Of a DNA stretch of 64,000 bases, positions 1-64,000 are shown one piece after another (position 1 is the stretch's first letter; each line of letters begins with the position of its first letter). Below the pieces are notes generated by a model. It made no database searches. It was not told the origin of the DNA and was given only the letters and a program-made list of their open reading frames with translations. A program made the translations under genes and the position numbers. This DNA is from Candidatus Obscuribacterales bacterium (GTDB lineage Bacteria > Cyanobacteriota > Vampirovibrionia > Obscuribacterales > Obscuribacteraceae), in contig CBDDIJ010000005.1 in assembly GCA_965228855.1 (NCBI GenBank), forward strand, positions 480,001 through 544,000. The letters run 5' to 3'.

Positions 1-779
1 TTGGTTTCTTCGATAAACTCAAGACCGTCGTGAACTCCCTCCATCTTCTCACCGGGAATTTCCATCTCAGGCACAGCACCCAGTCCGACGGAAACAAAGA
101 CTGCATCGTATTCTTTGACGAGGTCCTCGAATGAAACATCTTTGCCGACCTCGGTGTTGAACTTGAACTTCACACCAAGTTGTTCCATCATTTTCACTTC
201 GCCGAGACTGACCTCTACGGGCTCGCGGAACACTACGATTCCATAGGTATCCAGACCACCGCCCCATTCGCGTTTTTCGAGAACGGTGACGTCGAATCCG
301 CGCTTGGCCAGCTCTCCGGCACACGACAAGCCCGCCGGACCAGAGCCCACAACGACGACTTTGAAGCCGTTAGGTTCTCCCTTTTGGAAGAACTCAATGT
401 TCTTCTCCTGCGCATAGTCCATCGCGTAACGCTGCAGTCGTCCGATCGTAATAGGTTTATGATCGTGTTGGAGAACGCAGGCGCCTTCGCACAGAACTTC
501 GACAGGACACACTCGAGAACAACTGGCGCCAAGGAGATTGCTCTCCAGAATCGTTCTGGCAGAACCTTTCACATTTCCAGTCGAAATTTTCCGTATGAAG
601 GTCGGAATATCGATTGTGGTCGGGCACGCCACCATGCATGGTGCATCATGACAGTACAGACAGCGGTTCGCTTCAAGCACCGCCTCCCGCTCGGAGTATG
701 CCGGATAATATTCCTGGAAACGTTCTTCCAAACTCATTTCCCAGGGTAGGTATTTAACTGGTTTGTAATGCTCAGCCAT
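1..779 (-). CDS. preT: Dihydropyrimidine dehydrogenase subunit PreT/PydX-like (GltD-family Fe-S flavoprotein); truncated at the window edge
   Basis: Not in the ORF track; translated by hand from ATG at 779: MAEHYKPVKY...EANRCLYCHDAPCMVACPTTIDIP...GASCSRVCPVEVLCEGAC...VVGSGPAGLSCA (Fe-S Cys motifs plus Rossmann GxGxxG). Lies downstream of the ureidopropionase gene. Confidence 0.8.
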   Translation of the reverse strand, partial: MAEHYKPVKYLPWEMSLEERFQEYYPAYSEREAVLEANRCLYCHDAPCMVACPTTIDIPTFIRKISTGNVKGSARTILESNLLGASCSRVCPVEVLCEGACVLQHDHKPITIGRLQRYAMDYAQEKNIEFFQKGEPNGFKVVVVGSGPAGLSCAGELAKRGFDVTVLEKREWGGGLDTYGIVVFREPVEVSLGEVKMMEQLGVKFKFNTEVGKDVSFEDLVKEYDAVFVSVGLGAVPEMEIPGEKMEGVHDGLEFIEET

Positions 780-874
780 GTTTTATCTCACAAGCACGAT
801 GGGATTCAGAACTATTTTGGAGCCGAAAAGCAAAGCCGCGTCAATACCACATGCGGTGCTGACTGCCGTCCGAA

Positions 875-904
875 AGGTTCGAGCGCTCGCCTGCACTCGA
901 ACCT
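875..904 (-). terminator. Intra-operon stem-loop after the ureidopropionase gene (terminator or mRNA stabiliser)
   Basis: AGGTTCGAG(875-883)/CTCGAACCT(896-904) inverted repeat, followed by a short T run on the - strand. Confidence 0.35.
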
Positions 905-917
905 CCGGAATGAATTA

Positions 918-1805
918 TTAGAGTCGAACCAATTCGTCGTAGGTCTCCGGTCTTCTGTCACGATAGAACTGCCAGGTGTGACGGACTTCCTTAATCTCAT
1001 CGAGATTCAGGTCTGCCACCACCAGCTCTTCTCCATCGCGACTGGCTTCGGCAATAATCTGACCACGCGGATTGCAGAAATAGCTCGTGCCGTAAAACTG
1101 ACCGATGTTCCAAGGTTCCTCAGTACCGACTCTGTTGATCGCACCGACGAAATAACCGTTGGCCGCAGCATGCGCGGGCTGTTCCAATTTCCAGAGATAT
1201 TCGGACAAGCCTGCAACCGTAGCAGACGGGTTGAAAACGATTTCGGCACCGTTCAAACCAAGGGCTCGAGCGCCTTCCGGGAAGTGACGGTCATAGCAGA
1301 TGTAAACTCCGATGGTGGCGTATTTGGTGTGGAACACCGGATAGCCGAGGTTGCCCGGACGGAAGTAGAACTTCTCCCAGAAACCGGGAGCGACATGCGG
1401 AATGTGGTTTTTGCGATATTTCCCGAGATAAGAGCCGTCAGCATCGATCACGGCCGCAGTGTTGTAATAGATTCCGGTCTGTTCCTTTTCATAGATAGGA
1501 ACGACAAGAACCATCTCGTATTGTTTGGCAACTTCTTGCAGCTTCTTGATGGTCGGACCATCCGGAATGGACTCCGCCGACTCGTACCAGCAGGTTTCCT
1601 GCTCGGCGCAGAAATAAGGTCCGTTGAAAATCTCCTGATAGCAGAGTATCTTCACGCCCTTTTCATGAGCTTCTTTTGTGAATCTGAGATGCTTCTCGAG
1701 CATCGCGTCTTTGATCTTTTGAATCGATTTCGAATCGGTTCCGCCTTCTTTGGAAACCACTTCGTTCTTTGTCTGAATCAGCCCGCAACGTACGATATTG
1801 GCCAT
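918..1805 (-). CDS. pydC: Beta-ureidopropionase (nitrilase/carbon-nitrogen hydrolase superfamily)
   Basis: Nitrilase triad motifs CYQEIFNGPYFC, KYRKNHIP, YICYDRHFPE; WQFYRDRRPETY C-terminus; pyrimidine-catabolism context. Confidence 0.88.
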   Translation of the reverse strand: MANIVRCGLIQTKNEVVSKEGGTDSKSIQKIKDAMLEKHLRFTKEAHEKGVKILCYQEIFNGPYFCAEQETCWYESAESIPDGPTIKKLQEVAKQYEMVLVVPIYEKEQTGIYYNTAAVIDADGSYLGKYRKNHIPHVAPGFWEKFYFRPGNLGYPVFHTKYATIGVYICYDRHFPEGARALGLNGAEIVFNPSATVAGLSEYLWKLEQPAHAAANGYFVGAINRVGTEEPWNIGQFYGTSYFCNPRGQIIAEASRDGEELVVADLNLDEIKEVRHTWQFYRDRRPETYDELVRL

Positions 1806-1896
1806 AACGTTTCCTTATTCTCCTTACCAGTTTTCACTGAGTATTTTGAGTTATGCCTGTATTTAGTTTTTTCGACCGGTGTGAAACCGATCGCGC

Positions 1897-3213
1897 TTAC
1901 TTCGCAGCAGCGCCGACTTTAGCCGTAGCTTCCAGCGCTTTCTTCATAACTTTTAGAAGTTGATCGGCATTATCTTTAGTGATGTTCATCGCAGGCTTGA
2001 TCCGAATTACGTTTCCGAACACGCCGCCCTTGCCGATTACAACACCATCGTCTTTAGCCATTTCAACAATCTTGGCAGTTTCAGCAGAAAGCGGAGTTTT
2101 CTTTTTGTCGGCAATTTCCATACCGAGCATCAAGCCTTTGCCGCGGACATCGCCAATGAGATCAGGGAAGTGTTTCTGCAGGTCTTCCATGCCGGCTTTG
2201 ATATAACCGCCAACTTCTTTAGCATTGGCCATCAAGTTTTCTTCTTCGATCACGTCGAGAACCGCGCAGCCAGTGGCTGCCGAGACTGGGTTACCGCCGA
2301 AGGTATTGATTTGTTGCTTCGCCGCCTTGTCTGCGATTTCCGGTGTGGTGATAACAGCACCGATAGGCAGCCCGTTACCGAGACCCTTAGCCATCGTGAT
2401 CAAGTCCGGTGTCACACCGTAGCTCTGAATTCCGAACCAATGCGTTCCCGTCCGACCGACGCCGGTCTGAACTTCATCGGCAATCATGAGAACGCCGTAC
2501 TGTTCCAAAACCTTTTTGACTTGAATGAAATACTCATCGGGCGGAGTGATTGTTCCACCGACACCCTGTATAGGTTCCGCGATAAACACCGCCGGCTTAC
2601 CGGATGTCTGCATCTGAATAGTGCGCTCGAGGTCCTGGACACATTCCATGTTGCAGCTATCAGGAGTTTTCTGGAATGGGCAGCGGTAGCAATATGCATT
2701 TGCCGCATGAACAATACCGGCAGCCGGCATAATTTCCGGACGATAGTGATGGTTAGCCGTCAGGGTGCTCGCCAGGTGCGATTCACCATGATATGAGTGG
2801 CGCAAAGCGATTACTTCGTTACGCCCGCTGGATACGCGAGCCACCTTAATAGCGGCTTCGTTAGCCTCGGTTCCGGAATTGGTGATAAACGATTTCGATA
2901 AATTTCCGGGTGCGATGTTCGCTAGTTTCTCAGCGAGATCGACCATCGGTTGAGTCATGAATACTGTCGAGGTATGCTGCAAGGTTTGAACCTGCTCGAC
3001 TGTTTTTGCCAAAACTTTCGGATTGCAATGACCGACGCTGACTGTGACGATGCCGGCAAACATATCGAGATACTCTCGGCCCGTCTCATCGTACAGATAC
3101 TGCATCTTCCCCTTCACGAAATGCGGCGGGTCGGTGTACATCTGCTTGACGCTGGGAAAGAGGTACTTTTCCCTCTTCTTCTTCAATTCTTCTCTATTGA
3201 GTTGAGCCGTCAT
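1897..3213 (-). CDS. pydD: Class III PLP aminotransferase (AGXT2-like, probable beta-alanine aminotransferase)
   Basis: Motifs [50 protein letters not shown]. Start set at ATG 3213 (MTAQLNREE), with AGGAG RBS at 3225-3229. Confidence 0.82.
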
Positions 3214-3478
3214 TTCGCGCAATTCTCCTGGTCGACGCAGTGTGATACTGCTTGTGATGCCTGCCGGCAGCCAGCCGGTAGCCGAGCCCTGCCCGGCGGG
3301 ATGCCTGATTCGAGCCCCACCAGCGAGCGGACTCGGTGCGCGTAGCCGGAATGATGTTTGAAAACGGAGCCTCGCTCCGAAAAACAAAACCAACAGAAAG
3401 CTGCCCCGCTCCGCCTTTCAAGGGGCGAAACAAGGAAGAACAACTGGCTGTATAGATCCCGGATATGCCTGTTGTGAA

Positions 3479-3508
3479 ATAGTACTCAGTAAATGTTAAG
3501 AACGTCAA
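3479..3508 (-). promoter_or_regulatory. Putative sigma70-type promoter of the pyrimidine-catabolism operon
   Basis: - strand TTGACG-N18-TACTAT, about 265 nt upstream of the ATG at 3213. Confidence 0.45.
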
Positions 3509-3683
3509 TCATTCGAGTTTAATGCTTATTAATGCGCGAAGATAATCGAAACCTAATTGTTTGAGGCATACAGCCTGCTTCAGTTTGTCTACATTAATGA
3601 CAACACCTTATTGATTCGGCCCGTGCACTTGTATACTGGTGCGACCTCAATATTAGTCGCCGTTTCCAGTTCGTCGGTCGCCC

Positions 3684-5213
3684 ATGATTTTCAGTAGCCT
3701 GACATACCTCTTCTTCCTGCCCCTGGTAGTGTTCCTCTATTGGCGCACCAAGGGTAGTGTCAGAATGTGGCTACTGATCATCGCCAGCTACTACTTCTAC
3801 ATGAGCTGGTTGCCTGCATATGGTCTACTGTTGCTGGGCATGACCGTCATCAACTGGGTAATCGGCGAAGCATTATTCAAAGTCGTAAACAAACCCGAGG
3901 GCAAGAAATCCCCGGCAGCGAAGGCTCTTCTGGCGCTTGGATTAGCGCTAAACATCGGTAGCCTCTTCTATTACAAATACACCAACTTTATTATTCAAAC
4001 CTTTGCCGGCACCTGGAACTGGCTCTGCGAACTTCTAACTGTTGTGACCCCGCCGGCTTTGCACATGCAACCCTGGGACTATCCGGTGTTCCAGATTTTG
4101 TTGCCGCTCGCCATTTCGTTCTTTGTCTTCGAATTCGTCCATTACCTCGTCGACATTTATAGGGGCGACAAACCGGTGAGCAATTTTACTCACTTCATGG
4201 TTTTCTCGTCCTTCTTCCCGTCCCAGATTGCCGGACCGATCAAGCGCTATCAGGAATTTGTAGATCAGCTTCCCAAGCCGGAACCGTTGACATCAGCTCT
4301 AGCCGCCGAAGGTATTGGATTATTCATACAGGGTTTGTTCAAGAAGGTCGCCATCGCGGACCCAATCGGCTCGCTTATCTTCCCTTATTACGGTCAAACC
4401 GCTGCCATAAGCGGACCTGATGCATGGCTCGCCTCGATAGGTTTCGTTATTCAGGTCTATTGCGATTTCTCCGCATACACAGACATGGGACGCGGCTCAG
4501 CCCTGCTGATGGGCATTCGCCTGCCTGAGAACTTCGATCTTCCTTATCTAGCAAGAGACATTTCAGACTTCTGGCGCCGGTGGCACATGTCACTGTCCTT
4601 CTGGCTGAGAGACTACGTCTTCATCGCTCTGGGCGGCTCGAAAAAAGACCGCTGGGTAACCTGGAGAAATCTCTTCGCCACGATGGTCGTATGCGGTTTC
4701 TGGCATGGCGTGGGCTGGCACTACATCATCTTTGGAGCAATTCAGGGTCTCGGCATGATCGTCAATCGCGAATGGCGCTTGCTGCTCAGGTCCAGCCAGT
4801 GGAGACTGTTCGCAAAACAAATGCACTTCGAACACAGACTCAACAACTCATTTTTCCAGCTGTTGAATCTTCTAATCACCTGGGTCTTCATCGCCTTCAC
4901 CTTCGTTGTCTTCCGGGCGCCGGATATGACTCGAGCATTCAACATCTTCGAAGGAATGCTCAGTTTCCGCGGCGAATGCCAACTCTGGGAACCAATCATC
5001 AAAGCGGGTCTTATCCCCATCACTTCGGTGTACCTGCTAGCCTGGCTGGTCACGGAGTACGTAAAACGGCATCCCGAGCCGTTCCGTTTCATCCGAGATC
5101 CACAACTGGGCTACAAATATCCTTTCAAACTGGCTACGTGGACCGCCGCTATCATTCTAACGATCGCAGCGAGACCGCTTGCGGCAGTACCTTTCCTTTA
5201 TTTCCAATTCTAG
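3684..5213 (+). CDS. algI: MBOAT family O-acyltransferase (AlgI/PatA/DltB-like)
   Basis: MIFSSLTYLFF start, LPLAISFFVF, IAGPIKR, DFSAYTDM, DFWRRWHMSLSFWLRDYVFI, GFWHG; C-terminal PFLYFQF. Confidence 0.9.
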   Translation: MIFSSLTYLFFLPLVVFLYWRTKGSVRMWLLIIASYYFYMSWLPAYGLLLLGMTVINWVIGEALFKVVNKPEGKKSPAAKALLALGLALNIGSLFYYKYTNFIIQTFAGTWNWLCELLTVVTPPALHMQPWDYPVFQILLPLAISFFVFEFVHYLVDIYRGDKPVSNFTHFMVFSSFFPSQIAGPIKRYQEFVDQLPKPEPLTSALAAEGIGLFIQGLFKKVAIADPIGSLIFPYYGQTAAISGPDAWLASIGFVIQVYCDFSAYTDMGRGSALLMGIRLPENFDLPYLARDISDFWRRWHMSLSFWLRDYVFIALGGSKKDRWVTWRNLFATMVVCGFWHGVGWHYIIFGAIQGLGMIVNREWRLLLRSSQWRLFAKQMHFEHRLNNSFFQLLNLLITWVFIAFTFVVFRAPDMTRAFNIFEGMLSFRGECQLWEPIIKAGLIPITSVYLLAWLVTEYVKRHPEPFRFIRDPQLGYKYPFKLATWTAAIILTIAARPLAAVPFLYFQF

Positions 5214-5230
5214 AATTGAGGCACTAGACC

Positions 5231-5398
5231 ATGAACGCACGACCGCGCGCAATACGTCAAAAAGAACGACATACCAACGTTCCAAAAGAACGCGTTCTCA
5301 ACAAAGAAAAACGCATTCTTGATCCAAGAGTGAACGTGCTCAACGACAAGCCCCACTCATTCAATCCGAAAGAGCGCGCCTTGAGTCCCAGCAGATAA
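5231..5398 (+). CDS. Small basic 55-aa ORF with 7-residue repeats (below the ORF-track cutoff)
   Basis: ATG 5231 with GAGG upstream, TAA 5396-5398. MNARPRAIRQKERHTNVPKERVLNKEKRILDPRVNVLNDKPHSFNPKERALSPSR. Fills the MBOAT-SGNH gap. Confidence 0.45.
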   Translation: MNARPRAIRQKERHTNVPKERVLNKEKRILDPRVNVLNDKPHSFNPKERALSPSR

Positions 5399-5412
5399 TC
5401 AGGAGTCTACAA

Positions 5413-6849
5413 ATGGTTGTCTCGGCACCAGACAAAACAACGATTGAAATTAAAGACCAAAGCAGCGCAAAACCCACGCGTCGCAACTGGTTTAAACTGG
5501 TCGCCGTTTGCCTGGCTATGCAAGTCTGCGCGCTTCTGTTTACCGAATGCGTTTTGTACGTGGCTGGTCTGGGCGAAGAAGAAATTTTTGCATTCGACAA
5601 AGATCTCGGTACTCGCCATATGAAGAACAAAAGGATCACCTGGCGCAGTGAGGGGTTCGGTGTATGTTACTTCGATGCCGACGGATTGCAGGATCCTGGA
5701 CTGACTGTGGCGAAACCTGCAAACACATTTAGAGTAGCCGTGCTCGGTGACTCGCTAGTCGAAGGTCTTCAAGTTCCAGCCGACAAGAAATTCACGCGCA
5801 TTTTGAATGAGTCGGTAAAACTCGCCAACGGCAAGAATATCCAGGTTGTTAACTTCGGCACGTCAGGCTATTCGACCGCTCAAGAATACACACTGATGAA
5901 GAAGCAGGTATTTAAGTACGCACCGGATATGGTGGTAGTCTGCTACAACAGCCGCGACATTTTTGAAAATTGGTCACCGCCGGACGCTACTCTTACAAAC
6001 ATCAGACCGGTAGCAATCTGCCTTCCGGGTCAGCCGCTCGTGGTTTCTAACGCAGCGATTTTAGAATGGATGAAATCGCCGCGTGCCAGATTTCTGCAAA
6101 GCATCAGCTGGCTGCGCCAGAATAGCCGCATCTGGGGCTTAATATCGGCGATGGAGACCGAATTGAGTTTTAACGACAAAACATACCAGACGATAATGGA
6201 ACTGGTCACTAGACCAAAGAAAGCGGTTAAGCGACTCTGGGCTGAATATTCACAACCGGAAAAATGGGAAGTTTCGAAATGGTTTGTATCCTCAGGCTCG
6301 TCGGGACCATCATTCAACATCCAATTCTTCGAAGGCAAGGATCCGAACGCTCAGGTCAATAAGTCATTCCCAACCGGCGCCAAGAAGAAAAAGAAAAGGT
6401 CGCCAGAACAAATTGCCCAGAAGAACGCAGATGTGACGCCGGCGCCGGAGCCGAAGAAGCCGGTGACCGAAGGCGAAAGGAACTACATCAAATTGATGAG
6501 CCGGACCCTTGGTGCGCTTGTTTCAGAAATGGATTCCTTATGCAAGGAACACAAAACCAAATTCGTGGTGGTGGCAATGCCTGCAAGACTGGGACTGGAT
6601 CCCAATCCTGGAACAGAGACCACTATGTACGGTCTCGACTATCCTGGCGAAGTCGAAGTAGTCAAAACCACATGCGCTGAACGCGGCGTACCGTTCTACG
6701 ACATGCTGAAGCCCGCACAGTCAGAACTAACCCAGAATGAGAAGAAGGCGATGTTCTACTCATTGCACCTGGCACCGGCAGGACATAAGTACATTGCCGA
6801 CAAGCTCACACCGTTCCTTAAACAAGAGTGTGATAACGTTGGCCGATGA
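5413..6849 (+). CDS. Membrane-anchored SGNH/GDSL-fold protein (AlgJ/PatB-like O-acetyltransferase)
   Basis: N-terminal TM helix, VAVLGDSLVEG block I, NFGTSGYST block II, SLHLAPAGH block V; AGGAG RBS; downstream of the MBOAT gene. Confidence 0.8.
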   Translation: MVVSAPDKTTIEIKDQSSAKPTRRNWFKLVAVCLAMQVCALLFTECVLYVAGLGEEEIFAFDKDLGTRHMKNKRITWRSEGFGVCYFDADGLQDPGLTVAKPANTFRVAVLGDSLVEGLQVPADKKFTRILNESVKLANGKNIQVVNFGTSGYSTAQEYTLMKKQVFKYAPDMVVVCYNSRDIFENWSPPDATLTNIRPVAICLPGQPLVVSNAAILEWMKSPRARFLQSISWLRQNSRIWGLISAMETELSFNDKTYQTIMELVTRPKKAVKRLWAEYSQPEKWEVSKWFVSSGSSGPSFNIQFFEGKDPNAQVNKSFPTGAKKKKKRSPEQIAQKNADVTPAPEPKKPVTEGERNYIKLMSRTLGALVSEMDSLCKEHKTKFVVVAMPARLGLDPNPGTETTMYGLDYPGEVEVVKTTCAERGVPFYDMLKPAQSELTQNEKKAMFYSLHLAPAGHKYIADKLTPFLKQECDNVGR

Positions 6850-7255
6850 GATTCGCAACGCGTGGAAAGGCATCAAGATGCCACCGTCGCAAGCCGAAGA
6901 GTGTGAAGACGCACTGAGAGCCAATCCCAATGATCTGGAACTGCGTTGCAAAATGCTTGGATATTTCATGAGCAATCGGTTTATTGATCCGATTGGATTG
7001 CAAAAATTCCATGAGCATGTTCTCTTCACCATACGAAATTTTCCGCATAACAAAATTGCCGGCTCCCATTATGCTCAATACGATTTAGCAATTGACGATC
7101 GGGCATTCTACGAGCAAGCAAAATGTATCTGGCAAAATCATCTGGCGTCCAATCCAGATGACACAACCATCATCAAGCACGCTGCAGAATTCTTCGCTGC
7201 TGCAGACAGAGAGTTGTCCGCTGCTCTGGTGTTGAAGTTGCAATCTCGTTCCTGA
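6839..7255 (+). CDS. Hypothetical all-helical (TPR-like) protein
   Basis: ORF overlapping the SGNH stop (start uncertain, TTG 6839 chosen); NPNDLELRCKMLGYF and NPDDTTIIKHAAEFF helical-hairpin motifs. Confidence 0.55.
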   Translation: MADEIRNAWKGIKMPPSQAEECEDALRANPNDLELRCKMLGYFMSNRFIDPIGLQKFHEHVLFTIRNFPHNKIAGSHYAQYDLAIDDRAFYEQAKCIWQNHLASNPDDTTIIKHAAEFFAAADRELSAALVLKLQSRS

Positions 7256-7427
7256 ACCAGCGAGTGCAAACGGCGCCTTTCAGTCGAAGACCTTAAATCT
7301 GTGCCATAATGGAAGTATCGATGTCGTCGGATTTCATCGAAAAATACTTGAGGAAGCCGCGCTTGCAGGATCCAGTAGCGGCTCAAGACTAAGTAAATCC
7401 AACGCTCATCGTGCATAAGGAGAAGAC

Positions 7428-9374
7428 ATGCAGATTCTTCTCGTCGATCTTAATCCTGGCAAAATTCTGCCTGTCTTTTTGAACAGTCCGGACTTTGAAC
7501 TGAGCCGCGCGACAGGGATACAAGCGGCGACAATGCGACTGGCGGCCAGACCGGCTATTGATCTGGTTCTTCTGGACCTTGATGACGAGCAGAATCCCGA
7601 CAAGAGAATGTCGATGTTCGATAGCCTGGTGGCAAACATTGACAAGCTGCCAATCATAGTTATTTCCGAATGCAGCGATTTCAAAGGCGGCATTCAGTTT
7701 CTCAAGAATGGCGCGCAGGATTATATATCGAGAACCTCAGCAAAGACCGACCTCTGCGAACGCATGCGTTTTGCGATCGAGCGAAAAAAATTCGATCTTT
7801 CAGTTCGCTCCGACGTAGACAAATCAAGACTTATGCTCGAAAAACTGGTGCAAGAGAGGACCTTAAAACTGACGCAGAGTAACGAAGAACTGCGGCAATT
7901 TGCAAAGATAGCCTCACACGATCTACAGGAGCCTCTTCGCTGCGTCGAAGGTTTCGTCGATTTATTGCGCGAAAAGACCGCAGATAAGATGGAGCCGGTT
8001 TGTCTGGAGTATATGGACTTCATTGTAGACGGTGCCCAGCGCATGCGTCATCTGATCAGCTCAGTTTTACGTCATTCGCAGATCAAAAATGATGAAGACG
8101 GCACCAACTACGACACCAACAGCAACCAGGTGCTCCAGGAAGTAATCGCGAACCTGGGCGACTTGATTGAGGATAGCCGGACTACATTCGAGACGACCAG
8201 GCTGCCGTGCGTGAGTGTAGAACACTCTCAACTCTCGCAACTCTTTCAAAACCTGATAAGCAACTCGATCAAGTATCGGCGCCGGGATGCGCCTCACATA
8301 CGGATTAGCGCAGAGAGAAGCGCCGACATGTGGTTGTTCTCATTCCACGACAACGGAATCGGAATTGATGCGGCTTACGCAGGAAAAATCTTCGATATGT
8401 TTTCACGACTTCATGCCAAGACCAAGTATCCAGGCAGTGGTATCGGACTGGCGATCTGCAAGCGCATAGTCACCTCGAATGGTGGCAGCATCTGGGTGGA
8501 GTCTAAACCAGACCACGGTTCGATCTTTCTATTCACCCTGCCGGCCGCAGGACAAACAAGGAGAAACTCAATGAAAAGCCCAATGGATATTCTGCTGGTG
8601 GAGGACACGCTATCAGATGTCCGACTGACCGAAGAGGCGTTGCAGCGCTCCAATTTGAATTACGAATTGAAAATCGTCGGAGACGGAGTCGAAGCTACTG
8701 AATACCTTTTCAAACTGAAGGAACTGACCAGGAAGTTGCCGGATATCATTCTTCTCGACCTGAATATGCCTAGAAAAAATGGCCACGAAGTTTTGAACGA
8801 GATCAAGAACGACATCATACTGAGGCAGATCCCGGTCATTCTCCTGACCGTTTCCGAAAGTGAGGATGACGTGCAGGAAGCGCTCAAACAGCGAATGAAC
8901 TACTACATGGCAAAACCGGTTAATTCCGAACGACTTTCGACACTGATACGTGCGATTCATGACCTGCAGACAAAACCAGTGGACGAGGGAACTCAATATA
9001 CCAGTTCTGAAACTCACATGCGCCTCGTTCTGGCAGGCAATCCGCACACCTCGATGGTAGCACTGCGAAAGCTCGCTGCCGATCCCAATGTTAAAGTGCG
9101 AAGTCGCGTCGCAGAAAATCCAGGCATCGCGCCGGCTTTGATTGAGAAGCTTTCCCTTGATCCGAGCGTTGAAGTTAGACTAAGCCTTTGCGAAAATCCC
9201 AGCACGCCCAGGTTGGTTCTTGAGGCGCTAGCGAGCGATTCCAGTGAAGAGGTGCGCCTCGGGCTGGCGTCAAACCCTCACCTTCCGGAAGATATATTGA
9301 ATGAATTATCGAACGACGATAATGTTTTTGTATCGTCTGCCGCACGCAATAGCCTGGCAGCTCAAGGAGTTTAA
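7428..9374 (+). CDS. Hybrid sensor kinase: REC-HisKA-HATPase-REC-LRV/HEAT repeats
   Basis: ASHDLQEPLR H-box, DNGIGI and GSGIGLAIC G-boxes, DILLVEDT/DIILLDLNMP receiver, C-terminal VRSRVAENP-type repeats; AGGAG RBS. Confidence 0.85.
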   Translation: MQILLVDLNPGKILPVFLNSPDFELSRATGIQAATMRLAARPAIDLVLLDLDDEQNPDKRMSMFDSLVANIDKLPIIVISECSDFKGGIQFLKNGAQDYISRTSAKTDLCERMRFAIERKKFDLSVRSDVDKSRLMLEKLVQERTLKLTQSNEELRQFAKIASHDLQEPLRCVEGFVDLLREKTADKMEPVCLEYMDFIVDGAQRMRHLISSVLRHSQIKNDEDGTNYDTNSNQVLQEVIANLGDLIEDSRTTFETTRLPCVSVEHSQLSQLFQNLISNSIKYRRRDAPHIRISAERSADMWLFSFHDNGIGIDAAYAGKIFDMFSRLHAKTKYPGSGIGLAICKRIVTSNGGSIWVESKPDHGSIFLFTLPAAGQTRRNSMKSPMDILLVEDTLSDVRLTEEALQRSNLNYELKIVGDGVEATEYLFKLKELTRKLPDIILLDLNMPRKNGHEVLNEIKNDIILRQIPVILLTVSESEDDVQEALKQRMNYYMAKPVNSERLSTLIRAIHDLQTKPVDEGTQYTSSETHMRLVLAGNPHTSMVALRKLAADPNVKVRSRVAENPGIAPALIEKLSLDPSVEVRLSLCENPSTPRLVLEALASDSSEEVRLGLASNPHLPEDILNELSNDDNVFVSSAARNSLAAQGV

Positions 9375-9426
9375 GAACGACACCGAATACGGTGCCAACT
9401 CAAGGTGATCAGTTCGGCAAGAAAAT

Positions 9427-9726
9427 TTATTGGGCGAAGCCGAATTGGTACCATCTTCGTGTCGTCTTCTCGATGGCATCGGCCAGGCTAATCGCGAGCT
9501 TTCTGTCACCGATGGAGCGACCTTGAAGCTCAGATACGGCATTACGAGCGTCGAGCAAGCTCATCTCGACAAATGCGTATCCTAGAGACAACCCCGTCTT
9601 AGGGTGTTTCGGCATGTTCACCGAAAGAACTTGCTCCGTTCGATCTGAGAACACGCCTCTGATTTGTTCTTCCTTGGTTTCAATAGAAATATTGCCGACC
9701 AGTACACGTCCCAAAAGTTTCTGCAT
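9427..9726 (-). CDS. RNA recognition motif (RRM) RNA-binding protein
   Basis: RNP2 VLVGNI and RNP1 GYAFVEM; GAGG RBS. Confidence 0.85.
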   Translation of the reverse strand: MQKLLGRVLVGNISIETKEEQIRGVFSDRTEQVLSVNMPKHPKTGLSLGYAFVEMSLLDARNAVSELQGRSIGDRKLAISLADAIEKTTRRWYQFGFAQ

Positions 9727-10052
9727 TGATTGTGTTTTACCTCTGCGAATTTACAAGCAAATCTCCTAAGCCGCAGCCGGAGAATTCGGACGCAGAAGAG
9801 CTTACGTGCTACTTTCCATTCTAGCAGTCGAAAGAAAGAGGTTTGGACCGTAGATTGAAGCGAGCACTTGGAAAGCCGCTTGCAGTGCAGCTTTTGACAA
9901 TGAAAAAAAATCCAGATAGGTCCGATGTCGTATTGTCGTACTCACTCGGAGCCCTAAAAAGTAGAAATAATCGCAGGTCTGACCTCTTTTCGTCATGATC
10001 GGGCAGAGCCCCGAAGAGTATCAATTATCTTTGACACATTGACGCAATTCCC

Positions 10053-10082
10053 TTGACGTAGTGCAAAGCCTGTTGATACCAT
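10053..10082 (+). promoter_or_regulatory. Putative tRNA promoter
   Basis: TTGACG-N18-TACCAT with extended -10 TG, 17 nt before the tRNA. Confidence 0.5.
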
Positions 10083-10099
10083 TGCTTTCCTGGTTATGT

Positions 10100-10172
10100 G
10101 CATCCGTAGCTCAGTAGGTAGAGCACTCGGCTTTTAACCGATTGGTCCTGCGTTCGAGTCGCAGCGGATGCA
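10100..10172 (+). tRNA. tRNA-Lys(UUU), CCA not encoded
   Basis: Acceptor stem GCATCCG/CGGATGC, D arm GCTC-AGTAGGTA-GAGC, anticodon loop CT-TTT-AA, T arm CTGCG-TTCGAGT-CGCAG. Confidence 0.95.
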
Positions 10173-10200
10173 TAATTCTTTCAACGGTCATAAAAGAGAA

Positions 10201-10221
10201 CAGCCCCCATACTGGGAGCTG
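10201..10221 (+). terminator. Stem-loop downstream of the tRNA
   Basis: CAGCCCCCA-TAC-TGGGAGCTG imperfect hairpin between the tRNA and a convergent ORF. Confidence 0.35.
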
Positions 10222-10307
10222 CTGATACTTTGGTTTTCTGGTTTCAGCCGACCTGGTCAGCGCAACTTCGTGCCGAAGCTCGGAGCGGCACTACCGGCGG
10301 TTTCAGA

Positions 10308-10874
10308 TTACCAGGGGAAGTTATAGCGAGCGAACAACGGTACGCCGCCCGTAGTCAACCCCTGACGAAAGTCGATTACGCCAATCTGTACGCCGCGATC
10401 TTCAAAGGAAGTCGGATATAAATAGAGCGAAGCAGAAAACTGCGATACTCGCCCATGCTTCGTAGCGCCCGGACCAAGGTGGAAAACCACTTCGATGCCC
10501 CTTGGCGACTTGACTGGCTCTTCAAGCTCGAAATACTTTTCAAGCATCAAGTCTTCGCCATACGGCGGCGGTTCGTCAAAATCGATTGGTGAATCATGCG
10601 TGGTCCATTGCCAGAGAATCTGGTCGGAGCCCGCCTTTTTCAAATTGACGTTTAAACGTGGAAACCAGTGGTCATCACTGTCCGACTCACGAAAGACGCT
10701 CAGCCGACCGCGCGTGAGCGCCGGTCTGTCGATAAGCATCTGCCTTCCCTGTGCATCGATTTCATCCATATAAAGAAGGACTCCTTCGTCCGCCTTGCGA
10801 TTGGGTACCTGATTCTCAACAGGATAGCAGATTTGATAAATTCTCTTCGCAATCAGATTTTCTGTGATCAGCAT
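10308..10874 (-). CDS. Hypothetical protein
   Basis: 188-aa ORF filling the gap with protein-like composition; start uncertain. Confidence 0.55.
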   Translation of the reverse strand: MLITENLIAKRIYQICYPVENQVPNRKADEGVLLYMDEIDAQGRQMLIDRPALTRGRLSVFRESDSDDHWFPRLNVNLKKAGSDQILWQWTTHDSPIDFDEPPPYGEDLMLEKYFELEEPVKSPRGIEVVFHLGPGATKHGRVSQFSASLYLYPTSFEDRGVQIGVIDFRQGLTTGGVPLFARYNFPW

Positions 10875-10912
10875 TGCTGAAATCTGGCAGAAATAACGGA
10901 TAATTGTTAGCC

Positions 10913-12220
10913 ATGTCTGAACTCAAATTGACATTCCCAACTCGCTATTCGATTGGCAGCGTGTACGTGGCTCCGGTTTATCAACCGGAGACTTGGGAGC
11001 TTTTACAAGTCCCTCAAGGTCTGGTAACAAAGCCGGAGAACCAGCCAATCAACTGGGATTGGCTTGACGAGGCTCGCGGGACACTTACAGTCCCGGACCG
11101 ACATAAAGTCAAATTGAAAATCAACAACAGCGCCAGCACCAGACTTGATTGCCTAATTGATTTGCCGCCTGACGCCATGCACACTCTTGACCTGAGCAGG
11201 ACTGGAGTGACGGATGAATTGCTCCTAACTATCGTTCATTTTTGCGAATTGGAAGTTCTGGAACTGGCTTACACTGCGATTTCCGACGAGGGAGCCATTA
11301 CCGTTTCCTCGCTAGACAAGTTGCACACACTTGGCTTGACCCACACAGCGCTGACAAATACAGGCCTGGCTGAAATTTGCAAGCTAACAAACTTGCGCGA
11401 ACTCTGGCTCAATGGCACGCTCATAGATGACGAAGGCATGCCGCATGTCGCGGAGCTGGAAAAACTTGTTCTACTCGGATTGAGCAGCACGCGCGTCACG
11501 AGCGAGGGCCTCGTCGAACTTTATAAGTTGAAAAACCTTCTGCGCTTATATATGTTCAACACCGCTTTAGAAGAAGAAACTGCAAACGAGTTTAGAAAAA
11601 ACTTGCAGCATTGCCGGGTGAAGTGGCGCCGCCCAGCGGCACAGCGACCGGAGTTCATGTTCGCTGATGAAGCCGATCTTTCGCTTGAAGATGAGTTCGA
11701 CGTCGAAGGTGAACTCGAAACTGTAAGTAACGGCAACAAGAAACATGTCAAACCAATGAGCGACGAGAGATTCTGGCAACTAGTCGATATGTTCGACTGG
11801 GACCATGAAGGCAACGATACTGCCGTAATCGAACCAGCAGTCGAAGCGCTTTCCGGGCTCACCGATGAAGATATTTGCGGTTTCATGGAAACTCTAGCCG
11901 GCAAGCTTTATTCGCTGGATGCTGAAAAATTCGCACGACACATAGGTCGCGAATCGTACAGAAGCAAAGACGAATACTTCTCCAAGAGCTGGTTTTTAAA
12001 CGTCCGATGCTGTGCTTGCTCGAATGGCGAGGATTTATTCGAGGACATAGTAGACACACCGGAAAACATGCCGAAGGATCTCGGATTTCGCGCTATCTGC
12101 CGAGTCGCGCCCGAAGCCTATTTCCGTAAAACCGGTCAGAAGCTGACCTACACACCGTCCAAAAATATAGAGACATTTAGCAACAGAGACGGCTGGCCCG
12201 GCTTGCTCAGCAGCCTTTAG
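10913..12220 (+). CDS. Leucine-rich repeat protein with C-terminal DUF4240-like domain
   Basis: LxxLxLxxTxITD-type LRRs (LEVLELAYTAISDEG, LRELWLNGTLIDDEG), acidic linker, then an MSDERFWQLVD domain. Confidence 0.75.
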   Translation: MSELKLTFPTRYSIGSVYVAPVYQPETWELLQVPQGLVTKPENQPINWDWLDEARGTLTVPDRHKVKLKINNSASTRLDCLIDLPPDAMHTLDLSRTGVTDELLLTIVHFCELEVLELAYTAISDEGAITVSSLDKLHTLGLTHTALTNTGLAEICKLTNLRELWLNGTLIDDEGMPHVAELEKLVLLGLSSTRVTSEGLVELYKLKNLLRLYMFNTALEEETANEFRKNLQHCRVKWRRPAAQRPEFMFADEADLSLEDEFDVEGELETVSNGNKKHVKPMSDERFWQLVDMFDWDHEGNDTAVIEPAVEALSGLTDEDICGFMETLAGKLYSLDAEKFARHIGRESYRSKDEYFSKSWFLNVRCCACSNGEDLFEDIVDTPENMPKDLGFRAICRVAPEAYFRKTGQKLTYTPSKNIETFSNRDGWPGLLSSL

Positions 12221-12320
12221 ACCGGCGCGTAGAAAACGGAACGGTCCACTTAAGTGTCACCACACTTAGTGCCACGATAAGTGTTTGAAACGAATTATAG
12301 TTGGTCGAAGCAGGATAATT

Positions 12321-13235
12321 GTGGTGGCATCAAAATCGAAGGCAACAGCTAAACCTAAACCCAAGCCCAAGACTAAGAAAGCGAAGACTAAAACATTCTC
12401 TTCAACCCCGGCATCAAGGGCAACTCTTAGCTCGTTAAAACGGAAGGAAGTTCTAGAGATGCTTTCTTCCTTATCGAAGAAAGACAAGAAACTCAAAGAA
12501 TTGATCGAGCAGGTCGCCGGTGGTTTCGCCCCCAATATAGAGGAAGCAGCATCACCATTCGAAGCCATTTCGGAAGCAATAGTCTACCAACAACTCACAG
12601 GCAAAGCCGCGGCCACTATCTACGGACGGTTTAAAGCGTTGTTCAACTCGGACCAGCATCCATCGCCGCAGCAAATCTTGGAGGCACCAGAGGCGGTGCT
12701 GCGCTCGGCCGGCTTATCCGGTTCCAAAATCAAGGCTCTCAAAGATCTCGCAGAGAAGTCCCTTGCCGGGCTGATTCCATCACATCAAGAAATAGAGAAG
12801 TTGTCCGATGAGGAGATCATCGAGATTTTGACAGCGGTTAAGGGCGTGGGCACATGGACCGCCCACATGTTCCTAATGTTTCGCCTCGGACGCCTCGATG
12901 TGATGCCGTCAGGGGATTACGGCGTACGAATGGGTTACGCGATCACCTACGGCAAGCACGCAAAAGACCTTCCGACAACGACCCAACTCGAAGAACACGG
13001 AGAGCTCTGGCGTCCATTCCGCAGCGTGGGAAGCTGGTATATGTGGCGCGCGGTCGAGCTACATCGTGCCCTCAACGCAGCAACCAGAATCTCGGCACCT
13101 CCCAAGAAAAGGTTGAAAAAGTCGGAAACGGTTGAAGCGGGTAAAAAATCCATTGCGAAGAAACCGGCAGCGAAGAAACCGGTGGCTAAGAAACCTGCAA
13201 CAAAGAAATCAACTCGCGCGTCAAAAAGGCGATGA
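12321..13235 (+). CDS. alkA: DNA-3-methyladenine glycosylase (AlkA/HhH-GPD) with Lys-rich tails
   Basis: AIVYQQLTGKAA, LTAVKGVGTWTA HhH, DVMPSGDYGVR, WRPFRS; GTG start inferred from an AGGA RBS. Confidence 0.88.
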   Translation: MVASKSKATAKPKPKPKTKKAKTKTFSSTPASRATLSSLKRKEVLEMLSSLSKKDKKLKELIEQVAGGFAPNIEEAASPFEAISEAIVYQQLTGKAAATIYGRFKALFNSDQHPSPQQILEAPEAVLRSAGLSGSKIKALKDLAEKSLAGLIPSHQEIEKLSDEEIIEILTAVKGVGTWTAHMFLMFRLGRLDVMPSGDYGVRMGYAITYGKHAKDLPTTTQLEEHGELWRPFRSVGSWYMWRAVELHRALNAATRISAPPKKRLKKSETVEAGKKSIAKKPAAKKPVAKKPATKKSTRASKRR

Positions 13236-13364
13236 TTTATCTGCCCCCAGCCACAGCGCGAATGTGAATCGCAAGTAATATTAGAATAGAATCCCGTAAT
13301 CGACGAAATCTCTGAAGGATCTCCAGATTCCCGCGCCCCGAACGTGATAAGTTAAATAACTAAA

Positions 13365-14537
13365 ATGACTGCCCGAAAAAACCTCTCCATCACGTTGCTC
13401 ACGTTGATCTGCCTGGTCAACTTCTATTTGCCGCCCGCCGTGGCGCAAGCGGATTATGACGGCGGAGGCTCCGACGGGGCAGTGACGCAAAAGTTAGACA
13501 CCGCGTGCTTCGTGACCTGGTGGTTTCACTCCGCACTGGGATACCACCCAGCCATCTTGATGCGGGTGGAAAACGCCAGCGGACAGAGCCTGCCAGGTGT
13601 CATTCTCAAGTTTCAAGCACGCTTTACAAACTTACGGGATGGATACGTCAACGTGGCACGAGAAGAGATTCGCGCCAGTTTAGAACCGAAAAAACAATTG
13701 TATGTGTTTCTCAAAGGACCTCGCGCCTTCGAGCTTCCCATCGACCAGAGTTTATGGCCGCGCATGGAGTGCAAGGTGATGTGCCGTGTCAGCGATGGCG
13801 TAACGGATGGCGGCACCCAGACAATGCTTATCACGAAACTCGATTCAATCACAATGAGCTTCGAGGACGCCATGACGAATCTGGCAAAGCAACCGGACAT
13901 TCGGATTGGCAGGCGCAAACCGACGCCAGCCGCGGTGCCGGCACGACCGGAAAAGACCCTCGTGGCGACAACTGGTTCTCTCGCAGTCAAAGACAACAAA
14001 CCCAAACAAACCTTGTTGCAGTTTTTAGGCTCAACCTTTATTCCTGGTCTGGGTGACGACTTCTACAGCTTTGAAAAGAAGTTCGGAATACCCGCCGAGT
14101 TCGACCCGAAAACCGAATGGACCTGGGCTAGATATCAGAGCCAATCGCCGGAACTATCTATGATTGTCGGGTCGCGAGGACAGACAGGCAAAGCAGACCT
14201 GATCGTAGCGACTGTTCCACCTAGCCAGATCAAAGGCGAGGGACAAGTTACGGAACTGGCAAAAGCGATTTCAGGCAAATTCAGAAGCGAGACCACCACG
14301 CCCCCCAATCACTCGGTTCGCTATCTACCGAGCGGAAGACTGGAATTCGGCACCCTGTCAGCGAAAAACTATCGCGCCGTCTACTTCGTCCCGGGCGAAT
14401 CCGGCGGAGGAAACGGCTCGTATATCGTAGTCGTTACAAGAATGCCGGGAAACGTTCTCGAGATTTTGCGCAAGGAAGCCCCAAGAGCTAAACTATTGAA
14501 GTTTTTGCAACCCATTACCGGCGTATCTGAGACTTAA
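13365..14537 (+). CDS. Hypothetical secreted protein
   Basis: Signal peptide ending AVAQA; 390-aa ORF. Confidence 0.65.
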   Translation: MTARKNLSITLLTLICLVNFYLPPAVAQADYDGGGSDGAVTQKLDTACFVTWWFHSALGYHPAILMRVENASGQSLPGVILKFQARFTNLRDGYVNVAREEIRASLEPKKQLYVFLKGPRAFELPIDQSLWPRMECKVMCRVSDGVTDGGTQTMLITKLDSITMSFEDAMTNLAKQPDIRIGRRKPTPAAVPARPEKTLVATTGSLAVKDNKPKQTLLQFLGSTFIPGLGDDFYSFEKKFGIPAEFDPKTEWTWARYQSQSPELSMIVGSRGQTGKADLIVATVPPSQIKGEGQVTELAKAISGKFRSETTTPPNHSVRYLPSGRLEFGTLSAKNYRAVYFVPGESGGGNGSYIVVVTRMPGNVLEILRKEAPRAKLLKFLQPITGVSET

Positions 14538-14746
14538 GAAATCGTTCGCACAAGGTTTGGCGCCGGCGGCTATAATGCCCACCACGTTTCTATTGCGGTT
14601 TTCCCCATCCTCTTCTGAATTGGTGGATTAACGCCGAGACCCGATGAAGCTAGAATTGCCATGGGAGTTTCATGGCAGAGGTCGGCTAAATCTAAGTTCA
14701 ACTCCCTTAGCTGCATTACATATCTGGTTATTACACGAGGTGCCCG

Positions 14747-15823
14747 ATGCCAGTAAAATTGCCTGAGAAGACAGCTCCCACAGCAGCACGTCCGGAGATA
14801 CCAAAGGTCGCAACGCCAGCTTCCATGATCGACAAGATCCCAGTCTCACTAGTTTTAATGCTCGCCTCGCCTTATCTGGCTGGAGAGTCACCGGAGCAAG
14901 CGATTCAACTCGCGCACAAACTTTTTTCCAAGGACCGATACACCTCGACGCTCGACATTCTCGGCGAAGACATGGAATCGGCCGCCGATTGCGATGCATC
15001 GGTGGAGGCGTATAAAAACCTCGTTGACTTGATCATAAGCAATCCATTGCCGGTCAACACAAGGCAAGAACAAATAACCATCTCTTTCAAACCGTCGATG
15101 TTCGCGACGAGCGCGCCGAAAGGGAATGGTTTAAGCGATCCCAACCTCGACAAATGTTTCGACCGCATCAAACAAGTTACCGACTATGCAAAACGGCTTG
15201 GCGTAAACGTCACGCTTGAAGCGGAAGATCATCGCTGGACAGATTTCCACCTGGAAACTTACTTTGAACTGGTAAATCAGGGTTACGACAACATCGGTAC
15301 GGTCATTCAGACAAGAATGTTTAGAACCGCCGATGATATCAAAAGATTTGATGACAGAATGCGAGTTCGGCTCGTATTGGGAATTTACAACGAACCAGCC
15401 GACATCGCTCACACAAGCAAACCTGTGATGAAAGATCTGGTCGTCTCATATGCGCACGAACTTTTGGCGCGCGGAACCTACGTCGAAGTCGCCACTCACG
15501 ATCTCGACTGTTTGAAGAATTTCTTCGCGAAGGTCGTTTTGAAAGAAGGCGTTTCACGCGAGAGATTTGAAACACAATATCTGCACGGAGTACCGCGCGA
15601 CGAAGTTCAGCAAGGGCTCATCACGGGAACTTACTTCAATAAAACAAACTTCCCGCAAGCAAGCACCGAGCAATTAAGCGCACTCTCGCGCAGCGGTGTG
15701 GTCGTTCGTAAATATCTTCCATTCGGAGAAGGAAAAGTAGCGGGCGCATATTGCAGAAGACGACTTAAAGAGAACCCGAATATGATCGGTTACGGCATCA
15801 AGAACTTCTTGAAGATGCAATAG
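14747..15823 (+). CDS. Monofunctional proline dehydrogenase family protein
   Basis: PYLAGES, TLDILGE, VTLEAED, VRLVLGIYNEP, EVATHD, YLPFG...YCRRRLKENP. Confidence 0.8.
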   Translation: MPVKLPEKTAPTAARPEIPKVATPASMIDKIPVSLVLMLASPYLAGESPEQAIQLAHKLFSKDRYTSTLDILGEDMESAADCDASVEAYKNLVDLIISNPLPVNTRQEQITISFKPSMFATSAPKGNGLSDPNLDKCFDRIKQVTDYAKRLGVNVTLEAEDHRWTDFHLETYFELVNQGYDNIGTVIQTRMFRTADDIKRFDDRMRVRLVLGIYNEPADIAHTSKPVMKDLVVSYAHELLARGTYVEVATHDLDCLKNFFAKVVLKEGVSRERFETQYLHGVPRDEVQQGLITGTYFNKTNFPQASTEQLSALSRSGVVVRKYLPFGEGKVAGAYCRRRLKENPNMIGYGIKNFLKMQ

Positions 15824-15871
15824 GTCCCGAGTTCGGCTCCAGTTAAAAACAGTTGCGTCTCTGGGCGAACC

Positions 15872-16384
15872 TCAATCAGTAGCGAGCAGAAGCCGCTGAG
15901 CATCTTCGATCTGAGCGATCTCGTCGTCCATAATTTGAGTAAGAAGTTCATGCTTTTGCTCGTCTTTTGCGTGCTTTCTCTCAAGCTGAATTTGACCTCG
16001 AACCACTTCTTCAACGGCGATAGCGTTGCCGATTCCATAGGCTAAGTTAGTGCCGCCCTGCACTCGAAAACGTTTATTCGCATCGAAGGTGTATCGATAG
16101 GCACCGACTGCGCCACCAATGCCGTTCACAACTTTACTGAAACCGCCACTTGCATCTGCGCCGGAATCCAGCACGTTAACGATCATTTTTTGAATTTGTG
16201 AGTTCGGAGAGCCTAGTTCGTCGCCCGGGCTCTCATCGGCTCTCGCATTACTGCATAGAGTAAACAGCGATAGCGACAACACGACGCCAACAATTGGAGA
16301 TTTGATCTTCACTTTTGGTCGCCTGACCTGTAAAACAGCTGATCCGAGGGAGCGTAGCAGAAGCCTAATTATTGATGTGTGCAA
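15872..16384 (-). CDS. Hypothetical exported protein
   Basis: Hydrophobic signal-like segment ending NARA; start uncertain. Confidence 0.5.
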   Translation of the reverse strand: MHTSIIRLLLRSLGSAVLQVRRPKVKIKSPIVGVVLSLSLFTLCSNARADESPGDELGSPNSQIQKMIVNVLDSGADASGGFSKVVNGIGGAVGAYRYTFDANKRFRVQGGTNLAYGIGNAIAVEEVVRGQIQLERKHAKDEQKHELLTQIMDDEIAQIEDAQRLLLATD

Positions 16385-16475
16385 TTTCCGTGCAACGCAA
16401 ATCAGAGCTTTTTGTGTTTAAACTCGAACGTTTCACGCGTTGCAAACTATACTGTTCAAGTCCAGTGAGGTTTAA

Positions 16476-17162
16476 ATGTCCAGAATTCTCATAGTCGAAG
16501 ATGAGCACGGACTATCCGGAGCCATTAAAGAATGGCTCGAAGAGGAGCTCTACGTCGTCACCGTTATCAGCGACGGCAAAGCGGCCCTGGAGACGATTTT
16601 AGAAAAACCGTTCGAGCTACTTATTTTAGACTGGATGTTGCCGGGTCTTGATGGAATCAGCATCTGTAAACGATTTAGAGAATCGGGTGGAAAAACGCCG
16701 ATATTGATTCTCACAGCGAAAAGTACGATGGCGGCAAAGGAAGAAGGCCTGGACAGTGGAGCCGACGACTATTTGACGAAACCGTTCAACATGCGAGAGC
16801 TGTCAGCGCGTGTTCGCGCCCTGCTTCGGCGTCCGCAGACCACTCCGAAGACGACAATTGAATGCGGTGACTTGAGGCTCGACTTGAACACGCGCACAGT
16901 TATCAAAGGCACCACAGTGCTGAAACTCTTGCCGAAAGAGTTTATCCTTCTGGAGGTTTTGATGCGCCATAAAGGCATCGTGCTTTCCACCGAAGAAATC
17001 ATAGACCACGTCTGGGGACCGGATTCGAGCATAGCACCAGATACGGTGCGTTCTCATGTGAAGGCTTTACGAAAAAAAATCGATTCTCCCGGTGAAACAT
17101 CTCTGATAGTAAATATTCACGCAATGGGTTACCGGATAGAGGAGCCCAATGCGCATGTTTAA
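16476..17162 (+). CDS. OmpR-family response regulator
   Basis: ILIVEDE, LILDWMLPG, GADDYLTKPF, winged-helix C-terminus; GAGG RBS. Confidence 0.92.
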   Translation: MSRILIVEDEHGLSGAIKEWLEEELYVVTVISDGKAALETILEKPFELLILDWMLPGLDGISICKRFRESGGKTPILILTAKSTMAAKEEGLDSGADDYLTKPFNMRELSARVRALLRRPQTTPKTTIECGDLRLDLNTRTVIKGTTVLKLLPKEFILLEVLMRHKGIVLSTEEIIDHVWGPDSSIAPDTVRSHVKALRKKIDSPGETSLIVNIHAMGYRIEEPNAHV

Positions 17163-18396
17163 AAGCTTTCAGCGACAAATTGTCTTGTGGTTTTTAAGCT
17201 TGTCCTTGCTGGTGTATCTGACCTGCTCTTGTGTTGGTGCTCTCTTCATTTACACAAACAAAACGCATTCAATGGACGAAGAACTACGCATCGTGGCTTC
17301 TCAGATAGGCCACGCTATAGATGTTTCGGGAAAGAATCCGACCTTTCGAGATTGGCTCAGGGTGGTCGAAACGGAACCAGCCAGATCGATCATCACGATG
17401 CAACTTTTTGACCTCAATGGTCATCTACTCGAACACTACGGTCCGGATGGCATTCCTAGACTTATCAAACAGGTAAACGAAGTCACAGAGAATGGGCAAC
17501 AGATGCGGGTTCGCCAGGGACAGCTCTTGCAAGATAACAAACCGGTCGGATATCTGCAGTTACAGCTGCCAACTAAAACGCGAACCGAAGCAATCACAGA
17601 ATTCATTTTGACGATGGCAGCAATGAGCCCATTCGTGATTTTAGGTTTCGCTCAAATAGGAAAAACTGTTTCAAACATAGCCGTTAAGCCGATTGAGCAA
17701 CTTGTAGCCACGCTTCAGCGATTCGTAGCGGATGCCGGACACGAGTTGAATACGCCGGCTTCAATAATACAGGCACGCGCACAGTCGTTGGAGCGCAAGC
17801 TAAATAAGCAAGGAAATTTGTTTGAAGAGGACCTGCAAATAATCTCGAGTTCAGCCGAACGAATGGGTTACATCGTCAAGGATCTCATGCTGCTTGCGGA
17901 ACTCGACAGTAAAACCAAGCAAAAGACCGAGTCTATAACAGAAATCAAGTCTGTTGTAGAGTCGCTCACTGCCGAGTTCTCAGTAAGATTCGAAGCGAAA
18001 GACGTTCTGTTGAAAACAGAGTTGCTCGAAGTGGCCAGCGTAAAAACGAATGAGGAAACCCTGAGAGGAATACTTTCAAACCTGCTCGAGAACGCTCTCA
18101 AGTACACTCATCCAGGTGGGATAGTGGCGGTTAGCTGTGTGAACAACGCGATATCCGGCGAAGTCCGTTTAATAGTTAAGGACACAGGCGTAGGAATTCC
18201 CCCCGAATGCCTTCCGCACATTTTCGACCGATTTTACCGTGTCGACAAATCGCGCGACCGTTCTTCAGGTGGTTCCGGTCTCGGTTTATCAATCGTGAAA
18301 GCGCTTGTCGAAACGCTCTCGGGAAAGGTTCTCGTCGATAGCAGCCCCGGCAAAGGTAGCCAATTTACAGTGATTCTACCCGCGCTAAAAAACTAA
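17149..18396 (+). CDS. Membrane sensor histidine kinase
   Basis: Two TM helices, DAGHELNTP H-box, NLLENALKYT, DTGVGI, GSGLGLSIV; overlaps the regulator's stop. Confidence 0.92.
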   Translation: MRMFKSFQRQIVLWFLSLSLLVYLTCSCVGALFIYTNKTHSMDEELRIVASQIGHAIDVSGKNPTFRDWLRVVETEPARSIITMQLFDLNGHLLEHYGPDGIPRLIKQVNEVTENGQQMRVRQGQLLQDNKPVGYLQLQLPTKTRTEAITEFILTMAAMSPFVILGFAQIGKTVSNIAVKPIEQLVATLQRFVADAGHELNTPASIIQARAQSLERKLNKQGNLFEEDLQIISSSAERMGYIVKDLMLLAELDSKTKQKTESITEIKSVVESLTAEFSVRFEAKDVLLKTELLEVASVKTNEETLRGILSNLLENALKYTHPGGIVAVSCVNNAISGEVRLIVKDTGVGIPPECLPHIFDRFYRVDKSRDRSSGGSGLGLSIVKALVETLSGKVLVDSSPGKGSQFTVILPALKN

Positions 18397-18409
18397 CCTC
18401 GAACGAAAC

Positions 18410-18919
18410 TCAACCGATTGAAACCGGCTCGGAAAACGCATAGATCTCACAATCGCTGTTGCTTCCGTCCTCGTAGACAAGACACGCAAAATCGATCTGA
18501 TTATCGAGCGCGGTCATCGGATAGTGCCAGACGCCCGGATGATATGAAATCCCTTGCGGATTGGTGACCTCGAAAGCTTTGAGCGTCGCCAAGTCAGGCT
18601 CGTCGCCTCCGAGACTGACGATGACAAGATAGCGGGCATTACTACTAACAGGCATGAAGACCTGAGTGGAATATTCGTGGCGCTCCAGCAGCTTGATTTC
18701 AAACGGCAGACGTTGCAACGCACTGCAGCGAAAAACACACAAGTTGAGCTTCGCGCTCTCCGGTCTGAGATTCACCACATCGGCAACGTGGTTGAATCGT
18801 TTTGCAGTCTTCATGTTGGCGAACTTGAACTGCAGTTCCTCGTCTGCTGCAATCACACTACCGTAAGGAGCATAAGCCTCACGGTTGATTGGCTCGATCG
18901 AAAACTGCCGTCGCGTCAC
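18410..18919 (-). CDS. allA: Ureidoglycolate lyase
   Basis: IEPINREAYAPYG, LLERHEYSTQVFMP, QGISYHPGVWH; GTG start at 18919, 1 nt after the upstream stop. Confidence 0.85.
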   Translation of the reverse strand: MTRRQFSIEPINREAYAPYGSVIAADEELQFKFANMKTAKRFNHVADVVNLRPESAKLNLCVFRCSALQRLPFEIKLLERHEYSTQVFMPVSSNARYLVIVSLGGDEPDLATLKAFEVTNPQGISYHPGVWHYPMTALDNQIDFACLVYEDGSNSDCEIYAFSEPVSIG

Positions 18920-18920
18920 A

Positions 18921-19130
18921 CTAATCTTTGCTGCCAACCAGGATGATGTTGGTGCCAACTTGGTACGGCATGCCGTTCTTGGGATTTTTCAATTTTCCGT
19001 TGGCGTAGAATCCTTTCGAACCAGTCTTGAATTCGCGAGCATCTGCGGTCAGCGTGCCCCAGACTTCGCCGTCGCGAGTCTTGAACTCGATCAACAATGT
19101 CGCCGGCGCGTCCTCGTCTACCTTACCCAT
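18921..19130 (-). CDS. Small uncharacterised protein (69 aa)
   Basis: ATG 19130 with GGAGGA RBS; REFKTGSKGFYANGKL...YQVGTNIILVGSK. Confidence 0.75.
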   Translation of the reverse strand: MGKVDEDAPATLLIEFKTRDGEVWGTLTADAREFKTGSKGFYANGKLKNPKNGMPYQVGTNIILVGSKD

Positions 19131-19374
19131 TAATTGTTCCTCCTGGTGTGCAGGTGATAGTGTACAAGAAATCAGCTCTTGACCACTTTGAACTAACACT
19201 CAAAAACACCGTTCGATTGAAACGGTGCGCCTCAGCAGTGTATAACTGTCTTTTCAATCGCGGACCGGAAGTCATTAGTTGGAAGATTCGCAAGAATTTT
19301 AAAGACTTAGCACCGTTTACCGATTGTTTAGATTAGTCGGGCAAGCGCAAGCGCTTTCAAGCCGGAGAAATTTT

Positions 19375-20958
19375 ATGACGCAAGCAGTTGGACAAGTAGA
19401 AGTCCTTGGCAAACTACAGCCCGGATTCGATGAGATATTGACTCCGGAAGCACTCGCTTTTATTGCGGAGTTGCACAAGAAGTTTAATCCAACTCGTAAA
19501 GAACTGCTGAAGAAGCGCGTACAGCGCCAGCAAGAAATCAGCTCCGGAAAGTATCCTGACTTTTTGCCCGAAACCGCTTCCATCCGCAATAGTGACTGGA
19601 AAGTCGCTGATGCACCAGAAGACCTGCTTGACCGCCGGGTGGAGATCACGGGACCGGCGGAGGCGAAAATGATGATCAACGCCTTGAACTCCGGCGCTAA
19701 TGTGTTCATGGCAGATCTGGAAGACGCTCTGTCACCGAGCTGGGGAAATGTTGTTGCCGGTCAAATGGCGCTCAGGGACGCCGTGCGCAAAACATTGAAA
19801 TTCGAATCACCGGAAGGCAAATCATACAGCCTGAAAGATAAACTGGCCACGCTCATCGTCAGACCACGAGGTTGGCACCTGGAAGAAAGTCATGTACTCG
19901 TCGATGGTGAGCCGGTTTCAGGCAGTTTGTTCGACTTTGGATTGTACTTTTTCCACAACGCAGATGAAGCCGTGAAGCGTGGAACCGGTCCGTATTTCTA
20001 CCTGCCAAAATTGGAGAGCCATCTGGAAGCACGGCTCTGGAACGACGTTTTCAACTTCGCGCAGGACGCACTAGGAATTCCAAGAGGCACCATTCGCGCC
20101 ACCGTTTTAATCGAAACTATTCTCGCTTCCCTCGAAATGGAAGAAATTCTCTACGAACTTCGTGAGCACATGTCGGCTCTCAATGCCGGGCGCTGGGACT
20201 ATATATTCAGCACTATCAAAAAGTTTTCAAGCGACAAGGATTTCCTGTTTCCCGACCGCGCACAAGTGACTATGCGCGTTCCATTCATGCGCGCGTATTG
20301 TCAGTTGCTGGTGAAAACTTGTCATAAGCGCGGCGCGCATGCAATGGGCGGAATGGCGGCATTTATTCCCAGCCGCCGAGATCCGGCAATCAATGAGGTC
20401 GCTCTGACCAAAGTTCGCGATGATAAAGAGTTGGAAGTATCAACAGGCTTTGATGGAACCTGGGTTGCTCACCCTGACCTGGTGCCGGTTGCAAAAGAGG
20501 TCTTCGACAAAGCCTTCGGAGACAAACCGAACCAGAAAGAGAAGCAACTCGATGTGAACGTGAGCGCCAAAGAGCTTCTCGATGTTTCCATCGATGGCGG
20601 AAAGATCACTGAAGCAGGAGTTGCAAACAACGTCAATGTTGCATTGCAATACATCGAATCATGGTTGCGAGGAATCGGTGCCGCAGCAATCCACAATCTG
20701 ATGGAAGACGCGGCGACGGCGGAGATATCGCGAGCGCAGCTCTGGCAATGGATTAAGCTAGGCGCGAAGCTCGATGATGGCCGGCCGGTCACTAAAGAGC
20801 TTTATCGTGAAACCCGCGACAAAGAAATGAAGGCACTCACCGCAGGTGGTGCCGGCAGATACAAAGAAGCTGCCGAGATACTAGACTTCCTCGTTGAAAG
20901 CGAAGATTTCATCGACTTCCTCACGATCAAAGCGTACGAATACCTCGATAGAGAATAA
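19375..20958 (+). CDS. aceB: Malate synthase A
   Basis: [62 protein letters not shown] before ATG 19375. Confidence 0.95.
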
Positions 20959-20961
20959 ACA

Positions 20962-21705
20962 TTGGATTTAGAAGTACTCCTGGACAAAGAAGATCCGGCG
21001 TGGCCATTAATCACGCAATGGATCAATGACGCCGTCAACCACGTGGAGGTGCTACCGCCTTCGGAGCCGGCACGGACCGATACATTGCTCGATTTGCAAG
21101 TTTCCACCCACTCGACTCTCGGTGCAATCGCGTACGAAACAGGCGGCATTCTAGTCGACCATGGTTGGATGCGTATCCTCGGCTCAGGACATCCCCGCTT
21201 ACCCCGTTCTGTTAATGAATGGAATCAAGCGGTCTGGGGTGAGGATGAAACCGATTACCCGTTCTACCTTATCGCAGATGACGCAATTGGCGGATTCTAC
21301 GCACTGGATTCGGGAAGTCTCGGCAACGCTGAAAGCGTTTTCTACTTCGCGCCGGACACGCTTGAATGGGAAGATACGGACCAGGGCTACACGGACTTCA
21401 TCGATTTCTGTTTAAACGGTGATTTGCATAAGTACTATCAATCGATGCGTTGGCAAAACTGGCAGGACGAGGTTTCCCTTCTCAACGGCGACGACGCGAT
21501 TTCGATCGTGCCACCACTTGCTTTCACATTAGAGCCAGAGCTAGACCCAATTGATGCTCGCAGAAGAACTTCAGTAAGCGTGTACGAGCTGTACGATTTC
21601 CACGTATTTCACCTGCCGGGACAGCTGGATGGTAAAAACGGAGAACTAGACCCTGATGCGGTTGAAGGACCAGATGAAAATCCATCCGGACCACCATTAG
21701 TTTAG
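20962..21705 (+). CDS. DUF2625-family protein
   Basis: DPAWPLI, LQVSTHSTLGAIAYETGGILVDHGWMRILGSG, YFAPDTLEWE. Confidence 0.75.
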   Translation: MDLEVLLDKEDPAWPLITQWINDAVNHVEVLPPSEPARTDTLLDLQVSTHSTLGAIAYETGGILVDHGWMRILGSGHPRLPRSVNEWNQAVWGEDETDYPFYLIADDAIGGFYALDSGSLGNAESVFYFAPDTLEWEDTDQGYTDFIDFCLNGDLHKYYQSMRWQNWQDEVSLLNGDDAISIVPPLAFTLEPELDPIDARRRTSVSVYELYDFHVFHLPGQLDGKNGELDPDAVEGPDENPSGPPLV

Positions 21706-21935
21706 TAAATTCGTAACGATCTACTATCACCACTAATACGGTCAGAAAACCGACACCGGACGACACCGAAACGCGTCATTGTTATCAACGTGTTAAGTCG
21801 CGAAACCCACTGTTTAGGCGCTCTTGCACGTGGGCATAAAAATAGAAGGAACCTCCACCTAAATGTTCAGTCTCGTGGAGTAGCAATATAGTCCGGCGAG
21901 AATCCTACCAGACAGTAGGACCGGCATTCCGTGTT

Positions 21936-22178
21936 ATGGAGGATTTTGATTCTATGGAAGCGATTTTACGTAAAACCCACTCTGTGCTATCCGCGCCCAA
22001 AGTGGATCTCCGTCCCGGAGACGTAGTCGCAAGAAGCCAGCACTTCTACTACGTGACCGACGATATGCGGCTCGTGGGATGGAATCAAGCCGACAAGACT
22101 TTTGAAGAACTCGAACTTTCACGCAAGGACGATGATGTCGTCTACCGCCAGCGCGGTGCAGAGCCCAACGGCAAATAG
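21936..22178 (+). CDS. Hypothetical protein
   Basis: 80-aa ORF; GGAGG precedes an alternative second ATG. Confidence 0.55.
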   Translation: MEDFDSMEAILRKTHSVLSAPKVDLRPGDVVARSQHFYYVTDDMRLVGWNQADKTFEELELSRKDDDVVYRQRGAEPNGK

Positions 22179-22181
22179 AGT

Positions 22182-22763
22182 TTACTTTCCACTGATTTGT
22201 TTCAAAGCCTTTTCAGCAGCGGCGTGAACCCATAAATCGCGCTGCACCATGCAACACCCGGCCCCTTGCTCGGGTGGATGCGCCGAAATCGCAGCTTCTT
22301 TCAGAGCGGGAATAGCCCCTCTTGCATCTGGACCGATTGCACCAAGGGTGGTGGCGGCTTCGCCTCTGACGTTCGTACTCTCGTCTTTCAACGCGGTTAT
22401 GAGCACCGGCACGAGGGCGCGTGCGTTTTTTCCCGCGATGCGCGCGGCGACAACTGTCGCGGCCCTGTCGAAAGCAACCGTACTGCCCAGGTTTTTCCGC
22501 AAAACGGCGAGCGCGTCCTCATCTCGCGCATTAGCTTTCAAAGCCTGCGCAGCGCTTTCTGACTGTTTCTCGACAGATTGAACGGCAGTTGAAACCGGTT
22601 TGGAACTTGCAGCAGGTCCCTTCGATGAGTTCGCGCGAGTTTCAGGTCTCACCACTTTCGCGTTCTCTGTTGCCAAAACCGGCGATACACAAACTGAGAG
22701 CGAGAAGAACAGCAGGCACAGCCTAACGGCATCGAATCCTGGTCGTCGTTTCGCCTCGAACAT
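22182..22763 (-). CDS. Exported HEAT/PBS-repeat protein
   Basis: Signal peptide (SPVLA), VPVLITALKDESTNVRGEAATTLGAIG repeat; start inferred at ATG 22763. Confidence 0.65.
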   Translation of the reverse strand: MFEAKRRPGFDAVRLCLLFFSLSVCVSPVLATENAKVVRPETRANSSKGPAASSKPVSTAVQSVEKQSESAAQALKANARDEDALAVLRKNLGSTVAFDRAATVVAARIAGKNARALVPVLITALKDESTNVRGEAATTLGAIGPDARGAIPALKEAAISAHPPEQGAGCCMVQRDLWVHAAAEKALKQISGK

Positions 22764-22813
22764 AAATCTCATCTCTTTCGCAATTTGGAACGAAATCGGA
22801 CTAACGCAGCCGG

Positions 22814-23155
22814 TCAGCTTCCTCGATAAGTCGAATATCCGAAGGGGCTGAGAAGAAGCGGCACATGATAGTGCTGAGAAGTGTCCTCGATCTCGAAAGT
22901 CACAGGAACGTTTGGATAAAAGCACTTCTGTTGAAGAGCCTCGTAGTAGGACTGAGTATCAAAATAAAGCCTGTAGATTCCCGCTTCAAGCTGGTGACCA
23001 GGCGGTAACAGATCGAGCGCTCGACCGTCATTATTGGTGGTGCTTCCGCCAAGTTCTCGCCAGCCGTTGTCTGTCAAAAACTCGAGAACGATGATTACCC
23101 CCACCGCGGGACGGCCTTTGCTGGTATCAAGAACGTGTGTAGTAATTCCGCTCAT
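22814..23155 (-). CDS. uraH: 5-hydroxyisourate hydrolase (transthyretin-like)
   Basis: ITTHVLDTSKGRPA; C-terminal HYHVPLLLSPFGYSTYRGS. Confidence 0.95.
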   Translation of the reverse strand: MSGITTHVLDTSKGRPAVGVIIVLEFLTDNGWRELGGSTTNNDGRALDLLPPGHQLEAGIYRLYFDTQSYYEALQQKCFYPNVPVTFEIEDTSQHYHVPLLLSPFGYSTYRGS

Positions 23156-23204
23156 TTTTCGTTCCTTTCTCGGCTTCTAGTACGAATCAAACCTGCGTTC
23201 GTGT

Positions 23205-23702
23205 TCAAATCTTTTCCAGTCGAATTCTAGTAATCTTCTTTTGCTCTTCGCCAGCAATTTTAAATTCGACGTCCGCTTCATTATCAACGCGAGCGTTTAA
23301 AATTTCCAGCATTTCCGCTGCGGACTTACCCGTTGCACATACGATGAATATATAACCAAAACGCTCTTCGTATGCCGAATTTCCGGCAGCCAGATTTTCG
23401 AGAACCTCAGTCGAAGTACCAGCCACGCCTGACTGCTCGTTTTGAGCCCAGTCCTTGGTGTTGCCATATTTCTGGCGCAAACTGTTCAAATCGCCAATTT
23501 TAGGATGGGCAGCGAACGCATCGAGCCAGTCGCTTTTCTCCATCGATGTGAACGCAGTTTCGGCAGCACGCAATAAATCAGAGTCATTGGAAAATGGACG
23601 CGCCGCTACCATCGAGCGCGCCCAAACAAGACTCCCGCAACACTTGAGAAACGCGTCGAGCGCTTCGTCAGCGTTTAACTTGTTGATATGGTTTAAGTTC
23701 AT
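23205..23702 (-). CDS. uraD: OHCU decarboxylase
   Basis: AFAAHPKIG, EQSGV, YEERFGYIFIVCATG, EQKKITRIRL; overlaps the allantoicase 3' end. Confidence 0.93.
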   Translation of the reverse strand: MNLNHINKLNADEALDAFLKCCGSLVWARSMVAARPFSNDSDLLRAAETAFTSMEKSDWLDAFAAHPKIGDLNSLRQKYGNTKDWAQNEQSGVAGTSTEVLENLAAGNSAYEERFGYIFIVCATGKSAAEMLEILNARVDNEADVEFKIAGEEQKKITRIRLEKI

Positions 23703-24756
23703 CGGTTTCTTCACCGGTATGCACAGAACCTGATTCTGACATCACTTTGCACCACGCTCGAAACCGACTGATACCACCGTCGGGAACGATGCTCAAACGA
23801 ATGTGACTCCATGGTCCGTCGTTTTGCAATTCTTTGTCGAAGTAATGCTGGTGGTCTGCCTGCAACTTCGTAACCGGCAGAATCGGCGTCCAGGCGAAGC
23901 TATGAGCGTTTAGCGCATCTATGTCCTGACTGGGTGCATAACATCCGTCGATGAAGCAGGCATCAGGAAAGTTCCCTTTGTAATGACACGTATCGACTTC
24001 AATTTTCTTGAGCAAACCTGGTCGAGCCAGACGTATCACCGCCCAGTCGTGTCCCGGAAGATCGCGCCTGCGTCTGGTCTCCCAGCCGTCTCCCATATTC
24101 TCTCCACGCCCGGGCATGATCATGTTGTTCTTGTTTCCAAAGAACATATCATTGGCCGCCACCACCAGCCCGCCGTTTTCAGCAGCCGCTAGATCGACGT
24201 CAACTTTCGGCTCCATATCTCGCCAATTGCGATGGACGGTACCAAACACTTTTAAACGCGCGACGCCACCATCAGGATAGATGTTCAATCGGAGATGCGT
24301 CCACGGTGCAGAAACACCTGCGACTGCATATATGTTCTGCGAGCCCTGCTTCAAAGGTGATTTCGGCAGAATTTCCGTCCAATCTGCCTTCTGCAGCTTC
24401 TCAACAGAGACATCACCTTCCAGGTAGAGCGCATCGATTGACGCGTACGGCGGATGATTCCCGAGGAAATGGTTAGTGTCGATGTCGACACCGTGGATGA
24501 TACCAGCTTGCCCCAGCTTTATGATGCACCAGTCATGCCCGGGAACCCGCTTCCGACGGGATTCCCAGCCGTCCATCCATTTTCCTTGCTCGGTGTATTT
24601 GTCAGCGATGAACACACCACGTCCCGGCTTGAGCAAATTGTGCATTTCAGCGAAGAAATCGTCGCTACAAGCCAGTGCCTTGCCACCAAATTTTTCAGCA
24701 GCTAAATCAATAAACCCGGTGAAAACAGCCGCGTCTAAATTGAAACCTCTTTCCAT
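23668..24756 (-). CDS. alc: Allantoicase
   Basis: Duplicated DGWESRRKR/DGWETRRRR and PDGGVARL/PDGGISRF motifs. Confidence 0.93.
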   Translation of the reverse strand: MERGFNLDAAVFTGFIDLAAEKFGGKALACSDDFFAEMHNLLKPGRGVFIADKYTEQGKWMDGWESRRKRVPGHDWCIIKLGQAGIIHGVDIDTNHFLGNHPPYASIDALYLEGDVSVEKLQKADWTEILPKSPLKQGSQNIYAVAGVSAPWTHLRLNIYPDGGVARLKVFGTVHRNWRDMEPKVDVDLAAAENGGLVVAANDMFFGNKNNMIMPGRGENMGDGWETRRRRDLPGHDWAVIRLARPGLLKKIEVDTCHYKGNFPDACFIDGCYAPSQDIDALNAHSFAWTPILPVTKLQADHQHYFDKELQNDGPWSHIRLSIVPDGGISRFRAWCKVMSESGSVHTGEETDELKPYQQVKR

Positions 24757-26129
24757 TACTTGCTCTCCACTCGTTGTTGCAGCAACATGCGACCGACCTG
24801 CTCATTTAACAGTTGGCCGTTTTCGAACACAATCATTCCTCTAACGAACGTCTTCTCGATCTTGCCCTTCAGCGTCATGCCATCGTATGGGGTGACTTTA
24901 TGGCGGTGTTGAATCATTTCTGGCGCAATTTGCGACTCCTGTTCAGGATTCCAAATCACGATATCGGCATCGAAGCCAGGGGCGAGAACACCCTTGCGCT
25001 CTGACATTCCGAGAAGCTGCGCCGGTTTCTTCGACAATAAATGCGAAACTTGCTGAATCGGAATTCCACGCTTCTCCGCTTGGGTCCAGACCGACGGCAA
25101 AACAAATTGCATCGATGAAATTCCGCCCCACGCTTTTTGCAAATCGCCCTCGTTTAAAAACTTCAGAGAAGGCGTGCAAGGAGAGTGGTCTGAAACAATG
25201 AAATCGATTGTGCCATCCATGACACCTTCCCAGAGCTTTTCCCGATTCTCCCGTTCTCTGATAGGAGGGGCACATTTGAAGCGCGGATCGCCGTCCGTAA
25301 TTTCCTCGGCTGCAAATGTTAGATAGTGCGGACAGGTTTCAACAGTGAACGGCAGACCTTCATCCTTTGCCGCACGAATTGCCGGGAGCGCCTCTGATGA
25401 AGAAAGATGCACTATGTGCACCGGGCAATTATGCTCGCGACAGAGTCGAATCATCAGTTCAATCGCATCGTTTTCCCACTTGCGAGGGCGTGAATTGAGA
25501 AATGCTCGGTATGAAGAAGACTTATCACTCCAATCGTCCTGATGAGAACCATCGCACTCCAACTCGGCGTGCACGAGAAGCGGAACCTTATGGCGAGCCA
25601 GAATCGGCATCGCAATGTGTAAATCGTCTTCTGTGACATTTGGAAAATCGTCGATTCCCGAATGAATAAGGAAGCATTTGAAACCTTTGACGCCCGCCTC
25701 GATCAACATCTCCAGAGAGTCCGCGTTACCGGGAACGACACCGCCCCAGAATGCGCAGTCCACTTCCAGTTTATTTTGCGCAGCCGCTACTTTCTCCTTC
25801 AGCGCACTCAGCGTCGTAGTGACAGGATTCGAATTTAGAGGCATATCGCAGATCGTCGTGCTTCCGCCAGCAGCTGCAGCCCTGGTTCCAGTCTCGAAGC
25901 CTTCCCACTCGGTGCGCCCGGGCTCATTCAAATGCACATGACAGTCCACCAAACCGGGCATGACTACCGAGTCTCCAGCATCATGAATCTTGATTCCAGC
26001 AGGAACTTTATCCGAAGAAATGATCTCCACAATTGTGCCGTCGTCGATCAAAACACAAGCGTTGATGATCCCTTCGGGCGTCACTACTCGTGTGCTTGAA
26101 ATCGCAAACATCTCAGTTTCACTGCTCAT
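24756..26129 (-). CDS. allB: Allantoinase
   Basis: DCHVHLNEPGRTEWEGF, DMPLNSNP, GFKCFL, VETCPHYL, SDHSPC, AWGGISS; GGAG RBS before ATG 26129. Confidence 0.93.
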   Translation of the reverse strand: MSSETEMFAISSTRVVTPEGIINACVLIDDGTIVEIISSDKVPAGIKIHDAGDSVVMPGLVDCHVHLNEPGRTEWEGFETGTRAAAAGGSTTICDMPLNSNPVTTTLSALKEKVAAAQNKLEVDCAFWGGVVPGNADSLEMLIEAGVKGFKCFLIHSGIDDFPNVTEDDLHIAMPILARHKVPLLVHAELECDGSHQDDWSDKSSSYRAFLNSRPRKWENDAIELMIRLCREHNCPVHIVHLSSSEALPAIRAAKDEGLPFTVETCPHYLTFAAEEITDGDPRFKCAPPIRERENREKLWEGVMDGTIDFIVSDHSPCTPSLKFLNEGDLQKAWGGISSMQFVLPSVWTQAEKRGIPIQQVSHLLSKKPAQLLGMSERKGVLAPGFDADIVIWNPEQESQIAPEMIQHRHKVTPYDGMTLKGKIEKTFVRGMIVFENGQLLNEQVGRMLLQQRVESK

Positions 26130-26364
26130 TTTTCGCTCCGTCGGCATACGCCGCTCAAGTAGTTCGCGCAATACGGGAAGCCAGACAAGCGGTGTTGGAA
26201 CGCCAATCCGCCCGGTCAAGAAATTGAGCTAATTGTCGCATATATAGAGCGATTTCGCTTCACACCCAACTTGACAATCAAATCAACAGACAATGCAAAT
26301 TCATTTGATATGCGCAGGATAGTTTTCTCGTATAATCATTATCCAATGTCTGGAGGTGGCGACA

Positions 26365-27261
26365 ATGACTCGTCAGGATGCTGGTGTCCCAACGGCGGAG
26401 AAAAAGACAGTGCACTCAATGACGCACAATGCGTACGGTAAGTCCAGAGTTAGACTTACTAAGGTCACTCGCGAAAAGGACATGCACGTCCTCCACGAAA
26501 TTGCAGTCGCAATTCAGTTAGAAGGCAAGTTTGAACGCTCTTACACCGAGGGTGACAACACCGAAGTAGTCGCCACCGACTCTATGAAGAACACGGTCTA
26601 TGTGCTCGCCGCCGAGCATCCACTTAGAGACATCGAATCATTCGGTAAGACTCTTGCAAAACATTTCCTGGATTCATATGAAAGCGTTTCCAAAGTGACA
26701 GTGCAACTGGAAGAAGAATTGTGGCACCGCATAGAAGTCGACGGGAAGCCTCATGCTAACTCATTTTACGGCGCCGGATCAGAAAAACATACAGCGCGAA
26801 TTACAGCGACCAAAGACAAAGTCGATGTTGTGTCGGGCATTGCCGGTTTGAAACTTGTAAAAACGACGGACTCCGAATTCTGGGGTTTTGTTCGGGACCG
26901 GTATACAACGCTGGTCGATGTTAAGGACAGAATCTTCGGAACAAGCGTCGAAGCAATCTGGCAATACACCAAGGATGGTGCTGATTACAAAAAATCGTAT
27001 GACACCATCCGCGCTACCATATTGGAAATATTTGCCACACATCATAGTCTCGCTGTTCAGCACACGCTTTACGACATCGGTCAAATTTCCCTGGACCGCG
27101 CGCCGGACGTGAGCGAGATAACCATCACCATGCCGAACGAACACCGAATTCCATTCAATCTGGAGCCGTTTGGTTTAACAAACAAAGACGAGGTGTTCGT
27201 GGCTACCGATGAGCCATTCGGCTTAATCAGCGGTACGCTTAAGCGAAACCAGAATAAGTAA
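26365..27261 (+). CDS. pucL: Urate oxidase (uricase)
   Basis: YGKSRVRL, VATDSMKNTVY, LVKTTDSEFWGF, SLAVQHTLY, MPNEH; GGAGG RBS. Confidence 0.95.
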   Translation: MTRQDAGVPTAEKKTVHSMTHNAYGKSRVRLTKVTREKDMHVLHEIAVAIQLEGKFERSYTEGDNTEVVATDSMKNTVYVLAAEHPLRDIESFGKTLAKHFLDSYESVSKVTVQLEEELWHRIEVDGKPHANSFYGAGSEKHTARITATKDKVDVVSGIAGLKLVKTTDSEFWGFVRDRYTTLVDVKDRIFGTSVEAIWQYTKDGADYKKSYDTIRATILEIFATHHSLAVQHTLYDIGQISLDRAPDVSEITITMPNEHRIPFNLEPFGLTNKDEVFVATDEPFGLISGTLKRNQNK

Positions 27262-27382
27262 GACCAACAGTTGAAAGTCGATCACTAGCACTAAGCTCAG
27301 TCTCGATCACAAACCTCGACCGCAACCTTCGTCGCGACCGTTTCCAACCTGATCGGTGCTCAGGTAGTAAAACAAGATCCAG

Positions 27383-28681
27383 CTAAGAAGAGCCGGCTAA
27401 TTGTTTTACCCTTTCAAAACCAGCAAGGTCCTTGAGTTTTTCGAGTTCCTGGCGTTGCGCTTCTTTAACTTCGCCGTTATCGATCACCACCACCGACGGT
27501 GTCTTGTTTTCATCGCCGGCGTTATTCATCTGTGACAAAATCCAGTCCTCGACGAATGAAGAAACCTTCTCGGTCAGCTGACCTTCTTCCAATACAAGGT
27601 GTTCTGACCCGGCAACGATCGCAAATTGTTTACTTGGATTTTGTATCCGCTTGAACAAAAGTGCGGACGCTTCCGGTTTCGACAGTCGGTCGCCCAGCCC
27701 CTGCAAGATCAACACTGGAACGTCCTTGATGTGTTTAGCATTAAAAGGCGTCGAACGCATCAATCGATAATAATCGTACGCCTCGGGAACTGAATAATTC
27801 ATCCGATATGATTCATCGGTCAGCCACTGCTTTTTCAGGTCAGAATTATTGGAGGCCATGTTTGCAACAGAGCGAGCGGCAAAGCCAGGTTCACCAAATA
27901 CCTGATCGAATAATCCTTCGAACGTCAGTCGCTTTACTCCGCTGATTTGCCACGCCGGAGCAGACACAATCACTCCATCGACAAGCTCGGGGAAATCGGC
28001 GCCTACCTTCAGTGCGAGCGCGCCGCCCATCGATTCACCGACCACAAAGATTTTTTTGTCCGGATTTCGTTTGCGCACGCTGCCGAGAAGCTTCGATATG
28101 TCCTGCACAGTTCCAGGAAAATCGATACGCTTCATTCCGTGTTTTTTGCGGTCCAGACCGAAACCGCGAACATCAATCGCCGCGGTATCGAAGCCATGCG
28201 CAGACATCACCGCACCAAAATCGTTGAACTCGCGCGCCGACAGACCCCAGGCGTGTATGCAAAGGATGTAGGCATCCTTTGGTTCCGCGCTCTTCCATTC
28301 GAGCAGGTTCATGCGCTTCAAATGCCCATCACCACCGCCGTGGATATGCCGTTGTAGTTCCTCAGGAAACTCCTGGTAGGCGGGCGCACTTTTGATTAAT
28401 GCGGCATGCTCGACTGTTTTCTTTGTGGAAACCGGAAATGCATCGGACTTCACACCAGACCCAACGAAAAAGGACAATGCGCAAGCGACCGCTGTGACTG
28501 TTTTCTTCCACCAGCCAGCGAGGCGACCGGTTGTTCTAGAAGACGCTGTATCCGCGAACTTGTGATCACAGGCTTTCGTATGACTGGTGCGGCAAGCCAC
28601 GTCAAAGTGATCGCATGCCGCTTTGTGAGCGGCTCCTGAACGATTGCGCGACAATGCCTTGCTGGAGTTGAAACTGAGCAT
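27383..28681 (-). CDS. Alpha/beta hydrolase (lysophospholipase-like), possibly exported
   Basis: DVRGFG, GESMGG nucleophile elbow, LILQGLGDRL, SEHL. Confidence 0.8.
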   Translation of the reverse strand: MLSFNSSKALSRNRSGAAHKAACDHFDVACRTSHTKACDHKFADTASSRTTGRLAGWWKKTVTAVACALSFFVGSGVKSDAFPVSTKKTVEHAALIKSAPAYQEFPEELQRHIHGGGDGHLKRMNLLEWKSAEPKDAYILCIHAWGLSAREFNDFGAVMSAHGFDTAAIDVRGFGLDRKKHGMKRIDFPGTVQDISKLLGSVRKRNPDKKIFVVGESMGGALALKVGADFPELVDGVIVSAPAWQISGVKRLTFEGLFDQVFGEPGFAARSVANMASNNSDLKKQWLTDESYRMNYSVPEAYDYYRLMRSTPFNAKHIKDVPVLILQGLGDRLSKPEASALLFKRIQNPSKQFAIVAGSEHLVLEEGQLTEKVSSFVEDWILSQMNNAGDENKTPSVVVIDNGEVKEAQRQELEKLKDLAGFERVKQLAGSS

Positions 28682-28898
28682 GAGGAGTCCGGGGTATTAG
28701 CGGTGGCGACGTCCAGGTGAATCCAGTCTATCGTATATGACTACTTTTGCACAAATGAGCTGTTTGTCACCAGAAGGGAGATTTAGCCACGATTTAAGTG
28801 TGGCGAAAAGAGAAGTAAGTAGTGCTTTCATTTAGTCCTCCACTTGATACTTCTATATGCCCAATTCATGCGGCTTTTAGCCGTCGGACTCCTTTTCT

Positions 28899-30947
28899 TC
28901 ATAAACTTTGAACACTGGTCGCGGTCGATACACTCGCGCTTATGAAGGTTGCGCCGGTAGAAACCAGGGGGTCCTTCTCGCTTCCGGCCGAAACGCCAGA
29001 AGAGTTGGAGAGCGCGACTTTCTGGCTGGCAGCTTTGCGAACCCACCAGTCGTGATCGTATGTCATAACCTTGCGAACACCCTCCGGAAGGTAGGCCGTT
29101 TTCGCAACGAGTATACGAACATGCGCGTCTCGGTCAGCCGCCAAAATCGAGAGGGCGGCAAAAGGCGCGTAGGGATTGCGAGCAACCCACTCGCGAACAC
29201 GCACATCTTTGTCCTCGGCGAGCGCCAGTAGCGTCCCGGGCGCTGAATTCGAATTGGCTGCCACACGCATTCTTATGAGCGCACTTGGATCTGCGATAAG
29301 GCGATGGAGAATTTCCCTGGGCGTCTCAACCTGACCAGCCACGACCATTTTGGCATAGTGATTGTCTTCACGAACAATCTTCTGAAGCGACTGTATCGAG
29401 ACCCGCGCCAAGTTGAGGCTGGTACCGGGTTTGATACTATGCACATAGGTCTGTTTGTCGGCTGAAACCTGGCGCATGGCGGCTGGCGGACTGTTCGGGT
29501 TACTGGCTACAGCATGCCGGACCATCTCGCTTTCATCTTTCGACAGTGCGAGCAGAATGTCGGCAGTGGCATTTTCATTCCGCGCCAACCAGTGACGAAC
29601 ATTCGGATCCTCATCTCGGGAAAGTTTCCACATGAGGTTAATGGAACTGTCGGATGAGCGAGCGAGGACGATTCGCACTTCGGCAGCCGGGTCGTAAGCG
29701 AAGCGCTCCAGCAACTCAGCGGGGCGGTTGTCGCTCATCACCGCCAGATACCGAACAAACAAGTCAGGATCGGAAGACAGCACTGTAAGCGTATTACCGT
29801 TGACATTCTTATGCGCTGCAATCTCACGGCGAACGTACAAATTGGGATCGCGACAGAGCTTGTGCAATATTTCAGCAGTGCTGCGAGGATTCGCGGCGAC
29901 GGCCTGGCGTACGGACAATTCGCGATCATCACATAAGGCGCGCAAAGTAATGCTAGGTGTAAATGGATTTACGGATACCAGTTTTCTAACGGTCACCATC
30001 GGATCACAAGCAAGCGTTTGAAGCGTTGCCAGCGGCGCACTGTGATTTGCAGCAACACCCTGGCGTATAATCACCGAATCCTCGAATGCCAACCTCGCAA
30101 GCGCAGAAGCTGATGCTGAGGCGTTATAGGCAACATTCTCACGGACCTTCTCATCCGAATCCTTACTTAAATTATCGAGCGACGCCGGCGGAGTCAAAAC
30201 ATTTCTTGCCACAGCCCGACGAACAGCGACCGCTTCGTCCCGGGATAAAATCGCCAGCAATTTGCGAGGACATCTCGAATCAGAAACCGCTATTTCGCGC
30301 TGCTGAATCGAAGCGCCGGAAGTGAGAAAGTAAGCCCACTCCTGAGGAATGCCAATCTCGGCTTCCAATTTCCCTTGCTTAAATAGTGAATCAATCAACG
30401 AATCGCTTTCATTGGCGACACCGGATTCGGAAAGCTCAAGTGCAGCCAGCTCCGGAGGAATCGGCGTATTAACGGTCACCACATCGTCAAGGTCGGCATA
30501 TGGAACTTCTGCAACATCAGCGGCGATTCTGGCGACTCCCGATTCTCCGGCAAAATCTATGTATCCGGCAGCATCAGTCACACTGGCTACGCCGTAGGCA
30601 TCCGAAGTTATTGCCACAGGCAGAGAGTCTGTAAAACTTTTGACTCGACGGCTGTCGTCGATCAGGTTGACCACACCGTTTTCATTGACAGGCGGAGTGA
30701 CACCATCTCTGGTGTCATTAGGAATCAGCGGAGAAATGCACTCTTGCCACGCCCACTTCTCCGCCTTGCCATTGCGATGGATCAGAGGGCTGCTTAGCTT
30801 GTTCTGCCTGATGTCTCTCTGGGACGAAACCAATAGTGGAAACCTACCTGAATTTTCGGCACCCATCGGCGCCTGTGAACTATGCGCAGCCTTGTCAAGG
30901 GTATTGTGTGCCCTACACACGCTCATGTCGATGAAGAAAAAATTCAA
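28899..30947 (-). CDS. Leucine-rich-repeat-variant (LRV)/HEAT repeat protein
   Basis: Many ~24-aa repeats LxxLSxDxxxxVRxxVAxNPxTP; true start probably downstream (e.g. ATG 30866). Confidence 0.8.
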   Translation of the reverse strand: MNFFFIDMSVCRAHNTLDKAAHSSQAPMGAENSGRFPLLVSSQRDIRQNKLSSPLIHRNGKAEKWAWQECISPLIPNDTRDGVTPPVNENGVVNLIDDSRRVKSFTDSLPVAITSDAYGVASVTDAAGYIDFAGESGVARIAADVAEVPYADLDDVVTVNTPIPPELAALELSESGVANESDSLIDSLFKQGKLEAEIGIPQEWAYFLTSGASIQQREIAVSDSRCPRKLLAILSRDEAVAVRRAVARNVLTPPASLDNLSKDSDEKVRENVAYNASASASALARLAFEDSVIIRQGVAANHSAPLATLQTLACDPMVTVRKLVSVNPFTPSITLRALCDDRELSVRQAVAANPRSTAEILHKLCRDPNLYVRREIAAHKNVNGNTLTVLSSDPDLFVRYLAVMSDNRPAELLERFAYDPAAEVRIVLARSSDSSINLMWKLSRDEDPNVRHWLARNENATADILLALSKDESEMVRHAVASNPNSPPAAMRQVSADKQTYVHSIKPGTSLNLARVSIQSLQKIVREDNHYAKMVVAGQVETPREILHRLIADPSALIRMRVAANSNSAPGTLLALAEDKDVRVREWVARNPYAPFAALSILAADRDAHVRILVAKTAYLPEGVRKVMTYDHDWWVRKAASQKVALSNSSGVSAGSEKDPLVSTGATFISASVSTATSVQSL

Positions 30948-31198
30948 CTAACGTCGATTGGTAGGTTGACCAAACGGACTCAAGTCCGCAAATCGCTGCT
31001 CTACAAGCATTGGCAGATTTGGGACAGCACGAAAATACGTCAAATTTGCACTATGGGAAAATGCCCACAACGGGCAATGCCTGGGGATTTTCCCATCTTA
31101 CCCCCTTGCGTGCCCTGAAACAGCCACCTGGCGGCGATTTACGTGAACACGCGCTGCGCCGCATTTGACCTCCGTATAGAACCGGTAAAGCCTCAGCT

Positions 31199-31230
31199 CA
31201 GAAAGTTAACCGCGAGCGGTTAACTTTCTG
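31199..31230. terminator. Perfect hairpin ending the rpmG-rpsR operon
   Basis: CAGAAAGTTAACCGC-GA-GCGGTTAACTTTCTG, a 15-bp inverted repeat 38 nt past the rpsR stop. Confidence 0.65.
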
Positions 31231-31268
31231 GCCAGGCATTTGCATCAGGGAAAAAAGTCGAGTGAGGC

Positions 31269-31517
31269 TCAGGCGGAACCTCCGCCAAACGGCAGCAAAC
31301 CGATTTCGCGCGCGCGTTTTATTGCCTTTGTGACCATGCGCTGATTCTTTCGACTCAAGCCGGTAATCCGCGCCGGTAGAATTTTGCCCGATTCGGCAAT
31401 GAACTTGCGGAGCAAGGAAACATCCTTGAAGTCGACATATTCGATTTTGTTCATGGCCAGTGGGTCTGGCTTGCGTCTCCGCAATTCAAAACGATCGGCG
31501 TTTCTTCTGGTTTTCAT
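31269..31517 (-). CDS. rpsR: 30S ribosomal protein S18, cysteine-free (zinc-independent) form
   Basis: [26 protein letters not shown]...[13 protein letters not shown]; no Cys or His. Confidence 0.93.
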
Positions 31518-32535
31518 AAAACTGGATCTCCGTTTTTATATGATTATTCCAATCGGTCTCTTCATCCAAAGGTGCCTGAGCTCTACGTTCCAGCCAATCA
31601 CTTGCCCTACTGGTGGCATCGTCAATTTCCCAACGAGGTAAACTCGATTGCAGACGCGCAAATATGACATTGGCAACGGCAAGCGCCTCCAGATCTCCAT
31701 CTTGCTTAGCTCGAATGATAAGCGACCACATAAAGGCTTGCGTCTTATCGCGAAACTCCTCAGGTCCGTCTAACAGAAATTTCGCATAGACCGCCTGCGC
31801 AGGAGTAATGTCGTTATGCGATGCAAGCGATAACCAGATCTTTGCGTCCTTGTAATTTTGATTCGCAAGCGAATGGCATGCAAGTCCAAATTGAGCTCCG
31901 AGATGCCCGCCGCTTGCAGCTTCCTCGTATAAACGCGCGCTCAGTTCCGCATCGGATTTGACTCCCTGACCATGCGAATACATAAATGCAAGAACGCATT
32001 TGGCACGCAGACTACCTAACGCAGCGGCGCGCTGATAATAGATTGCAGCTTTACTCTCATTTCTCGGCACACCAACGCCGTTGCAGTGCATATGTCCAAG
32101 GTAGTAAATCGCTTCGGGGTGCTGGCGGCGAGCCGCAAGGGTGAGGTAGTGACGGGCTTTTGTTAAACATTTGTCGCAACCATTTACACCCAAGAAATAA
32201 AATAGGCCTACATCATATTGAGCCTGGAGATGCCCATTGATGGCCGCCGACTCCAGCCAGTGGAGAGCATCTCCAAGGCTTCGTTCGATGCCGAATCCCT
32301 TATGCAACATTCGCGCTGCACGATACTGGCTCTGTACATCTCCGTTGCGAGCCGCACACAGACACCATTTTGCGGACTTCTTAGCATCGCGATTTGAGCC
32401 GTGCGAGCCTTCGTACAGAACCGACAAATAGAATTGCGAGGTCGGATCACCGCATATCGCCTTTCTACCAAGCAAGCGAAGAAAGCGTCGTCGAGAAGAC
32501 TCGGGTGTCTTCATCTGCGGATTGGGCACCTTCAT
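31486..32535 (-). CDS. SEL1-like repeat protein
   Basis: [38 protein letters not shown] repeats; ATG 32535 overlaps the upstream TGA (ATGA). Confidence 0.82.
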
Positions 32536-33779
32536 GTTGCTATTGCTCCGGTCTTTGATTGCTCGGCAGCAAATTCCGAAAGCAGCTTGATTTGCCATTC
32601 AGGGAATGGATCGGAAAATTCCTGCCAACCGGCCTCTGCAAGTAGCATGTCGCCATCGCTGAGCAAACAACGATCGAGTTGTTCAATTATCCAGTCCTTA
32701 GCCATATCAATTCCGATAAAAACAAGCTCCTGACGGCGGTCTCCCCAGGGCTCCTGCCAGGACTGATGCAATTCTTTCAACAGAAGCGAATCTTGAGGCC
32801 ACTTCTCCTTATCCATAGCTGCCCACCACATCGCGCCGGGCTCAATACGACATGCACCACCTGCCTGTGACCACTCGATTGAATAATCCATGCGAGTAGC
32901 TATCCAGAGAAAACCTTTTGAGCGCAAAACACCGGACCATTCAGCATCTAGAAACCGCCGGAGTTTTTCCGGGTGGAACGGACGCCGGGCTCGGTAGACG
33001 AAACTGGAAATTCCATATTCGACGGTTTCAGGAACGTGCTCGCCTCGCAACTCGCGCATCCAGCCAGGCGATTCAGCAGCGTGATCGAAACGAAAAGTTT
33101 CCGTACTCAAAATCTCCTTAAGCGGGATGTTGCCAAACTGGCTTTTCACGATTCGGGCCATTGGATTGAATCGTTTTATCAGCGCGAACAGTCTTCGCAA
33201 GTCATCTTTACTCACCAGGTCGACTTTGTTCAGAACAATCACGTTGGCGAATTCTATTTGCTCAATCAGCAAATCTGTCACGGTGCGCGCGTCGTTCGCA
33301 TTGGCTTCTATCCCGCGCTCGACGAGTTCTTCAGTCTCCTCAAAATCGTTTAAAAAGTTGAAGGCATCAACAACTGTCACCATTGTGTCGAGTTGAGCTA
33401 TGTCGGAAAGCGTGAATCCATGCCCATCGGAAAACGCAAATGTTTCAGCGACTGGCATCGGTTCTGATATGCCGGTTGACTCGATGAGCAAATAATCAAA
33501 TCGATTCTCACCAGCCAGTCTTTTTATCTCAACCAGAAGGTCTTCTCGAAGAGTGCAGCAAATGCAACCATTAGACATCTCTATTAATTTTTCTTCGGTC
33601 CGATTTAAACTGGCATCGCCACGCAAGACGAGCTGCGAATCTATATTTATTTCGCTCATATCGTTTACGATGACGGCCACTTTTAGTCCTTCACGGTTTC
33701 TCAAAACGTGATTCAAAAGCGTTGTTTTTCCAGCGCCCAGAAATCCGGAAAGCACTGTGACTGGCAATTTTTTCTGCAT
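32532..33779 (-). CDS. COG0523 G3E GTPase zinc metallochaperone (ZigA/YciC/CobW-like), copy 2
   Basis: [50 protein letters not shown]. Confidence 0.93.
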
Positions 33780-33790
33780 CGCGCCTCCAA

Positions 33791-35026
33791 CTAATTAGCA
33801 AGCAAATATGCCGAGAGTTTCTCAATGTCCGCTTCCAAACTCTGAGCAAGTGAATATGGATCGATGAACTCCCGCCAGACATCCGGTCCCTGTTCCATTT
33901 CCATTGGAGTGAGGAGAGCGAGATTCAATTGCCTCTCAATATGCTCGCGATCCATTTTTCTTCCAATGAAAACCAACTCCTGGCGCCTGTCGCCCCAGGG
34001 CTCCTGCCATTCGCTACGCAAATCTTCGAGCCCTTCCTCTTCTTCCGGCCACTCGTCGGAAGGAATAGCAGCCCACCAGGAAGCGCTCAATCCGATATTG
34101 GAGGCACCACCGGCCTGGGACCACTCAACAGACTGATCCATGTATTTAGCAAGCCACATTATTCCTTTAGAACGCACTACACCAACCCAGTCGGAATTGA
34201 GAAATGCCGCCAGGCGTTCCGGGTGGAACGGACGGCGAGCCCGAAAGACGAAGCTGCTAATGCCGTATTCTTCGGTTTCCGGAATGTGCTCACCTCGCAA
34301 CTCCTGCATCCACCCTGGTGCTTGAGAGGCCTGGTCGAAGTCAAACAGATTTGTATCCAGAAGTTCTTTCAGCGGAACTCTGCCTTGCTCACTGAGAATC
34401 AACCTGGCATGAGGGTTCAAATGGTGGATTACACTTTTGAGTTCATTCAACTCTTCGGCCGTGATTAAGTCGGTTTTGTTCAACACAATGACATTCGCAA
34501 ATTCGACCTGGTCTATCAATAGATCTGAAATAGTGCGTTCGTCGTCGCTGTTCAACTGCAGGTCGCGCGCCTTCAGTTCAGAACCTTCCTCATAGTCAGG
34601 AAGGAAATTCAAACAATCGACGACGGTGACCATTGTGTCGAGGCGCGCCATATCCGATAAACTCACGCCATCTTCATCTTCGAAGACGAAGGTTTCCGCA
34701 ACCGGCATCGGCTCGGAAATTCCAGTAGATTCTATTAGCAGATAATCGAACCGTCCTTCTCTAGCAAGCTTGGAGACTTCAACCAGGAGATCCTCGCGAA
34801 GCGTACAGCAGATGCATCCGTTGGACATCTCGACCAATCGTTCCTCTGTTCGAGACAGACTGGCACCGCCCTGTTTGACAAGTCGAGCGTCGATGTTCAC
34901 TTCGCTCATGTCGTTAACGATTACCGCTACTTTGCGACCTTCGCGATTGTTTAGAACCTCATTCAGCAGCGTAGTCTTTCCTGCGCCCAGAAAACCGGAT
35001 AATACGGTTACGGGAAGCTTGTTCAT
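33791..35026 (-). CDS. COG0523 G3E GTPase zinc metallochaperone, copy 1
   Basis: Same motifs ([27 protein letters not shown]); AAGGAG RBS. Confidence 0.93.
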
Positions 35027-35038
35027 TACAGATCTCCT

Positions 35039-35206
35039 TTATGCTTTTGTTTCTTTAAACGGCGCGTGCATGTTGCAGCCCGGACAGTACTTCCGCAGCT
35101 GTATGCGCTCTGGGTTATTTTTTTTGTTCTTGGTGGTCGTGTAAAAATGCCGGCAATCATGCTCCGCGCACGCCAACCTGATTATTACTCTTGTACTTTT
35201 TTTCAT
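35039..35206 (-). CDS. rpmG: 50S ribosomal protein L33
   Basis: MKKSTRVIIRLAC...YTTTKNKKNNPERIQLRKYCPGCNMHAPFKETK; GAGG RBS before ATG 35206. Confidence 0.92.
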   Translation of the reverse strand: MKKSTRVIIRLACAEHDCRHFYTTTKNKKNNPERIQLRKYCPGCNMHAPFKETKA

Positions 35207-35284
35207 AAAAAGAATCCTCAATGCGACTCAGCATTGCTTAATGCGGTCTTCTGAGAGTGCGCTCCGCAGTTACTAACCGCTCCT

Positions 35285-35306
35285 TATTGATAATAGATTA
35301 TCAATA
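35285..35306. promoter_or_regulatory. Putative Zur/Fur operator 1
   Basis: Perfect palindrome TATTGATAAT-AG-ATTATCAATA between divergent rpmG and the Fur-family gene. Confidence 0.75.
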
Positions 35307-35342
35307 TCGACAAAGTCAAATGCACATGGCAGAATTTAAAAT

Positions 35343-35720
35343 ATGGAAAGAAACACACAACAACGCCAGGCAATTCTCAAAGTGTTCGAGCGCTCGACAA
35401 GACCGCTCAAGATTCAAGAGATCCATACTGCGGCGAAAAAACGCTGCACCGGAATAGGCATCGCAACTGTTTATAGAAACCTGAAAGCACTGCTTGAGGA
35501 CGGAAGACTTGTTGCCGTCGATATGCCAGGCGGGCTGGTTCTGTATGAGTTGCCCGGCATCGAGCATCATCATCATTTTTCCTGCAACAGCTGCGAAAAG
35601 GTCTTCGACGTAGAAGCCTGCGGTCTAAATTTGCAGAGTCTAATTCCAAGTGGTTTCAAATTGGAGCAACACGAGATTCTTTTATCGGGCTTGTGCGACA
35701 GCTGCGCCGTCAGAGCCTGA
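35343..35720 (+). CDS. zur: Fur-family transcriptional regulator, probably Zur
   Basis: RNTQQRQAIL, GIATVYRNL, HHHHFSCNSC, GLCDSC; divergent from the COG0523/S18 operon. Confidence 0.8.
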   Translation: MERNTQQRQAILKVFERSTRPLKIQEIHTAAKKRCTGIGIATVYRNLKALLEDGRLVAVDMPGGLVLYELPGIEHHHHFSCNSCEKVFDVEACGLNLQSLIPSGFKLEQHEILLSGLCDSCAVRA

Positions 35721-35734
35721 CCGAAAGTGTGAGG

Positions 35735-36730
35735 CTAAACACGAACTGCCGTAGGAACGCTGACCTGGTCGGCGGTTAAGCGAGACAGTGCAGCTTCGTA
35801 AGAGAAATCGGCATCAAGATTTTCGTCGAGGTTTGCTCCGTAGAACTCGTTGTACCATTCCTGACAGACTTTGGAATGCGTTGAGCGCAATGATGCCAGA
35901 TACTCGCGCCAATCTCTCTTGCGGTTAACAAGCACACGCAAACAAGCATCAAATGCTTCGTTCTGTTCCTGGTGAAACTGATCAAGCGCCTCGAAATTGC
36001 CTTGCTCGAATCGTTTTAAATATCGAGAGTTCGGAACGAATCCCAACAACTTCTCAGACGAAACATGGTGCAAGATAAATGATTTATCGTCTTCAGTTTC
36101 GATCTTGTTTCCAATAACGTAAACCCGCTCAGCAAGTTGCGGAGCGATATCGAGAAAGTCGCTGTAGACTCGCAGGGATTTCAGAGTGGGTTCGACAACG
36201 AATACGTTTACATCATAAGCGAAGGATAGAGAAGTTGCTATGTTGTCGGTACCGGCAGTAGTATCAGCAACAACGATGTCCTCAGGGAGATCCAAAAGAT
36301 GATGCATTACGCCTGCCAACCCGCGAAGCTTTGTGTGATAGCATGAACCGCCGACATCCGACTCTTTATAGGTTCCAACAGTCAATAGCAATATATTCTC
36401 GCTGCGCAGCGCATAAGCAGCAAGGAATGGATCGTCGCCCGCTACTCGTATAAATGATGATTTGAACGAAGGCGGGGTGGTGCCCAACATTTGTTTTGCT
36501 CCCACGTCGGTTCGTTCACCGCGCAGATAGTCAAAAATCTGATCGCAAATTTCGCCTAGCTCGATCTTGTTTCCCCTGATTTTTTCAAAATTGAGAGCCC
36601 CCAGTAAATGCGCATTTACGTCCGCGTCGATGGCCAGAACTGAGCTGAACTTCTCGGCCGCGTATTTGACGAAACCAGCCGCGGTAGTGGTTTTACCAGC
36701 ACCTCCCTTCCCGAGGAATGCTATTCTCAT
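35735..36730 (-). CDS. CooC/MinD-like SIMIBI P-loop ATPase
   Basis: MRIAFLGKGGAGKTT, IDADVN, GGSCYH, DTTAG, VVEPT, IGNKI; AAGGAGG RBS before ATG 36730. Confidence 0.8.
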   Translation of the reverse strand: MRIAFLGKGGAGKTTTAAGFVKYAAEKFSSVLAIDADVNAHLLGALNFEKIRGNKIELGEICDQIFDYLRGERTDVGAKQMLGTTPPSFKSSFIRVAGDDPFLAAYALRSENILLLTVGTYKESDVGGSCYHTKLRGLAGVMHHLLDLPEDIVVADTTAGTDNIATSLSFAYDVNVFVVEPTLKSLRVYSDFLDIAPQLAERVYVIGNKIETEDDKSFILHHVSSEKLLGFVPNSRYLKRFEQGNFEALDQFHQEQNEAFDACLRVLVNRKRDWREYLASLRSTHSKVCQEWYNEFYGANLDENLDADFSYEAALSRLTADQVSVPTAVRV

Positions 36731-36900
36731 TTGCGTCTCCTCCTTTTGTAAACGAACGGAACCGTCGCACCACATACAGTGCAGCAGCAAATGCGTCCGG
36801 TTCACGAGCGAAATCGAGTTAGTTTTTGATTGAAGTGAGCAGCAAGGTAACACAAAAAAGCAAACAAGCGACAGCCGGCATCAAATCGACCGTTACCTTT

Positions 36901-36926
36901 CTTAATGAGAATCAATTATCATTAAG
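36901..36926. promoter_or_regulatory. Putative Zur/Fur operator 2
   Basis: CTTAATGAGAAT-CA-ATTATCATTAAG, 12-2-12 inverted repeat with one mismatch, upstream of the CooC-like gene; same core as operator 1. Confidence 0.7.
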
Positions 36927-36964
36927 CCAAATAGTTCACTCGATCGTCCAACAGACGTTTTTAC

Positions 36965-37858
36965 TTATGGAATCAATGCGTCTTGATTCGTGTTGTGCAG
37001 AAACTCGGCGAACTCCTTCTTCAGGTCGCGTCCCTTATAGGAATCAATCAGGTCAACTGGTCCGATTCGTCTATCGGTCGCCGTATTCTCTTGAATGGAA
37101 CGTGGTCTGCCGCCTGCGTTGTACACCTCAAAAGACATCTGGGTTTCAATCTGGTTATCCGAAAGCGGTCGATGGCGAGTGAGTGCTTCCATCATGTACG
37201 AATCTGTGATCAACTTCGACTGTTTCTGGACATCGAGAACGGTATAAATTTCGCGAAAGATGATTTCTTTATCTGTTACGCGAATTGGCTCCTTCGCTCG
37301 CATGAGGGCAATCGATTGATAGCTGCCATGATCGGAAATCGCTTGCGGTTTTAAATTACAGTTCCATATGTGACCTTGCTTATCCCGTTGCACACCAAAG
37401 TCAGCAACCTGTTCCGACATGAAAGTATTCTGTGATCTATCTGTATATCCAGAAACGCAATCCTGGCTGAAGACCCGCGTTTCCATACGTCGCTGCCATT
37501 GGCCAGCGAGCCAATCAGGAATGCGATACCACGTCAATTTGTCACTGCCGCCCTCGAGGAGTCGACTGTCAAATATCGAACCGGCTTGCAAATTGTCCGG
37601 TACGGGATCGAGCCGGCCCGAGTGCTCAATGCCAAGTTTCAGAACTGTTTTGTCTCCCTGTTTCTCGACTCGTGGAGATGAGTTGGGTGCGTCCTCGACC
37701 CAATCAGGATCGTCAGCGGAGTAAGCAGGAAGCATCACTATTAGTGATACCAGGCACGTTAACACCATCAAAGCGGGTTTCGCAAAAACTGGCACCGCTT
37801 GCGACACCATCACTCTCGCCACTGATACCATATGTGACACCATCAATTTCAAAATCAT
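36965..37858 (-). CDS. Hypothetical secreted protein
   Basis: Signal-like segment ending PAYS; WYRIPDWLAGQW motif; start uncertain. Confidence 0.65.
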   Translation of the reverse strand: MILKLMVSHMVSVARVMVSQAVPVFAKPALMVLTCLVSLIVMLPAYSADDPDWVEDAPNSSPRVEKQGDKTVLKLGIEHSGRLDPVPDNLQAGSIFDSRLLEGGSDKLTWYRIPDWLAGQWQRRMETRVFSQDCVSGYTDRSQNTFMSEQVADFGVQRDKQGHIWNCNLKPQAISDHGSYQSIALMRAKEPIRVTDKEIIFREIYTVLDVQKQSKLITDSYMMEALTRHRPLSDNQIETQMSFEVYNAGGRPRSIQENTATDRRIGPVDLIDSYKGRDLKKEFAEFLHNTNQDALIP

Positions 37859-37890
37859 TCTGCTTCAAACCGTCACGGACACTGTAAGCG

Positions 37891-38652
37891 CTAACCGTTT
37901 TTCACCGATATCTGCCTGTTAATAAATTCTATTGTTCGCTCCCAGGCATCTTTAGCGGCAGCTTCATTATAGTGATCGCGAGTATCGTTGAAGAAGGCAT
38001 GCGGAGCATCGGGATAGATTTTGAGTTGAACATCAGGCGAGTATTGTTTCAATCGGTCCTCCAACTGTTCAACGTCTGAAACGGGAATCAGGGAATCGAT
38101 CCCGGAGAACAAACCGAGCGTAGGGCAAACACTTCCGGAAGCGTAGTCGATCGGATGCTTCGTTTTCGTCTCTGTTATTTCGGGATAGCGGACGCGCCCG
38201 TAGTAGTCGATTAGGAAAGCGATATGCGGAGTAGAGCAGGCAAACATCAAAGCCATCGCTCCACCCATGCAGTATCCGATAGTTCCAACTGTTTCGGAAA
38301 GTACATCGTCGCGCTTACTCATTTCCTGATACAGCGCTTGTAAGTCGCTTATCAGCTCGGAGTCGGGAATCTTGGACCAGACGGCGCGCATACCGTCTAG
38401 ATCGTTTTTGTCCTCTGGAAGTCCCGGCCGGTCGGCAAACAGATCCGGAGCGAAAACACGCAATCCAAGAGTCTTGGCGAACCGCCGACTGACATCACGA
38501 ATGTGTTCGTTCAAACCAAAAATTTCATGGATCAAAATCAAGCCGGCAGATGCAACATCTTTCGGACCGACGGCGAAAACAGGCAGCTCTCGACCGTTCC
38601 TTCTCAGCAAAAATTCCTCTTCTTGAAGACTTCGCTCGTTGCTGTCGCTCAC
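37891..38652 (-). CDS. Dienelactone hydrolase family protein
   Basis: HEIFGLNEHIRDV, GYCMGG, YPDAPHAFFND; GTG start with GGAGG RBS. Confidence 0.9.
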   Translation of the reverse strand: MSDSNERSLQEEEFLLRRNGRELPVFAVGPKDVASAGLILIHEIFGLNEHIRDVSRRFAKTLGLRVFAPDLFADRPGLPEDKNDLDGMRAVWSKIPDSELISDLQALYQEMSKRDDVLSETVGTIGYCMGGAMALMFACSTPHIAFLIDYYGRVRYPEITETKTKHPIDYASGSVCPTLGLFSGIDSLIPVSDVEQLEDRLKQYSPDVQLKIYPDAPHAFFNDTRDHYNEAAAKDAWERTIEFINRQISVKNG

Positions 38653-38678
38653 GTTTTACCTCCAAGATTGAACAAAAT

Positions 38679-39602
38679 CTATTCCAAAATAGAAAGAGAC
38701 TGCTCGTCAGCGTGATAACTGCTTCGCACAAGCGGACCGCTGAAGACGTTTTCAAAGCCCATCTTCATACCGACTTCGTGGAAATATTCAAACTCCTCAG
38801 GCGTTACCCAGCGTTCCACGGGAAGATGGTTCAAAGTAGGCTGCATGTATTGCCCGAGTGTGAGCAAGTCAACTTTGACTTTGCGCCACTCTTCCATGAC
38901 TTCGAGAATTTCCTCGTTCGTCTCGCCGAGTCCGACCATGATACCGGATTTGGTGACCATGCCTTGCTCTTTGGCGCGCTGGAGAAGCTCCATGCTACGA
39001 ACGAATTTGCCCTGAGGTCGGACTTTGAGATAAAGACGCGGAACCGTTTCAGTGTTGTGGTTTAAAACATCGGGTCGGGCGTCGATAACTGTTTGCAAGG
39101 CGTCCCAGTTCGAACAGAAGTCTGGAATGAGAACCTCAATCTTGGTGTTCGGGCTTGCCTCGCGGACAGCGCGAATGGTTTCGGCCCAAACAGAAGCACC
39201 ACCATCCTTCAGTTCGTCTCTATTAACAGAAGTTATAACTGCGTACTTCAAATCCATCAGACGCACCGCATCGGCTACGCGGCGCGGCTCGTCGAGGTCG
39301 AGTTCAGTGGGTTTGCCAGTGATTACATTACAAAAACCACAGCTTCGAGTGCATATATTTCCGAGAATCATGAAGGTGGCGGTCTGGCGAGACCAGCATT
39401 CTCCGCGGTTCGGGCAGGCAGCCGACTCACAAACAGTGTGCAGCTCGTGCTCTTCAATGAGGCTCTTTACCTTGCGATAACCTGTCCCAGTCGGAAGCTT
39501 CACTCGCAACCAATCCGGCTTGCGGAGCCCGATTCGAACGTTTTCGCTTTCGTCTTTCGTTCGGACTAAATTTTGTTCAACATTCGAATTTTTATGATTC
39601 AT
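38679..39602 (-). CDS. lipA: Lipoyl synthase
   Basis: CESAACPNRGEC, CTRSCGFC, NHNTETVPRL, GPLVRSSYHA. Confidence 0.96.
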   Translation of the reverse strand: MNHKNSNVEQNLVRTKDESENVRIGLRKPDWLRVKLPTGTGYRKVKSLIEEHELHTVCESAACPNRGECWSRQTATFMILGNICTRSCGFCNVITGKPTELDLDEPRRVADAVRLMDLKYAVITSVNRDELKDGGASVWAETIRAVREASPNTKIEVLIPDFCSNWDALQTVIDARPDVLNHNTETVPRLYLKVRPQGKFVRSMELLQRAKEQGMVTKSGIMVGLGETNEEILEVMEEWRKVKVDLLTLGQYMQPTLNHLPVERWVTPEEFEYFHEVGMKMGFENVFSGPLVRSSYHADEQSLSILE

Positions 39603-39802
39603 TCAGATTCCGGCTCAAAATCAAGTGTTTTAGCGATTTCTTCATGCCATATTAATAGATCATGGCGCGGTCGTATGACATACTTTCATGGTCTGATGCT
39701 GATCGTCAAGCATGCATGGATATAAACCAGGCTAGGCGATCGCGGCGGATGCGAAGACGCTTAGACTTTGGATATCAAAGCAAATTACGCAGGTGACTTA
39801 AC

Positions 39803-40945
39803 ATGCCGAGAAAAGTTCTAGAGATCGAGCAGAAAATCGAATACCTCTCGATTCTCGATGAAAACGCCAACGTCGACAAAGAGCTTGAGCCGGACATCCC
39901 GGCAGAACAGCTCAAGTCGATGTACAAGTACATGTTGCTTGGCCGACGCTGTGATGAGCGCATGCTCAAAATGCAGCGCCAGGGACGCCTTGGCACATTC
40001 CCCCAGTCTGCCGGACACGAAGCTATCTCAATCGGTTCCGCCATCAATTTGCATCAAGATGACTGGCATGTGCCCGCGTATCGCGAACTGGCCGGAATGC
40101 TCTATAGAGGTTGGCCTATTGAAAACATCATCCTTTATTGGAATGGTTTCGAAGAGGGCACTGCACCGCCGGAGCACGTCAACGACCTGCCGATTTGCGT
40201 TCCGCTGGCAACTCAATTGCCACATGCCGTAGGCATCGGCATGGCGATGACCTACAAGAAAGAAAAGAATGTCGTCATGACTTACTTTGGTGACGGTGCC
40301 TCGTCCGAAGGAGATTGTCATGAAGCCTTGAACTTTGCGTCGGTCTTCAAGGCCCCTGTCGTTTTCGTTTGCTTGAATAACCAGTACGCGATTTCGGTTC
40401 CGCTCTCACGCCAGATGAGCTGCGAAACAGTTGCGCAACGAGCGATCGCTTACAACATGCCCGGCATCCGAGTGGATGGCAACGACGTCCTGGCTGTTTA
40501 CGTCGCCACCAAAGAAGCTGTCGAACGCGCCAGAGCCGGCTACGGACCGAGTCTGATCGAAGGTCTGACCTACAGACTGACACCACACACTACTGCCGAC
40601 GATCCGAAGAAGTACAGAAGCGAAGCGGAAACAGATGAGTGGGCGAAGAAAGAACCGCTTATCCGGTTTGCGAAATATCTGCAAAACAAAGGCGTTATGA
40701 CCGCAGAAGATCTGGAGAACATGGAAGCGGAAGTCGACAACATGGTCAAGACAGCCGTGGTCAAAGCAGAAGAGATGGCGAAAAGCGAGGAACTCCTCAA
40801 CCCCTTCACCATCATCGACCACGTCTACGCGGACATGCCGCAATTCCTGCAAGAACAGCGTGACGAACTGGCAGAACTCGTGAAGAGGGAAGCAGCACGC
40901 AAAGAAAAAAAGAACGCAAAGAGTGAGACGGGAGCGCGTTCGTAG
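39803..40945 (+). CDS. pdhA: 2-oxoacid (pyruvate/branched-chain) dehydrogenase E1 alpha
   Basis: QRQGRLG, FGDGASSEGD...NNQYAIS TPP motif, PHTTADDP. Confidence 0.9.
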   Translation: MPRKVLEIEQKIEYLSILDENANVDKELEPDIPAEQLKSMYKYMLLGRRCDERMLKMQRQGRLGTFPQSAGHEAISIGSAINLHQDDWHVPAYRELAGMLYRGWPIENIILYWNGFEEGTAPPEHVNDLPICVPLATQLPHAVGIGMAMTYKKEKNVVMTYFGDGASSEGDCHEALNFASVFKAPVVFVCLNNQYAISVPLSRQMSCETVAQRAIAYNMPGIRVDGNDVLAVYVATKEAVERARAGYGPSLIEGLTYRLTPHTTADDPKKYRSEAETDEWAKKEPLIRFAKYLQNKGVMTAEDLENMEAEVDNMVKTAVVKAEEMAKSEELLNPFTIIDHVYADMPQFLQEQRDELAELVKREAARKEKKNAKSETGARS

Positions 40946-41008
40946 TTTTTATCGAGGTCAGGCGCGCCACTTAGGAGGCGCCTTTCGAAACAGCAACAGG
41001 AGTTTGAA

Positions 41009-41986
41009 ATGGCTGAAATAAATATGGCAAAAGCGATCAACCTCGCGCTCCATGAAGCAATGGATCGCGACGATCGGGTTGTCGTGATGGGTGAAGACGT
41101 CGGTCAGGATGAAGGCGTTTTTCGTATCACCGAAGGTCTGTTCGCGAAATTCGGCGACGACCGCGTGATCGATACCCCCCTTGCGGAAGCTGCAATCATC
41201 GGCACCGCGATCGGCATGTCGATCAATGGAATGAAACCGGTGGCAGAAATTCAATTTACCGGTTTCGACTACTACGCGTTCCACCAGATTGAAAGCCACG
41301 CTTCGCGATTCCGCAACAGAACCAGAGGACGCATCCATATTCCGATGGTGATGCGCGCTCCATATGGCGGAGGTATACGCGCTCTCGAGCACCACTCAGA
41401 GAGCCGTGAAACATACTATGTTCACACGCCTGGTTTGAAAGTTGTAATTCCTTCCGGGCCGAGAAACGCGAGGGCACTGCTTCACAGCTCGATTCAAGAC
41501 CCGGATCCCGTTATCTACCTGGAACCTAAAGCTTGCTATCGTCTTTTCAGAGAAGAAGTGCCGGACAAAATGGAGACTCTTCCAATCGGTCAAGCGCAAG
41601 TGGTCAAAGAAGGTGAAGACTTGACGCTCATCTCTTACGGAGCCAGCCTCCGAGCTGCGATCGAAGCTGCCGAAGACATGGAAGACGATGGCATCCAGGC
41701 AGAGGTCATCGATTTGCTGACGGTTTCTCCAATGGATCATAAGACCATAATCAAGTCCGTGATGAAAACCGGTCGCGCGGTGATCGTTCACGAAGGTCAG
41801 CGCAACTGCGGAATCGGTGCCGAAATCATCGCACGGATAAACGAGCATGCGTTCCTTTATCTGGAAGCGCCAATCAAGCGCGTAACCGGACTTGATATTC
41901 CGATTCCGTACTTCTCGAAAGAGCGCTACTATCTGCCAGATGCAGAGCGCGTGGTAATAGCCTGCAAAGAAACACTGAACTTCTAA
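41009..41986 (+). CDS. pdhB: 2-oxoacid dehydrogenase E1 beta
   Basis: GEDVG, DTPLAE, VAEIQF, EHHSES, PGLKVVIPS. Confidence 0.9.
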   Translation: MAEINMAKAINLALHEAMDRDDRVVVMGEDVGQDEGVFRITEGLFAKFGDDRVIDTPLAEAAIIGTAIGMSINGMKPVAEIQFTGFDYYAFHQIESHASRFRNRTRGRIHIPMVMRAPYGGGIRALEHHSESRETYYVHTPGLKVVIPSGPRNARALLHSSIQDPDPVIYLEPKACYRLFREEVPDKMETLPIGQAQVVKEGEDLTLISYGASLRAAIEAAEDMEDDGIQAEVIDLLTVSPMDHKTIIKSVMKTGRAVIVHEGQRNCGIGAEIIARINEHAFLYLEAPIKRVTGLDIPIPYFSKERYYLPDAERVVIACKETLNF

Positions 41987-42136
41987 CTGCCCGGAGCCCG
42001 TTTCAATCGATGAAGCCGGCTCCGAGTCCGTTACCCGAGACCTTTGAGCAGCTCGGATCGTTTGAAGCAAAGGATTTGAAACAGGCTGAATTGAAAAAAC
42101 TTTTGTAATTCGTTTGACTAGACTAAGAGGAAAACA

Positions 42137-43558
42137 ATGAGCGAGTTTAAGCTGCCCGACCTTGGTGAAGGTATCCACGAAGCTGAAATCATCAGCATTA
42201 AGGTCAAGGAGGGCGACACCGTCAAAGAAGACCAGCCGCTTTTCGAAGTCGAAACCGACAAAGCGGTAGTAGAAATCCCGTCTCCGTACTCTGGCACGGT
42301 AACTAAGATCCATGTCGAAGAAGGCAAAGTCGTCACCGTCGGTAGTGTCATGATCAGCTTCGATCTTGCAGGCGGTAAGGTCGAGAAAAAAGAAGCAAAA
42401 GAAGATAAAAGCGCTGCCAAAGCAGGGGAGAAAGAGAAGGTCGCTGCAGGCGAGAAAACGCCAGTCGCTGCAGGCGCAGTGAAAACCGCCACCGCGGAAA
42501 GTGCTAAGCACGCCGGCGGTAATGGCAACGCCGGCCGCGTGGCTCACGACCCGAATCGCCCGGTCCCAGCGGCTCCAGCGGTTCGCCGCCTGGCTCGAGA
42601 ACTGGGCGTGGACCTCTATCAAGTCGAGCCGTCCGGACCTTCCGGCCGCGTCCTCAAGGAAGATGTTAAGGCTTGCGCTCAGGGAACGATATCGCGCATG
42701 GCTTCTTCGCCGTCGGACGCTAAAGAAAGCGCTCCAGCAGCTAAGACCCAGCCGTCAATGTCGCTTTCCGACAAGTACGGCGGCGGTGGAGCAAGCACCG
42801 CATATGATGCTCAACCAATGACGGCGCAGGCTGTTGAACTTCCGGACTTCGGCAAATTCGGCAAGACCGAACGCGTTCCGCTTCGCAGCATTCGCCGGAA
42901 GATTGCCCAAAACATGACCACATCGTGGACTCATATTCCTCACGTCACGACCTTCGACGAAGCGAATGTGAGTGAATTATCTCGTGTGCTTGGAAAACGC
43001 GACAGCAAGAAAGAGCGCACTGGTCCTCGTTTGACAATGACAGCTTTCGCAATCAAGGCGGTCGTAAGCGCACTTCAGAAATTCCCGCAATTCAACTCCA
43101 GTCTCGATGAAGCGAAAGGCGAAATTGTTTTCAAACACTTCTATAACATCGGAATCGCAGTCGCAACCGAGCGCGGTTTAATCGTACCGGTCATTCATAA
43201 CGCTGAGACAAAGTCGATAATGCAAATCGCGAAAGAGCTCGGTGAGATTGCAGAGAAGACCAGATCCGGCAAAGTCGAACTAGATAAACTGCAAGGCGGA
43301 ACCTTTACGATAACCAATATTGGCGCCATTGGCGGTACCAGTATGGTGCCAATGGTTAACCATCCTGAAGCGGCGATTCTCGGCATGGCGAGAGCGAATG
43401 AGCGACCGATCGTGAAGAATGGTCAAATCGAAGTTGGAACGATTTTGCCGCTGGCACTCTCGTTTGACCACAGGTTGGCCGACGGGGCTGAAGCAGCTCT
43501 GTTCGTCCGTCACATCATCGATATGCTGGAAGAGCCGCTAAGTCTGGTTCTCGAATAA
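42137..43558 (+). CDS. pdhC: Dihydrolipoamide acyltransferase E2
   Basis: Lipoyl VETDKAVVEIPSP, PAVRRLARE E3-binding domain, FDHRLADG. Confidence 0.92.
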   Translation: MSEFKLPDLGEGIHEAEIISIKVKEGDTVKEDQPLFEVETDKAVVEIPSPYSGTVTKIHVEEGKVVTVGSVMISFDLAGGKVEKKEAKEDKSAAKAGEKEKVAAGEKTPVAAGAVKTATAESAKHAGGNGNAGRVAHDPNRPVPAAPAVRRLARELGVDLYQVEPSGPSGRVLKEDVKACAQGTISRMASSPSDAKESAPAAKTQPSMSLSDKYGGGGASTAYDAQPMTAQAVELPDFGKFGKTERVPLRSIRRKIAQNMTTSWTHIPHVTTFDEANVSELSRVLGKRDSKKERTGPRLTMTAFAIKAVVSALQKFPQFNSSLDEAKGEIVFKHFYNIGIAVATERGLIVPVIHNAETKSIMQIAKELGEIAEKTRSGKVELDKLQGGTFTITNIGAIGGTSMVPMVNHPEAAILGMARANERPIVKNGQIEVGTILPLALSFDHRLADGAEAALFVRHIIDMLEEPLSLVLE

Positions 43559-43643
43559 CGAGCACCTGACGTGAATTGAACGGACACCGTGGGTGGACTA
43601 CAATGGTTCACTTCTGAACACTTACTCTGTGGAGGAGTTTCCA

Positions 43644-45095
43644 ATGGTCGTGGGCGAATCGGTCGAACAAGTCGATCTTGCTGTTGTTGGTGGTGGGCCG
43701 GGCGGTTACACAGCCGCGCTCCGCGCCGCAGAACTCGGCATCAAAACCATATTGATCGACGCTCAGCCCAAGCCGGGTGGCGTCTGCCTGCATATGGGCT
43801 GCATCCCGTCGAAGGCGCTACTCCACGCAGCGGAAGTGATAAACGTTTCCGGTCGCGCGAAAGAGTTTGGTATCAAATTCTCATCGCCGGAAATCAATGT
43901 CAACGAACTCCGCACCTGGAAAGAAGGCGTCATTGACAAATTGGCCAACGGCATCGTCGGTATGCTCAAAGGAGCAAAGGTCGAGAGACTGATTGGAAGC
44001 GCGTCGTTTCAAGACTCCAAGAGCGTTCGCGTCGACCGCTACGGCGAGAATCCGGTCCGGGTAAAATTCAAACACTGCATCATTGCCACAGGTTCGCGCC
44101 CGACGAAACTACCGAAGCTTTTCAAAAATGCTGCAGACGTCGACAGTCCCTTGATTCTGGACTCGACCAGTGCGCTCGCGCTGTCCGACGTTCCAAAGAA
44201 ACTTCTCATCGTAGGCGGCGGATACATCGGTCTTGAGATGGGAACTGTCTATGCAGCACTTGGAAGCGAAGTCACAGTGGTCGAGATGATGGATGGTCTG
44301 CTGCCAGGGGCAGACCGAGACCTCGTCAGACCACTCGCCACGAGGCTCGCCGAAGACTTCAAACAAATCTTCTTGAGCACGGGTGTTCAAGGTCTCGAAA
44401 TCAAGGGCAATAAAGTCATCGCAAGCTTGAAGGGCAAAGATGTTCCGGAGACCATGGAATTCGATAAAGCCTTGATCTCAGTCGGCAGACGACCCAACAC
44501 AGACGAACTCGGACTGGAAAACACTGAAGTCGAAATCGATCAACACGGTTTCATCAAAGTCGACGACACGCTCCGAACGACCGACAAGAAAATCTTCGCG
44601 ATAGGCGACGTCTCCGGACAGCCGATGCTCGCGCATAGAGCAATACGCCAGGGCATTGTCGCCGCAGAAGTAATTGCTGGCAAATCGTCATCATACGACA
44701 ATCGAGCGGTTCCGGCGGTTGTGTTTACAGAACCGGAAATTGCCTGGTGCGGGCTCACTGACACGGAAGCCAAAGAGCAAGGCATCAAAGTCGGAACGGC
44801 AAAATTCCCATGGTCTGCATCTGGTCGCGCTTTGACGCTAAACGAGCCAATCGGTCAAACCAAGATTCTTTTCGATCCCGAGACTACAAGAGTACTCGGC
44901 GTAGGCATTGTCGGTCCCCGCGCCGGTGATTTAATCGCCGAAGCAGTGCTGGCGATCGAGATGGGCGCGGTCCTGGAAGATCTGGCTTCCTCGATTCACG
45001 CACACCCGACTCTGTCGGAAACCTTAAACGAAGCCGCTCTGTCAGGCATGAGCCGCCTCGAAAGAAAAGCGAAAGAGGCGACCTCAGCAGTTTAG
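43644..45095 (+). CDS. lpdA: Dihydrolipoamide dehydrogenase E3
   Basis: GGGPGGY, GGVCLHMGCIPSK, HAHPTLSE; GGAGG RBS before ATG 43644. Confidence 0.95.
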   Translation: MVVGESVEQVDLAVVGGGPGGYTAALRAAELGIKTILIDAQPKPGGVCLHMGCIPSKALLHAAEVINVSGRAKEFGIKFSSPEINVNELRTWKEGVIDKLANGIVGMLKGAKVERLIGSASFQDSKSVRVDRYGENPVRVKFKHCIIATGSRPTKLPKLFKNAADVDSPLILDSTSALALSDVPKKLLIVGGGYIGLEMGTVYAALGSEVTVVEMMDGLLPGADRDLVRPLATRLAEDFKQIFLSTGVQGLEIKGNKVIASLKGKDVPETMEFDKALISVGRRPNTDELGLENTEVEIDQHGFIKVDDTLRTTDKKIFAIGDVSGQPMLAHRAIRQGIVAAEVIAGKSSSYDNRAVPAVVFTEPEIAWCGLTDTEAKEQGIKVGTAKFPWSASGRALTLNEPIGQTKILFDPETTRVLGVGIVGPRAGDLIAEAVLAIEMGAVLEDLASSIHAHPTLSETLNEAALSGMSRLERKAKEATSAV

Positions 45096-45107
45096 GCCCG
45101 GAAACCG

Positions 45108-45196
45108 CCACCGGAATTCCCATAGTGCCCATTCCGGTGGGGCATCGGAGCGCTCATCGCTCCATACGTTGGGGAGAATTGGCTTCTTTCCCCGAC
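45108..45196 (+). terminator. Three consecutive GC-rich hairpins after lpdA
   Basis: CCACCGGAAT/ATTCCGGTGG, GGAGCG/CGCTCC, GTTGGGGAGA/TTTCCCCGAC. Confidence 0.4.
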
Positions 45197-45360
45197 CGAA
45201 TTTTCAGACCGCAGATTAAAAATGGCGGCGGTTCATAGAATTAACGTCTTTATCAGTCAGCTCAAGTGACTTATACGCGCGTGGGTAAATTGACAAGGTA
45301 GGAAAATAATACGTGCTGGGTATACCAGGCTTGGCTAGGCGTACAGGTACAGGAGTGATC

Positions 45361-46761
45361 ATGCCGGAAGACGACAAGGACCAGAATTTGAACTCGGCCC
45401 TGAATTTGTGGCAAGAGGGAGTCGACAAGGCAGCGGGCGACCTCGAGAAGATTGTCAACAACTCAATCGATCAGCTCACACGCTACAGCGAGGAGCTTGA
45501 GAAATCGCTCGAATCACAACTCAAAAAAATCGCCAGTCAGACGAATTCAATGGTGGAAAACAACGTCGAAGAACTGGGGTCCAAGCGCGACGAACTCAAC
45601 GAGCGACTTGCCGAATTCGAGCGCAGCGAAGCAGACGAAATTTTGAAAACCGCCCAGGAGAGCCGCGAGCGCGTTTATCTTCTGGTAGATAAAACCAAGC
45701 AAGAACTAACAGCGAAGCTTTCAGAAACGCTCAAGAAACTGAATGGCCTGGCAGAAAATCCGCAGGGACGCTTCGCCAATTTTACGAACAAAAACCGCGA
45801 AGCAATGAGCGAATTCGCAGAAGCAGCGCGCGATAAGCTAGCCACGCAAAAGACCACTCTCGAGAGCGGTTTGACCAATAAATCCAAAGAACTCGACAGC
45901 CTGGCGGACGAATCGGTTGGTTTATCCAAGCAAAATATCGAGAAAAAACTGAGCGAGTATGAAGAAGGCTTCGACAAGAAAATCGCCGAGGTCCTCGTGC
46001 AACTCGATGAGATGCTGGCCATGACGACCAAAGCGACGGAAGAGTCAACCACCGAAGGTGCGACGGATCTCGAGGCGTGCCGGCTGGAGAATTCCGAATT
46101 CCTCGCGCACAAAGTTGACGAGTGGAAGACGAACATGGAAGTGCTGCAACACAGCTTTCAAGAAGACCTGGAGAGCATGCGCGAGGAAACACTCTCGAAC
46201 CATAGCCGCCGCCTGACTTACTCCGTCACGGAGGCAAAGTCGTCGATCAATCAAGTCGCGAACGACGCTCTCGCCAGAATTACCGGCAACCATCGCATGT
46301 ATTACAGTTCTTTGAAGCGGCTCGAGCGCAAATACGAGGAGCAAGTTGCTCGGCTGTTCAGCCGATTGGAAACTGTTATTTCCGAAGAACGTGATTTGGC
46401 CGGCGGCGGCAGCGCTCAATCGACTGAAGAGATAAAACAGAAACTCAAATCCCAATTAAAAATTCGTGGCAGCGAACTTGTTAAAACCTACAGACGGCAA
46501 GTCGATCAGATGGAAAATGATTTTGCCAGAGCTAGCACCACTTCATACGAGCGCATCGACAGCATCAGATTGCAGACGGTGGAGTCGCTGGAGAAGCAGG
46601 TTCGCATCATTAGAAGCGAATTAGACCGAATCGAAAAATCATTCAAAGTCGAACTTTCGCAACTGTCCATCGAGTTGCCGGAGATCGAAGAACGCGGTCG
46701 GGTAGCGGCTATGTCCGTCCAAGCCTACCTCGAATCATCTCTCACTTTGGATACAGACTAG
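45361..46761 (+). CDS. Hendecad (11-residue) repeat coiled-coil protein A, apolipoprotein-like
   Basis: AGGAG RBS, ATG 45361; LEKIVNNSIDQ|LTRYSEELEKS|LESQLKKIASQ|...; almost no Pro, no TM segment. Confidence 0.8.
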   Translation: MPEDDKDQNLNSALNLWQEGVDKAAGDLEKIVNNSIDQLTRYSEELEKSLESQLKKIASQTNSMVENNVEELGSKRDELNERLAEFERSEADEILKTAQESRERVYLLVDKTKQELTAKLSETLKKLNGLAENPQGRFANFTNKNREAMSEFAEAARDKLATQKTTLESGLTNKSKELDSLADESVGLSKQNIEKKLSEYEEGFDKKIAEVLVQLDEMLAMTTKATEESTTEGATDLEACRLENSEFLAHKVDEWKTNMEVLQHSFQEDLESMREETLSNHSRRLTYSVTEAKSSINQVANDALARITGNHRMYYSSLKRLERKYEEQVARLFSRLETVISEERDLAGGGSAQSTEEIKQKLKSQLKIRGSELVKTYRRQVDQMENDFARASTTSYERIDSIRLQTVESLEKQVRIIRSELDRIEKSFKVELSQLSIELPEIEERGRVAAMSVQAYLESSLTLDTD

Positions 46762-46833
46762 AACAATTTTGGAAACCGTTTCAACTGGCTCCTCACAAGA
46801 GCCGCACCGGATGTGGAATAAGGAGACGCTCGC

Positions 46834-48165
46834 ATGACCCTGGCAGGTAAGAAACTCCAAATTATCTATGATGGCGGGACAGAACAAATGTCCAGCATCG
46901 AAACCGACGCCATCGCAAAACTGACTGGCTCAGCCAATAAACATGCTTCGCAACAACGCAGTTCCGCGATGAATCACTCAAGCGTTGTTGAGTCGAAGTC
47001 AAAAGAGATTGAGGGCGAACTTCACGGGATGATGGATAAGTCCGTCAAGAAGCTCTCCAAGCTTAAGGAGCAAGAGGTCGAGAAGTGCAAGGAACATACT
47101 GAATCCTTGACTGAAGAGCTTCGCAGAATCGGCGAGTTGGTTCGGGAATCCGTTGATTCGATCAAAGCAAGTCTGGGAGATCGATTGAACGACGTTAAAC
47201 ACGAGTTGTCGAGCGAGTTTGATAAGACTTACGAGCAGAACGTTGCCGGTCTGATGGGCAGCAATTTCGAAGGCAGCAAAGAGATTCGCTCGCACGCGAC
47301 CGGGCTCACCAACAACCTCCAGCAGAAATTAGACCAGAGCGTCTGGGAGCAGAAGGGAAGCGAAAAACAAATTGTCGCGCAGCTGTACAAAAACTATATG
47401 CAGAAAGCAAGCGCGATCGAGACCCACTTCTCACAGATCATGCAAAAGCTGTCGGGCGAGTTTCAAACTCAATACAAAACGGTTGAAGAGGCCTCCTCGA
47501 AAGCGAAGGTCAACATCGGTGACGATATCGACAAATGTTTGACAGCGATCGAAGAAGCAAGCTCCGATGGTGAACGAGATATCAACGCATTCTTCGGAAA
47601 ACTCGTCAGCGAGCACGAATCGGAGCTGGAGAGTGAATTCGAGAAAGTCACAAGAGAGGTCACCCAGGCGAACTCAACTGCCACGACTGATTTGAAACAG
47701 AAGACGCAAGACTACAGTTCAAGCCTGTTAACAGCTGCGACTTCCGCGCTGGAGTCATTGAAAACCTCGTGCAACGACACCGTGAAAAACGCCGATACAA
47801 TGCACACAGATTTTCTCAATCGCATCGAAGAACGAGTCAAGGGCACGAAATCCACTCGCGACCAACTAGACGCAACAAAGACTGACACCATCAAAGAAAT
47901 TTGCGACGAGCTCGCGACCATGCGCAAAGGTTTCGAGGCTAACCTTGATAGACTCACTCGTGAAGCAGACGAGAGTGTTCAAACTGTGGCTGCCGAAGTC
48001 GAAAAGGAAATTAAACAGGCGCATACGCGATGCTTGAACAAACTGGCTGATGATGGGCAATCAGCAATAGACTCGATCAACAAAGAGACTACTAGAGTTC
48101 TCACGATGATTGAAGACCACAAGAGAGCAGCGCTTGATGAAATCACACAGGCCGCGCGCTCCTGA
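46834..48165 (+). CDS. Hendecad repeat coiled-coil protein B
   Basis: AAGGAG RBS; LHGMMDKSVKK|LSKLKEQEVEK|CKEHTESLTEE|LRRIGELVRES|...; proline-free. Confidence 0.8.
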   Translation: MTLAGKKLQIIYDGGTEQMSSIETDAIAKLTGSANKHASQQRSSAMNHSSVVESKSKEIEGELHGMMDKSVKKLSKLKEQEVEKCKEHTESLTEELRRIGELVRESVDSIKASLGDRLNDVKHELSSEFDKTYEQNVAGLMGSNFEGSKEIRSHATGLTNNLQQKLDQSVWEQKGSEKQIVAQLYKNYMQKASAIETHFSQIMQKLSGEFQTQYKTVEEASSKAKVNIGDDIDKCLTAIEEASSDGERDINAFFGKLVSEHESELESEFEKVTREVTQANSTATTDLKQKTQDYSSSLLTAATSALESLKTSCNDTVKNADTMHTDFLNRIEERVKGTKSTRDQLDATKTDTIKEICDELATMRKGFEANLDRLTREADESVQTVAAEVEKEIKQAHTRCLNKLADDGQSAIDSINKETTRVLTMIEDHKRAALDEITQAARS

Positions 48166-48224
48166 ACACATATGTAAGAACTCCTTGGTTACAAATTTAA
48201 GAACGAAAAGAACGGGACGATAAT

Positions 48225-51200
48225 ATGCATTCAATGCTTCGCCAAAACCAGGTTAGACAACAGGATGTGAAACCATACATCCGGACCTTCACCCGCAATA
48301 ATCCGATGGATTTGAACGAGTGGGCGAAGGAAGAAGGCGGGCTGTTCGAGCCTGGCACGCTGATTTTCTTGCTGGAACCGGCCAAACGACCACCAGGCAT
48401 GTCGTCATTTGCACGCGGTCAAGCTCCGGGTGCCGGCGGGGCGGCCGATGCGGCGCAGGATGGCTACCGAGTAAAGGATATGTGCGTCGTCGTCGATAAA
48501 ATCGACGGGAAGTGCTGGGTGTTAGCTATATCACCAAGCGCGTTTGAATTGCGCTTCATAGACACGTTGTTCCGTGAGAAAACGCAGAAAGCGTTCCTCG
48601 AAGGTCTGGATTTTCAGTATCTGGCTTGTGCACCACGGCCGGTGCTCAACGACCAGCAGCAAAAAGAACTCAGGCAGCTCTCGACCTTGTACAGTAAGTC
48701 CGGATCGAGACGCACTATTGCTCAAGATGGAGTCGGTCCGGAAGAACCGGCCAGGGCGATGCTCAGTTTCCTGGGCGCCGACTTATCCTCTGTCGGCAAA
48801 CAGATGATTGAACTTGGTTTAATTTGTAACCTGATCTTCTCCCCGGAAGGTGTGCAGGAGAACAAGGCACAAAGTCAGGTGAAATCGTGTTTTTCACCGA
48901 TTCTAGCAACGGACAAATTGAAAAAGTTGCAGCAATCAACGCCCGCGGCGCCAGCTCCTACCCCTGCCACGGAGAGCAGCGATGAGCAGGTATCTCTGCT
49001 GTCGCCAACATATTTAGAAAACGAGGCGCGCGAAGCCGCAGACTTCCTTGCCTACAATCAGCCAGAGCCAGGAGCGGCTCCAGCTAGCGCAGGGGTCTGG
49101 ACTTCCACTCCAGCCGCGCCATCTAGCACCACCCCTGGTGCCGATGAGTTCAAGGCGTTGACGCCACCATCATTTGATCTCGGTGGCTTTCCATCCGGCG
49201 GTCCAGGCGGAGGTCAGCCCGGAATGATGTCTCCGGACATGCCGGCTATATTGACCGGTGAGCATGCCGTCATCAGTGTAGATCAGAAGTTGAACACCGA
49301 AGACGCAAACGGTTCGAAAGTTCCGGCGTTGCCTGCATGGTACATGACTACTCATAACATCAATGAGATGAATGAAGTGGCGCTGAGACGTGCAGCGGAG
49401 AGTCCGACGGAGATGCCGGCTGGTCTGGACAAACTCGAGTCTGAGTTGTCTTACGACGCCCTTCCTGTCGTGGATGCTCGCTTTCGTCCAGGAGCAGAAC
49501 CGCCAACAGCGCAACCCTACCCAGGACCGCCGGATACGCTGGTTCCCGGCGCTCAGGCCCAGATGGAACAGGACGCTTCCGGAGCGTGGGCACAACCTCC
49601 GCAGGCAGCGGCACTCGGACAGGCCAAAGATTTCAACGACTCCATATTTGAAGGTACTGGGGGACGAGGTTCTTTAGAAACCAATCCCGATGCGGTCCTG
49701 GAGCAGTCAAAGAAAACGCGAGGTCAAGCCGGCGACTGGCAGCAAGTCGATAGTGGTTCGAGCGGTTCCGCCTTTGTCTCGCCGGGAAGCACAGCTCGTT
49801 CTCAACCGGAAATTCCCGATCCAAGTAATCTATTTGATAGGCTCGGCGGAACGCAAGCACCGGAAGAGGCACCACCTGCGGCACCATCATGGGCAGACGG
49901 CGAGCGCGGCCGCCCCACTAATCTCAAAGACATGCTCACGGCTGATAGCGCTGTTTTCACAACAGATAGCGGCAAACTCAAGGAAATCACTCCGGCTCCG
50001 CAGCCTGAAAACCCGTCTCTTGAAATGCCACCGCCGGCGGTGGTTGAAACGCCCCACCTTGAGGAGCCCGCGGCCACGGACAGCACCACCGAAGCGCCTT
50101 CACCATGGATGAACTTAGCCAAAACGGAGTCAGACTCAGCGGTCGAACCCGCGAGTCCGTGGGACTCACCTAAAGACCCAGCTGGACAATCGTCGTCGAG
50201 CTGGGATGCGTTCAATCAGCAAAACCCGATAGAGCAGCTAGACATTCTGGAAGCTCCGGAGGCGCCCACACCGCCTTCGGATCACGTGAACGAACTTGCC
50301 GCAGCGATGCGTGGCTTGATGACTTCTCCTGACGCGATCGAGCCTGGTACGGCAGTGGATCAAACTGCTGCCGGCGGGGCAGCTGGCGCGGGAGAGTCGC
50401 TACCGGAAGCCACTGGTTCTGAGGACTTGTTCGGCGACGTCATGGATAAAGTCATGGACCTGGCTGAAACGGCTCAACCCGTTGAAGCCGAATCGACCGA
50501 AGCACAACCGAGTGCGGAAGTAACGGACTCCGAATTTGACATGTTCGAAGACGGCAGAGACCAGACAATGGATCTCGATTCAGCCCTTCTGCAGCGCTTG
50601 AGCAGCGGACCCGCGACACTTCACACCACCCAACCTGCAGAGACGGAGGAAGCACCAGCAGCGCCACCAGTACCGTCGGTGCCCACCTTCTCGACTGACA
50701 CTTCACTGGTATCGTCAGCGATGGCTGCCCACGCACAGGCGATGGTAGATCCGGAAGCGCAGGCTGAACCAGCCGACGAGACGCAGCTCTCGGCGTCTGA
50801 CGTGACCGCTACTACAGAACCGACAGCATCCGAGTCTGTAGCATCGGAAGTTTCTGAGCCGGAACCGAAACCGGCTCCAGCTCCGACCCCATTGAGACCC
50901 GGTCGTCGTCGCACAGCGGAACTGCGAGCAGGAATCAAGCCGCTAGAGCTTCCAGCAGATGCACTGCTCGAGCCAGCCGCGGCAGAGCCGGAGGCACCCG
51001 CCGCACCGGTCACACCTGAGGCTGAGGCTCCCGCAGAGCCCGAGTCAATTTCCCCGCAACAGGACGTTCCAGAGACCACAAACGTCACTCCTGATGTCAC
51101 ACAGGGAGAGGATGAGCCATCCTCATCATTATTGGATGCAGCGCCACTCGACATATCCAGGCGCGGTTCGATGGAGCAGATAGAGGCTCCGACGCCTCCA

Positions 51201-52886
51201 GCGGAGGAATTAGTGGAACCTGAAGCAGCGGTCGAGGAACCATCTGCCTCAGAGTCGACGCCACCGGCACCGGTATCAGAAGTTTCAGAACCCGCGGCTC
51301 CGGAACCAGCGATCGCTGAAGCGGTTACAACGACGGTTCACACCGACTCATCAACGTCTACACCGGCACTCACGACTTCACAGGAAACCGAGCTTGCGGA
51401 TCTGGGAGACGGTTTCGACGATGAAGAGGATGAACAGGATACCAGGAAGCCCGCACCTTACGGACAAGAATCCAAGCTCACCGCATCCGGTGTCATGCGG
51501 TCGCATCAGCCCACCAACGATCCAAAATTAGTCATCTCAGAGTCGACACGCTTCATGGCGAGACTGAATCAACGTCTTTCAGAAGCGGACAAAAAGCTTT
51601 CGAGTCGATGTGAACAATCGAGAGATCGCTTACTCCGAGAACTAGACGCCCTTGTAGAGGAAGCCCATAAGGTCGAACGCCAGAATGAACTGAGCACCGG
51701 TGCTCTCACTGAGCAGCTCATGACCCATCTGGAGACGGTTTCAAGCGAAGTGAAAGCCCGCATTGAAAAGACCTCCCAGCAAAGTCGCAAGGAACTGAGC
51801 GAATTGATTCAGATGGCCGAAAACACGGTCACCAAGATGCATACCGATTTGAAGAAAGAGCTGGATGGTGCCGAAAGCACATTCCAAGCCGACTCCGATG
51901 CACTCGCAGAAGCAACGCGTTCGGAACTCAACCAACATGCGCAAGAACGCATCAACGACTTCAATCAAAAGCTGGAAGAGATTTCGAATGCACTAGAGTC
52001 GGTGTACAAGCACCACATCAATGTTTTGATGACCCGCTTTGAGAAATTCCAGACACGATTGAATGAAGAGGTAGATGCAATTATCAGCGCACTCGACCGC
52101 AACGTCGGCTCCATGACCGTCGAAATCGATGGTTCCTGGGATCGCGCCTCAGAGAAATTGATGGCGAGCCAGACCGAATTCGGAAATAGCGTAAATTACC
52201 TCGTTCACAGTTGCCGTGCCGAGTTGAAGCAGGTGCATCTGGAGTCTTACGCGAAGAGGGTTTTGCCGCAACTTCTCGAAAACAAAGACATCTTCCGCAC
52301 GATGCTGTTGGACATGAAGCGCAACTTCGAAGAGCAGTCAGCCAACCTGAGAAAGACTCAGCTTTCCAGCCTGGCGGATAGCATCACAACTTCGAAGACC
52401 GAGTTAGACAACCTCACCAAGGAGTGTCTCAACACAATCGAGTCGGTTGGCAAAGGTCAGCAGTTCGGGCTAGAGGAGTTGTTTAACAGCACAAACGCTC
52501 GACTTGAAGAGATCATATCGACAGTCGAAACCCGCCTGAAGTCTGCAAAACAAGAGATCACCGACAACGATGAAGCCTGCATGAAGACATCGGAAGCGTC
52601 GAGAGTGGAAGATGAGCCTGCGTTCTCACGCGAAAAGCAAGCTGCCATCGCCGCTCTCAACGAATGCAGAACCAAGGCGGACAACGCACTCGAAACTCAT
52701 ATCAGCTCAAGCTGCCTGGATCTGGAGCATCTCAGCGAAGAGATGCAGGAAGATTTGGCGAAACAGCGCCAAGACTGGACAGCGCAGGTTCGCACAACAG
52801 CTGACGAGAATATCAATAAGGTGAAACAGGCTATCCAGGACGCCTTCCAGGCGATCGACTCGGCAAAGGAAAAGCACATGGATTGA
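48225..52886 (+). CDS. 1553-aa protein: N-terminal globular domain, long acidic Pro/Ala/Glu-rich linker, C-terminal hendecad rod
   Basis: Long uninterrupted ORF; residues ~240-1100 low complexity; LNQRLSEADKK|LSSRCEQSRDR|LLRELDALVEE|... to the C-terminus. Confidence 0.82.
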   Translation: MHSMLRQNQVRQQDVKPYIRTFTRNNPMDLNEWAKEEGGLFEPGTLIFLLEPAKRPPGMSSFARGQAPGAGGAADAAQDGYRVKDMCVVVDKIDGKCWVLAISPSAFELRFIDTLFREKTQKAFLEGLDFQYLACAPRPVLNDQQQKELRQLSTLYSKSGSRRTIAQDGVGPEEPARAMLSFLGADLSSVGKQMIELGLICNLIFSPEGVQENKAQSQVKSCFSPILATDKLKKLQQSTPAAPAPTPATESSDEQVSLLSPTYLENEAREAADFLAYNQPEPGAAPASAGVWTSTPAAPSSTTPGADEFKALTPPSFDLGGFPSGGPGGGQPGMMSPDMPAILTGEHAVISVDQKLNTEDANGSKVPALPAWYMTTHNINEMNEVALRRAAESPTEMPAGLDKLESELSYDALPVVDARFRPGAEPPTAQPYPGPPDTLVPGAQAQMEQDASGAWAQPPQAAALGQAKDFNDSIFEGTGGRGSLETNPDAVLEQSKKTRGQAGDWQQVDSGSSGSAFVSPGSTARSQPEIPDPSNLFDRLGGTQAPEEAPPAAPSWADGERGRPTNLKDMLTADSAVFTTDSGKLKEITPAPQPENPSLEMPPPAVVETPHLEEPAATDSTTEAPSPWMNLAKTESDSAVEPASPWDSPKDPAGQSSSSWDAFNQQNPIEQLDILEAPEAPTPPSDHVNELAAAMRGLMTSPDAIEPGTAVDQTAAGGAAGAGESLPEATGSEDLFGDVMDKVMDLAETAQPVEAESTEAQPSAEVTDSEFDMFEDGRDQTMDLDSALLQRLSSGPATLHTTQPAETEEAPAAPPVPSVPTFSTDTSLVSSAMAAHAQAMVDPEAQAEPADETQLSASDVTATTEPTASESVASEVSEPEPKPAPAPTPLRPGRRRTAELRAGIKPLELPADALLEPAAAEPEAPAAPVTPEAEAPAEPESISPQQDVPETTNVTPDVTQGEDEPSSSLLDAAPLDISRRGSMEQIEAPTPPAEELVEPEAAVEEPSASESTPPAPVSEVSEPAAPEPAIAEAVTTTVHTDSSTSTPALTTSQETELADLGDGFDDEEDEQDTRKPAPYGQESKLTASGVMRSHQPTNDPKLVISESTRFMARLNQRLSEADKKLSSRCEQSRDRLLRELDALVEEAHKVERQNELSTGALTEQLMTHLETVSSEVKARIEKTSQQSRKELSELIQMAENTVTKMHTDLKKELDGAESTFQADSDALAEATRSELNQHAQERINDFNQKLEEISNALESVYKHHINVLMTRFEKFQTRLNEEVDAIISALDRNVGSMTVEIDGSWDRASEKLMASQTEFGNSVNYLVHSCRAELKQVHLESYAKRVLPQLLENKDIFRTMLLDMKRNFEEQSANLRKTQLSSLADSITTSKTELDNLTKECLNTIESVGKGQQFGLEELFNSTNARLEEIISTVETRLKSAKQEITDNDEACMKTSEASRVEDEPAFSREKQAAIAALNECRTKADNALETHISSSCLDLEHLSEEMQEDLAKQRQDWTAQVRTTADENINKVKQAIQDAFQAIDSAKEKHMD

Positions 52887-53065
52887 TGAGAGGCGCAATC
52901 GGTTTTGTCGCATTGTTGACAGAATCGGTTTAAATCTGCTCGCTAAATTAAACCGAAAAGCCCGAAAAACGCGCAGGAATGGAGCGCAGTATTTTGGCTC
53001 AGGTTCTGCCGGTGAGTTAATCTGCCTGATAGTTTAGGATGTAAAGTAATGAGGGCATAGGAAAA

Positions 53066-53794
53066 TTGGAGGTATTGTTTTTCCGGATCCAATTTCCCGC
53101 CGAATTTAGTAGAAGGATTCAGCTCCTGAGTAATTATCCTGACCATCAAGTGCCTCCGGCTCTAGCGGAATTCGGTAGAGACTGGCCTAGCCTGGATTAC
53201 GACGAGGACCTCAACGAGATCTTCCTCTATCACGGTACAAACTGCTATCGGCGCTGGGAGATTGCACGAAGCGGAAGTCTCGAGCCGGGTCGCAACCTCT
53301 ACAGTTTCTTTTCTACGAACGCAATCGACGCATACACCTATGCCCGTGCCGCGTGCATGCGCGACATCGGTCCGAATACCTTCAATTCGCTGATATGCGA
53401 ACCGGTTGTTCTCAAAATCAAATTCACTGGTCGGACCTGGCTTCAGGTCGACTTTTTGAAGTTCAAAACCGGTGAAGACACAGGTTTACCATCCTTCGAA
53501 GCGGCAGTGCTGGGTCCGATTTCGTGCACCAACATCGTAGACGTTCTCCATTGCACTCACGGCAGACGGCTCGGTGCAGGAGACACAAACAGAACATTTG
53601 AAGACGGCAAATTCCTGACCAGCATTCGTCACCTCAAAGAGAAACTAACGAAAAACCGCATGGATACATGGGTTCTGAAAAAACTTGGCTTTATGCGACA
53701 AACTGTCGAAGTTCGGCTTTCTGGCGGGGAAGTTCCTGAATTGACATCGGATGACCACTTGCGGAAATTAAGACAGAGTCAGGCTCGCGCCTGA
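53066..53794 (+). CDS. Putative ADP-ribosyltransferase-fold protein
   Basis: LYHGT, YSFFSTNAIDAYTYA, PVVLKI, FEAAVLGPI motifs in ART strand order; start uncertain. Confidence 0.55.
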   Translation: MEVLFFRIQFPAEFSRRIQLLSNYPDHQVPPALAEFGRDWPSLDYDEDLNEIFLYHGTNCYRRWEIARSGSLEPGRNLYSFFSTNAIDAYTYARAACMRDIGPNTFNSLICEPVVLKIKFTGRTWLQVDFLKFKTGEDTGLPSFEAAVLGPISCTNIVDVLHCTHGRRLGAGDTNRTFEDGKFLTSIRHLKEKLTKNRMDTWVLKKLGFMRQTVEVRLSGGEVPELTSDDHLRKLRQSQARA

Positions 53795-53879
53795 CCTTTC
53801 TTGGCTTGATTTGTCGCAGCATTGAAGCGTAAATTGAGTTAAAATCCAGGCACGTGAGTCTAATCAGAGACGGAGAACG

Positions 53880-54842
53880 ATGAGACCCGCCCAAACGATT
53901 TCCAGAATTTTCTTTTCGCTCAGCCTACTCTGTGCGTTATCGTTCAACTCTTATCCTGTGCTGGCGCAGTCTATGAGCGAAGCCGAGATGCAGCAGATGC
54001 TTGATGAGATGAACACTTGGAAGAAACCGAATGGAGGCCAGCCGCAACAGTATGGAAGTGGTGGCATGCAGCAACCGTATGGTGGCATGCAACCGCAATA
54101 CGGTGGGATGCAACAGATGGGATATCCCCAACAAATGCCCATGCAGCAGATGCCTCCCATGGGAATGCAGCAACAAATGCCCGTGCAACAGATGCAACAG
54201 ATGCAACCGATGAACATGCAGCAGCAAATGCCTATGCAACAAATGCAACCAATGGGCATGCAGCAGCAGATGCCTATGCAGCAAATGCAACCGATGAACA
54301 TGCAGCCGATGAACATGCAGCAAGGTATGCCTCAGATGCCACCACTATCAGGAATGCAAGCGACACCGCTAAATGGTGGTGTTTCACGCGCAATGCCGAT
54401 CGGTAACGCAGGTGTCGGGCCCAAGTTCAATCTGTCGAATCTGTTCAACCAACGCATCGGCGGTGGTGGCGGTCCCATGGGTGGATTAGGAGGTATTTTT
54501 AGAACAATGGCAGCGATGAACAGCGGCGGCGGCGGCAATTCCGCAAGCATGTCCTCCGCGAAGGACGCTATTGAATATGAACTCAGTCACGCAAAGTCAA
54601 TGGCCGCGCAAGCCGTTGCATATTCTGATGACGCTCGCTCCGCGAGCGAGCGTTCAGCGAAGCAATCCGCCGCATCCGAATCGCGCTATTATGCCAACGA
54701 AGCGAGAGCAGCTGCGGACAGAGCGCAATCAAGAGTATCTGAATACCCAGACGGGCAGGGCATGGCGAGCGCCGCAATGGCCGAAGCAGATCGCGCCTAC
54801 TCGGCAGCACAATACGCAGCCGACGCCGCGAGCGGCTGGTAG
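53880..54842 (+). CDS. Secreted protein with Gln/Met/Pro-rich repeats and an Ala-rich helical C-terminus
   Basis: GGAG RBS, signal peptide (PVLA), MQQQMPMQQMQPM repeats. Confidence 0.75.
   Translation: MRPAQTISRIFFSLSLLCALSFNSYPVLAQSMSEAEMQQMLDEMNTWKKPNGGQPQQYGSGGMQQPYGGMQPQYGGMQQMGYPQQMPMQQMPPMGMQQQMPVQQMQQMQPMNMQQQMPMQQMQPMGMQQQMPMQQMQPMNMQPMNMQQGMPQMPPLSGMQATPLNGGVSRAMPIGNAGVGPKFNLSNLFNQRIGGGGGPMGGLGGIFRTMAAMNSGGGGNSASMSSAKDAIEYELSHAKSMAAQAVAYSDDARSASERSAKQSAASESRYYANEARAAADRAQSRVSEYPDGQGMASAAMAEADRAYSAAQYAADAASGW
54031..54360 (+). repeat. Coding low-complexity tandem repeat (ATGCAGCAG/ATGCAACC units)
   Basis: Imperfect tandem units encoding MQQQMP(M/V)QQMQPM(N/G). Confidence 0.8.
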
Positions 54843-54848
54843 AAACTC

Positions 54849-56021
54849 TTACCTGGTGCGCTCGCAACGGTATATTTTAAACTTACCATCTTCCGCGTCG
54901 CGTTTGTGGAAAAACAATTCGTGGTTCAAGGCAGGCAGCGTAGGCGCCTCTACGAAGCCTTGAATGACGCCCAGAACTGAAGGCGGACCGAAAGCTGATG
55001 AAACTTTGTCGCGTTTGGAAACAAGAATTCTCATGAGCAAACGGCCCTCAAGATCTCTCTGAGCGCGTGTGAAATACAGTTCCAATTGATCAGCGGATAG
55101 CGAGGGTGCATACTCCAACGCAGGTGAATTGACAGCCTTCAAGACGGAGATGGACTGCGGATCTAAAGCGAAACCGTTCTCACCCTTCACGAACATTTGC
55201 AAATCGGATTCTGCCGGATGAATCGAACCGAAGTCGAATCGAGCGCGTGAAACAACTAGTGTTTTTCCATCAGCGCTAATACAGCAATCCATATTGATCC
55301 ATGTTTGAACCTTGGGAGAAATGTCACCTGACACTTCCTGAACACCAGTCACAGACTCATCCTTCAGCTTCCCCACATACAGAGACTTTAAGTCCCGATC
55401 GTAGCTTTTCAAACAGGTGTAATACAAATTTCCAGCGTTATCAACCGACGGTGCCATGTCTTTGGAATCAGATACGGTGCCTGGTAACTCGCCTATGTAT
55501 TTAAAAATATTCGTGTCCAGCCGCTGACAGAGGTGGATGTGCGTTTTCGCGCCCGGCTCATTGCTGTTGTTAAACATCAAATACTTTCCATCAAGCGTTA
55601 TGCAAGGTTCCATCATATGGTCGCTGTAACCTTGAATTTCTGTCGGTCGCGGCACTGAAAAGGTATTATCTATCGGCTCATCAGAAGCCTGGATCGGTGG
55701 ATTGAAGCGATTGCTCGCTGCTGGTTCTCGCGATATCTCCGCAGCGATGGACACCACCTCTTTACGGCCGAGAATTTGATCGAGGAGCTTCTCCGCGTTC
55801 ACCGCATCGCCTTTATCAAGCGTCTTTTTAAACTCGGTAATCTGCTGTACGACACCGTCGAGCGCAATCTGTTTTCGCCCCAGAATCGTCACAGCCGCTT
55901 GCACACGTTTGAATTTTGCGCGTATTCGGTCAGCAGCTGTCAGAGCTAAAGCTCCGAAACCAACGGCGAAAACGCAGACGAGAACGGACATTACGACAAT
56001 TACTTTATTTCGTCTTTTCAT
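54849..56021 (-). CDS. Membrane-anchored/secreted PD40-type beta-propeller protein
   Basis: N-terminal TM; repeats MEPCITLDGKYLMF, MAPSVDNAGNLYY, CISADGKTLVV, YAPSLSADQLELYFTR. Confidence 0.7.
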   Translation of the reverse strand: MKRRNKVIVVMSVLVCVFAVGFGALALTAADRIRAKFKRVQAAVTILGRKQIALDGVVQQITEFKKTLDKGDAVNAEKLLDQILGRKEVVSIAAEISREPAASNRFNPPIQASDEPIDNTFSVPRPTEIQGYSDHMMEPCITLDGKYLMFNNSNEPGAKTHIHLCQRLDTNIFKYIGELPGTVSDSKDMAPSVDNAGNLYYTCLKSYDRDLKSLYVGKLKDESVTGVQEVSGDISPKVQTWINMDCCISADGKTLVVSRARFDFGSIHPAESDLQMFVKGENGFALDPQSISVLKAVNSPALEYAPSLSADQLELYFTRAQRDLEGRLLMRILVSKRDKVSSAFGPPSVLGVIQGFVEAPTLPALNHELFFHKRDAEDGKFKIYRCERTR

Positions 56022-56182
56022 TTTTCTCTCGTTAAAAGCGAAGTATTTATTTATAGCTTTGCTCGTTGCAACAGGCGATAGAGCTCAACACATGGCGTTT
56101 TCAACGATACTATGCTCGACTAGCTTTTACGCGCCGGTGGTACAGTGGTTATACCAGATTGAATCGCCCGTTAATAGCATAA

Positions 56183-57841
56183 ATGCCCCCGAAAGTTCAT
56201 TATCAGTTAAGCGCCCTGACGCTCGCATTGGCAGCGTCTTTGAGCCAGTGCTTGCCCGCTGAAAACAGCGGCGCTTTCGCGCTCGATCTCCAGGGCAAGG
56301 TTGACACCACGCACGCGACAGGCGGCGCGGGCGGCGACTATATTCAAGGTGGAATTAAAAACGAAGCAACAATCGAACCATCCGTGAAAGTTATTCCGGA
56401 ACAATCGAAAAGACGCCCACCGACCGGAAAGCTACAAGCAGAGACTCCCCAGTATTTTTTTCCCGCTAACGCGAAATTGACTCAGTTCCACGGTTCGCAG
56501 CAGATTGGCGGTCCTCGCACGCCCAGTCCATTCTCTGCGCAGACGCCATCGCTCGACGTTCAACAGTTTTCCGGCAATCGGGGTCCGCATCAAATTGCTC
56601 CGATTTCGAGCTACACGTTGATGCCGCACACAAGTGTGCAAACCTATCATAACAGCGGCTGGTCTGCGACATCTTCGGTTCGCGGCGTCACATCTTATGT
56701 TCCAGGCTACGACGTCACCAGAGTCGAGACGCACAAAGGTGTGAGCGGCTATGCCCCGGGTCATGCAGCGCAACAACCTTACTCTTCACAAAAAGGTGTC
56801 GCAACCTTCAGCCCCGGCTACGAATTCAACTTTACACGACTCACTCCTCTGGGCGGTCTGCCGCACGGAGGAGCACACCCGGTGCCGGGTCCAGTCGTAC
56901 GCGAAGGAGTGACAGCATACGCACCGGGTTTTGAAACCGTTCCCGTAGCTAGCACCACTCATAGTACCATCTCAACGTCCTCGCCCGGAAGATTTTTCAA
57001 CACTCCCACCACCAGTAGTACCACGACAACACACGTGCCTGGATATCAGGTGACAATTAAAACACCCAAGAGCGGGGTTGTTTGCTGGGATTCGAGTTAC
57101 GAAACATCGCACGTCAGCAATAACTTGATTAAAAACACCCTCGGCGGCATGTGGTTCCACAATCCGAACCAACCGGAGCACGTGACTCCTGAGACCGCTG
57201 GAGGACCTGGCACCGACCGGCTGGCGATGCGTCCGATGTTCGCTGTACCGGTGGTTGCGATCCCGGAAAAAGGCTTGCAGGCACTGCCGCTCGGTTTGAC
57301 TGGAAATAAAGCCGAAATCAGCGCAATTCCGAGTACCGGAACAGTAAGTGCTGTCGATAGCAACACGACCTGGGGTGAGTGGTACAAGCGAGTAGCCAGG
57401 GCCGTTTATAGAAGATGGCAAAACGCCGATGTGGGGCCCGGCAACGCAAAGGTTTCAGTAACAGTGAATCCCGATCGAACTATTGTCGGTCGCGTTCTGG
57501 ATTTCACGCCGGCAGCGGATATTGAGCGGAATGTGGAACAGGAGACAGCTTTCAAGAAGGCGGCACTTGATGCGGTCAATCTCGTAAGTGAATTCGAAAT
57601 TCCGGAGTTCCCCGCAGATGCTGACGGCACAGCAGTAAGCTTCGAGGTCGAGATGAAACGTGAGGTTGACGGACCGGTTGGATTCGATGTCGCTTCAGTG
57701 CCCGGCGCTCCCAGTTCCGCGAGTCTGGAACCACTCAAAGAGCGATCGCCCAACGAGACCGCTGGAGCGAAGCCAGCCGGAAAATCGGAGCCGAAGAAGA
57801 ACGCCGTATCGAAGCCAATCTCCTCAAAAAAACACAAATAG
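56183..57841 (+). CDS. Secreted protein with GVxxYxPGY repeats and a TonB/TolA C-terminal-like domain
   Basis: Signal peptide; repeats GVTSYVPGY, GVSGYAPGH, GVATFSPGY, GVTAYAPGF; WYKRVARAVYRRW...VSVTV...FKKAALDAV...IPEFP. Confidence 0.65.
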   Translation: MPPKVHYQLSALTLALAASLSQCLPAENSGAFALDLQGKVDTTHATGGAGGDYIQGGIKNEATIEPSVKVIPEQSKRRPPTGKLQAETPQYFFPANAKLTQFHGSQQIGGPRTPSPFSAQTPSLDVQQFSGNRGPHQIAPISSYTLMPHTSVQTYHNSGWSATSSVRGVTSYVPGYDVTRVETHKGVSGYAPGHAAQQPYSSQKGVATFSPGYEFNFTRLTPLGGLPHGGAHPVPGPVVREGVTAYAPGFETVPVASTTHSTISTSSPGRFFNTPTTSSTTTTHVPGYQVTIKTPKSGVVCWDSSYETSHVSNNLIKNTLGGMWFHNPNQPEHVTPETAGGPGTDRLAMRPMFAVPVVAIPEKGLQALPLGLTGNKAEISAIPSTGTVSAVDSNTTWGEWYKRVARAVYRRWQNADVGPGNAKVSVTVNPDRTIVGRVLDFTPAADIERNVEQETAFKKAALDAVNLVSEFEIPEFPADADGTAVSFEVEMKREVDGPVGFDVASVPGAPSSASLEPLKERSPNETAGAKPAGKSEPKKNAVSKPISSKKHK

Positions 57842-57908
57842 TTTGATATGCGCTTCAGACACGTCACACGGATCCCCAGACTCAGCGTGTCTTGTTTTGT
57901 CATCACTA

Positions 57909-58319
57909 TTAGTGAAGGCAATGTTTAGCTAACGCAAACGCTGATACGGGCGCAACCAAAACCACGATCGAAAAAACGGTTCCCAATGTCCATAATTGCG
58001 GTCCATGCGTTCCATCTTTATTCTTGAAAAGCGCATCCAGAGCCGGTCCCAGACAGTAGCAAAGGTTCCAGCCAAAGGCCGCAACTACGAACAGGACAAA
58101 CATCATTATCGGTTCTACTGCATCCTCGCCGGGTTTTACCATGTCTACGGCGAGAAACTCAAAGACAAAAATAGTGGCAAAAGTAGTGACCATCGCTATC
58201 ATGTTGTATGGAACGCGGTGCAGTTCCCACCAGGCCATGATGTCCATATAATGGGCTTCCGCACTCATCGGTTTAAAAAGACTGATTTTAACCGGCGTTC
58301 TTTTCACTTGATTGCTCAT
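57909..58319 (-). CDS. Small membrane protein (3 TM)
   Basis: WWELHRVPYN motif, three hydrophobic segments, GGGAG RBS. Confidence 0.7.
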   Translation of the reverse strand: MSNQVKRTPVKISLFKPMSAEAHYMDIMAWWELHRVPYNMIAMVTTFATIFVFEFLAVDMVKPGEDAVEPIMMFVLFVVAAFGWNLCYCLGPALDALFKNKDGTHGPQLWTLGTVFSIVVLVAPVSAFALAKHCLH

Positions 58320-58442
58320 GCTCCCCCGTCCGATCGTTTCATTTATTCGGCATGATATTCAGGATAGATCAAGGAAGACCCGCTCGAGCGCCCAGCGTCA
58401 GAAGTCTTACGATCATCTTTTGAGAAGTTAACAGTCGAAAGA

Positions 58443-59606
58443 CTAAATTTTCAAATACTCTTTGACTAAACCAATTAAACGATCGACTTCCGATTCATCA
58501 TTGAAAAAGTGCACTGCAACTCGCACCCAGCCATGGCGCACAGTAGTTAGAACACCATTCTCCAGAAACATCTTGTATAGCTGCTCAGAATCAGCGCGCG
58601 GATGATGGAAGGAAACGATACCTGACCAGTACTCGTCCCAGCGCGGGGAAACAACGGTGAAATCCAGGGTCGAAAGCGCCCCGGCGAGGCGGTTTGTCAG
58701 AGCATGAATCCGCTTGGAAATGTTCTCGACGCCTTCTTCCAAAATCAAATCGATGCTCGCACCGAGTGCCGCAATCCCTGGAAAATTTGGCGTTCCCTCT
58801 TCAAATCGGCGAGCGGAATTGAACAGCCTGGATTCGCACGATGCAAAGGAACTCAACTCTGTGTTGAACGGATCGTCTACGCTCAACCAGCCAAGGTTCG
58901 GCACCCAGGGCTCCTCTAGCCAATCTTGCTTCACATACAAAAGCCCGACCCCGGGCGGGGAAAGAAGCCACTTTTGCGAACCCGCAGCGACGAAATCAGC
59001 CTTGCAGTCAGTCGCGGAGAACGGCAGTGCACCTAAGCCTTGAATGGCATCGACGACGAAAGTAATGTCGTTTTCCGCACAGAATGCGCCAAGCTCATTC
59101 ATGTCGCGCCGGCATCCATCATCGTATTGGACGAAACTAACTGCTAACAGACGCGTCTTGTCCGTCACCATATTCGCCACCGATTTCGGTGTCACTAACG
59201 GACGAGCCAGATCATCACGTTCTGGCGGTAACCACTTAATTTTGACGCCAAGCGGCTCCAGCGACAGCCACGGAAATACGTTGGAGGGAAACTCGTGTTC
59301 CGGCAGGATTATCTCATCATCCGGCTCCCATGGAATCATACGAGATGCAAGCCACAGTCCTGTACCGGTGTTTTTGGTAAACGCGACATTCTTAGCGTCG
59401 CAGTCTAAAAGCCTCGCGGCACTCTCTCGCGTTCTCTTAACGGTCGCCATCCACGCGCCGAACGCAGCCGAGCCTTCCTCCATCAGCATGGTGTTGAACC
59501 TGTCTGCCGCTTCATAAGTAGGCACAGGAATAGGCCCGCTAGCCGAACTCATGAAGTAGGCGTAGCGTCGCTTTATTGGAAATAATTCTCGAAGTCGCTC
59601 CAGCAT
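58443..59606 (-). CDS. Class V PLP-dependent enzyme (cysteine desulfurase/lyase-like)
   Basis: EFPSNVFPW, VVDAIQGLG, GSQKWLLSPPGVG, RFEEGTPN; start inferred at ATG 59606. Confidence 0.85.
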   Translation of the reverse strand: MLERLRELFPIKRRYAYFMSSASGPIPVPTYEAADRFNTMLMEEGSAAFGAWMATVKRTRESAARLLDCDAKNVAFTKNTGTGLWLASRMIPWEPDDEIILPEHEFPSNVFPWLSLEPLGVKIKWLPPERDDLARPLVTPKSVANMVTDKTRLLAVSFVQYDDGCRRDMNELGAFCAENDITFVVDAIQGLGALPFSATDCKADFVAAGSQKWLLSPPGVGLLYVKQDWLEEPWVPNLGWLSVDDPFNTELSSFASCESRLFNSARRFEEGTPNFPGIAALGASIDLILEEGVENISKRIHALTNRLAGALSTLDFTVVSPRWDEYWSGIVSFHHPRADSEQLYKMFLENGVLTTVRHGWVRVAVHFFNDESEVDRLIGLVKEYLKI

Positions 59607-59944
59607 TCTCGTGCGATGAAGTTGATACCACCACAATAATTTCAAAGCATGACGCCACGCGACATGAAACGCAAATCACAAACGGTCAGATTAGAAACAT
59701 ATAGCATTTGCGTGCGGTTTCAAACCACTCACAGCTGTCCGGCATCTGAAGCGGGTTTTAAGAGATTGCCCGAAACAATATCGATATAAAGTGGTGGCAT
59801 ATTGGGTGGCAAAACAGCCTCCACAATTGTCAACAGATCAACAAGGATATATCCTTTGTATCAGTAGGAAACATTTTGCGCGGCCGGTTGTAATGACGCC
59901 TGCGCTGTAGATCGAGCGAACTTCATTTGAGGAGGAAACGGCAG

Positions 59945-61471
59945 ATGGCAGTCACACAGAGCAGTGCCGTGACGACGTGCAAACTGTTAGTGGGCGGCGA
60001 ATGGATCGATTCCAGCGCCACAGAATTTTCGGAAGTCTTCAACCCGTCCACAGGCGAAGTTATCGCCAAAGTTCCAGTGGGAAAGACCGACGACGTAAAC
60101 AAGGCCGTTCAAGCGGCTAAAGAAGCATTTCTCGAATGGCGAGAAGTGCCAATCGTAGAGCGCGCTCGCGTGATGTTTCGCTTCAAGGCTCTTCTAGAAG
60201 CCAACTACGAAGAAATCGCTCGCTGTGTCACCCGTGAGCACGGCAAGACACTTGCAGAAGCCAGAGCGTCCGTACAACGCGGTATAGAAGTCGTGGAGTT
60301 CGCTTGCGGCATTCCAAGTCTTATCATGGGCGAGTCGATGGAAAACATCGCTCGCAATGTCGATTGCGAAACCATCAGGCATCCTCTCGGTGTATGCGTC
60401 GGCATCACACCTTTTAACTTCCCAGCCATGGTTCCACTGTGGATGTATCCGGTCGCGTTGACCTGCGGCAATACCTTCGTTTTGAAACCATCGGAGAAGG
60501 TGCCGTTAGCGTCGATGCTGATTGCGGAGCTTTTGATAAAAGCCGGAATTCCGAAAGGCGTATTCAACATCGTTCACGGCGGTAAAGAGTCTGTAGACGC
60601 GCTTCTCGAACATCCGGATGTGCGCGCTGTTTCATTCGTCGGTTCGACTCCAATCGCGAAATACATCTACGAGAAAGGAACGAAACACGGAAAGCGCGTT
60701 CAATCCGCCGGTGGCGCGAAAAACCACATCATAATCATGCCGGATGCCGACATGGAGCAAACCGTTCAAGCCCTGCAAGCGTCAGCCTTCGGCTGCGCGG
60801 GCGAGCGCTGCATGGCAGGTAGTCTGGCTCTTCCCGTCGGCGAAGCAGCCGACCAACTCGTTCCGATGCTTGTGAAATCGGCTGAGAAAATGAGGATAGG
60901 TAGAACCGATGTCGGCGAAAACGCGGATATGGGACCTGTTATAACCGCTCAGCATTTGAAGCACGTGCGCGGCATGATCGACAAAGGCGAGGCTGAAGGC
61001 GCCAAAATCGCGCTCGATGGAAGAACTGTCAAGGTTGCGGATGCACCTAACGGCTACTTCATCGGACCAACCGTTATAGACCAGGCTAAGCCGGAAATGT
61101 CCGTTGTCAAAGATGAGATCTTTGGACCGGTATTATCGGTGGTGCGCTGCGAAACTATCCAGGACGCTATCGGCGTCGGAGAAAAATGCGAATTCGGCAA
61201 CGGGGCCGTCATCTTCACGAACAGCGGTTCCGCCGCGCGCGAATTCAAGCGTTACTTCAATGCCGGTATGATTGGAATCAACGTTGGTGTTCCTGCACCA
61301 ATGGCCTGGTTCCCCTTCACAGGCTGGAATCATTCATTCTTCGGCGACCTGCACATACAGGGGCGCGAGGGAATCCAGTTCTACACCCAACAAAAAATGA
61401 CGATGACTCGCTGGTTCAGCGATAAGTCGGGCAAATTCCAGGATCCAATCTGGAAAGCTCGTCAGAAATAA
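59945..61471 (+). CDS. mmsA: CoA-acylating (methyl)malonate-semialdehyde dehydrogenase
   Basis: ITPFNFPAMVPLW, KPSEKVP, GGAKNH, AFGCAGERCMA, EIFGPVL, GINVGVPAP; GAGGAGG RBS. Confidence 0.93.
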   Translation: MAVTQSSAVTTCKLLVGGEWIDSSATEFSEVFNPSTGEVIAKVPVGKTDDVNKAVQAAKEAFLEWREVPIVERARVMFRFKALLEANYEEIARCVTREHGKTLAEARASVQRGIEVVEFACGIPSLIMGESMENIARNVDCETIRHPLGVCVGITPFNFPAMVPLWMYPVALTCGNTFVLKPSEKVPLASMLIAELLIKAGIPKGVFNIVHGGKESVDALLEHPDVRAVSFVGSTPIAKYIYEKGTKHGKRVQSAGGAKNHIIIMPDADMEQTVQALQASAFGCAGERCMAGSLALPVGEAADQLVPMLVKSAEKMRIGRTDVGENADMGPVITAQHLKHVRGMIDKGEAEGAKIALDGRTVKVADAPNGYFIGPTVIDQAKPEMSVVKDEIFGPVLSVVRCETIQDAIGVGEKCEFGNGAVIFTNSGSAAREFKRYFNAGMIGINVGVPAPMAWFPFTGWNHSFFGDLHIQGREGIQFYTQQKMTMTRWFSDKSGKFQDPIWKARQK

Positions 61472-61523
61472 GTTGCGATTCAACATCAGATAAACCGAGG
61501 CATCCACTCACATAGCCTCAGCA

Positions 61524-61553
61524 AGAAGAGGACGGTAATAACCGTCCTCTTCT
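61524..61553. terminator. Bidirectional terminator hairpin
   Basis: AGAAGAGGACGGT-AATA-ACCGTCCTCTTCT, a perfect 13-bp stem between convergent genes. Confidence 0.7.
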
Positions 61554-61590
61554 ACATTGTATGAACTGTCTGGGGTAAAAACCTTGTGTT

Positions 61591-62397
61591 CTACAAACTG
61601 CTTTTCTTCTCCACCAGGGTTTTGGCGAACGGCTTATTGTCGGGGGCAGCAGAGCGAACTTCGTTCTGAGTAGAACTCGCAGCGTCGACACACGCCTCCT
61701 TGTCGCAGCCGGAGTTCTTCGACGGCGCCGTTCCCGAAGCGTCACTGACTCTGGAAGTTCCAGCCTCCGGCTCCTGGCAGATCGGATGGTCGAAAATCAC
61801 TTGCTCACCTGGAAGGTGCGCATATCGTCCGTTGGCGTTCGATCCCTCTTTTGGAAAATCTATCGCTGCCAATTCAGCCTCTGTGATCTTTCCTTTGCGG
61901 CATTCATCAGCCCAGGTGTCCAGGAGTGCCACAAGTTTCTTCTTAAAGATCCATCCACTTGTATTCGCGATGCATTTCTCCGGATCTTCGCCTTTCAATC
62001 GAGCTTTATAGACGGCGACGAATCCACTGGACCTGTCCATACCGATCGAACATGAAACGTAGACGGGTAGATACTTGGGATCATTCATGACCTTCAAAAA
62101 GTGATAAACCTGTTTTGTGGGTCGATGAAAGAAGCCGACAGGAAAGTGAAAGTAATTCATACCCAACTCGTGCGCGAGCTTCTCCTTACCAGGCTGACCG
62201 TTCATCCTTATACTAACGATCGTTTTGATACCATATTCTTTTTTGAGCATTGGGATGTGATCGTCGTCAGCATCTCGTCCTGTGTATAAGTTGTCATCGA
62301 TCTTGGTGATATGCGTGTGATCCTTCCAATCGCCTGGTCCAAACACAGGAACGAGCATAATGATTAACGACATCAATATGGGCAGCAGTGTCATCAT
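61591..62397 (-). CDS. Exported dual-specificity/tyrosine phosphatase-fold protein
   Basis: N-terminal hydrophobic segment; GIKTIVSIR; PVYVSCSIGMDRSS (CX5R P-loop). Confidence 0.75.
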   Translation of the reverse strand: MMTLLPILMSLIIMLVPVFGPGDWKDHTHITKIDDNLYTGRDADDDHIPMLKKEYGIKTIVSIRMNGQPGKEKLAHELGMNYFHFPVGFFHRPTKQVYHFLKVMNDPKYLPVYVSCSIGMDRSSGFVAVYKARLKGEDPEKCIANTSGWIFKKKLVALLDTWADECRKGKITEAELAAIDFPKEGSNANGRYAHLPGEQVIFDHPICQEPEAGTSRVSDASGTAPSKNSGCDKEACVDAASSTQNEVRSAAPDNKPFAKTLVEKKSSL

Positions 62398-62634
62398 GAT
62401 ACGTCCCTCGGGTTCCTCTATGGGGTCTGAGATTTATAGACCTTATGTAGCACGACTTCACAGGGCGTAGCCGATCCGACTGTCCGCCACGCCTCGACCA
62501 GGAAATTTCCATGATTCCTGCAATTGGGTGAAAAGCTATGCCGGCGAGCCTTATCGCCTTGAGAGCCATTAAAACTAAGTGTACAATTGGCGAAATTTGA
62601 AATTAGTAGCGACTGCACCGATGAAAGGTCTTCC

Positions 62635-63699
62635 ATGCGAAATCGTCTTCTGCCAACACTTCTTGCCGGTCTTCTTTTATCTTCTCAATCAGCACTTGCC
62701 TGCACGGATTTTGCGCTAAAAACCGACAGCAACGGTTTTATCGCAGCCAGAAGCATGGAGTGGAGCTCGGATCTACAGTCGCGCCTGGTAATTCATAGCC
62801 GTGGCGAGTCACGGAAAGCGCACAGTGAAGGCGGCGAACCGATAACCTGGAAAGCAAAATTCGGGTACGTTGGTGTGGATGCGAATCATCTCGATGCCAT
62901 CGTAGATGGTGTCAATGAAAAAGGTTTATCTTTCGGTCTGCTTTGGATGCCACTATACACAAGATACCCGGAAGTGGCAGCTGGAGCCAAGACTATCGAT
63001 GTTACCGATCTTGGATCGTGGCTGATGGGAAATTTCGAAACTGTCGAGGAGGTAAAGGAGGCGCTAAAATCAGTCGCAGTCTCGGCGAGCAACCTGCCGA
63101 GCTTCGGAGGAATTCCAACCGCGCACCTCGCTGTTCACGACGCAAAGGGCAATCACTTGGTGGTCGAATGGATCGACGGCAAACAAATCATTTCCGACAA
63201 CCCAACCACCGTGCTCACGAACGCACCACCATTCGATTGGCAGTTGATCAACCTGACCAACTTCATGATGGTAGATTCAAAAAATCCCAAGCCGATACAA
63301 ATTCAAGGCAGCGTTCTAAGTCCTCCCGGACAGGGTGGCGGTTTCCAGGGATTACCAGGAGACTGGACACCACCTTCGCGATTTGTAAGAACATGCGCGA
63401 TGCTAAGATTCGCAAAACCGGCCAAGGACACCACATCTGGTATCAACCTTGCCGAGCACATCTTGAATGCGGTGGACATCCCAAAGGGGGAGATCCGCAC
63501 AACAGTGGATGGGCAGGAGTTTACGGATTACACGCAGTGGGTGGTAATAAAAGATTTGACCGATCCGGCAATCTACTTTAGAACCTACGACAACCTGACG
63601 CTGCGGAAGTTAGATCTAAAAACTATAGATTTCTCCGGAAGCGACAAATTGCGCTATATTGAAATCAGCGGTGGAGCCGCGTGGCAAGCGGTAGATTAG
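62635..63699 (+). CDS. Choloylglycine hydrolase/penicillin V acylase family Ntn hydrolase, exported
   Basis: Signal peptide SALA|CTDF (N-terminal nucleophile Cys), ARSMEW, DGVNEKGL, LTNAPPF, LPGDWTPPSRFVR. Confidence 0.9.
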   Translation: MRNRLLPTLLAGLLLSSQSALACTDFALKTDSNGFIAARSMEWSSDLQSRLVIHSRGESRKAHSEGGEPITWKAKFGYVGVDANHLDAIVDGVNEKGLSFGLLWMPLYTRYPEVAAGAKTIDVTDLGSWLMGNFETVEEVKEALKSVAVSASNLPSFGGIPTAHLAVHDAKGNHLVVEWIDGKQIISDNPTTVLTNAPPFDWQLINLTNFMMVDSKNPKPIQIQGSVLSPPGQGGGFQGLPGDWTPPSRFVRTCAMLRFAKPAKDTTSGINLAEHILNAVDIPKGEIRTTVDGQEFTDYTQWVVIKDLTDPAIYFRTYDNLTLRKLDLKTIDFSGSDKLRYIEISGGAAWQAVD

Positions 63700-63700
63700 C

Positions 63701-64000
63701 GTGTTGCCGAAACAGACCGAAGGACAATACTTTAAATCGACATTTCGCCTTCTTTTTGCGATCTGTACTATTGCGTCCATCTATTTGTCAGAACGATTCA
63801 TTTTCCCTTACATTCTGAAAGTATCCTGGCAGGGCACAGTGTTCGAAGAAGCCCTGTTTGTTACCCTTACCTGGTTTATCTCTTCAATGCTTGTCGGCTT
63901 CGCGACGGTCGGAATCGCACTTATCTACATCATGCGAATAGTTCAAACCCATGATAGGAATGAAGGCGAGGGAATCGACAAACCGCAACTCGCCAGGGAA
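63701..64000 (+). CDS. Membrane protein, truncated at the window edge
   Basis: Hand translation from GTG 63701 stays open to 64000: MLPKQTEGQYFKSTFRLLFAICTIASIYL...ALFVTLTWFISSMLVGFATVGIALIYIMR; two hydrophobic segments. Confidence 0.55.
   Translation, partial: MLPKQTEGQYFKSTFRLLFAICTIASIYLSERFIFPYILKVSWQGTVFEEALFVTLTWFISSMLVGFATVGIALIYIMRIVQTHDRNEGEGIDKPQLARE

Follow-up and report, generated by a model that had tools for sequence, protein, structure and literature searches.

What do three adjacent genes that each encode a long rod of 11-residue periodicity build together? The genes lie in a window of 64,000 nt, the whole stretch of DNA analyzed here, from Candidatus Obscuribacterales bacterium (GCA_965228855.1, contig CBDDIJ010000005.1, positions 480,001–544,000 of the forward strand). 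Obscuribacterales are uncultured, non-photosynthetic relatives of cyanobacteria. A first-pass annotation of the locus described three co-oriented genes separated by gaps of 72 nt (A-B) and 59 nt (B-C), and our ORF check agreed and recovered the peptides it had quoted. All three genes are on the + strand. Gene A (45361..46761) encodes a 466-aa hendecad rod with conserved P134 and G233, an indel-tolerant loop at about residues 345–357 and a conserved C-terminal stretch of ~110 aa (G370, P440, G446). The 443-aa rod of gene B (46834..48165) keeps a single phase across ~430 residues, and its C-terminal tail is variable in relatives. Gene C (48225..52886) encodes 1553 aa, with an N-terminal domain (~1–226, 48225..48902), an acidic, Pro/Ala-rich linker (~236–1099, 48930..51521) and a C-terminal hendecad rod (~1100–1553, 51522..52886), in which the only phase shift falls at the near-invariant P1348. 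In relatives, the two intergenic gaps had medians of 21 and 15 nt, with frequent stop/start overlaps. A scan of the locus for promoters and terminators gave no more than chance level.

The hendecad periodicity was confirmed by Fourier analysis of hydrophobic residues, with a power of 40–48 versus ~11 in shuffles. Peaks were at 3.67 (A), 3.67 (B) and 3.68 (C rod) residues, with powers of 39.6, 48.4 and 40.6; the 99th percentiles of 100 shuffles per rod were 10.7, 9.7 and 11.0. At a period of 3.5, the power in the rods was below 1, and the N-domain and linker of C had no 3.67-type peak. There was no consistent excess of lag 22 over lag 11. The highest 19-residue Kyte-Doolittle means were 0.71 (A), 0.46 (B) and 1.23 (C), and therefore the three proteins have no TM segment, as first annotated. 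The central core position is occupied by Leu in 36–57% of cases and by Ala in 3–6%. Such a large-residue core suits assemblies of more than two chains, judging from residue composition: according to PMC9858780, hendecad dimers require Ala at this position, with higher oligomers forming otherwise. A monomer model of A showed long helices, but was uninformative on the fold (pTM 0.22).

The rods are of nearly equal length yet dissimilar in sequence, as noted before (pairwise BLASTP E ≥ 0.19). Rod-versus-rod hhalign comparisons reached E values of 2e-12 to 1e-10; a common origin of A, B and C was not established, because reversed controls scored nearly as well (3e-8 to 3e-11), the A-C match being slightly better than its own controls. 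A natural rod fusion was also considered and dropped: the search with B for longer proteins gave two matches, both generic, which we take to be GPR-like. In the Pfam and NCBIfam search of A, B and C, every match was under its curated cut-off, and neither an SMC ATPase head or hinge nor an MCP signal domain was matched; DivIVA had no match either. A confident match to a known family, which the first-pass annotation had considered damaging to its proposal, was thus not found, those to tape-measure, ZorA and apolipoprotein being weak and generic. Literature searches turned up no description of the A-B-C operon among the papers listed. A 2023 survey, which reportedly covered hendecad families, could list these proteins.

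Exchangeable apolipoproteins have Pro-punctuated 22-mer repeats and a class A charge pattern, and the rods share with them (PF01442) an 11/3 amphipathic helix. A rather unlikely reading of the locus is an apolipoprotein-like coat or belt: the helices would cover a membrane, an inclusion or a lipid disc instead of packing against one another, and the N-domain would handle the lipid. It draws on Apolipoprotein being the best Pfam match of the A, B and C rods (E 2.6e-10, 5.3e-6 and 1.5e-7), on a match of the B profile to apoA-IV (E 9e-14), on the lipid pockets of the N-domain fold family and on a modest K/R enrichment on both sides of the hydrophobic stripe. D/E are skewed to one flank of the stripe. 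However, the PF01442 scores of 27–41 bits were far under the 90-bit cut-off, and matches of this type are generic, because reversed rod profiles match one another as well as forward ones. The 22-residue Pro punctuation is absent, B having no Pro and the A and C rods two conserved Pro each, and the net charge medians of the rods are −16 to −20. Class I PHA synthase was absent in 5/5 genomes tested. Nor would a coat need three fixed-length chains with a common register. WS/DGAT was detected in 0/107 genomes, in a search whose positive controls gave no match either.

The C N-domain was present in 94/107 Obscuribacterales genomes and in 0/118 genomes sampled from other orders of the same class. 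The triplet is near-core in, and specific to, this order; a phylum sample gave only weak generic matches. Synteny across relatives, on which the first-pass annotation had let its proposal depend, was complete: the order A-B-C was kept at 89/89 loci (80/80, including locus L058, whose B gene was located in a separate search, and 9/9 further loci). Most genomes carry a single triplet, and one (G274) has four complete copies, three of them at 12–17% identity to the window proteins. The gene trees of A, B and C are congruent, as expected from linkage alone. In the genera g17, g131 and g141, A, B and C were undetected in 5/5 tested genomes, apart from weak partial matches. In a genome 97% complete (G314), lpdA is followed directly by gene D after a 49-nt gap, and the triplet is absent as a whole. 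At least one clade can do without the module, a point missed before. The module offers a near-core, order-specific marker for a lineage that is widespread but uncultured and whose cell biology has hardly been studied.

The main copy lies behind pdh-lpdA or clpX-lon. A functional PDH link was dropped because in other lineages the triplet follows clpX-lon. Gene D (53066–53794) was rejected as a fourth component: G023 and G314 keep it although they lack the triplet, and it is absent beside the triplet copies of genus g13. None of FlhA, CheW, MreB, PilT and EssC followed triplet presence, and no cellular process was named by any neighbor or co-occurring gene. Among g13 paralogs, one copy (L058) lies behind cheB-cheW-cheW-cheA-Hpt and three (L049, L050, L110) adjoin PAS-receiver-Hpt genes, as would suit a part in chemosensory or phosphorelay systems, either as an anchor or as a stalk that transmits signals. 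We consider such a role very unlikely, since these copies are related paralogs from a single genus, the main copy has other neighbors, CheW was found in 66/107 genomes but not in the triplet carriers G011, G013, G020 and G024, and no FlhA exceeded its cut-off among 107 genomes.

The rod cores are almost without indels and fixed in length. Net indel was zero in 67/76 B cores and 55/68 C cores, and A varies chiefly in one loop. One paralog clade has 8-residue deletions at A350–357, B322–329 and C1444–1451, which count as one event. Covariation among 59 loci (Neff about 32) formed bands at offsets of −19 for A-B (score 10.0), +1 for A-C (13.6) and +18 for B-C (14.5), above the maxima of 40 site-independent simulations on the tree (6.2, 9.1 and 6.5). 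The three offsets close a triangle within band width. All pairwise registers are parallel and unstaggered, peaking at core-aligned offsets. A single parallel register, in which A(i) would correspond to B(i−19) and C(1093+i), is thereby statistically supported. Shuffled pairings left peaks of 4.3–6.7 near the same register, B-C had an antiparallel side peak of 9.4, and in two of the three thirds another peak exceeded that of the A-B register.

A crude flank-charge model did not favor hetero-assembly, giving AAA (−6.1) and BBB (−4.4) scores no worse than that of the best hetero arrangement (−3.9). Its slight preference for AAA and BBB would fit a lateral co-assembly of separate homo-oligomeric rods, or of pairs, into a heteropolymeric filament or mesh of the intermediate filament type, with the register reflecting side-by-side packing; the co-dependent cyanobacterial heteropolymer ZicK/ZacK offers a precedent (10.1101/553073). 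Against this, CCC was repulsive in the same model (+7.3), and the parallel, unstaggered, core-aligned registers of all pairs argue for a shared rod. We regard lateral co-assembly as unlikely.

The first-pass annotation had also described C as an N-terminal domain followed by an ~860-aa acidic linker. The linker composition in the window agrees (Pro 13.2%, D+E 17.3%, K+R 4.7%, net charge −110). In 68 relatives, linker length ranged from 64 to 1181 aa, with acidic residues exceeding basic ones in 65/68. The globular domain is present as annotated, but its predicted fold, a degenerate permuted NlpC/P60, had been missed. The structure model (pLDDT 89.6) was compared with 48,161 chains, and the best matches were 3kw0 (Z 8.7, rmsd 3.9, 152 aligned) and YiiX 2if6 (Z 8.1, rmsd 3.6, 133 aligned), Z scores of 8–9 being barely above the level that unrelated models reach in the same search. 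More permuted NlpC/P60 members, including TseH and RID, ranked below these, and the top viral match was OPG091. Foldseek against the PDB gave no match at E ≤ 0.001, and the PDB sequence and Atlas searches gave none. A profile-profile match spanned the GDL motif only (E 0.0016), and PF05708 matched 0/62 N-domain members at E ≤ 1 and was also unmatched in G000. With moderate strength, the N-domain is predicted to have a permuted papain-like NlpC/P60 fold, sharing with the YiiX-type family the element order and a G-x-hydrophobic first strand.

Differences from that family concern the active site and the fusion to linker and rod. In the alignment of 62 N-domains, no column had more than 27/62 His or 39/62 Cys. 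The former catalytic positions, mapped by hand from the order of secondary-structure elements and without superposition, are D85, P175 (Pro in 59/62) and R162, in place of a conserved His, Cys and Tyr. G160 and R162 are invariant (62/62), and the motif G160-x-R162-R163 (48702..48713, +) was assigned by hand to the loop of the ex-active-site Tyr. With the conserved His/Cys dyad lost, the domain is likely a pseudo-enzyme, and would extend a lipid-enzyme fold by a tethered branch that is probably not catalytic. YiiX carries a bound fatty acid (PMC3142127).

LXG/Lap-like proteins are exported toxin-delivery rods. The occurrence of permuted NlpC/P60 folds in effectors, of which TseH and RID were matched here, and weak tape-measure matches at E 1e-6 could point to such a rod, or to domesticated phage tape-measure or ejection proteins. 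This is extremely improbable: the dyad is not conserved, the tip is not polymorphic, the triplet is mostly single-copy among housekeeping neighbors with no adjoining phage genes, and an EssC-like ATPase was found in 1/5 genomes and not in G000.

On balance, we slightly favor an obligate, parallel, in-register, hetero-oligomeric coiled coil of A, B and the C rod that carries, as a tethered binding module, a predicted inactive NlpC/P60-fold domain. The first-pass proposal is supported in part, its hetero-oligomeric rod being indirectly backed by gene order, whole-triplet duplication and loss, lengths, register and the large-residue core. Polymerization into a filament or ring, polar localization, membrane shaping and client recruitment would be further, hypothetical properties. 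The co-encoded, length-fixed helices would zip in parallel and in register, most simply at a 1:1:1 stoichiometry, giving a three-chain rod of ~65 nm. The acidic disordered linker of C would dangle the predicted inactive domain off the rod, where it would likely bind a membrane lipid or a lipidated partner. The whole unit would serve as a cytoplasmic scaffold or spacer. A narrower version, less likely than not, is a bacterial counterpart of laminin or fibrinogen: an obligate 1:1:1 heterotrimeric rod of fixed length (65 nm) that would set the distance from a lipid-sensing pseudo-enzyme to a second site, like a molecular ruler, and would form a cytoskeleton or membrane-spacing scaffold specific to Obscuribacterales.

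The A-B-C unit is likely an undescribed internal scaffold. Laminin and fibrinogen, which are eukaryotic, secreted, disulfide-linked heterotrimeric heptad coiled coils, are analogous only in that three distinct chains share a single parallel rod and one of them bears a long flexible arm. Agrobacterium GPR has TM segments, and the GPR-like matches have TM-like ones, unlike the three soluble chains here. According to PMC8262873, GPR is a single 2115-aa gene product that forms a hexameric polar ring, with long continuous apolipoprotein-like helices resembling our rods. Streptomyces Scy/FilP, a bacterial scaffold, likewise consists of long hendecad coiled coils; these are described as Ala-core dimers with an N-terminal DivIVA motif (PMC9858780), whereas A-B-C has a Leu/Ile core and no DivIVA match. 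The ZorA tail is reported (10.1101/2023.12.18.572097) as a ~70-nm bundle of conserved length, modeled as right-handed; ZorA is a homopentamer whose tail sits on a TM motor of the MotA type that includes ZorB. The length of the tail is comparable and similarly conserved, and weak profile matches were found (E 1e-6 to 7e-9), but A-B-C has neither a TM domain nor a ZorB neighbor. Few studies have dealt with hendecad coiled coils, and each of these bacterial examples has one chain type; a rod that naturally combines three chains, has a predicted register and could be produced in E. coli would be a test of partner choice in 11-residue coils. Another comparable system is Anabaena ZicK/ZacK (Alr4504/Alr4505), from the same phylum, a mutually dependent, coiled-coil-rich heteropolymer encoded by genes with consecutive locus tags (10.1101/553073). 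Homology is not indicated: the phylum sample gave only weak generic matches. ZicK/ZacK has a structural role without nucleotide and interdependent partners. A-B-C resembles it in keeping its partner genes together and differs in having three components instead of two, a hendecad period, and an added acidic linker and pseudo-enzyme domain.

The first-pass annotation had called three open reading frames with 72- and 59-nt gaps, and these, together with the peptides quoted for them, were all recovered from the window sequence. A (45361-46761, +) is a 466-aa rod, B (46834-48165, +) a 443-aa rod, and C (48225-52886, +; 1553 aa) has an N-domain (~1-226), a linker (~236-1099) and a rod (~1100-1553). 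Each is present once in the 8.2-Mb genome. The proposed 3.67-residue period was borne out by Fourier analysis: the rods A, B and C1100-1553 all showed a hydrophobic-residue peak at 3.67-3.68 (powers 39.6, 48.4 and 40.6; shuffle 99th percentiles near 11), and the power at 3.5 was close to nil. All three proteins stayed below transmembrane-level hydrophobicity, as predicted earlier. An exported or phage-derived rod was considered highly improbable.

The C N-domain profile matched 94/107 genomes of the order (36/39 good-quality ones); in a class sample, it matched 28/32 genomes inside the order and 0/118 outside it. HMMER, run in full against 1.84 billion representatives, returned 113 proteins, with the domain N-terminal in nearly all. 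Source names of homologues pointed to Candidatus Obscuribacterales/Melainabacteria. The A profile gave, besides its own gene, seven weak and partial matches in 201 genomes of the phylum. Synteny was then compared in 80 loci, 20 picked by A match and 60 by N-domain match, some of them ending at contig ends. A, B and C were adjacent and in the same order in all 80, the divergent B of locus L058 being scored only with a deeper profile, and the order was kept in 9/9 further loci. Median intergenic gaps were 21 and 15 nt (n=77 loci), with many overlaps. Gene C was in two or more pieces in L084, L104 and L106, probably by assembly frameshifts.

Weak A profile matches fell in open frames of about 1900-2500 aa in class members of family f6 (L043-L046), whose hosts have small genomes and belong to another order. 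Two genomes of the phylum of about 4.2 Mb (G214, G234; L041:337-3843 and L042) have a distinct cluster in which three or more helical genes of ~300 aa lie side by side; two of these genes gave apolipoprotein-type matches below the cut-off. The cluster is possibly a second multi-gene hendecad module; similar cyanobacterial ~300-aa gene clusters appear in the Atlas, at low score.

The triplet moves as a unit. Genome G274 carries the complete triplet four times, and three of these copies are 12-17% identical to the window proteins; five genomes tested (three genera) had nothing beyond weak partial matches to A, B and C. Without the triplet, gene D (53066-53794, + in the window) lies 49 nt after lpdA in G314 (97% complete), and an unrelated gene separates the two in G023 (98% complete). 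Because G314 and G023 are sisters in the LpdA tree, their absences are scored as a single event. Some lineages can thus do without the module, and gene D, which persists behind lpdA without it, was ruled out as a part. D itself is conserved (242 aa) and has a YHGT...FST motif that resembles ADP-ribosyltransferase/Tpt1 folds, with a weak RNA 2'-phosphotransferase match (E 0.014). The A, B and C trees had 36-38 of 39 supported splits in common, a congruence explained by linkage alone.

Covariation between the chains was measured as mutual information over gap-free columns, summed in 11-diagonal bands (Neff about 32). In 59 loci, seven divergent paralogs being dropped, parallel peaks lay at A-B -19, A-C +1 and B-C +18, and the three offsets close a triangle; all 66 complete loci gave -15, +2 and +18. 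Band scores of 10.0, 13.6 and 14.5 were higher than in any of 40 tree-based, site-independent simulations (maxima 6.2, 9.1 and 6.5), and the top 60 pairs included 3, 6 and 10 on register (expected 2). Three random re-pairings still peaked near the register (4.3-6.7), so the signal partly reflects matched conservation profiles. For B-C, a side peak of 9.4 was antiparallel; the A-B register missed the top peak in two of three thirds. A crude charge count found the heterotrimer no better than AAA or BBB; this slightly favours laterally packed homo-rods, which we regard as unlikely.

Rod lengths were well kept, with zero net indel in 67/76 B cores and 55/68 C rod cores, and A varied mainly in loop 345-357. 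Eight residues are missing at A350-357, B322-329 and C1444-1451 in a single paralog clade (5 loci, one event); the B gap departs from the covariation register by roughly one hendecad, within alignment error at that identity. B is proline-free and keeps a single hendecad phase over about 430 residues. Helices rise 1.5 Å per residue, which gives this stretch a length of about 64 nm. The hydrophobic stripe covers 5/11 hendecad positions, the central one being 36-57% Leu and 3-6% Ala. According to PMC9858780, hendecad dimers suffer a clash at this position unless its residue is small, and larger oligomers escape it; the composition seen here thus suggests at least three chains. Rod-rod profile similarity did not support common ancestry of the A, B and C rods, as reversed controls matched equally well. 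That the rods form a lipid coat has perhaps one chance in a handful.

The N-domain model was confident (pLDDT 89.6, pTM 0.88). A Foldseek search of the PDB gave no match at E <= 0.001; a wide structural search ranked BcPPNE (3kw0, Z 8.7), YiiX (2if6, Z 8.1) and TseH (5.5) at the top, while RID, PLAAT4 and a deSUMOylase came further down. The top viral match was OPG091 (probability 0.77, E 0.09), which we take to be vaccinia G6R. Sequence-profile support for the fold was confined to the first strand (E 0.0016). In PMC3142127, permuted papain-like enzymes are defined by a His...Cys dyad plus Tyr, and a fatty acid is reported in YiiX. When model elements were matched by hand to those of cyanobacterial PF05708 proteins, element order was identical; D85 fell at the His site, R162 at the Tyr site and P175 at the Cys site. 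Among 62 sequences, R162 was conserved in 62 and P175 in 59, and no mapped site had a conserved His or Cys column. The modelled N-domain is thus likely a pseudo-enzyme of this fold, and for its predicted Arg-lined pocket we infer an anionic ligand, e.g. a lipid head group. The linker, acidic as annotated and also Pro-rich, varied in length between 64 and 1181 aa among 68 relatives (acidic in 65). Its length variability and few common motifs (short, in at most 7/31 representatives) argue for a tether, not a ruler.

We slightly favour a parallel hetero-oligomeric A-B-C rod. The chains would be co-produced and join side by side in parallel, with their ends almost level, giving a rod that is straight or has a slight right-handed twist; the linker would exit one end and bring the pseudo-enzyme to a membrane or a lipidated partner, and the unit would space or scaffold something in the cytoplasm.

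Gene context, in the neighbours and co-occurring genes examined, pointed to no nameable process. The main copy lies behind lipA-pdhABC-lpdA in 13-16/20 loci, or alternatively behind tig-clpPX-lon. Some paralogous triplets of genus g13 adjoin cheB-cheW-cheW-cheA-Hpt or PAS-receiver-Hpt phosphorelay genes (L058:514-5601, L050:13597-15487, L110:4358-6284, L049:13225-14763), as a signalling stalk would suggest; however, CheW (66/107 genomes) does not track the triplet, and we hold a stalk improbable. Neither FlhA (over cut-off in 0/107 genomes) nor PilT, MreB, EssC or PHA synthase (5 genomes each) tracks it. Nearby, a predicted secreted protein (53880-54842, +) carries an extended repeat rich in Gln, Met and Pro (QQMPMQQM-like); it gave no Pfam match and has homologues in 5/20 loci. 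Three tandem paralogous ~480-aa secreted proteins with a common CCYFAAKDKDINQP motif lie upstream of another triplet (L113:7008-11572), and in an Obscuribacterales genome an open frame of 2958 aa matches EssC-like FtsK ATPases several times (G024:C16:81980-90388).

A literature search, supplements being outside its scope, found no description of the A-B-C operon. GPR (PMC8262873), Scy (PMC9858780) and the ZorA tail (10.1101/2023.12.18.572097) each have a defining feature that the triplet lacks, and ZicK/ZacK (10.1101/553073) was compared by gene arrangement alone. By analogy, the triplet would work most like such coiled-coil scaffolds: ZicK/ZacK, GPR, Scy and the ZorA tail.
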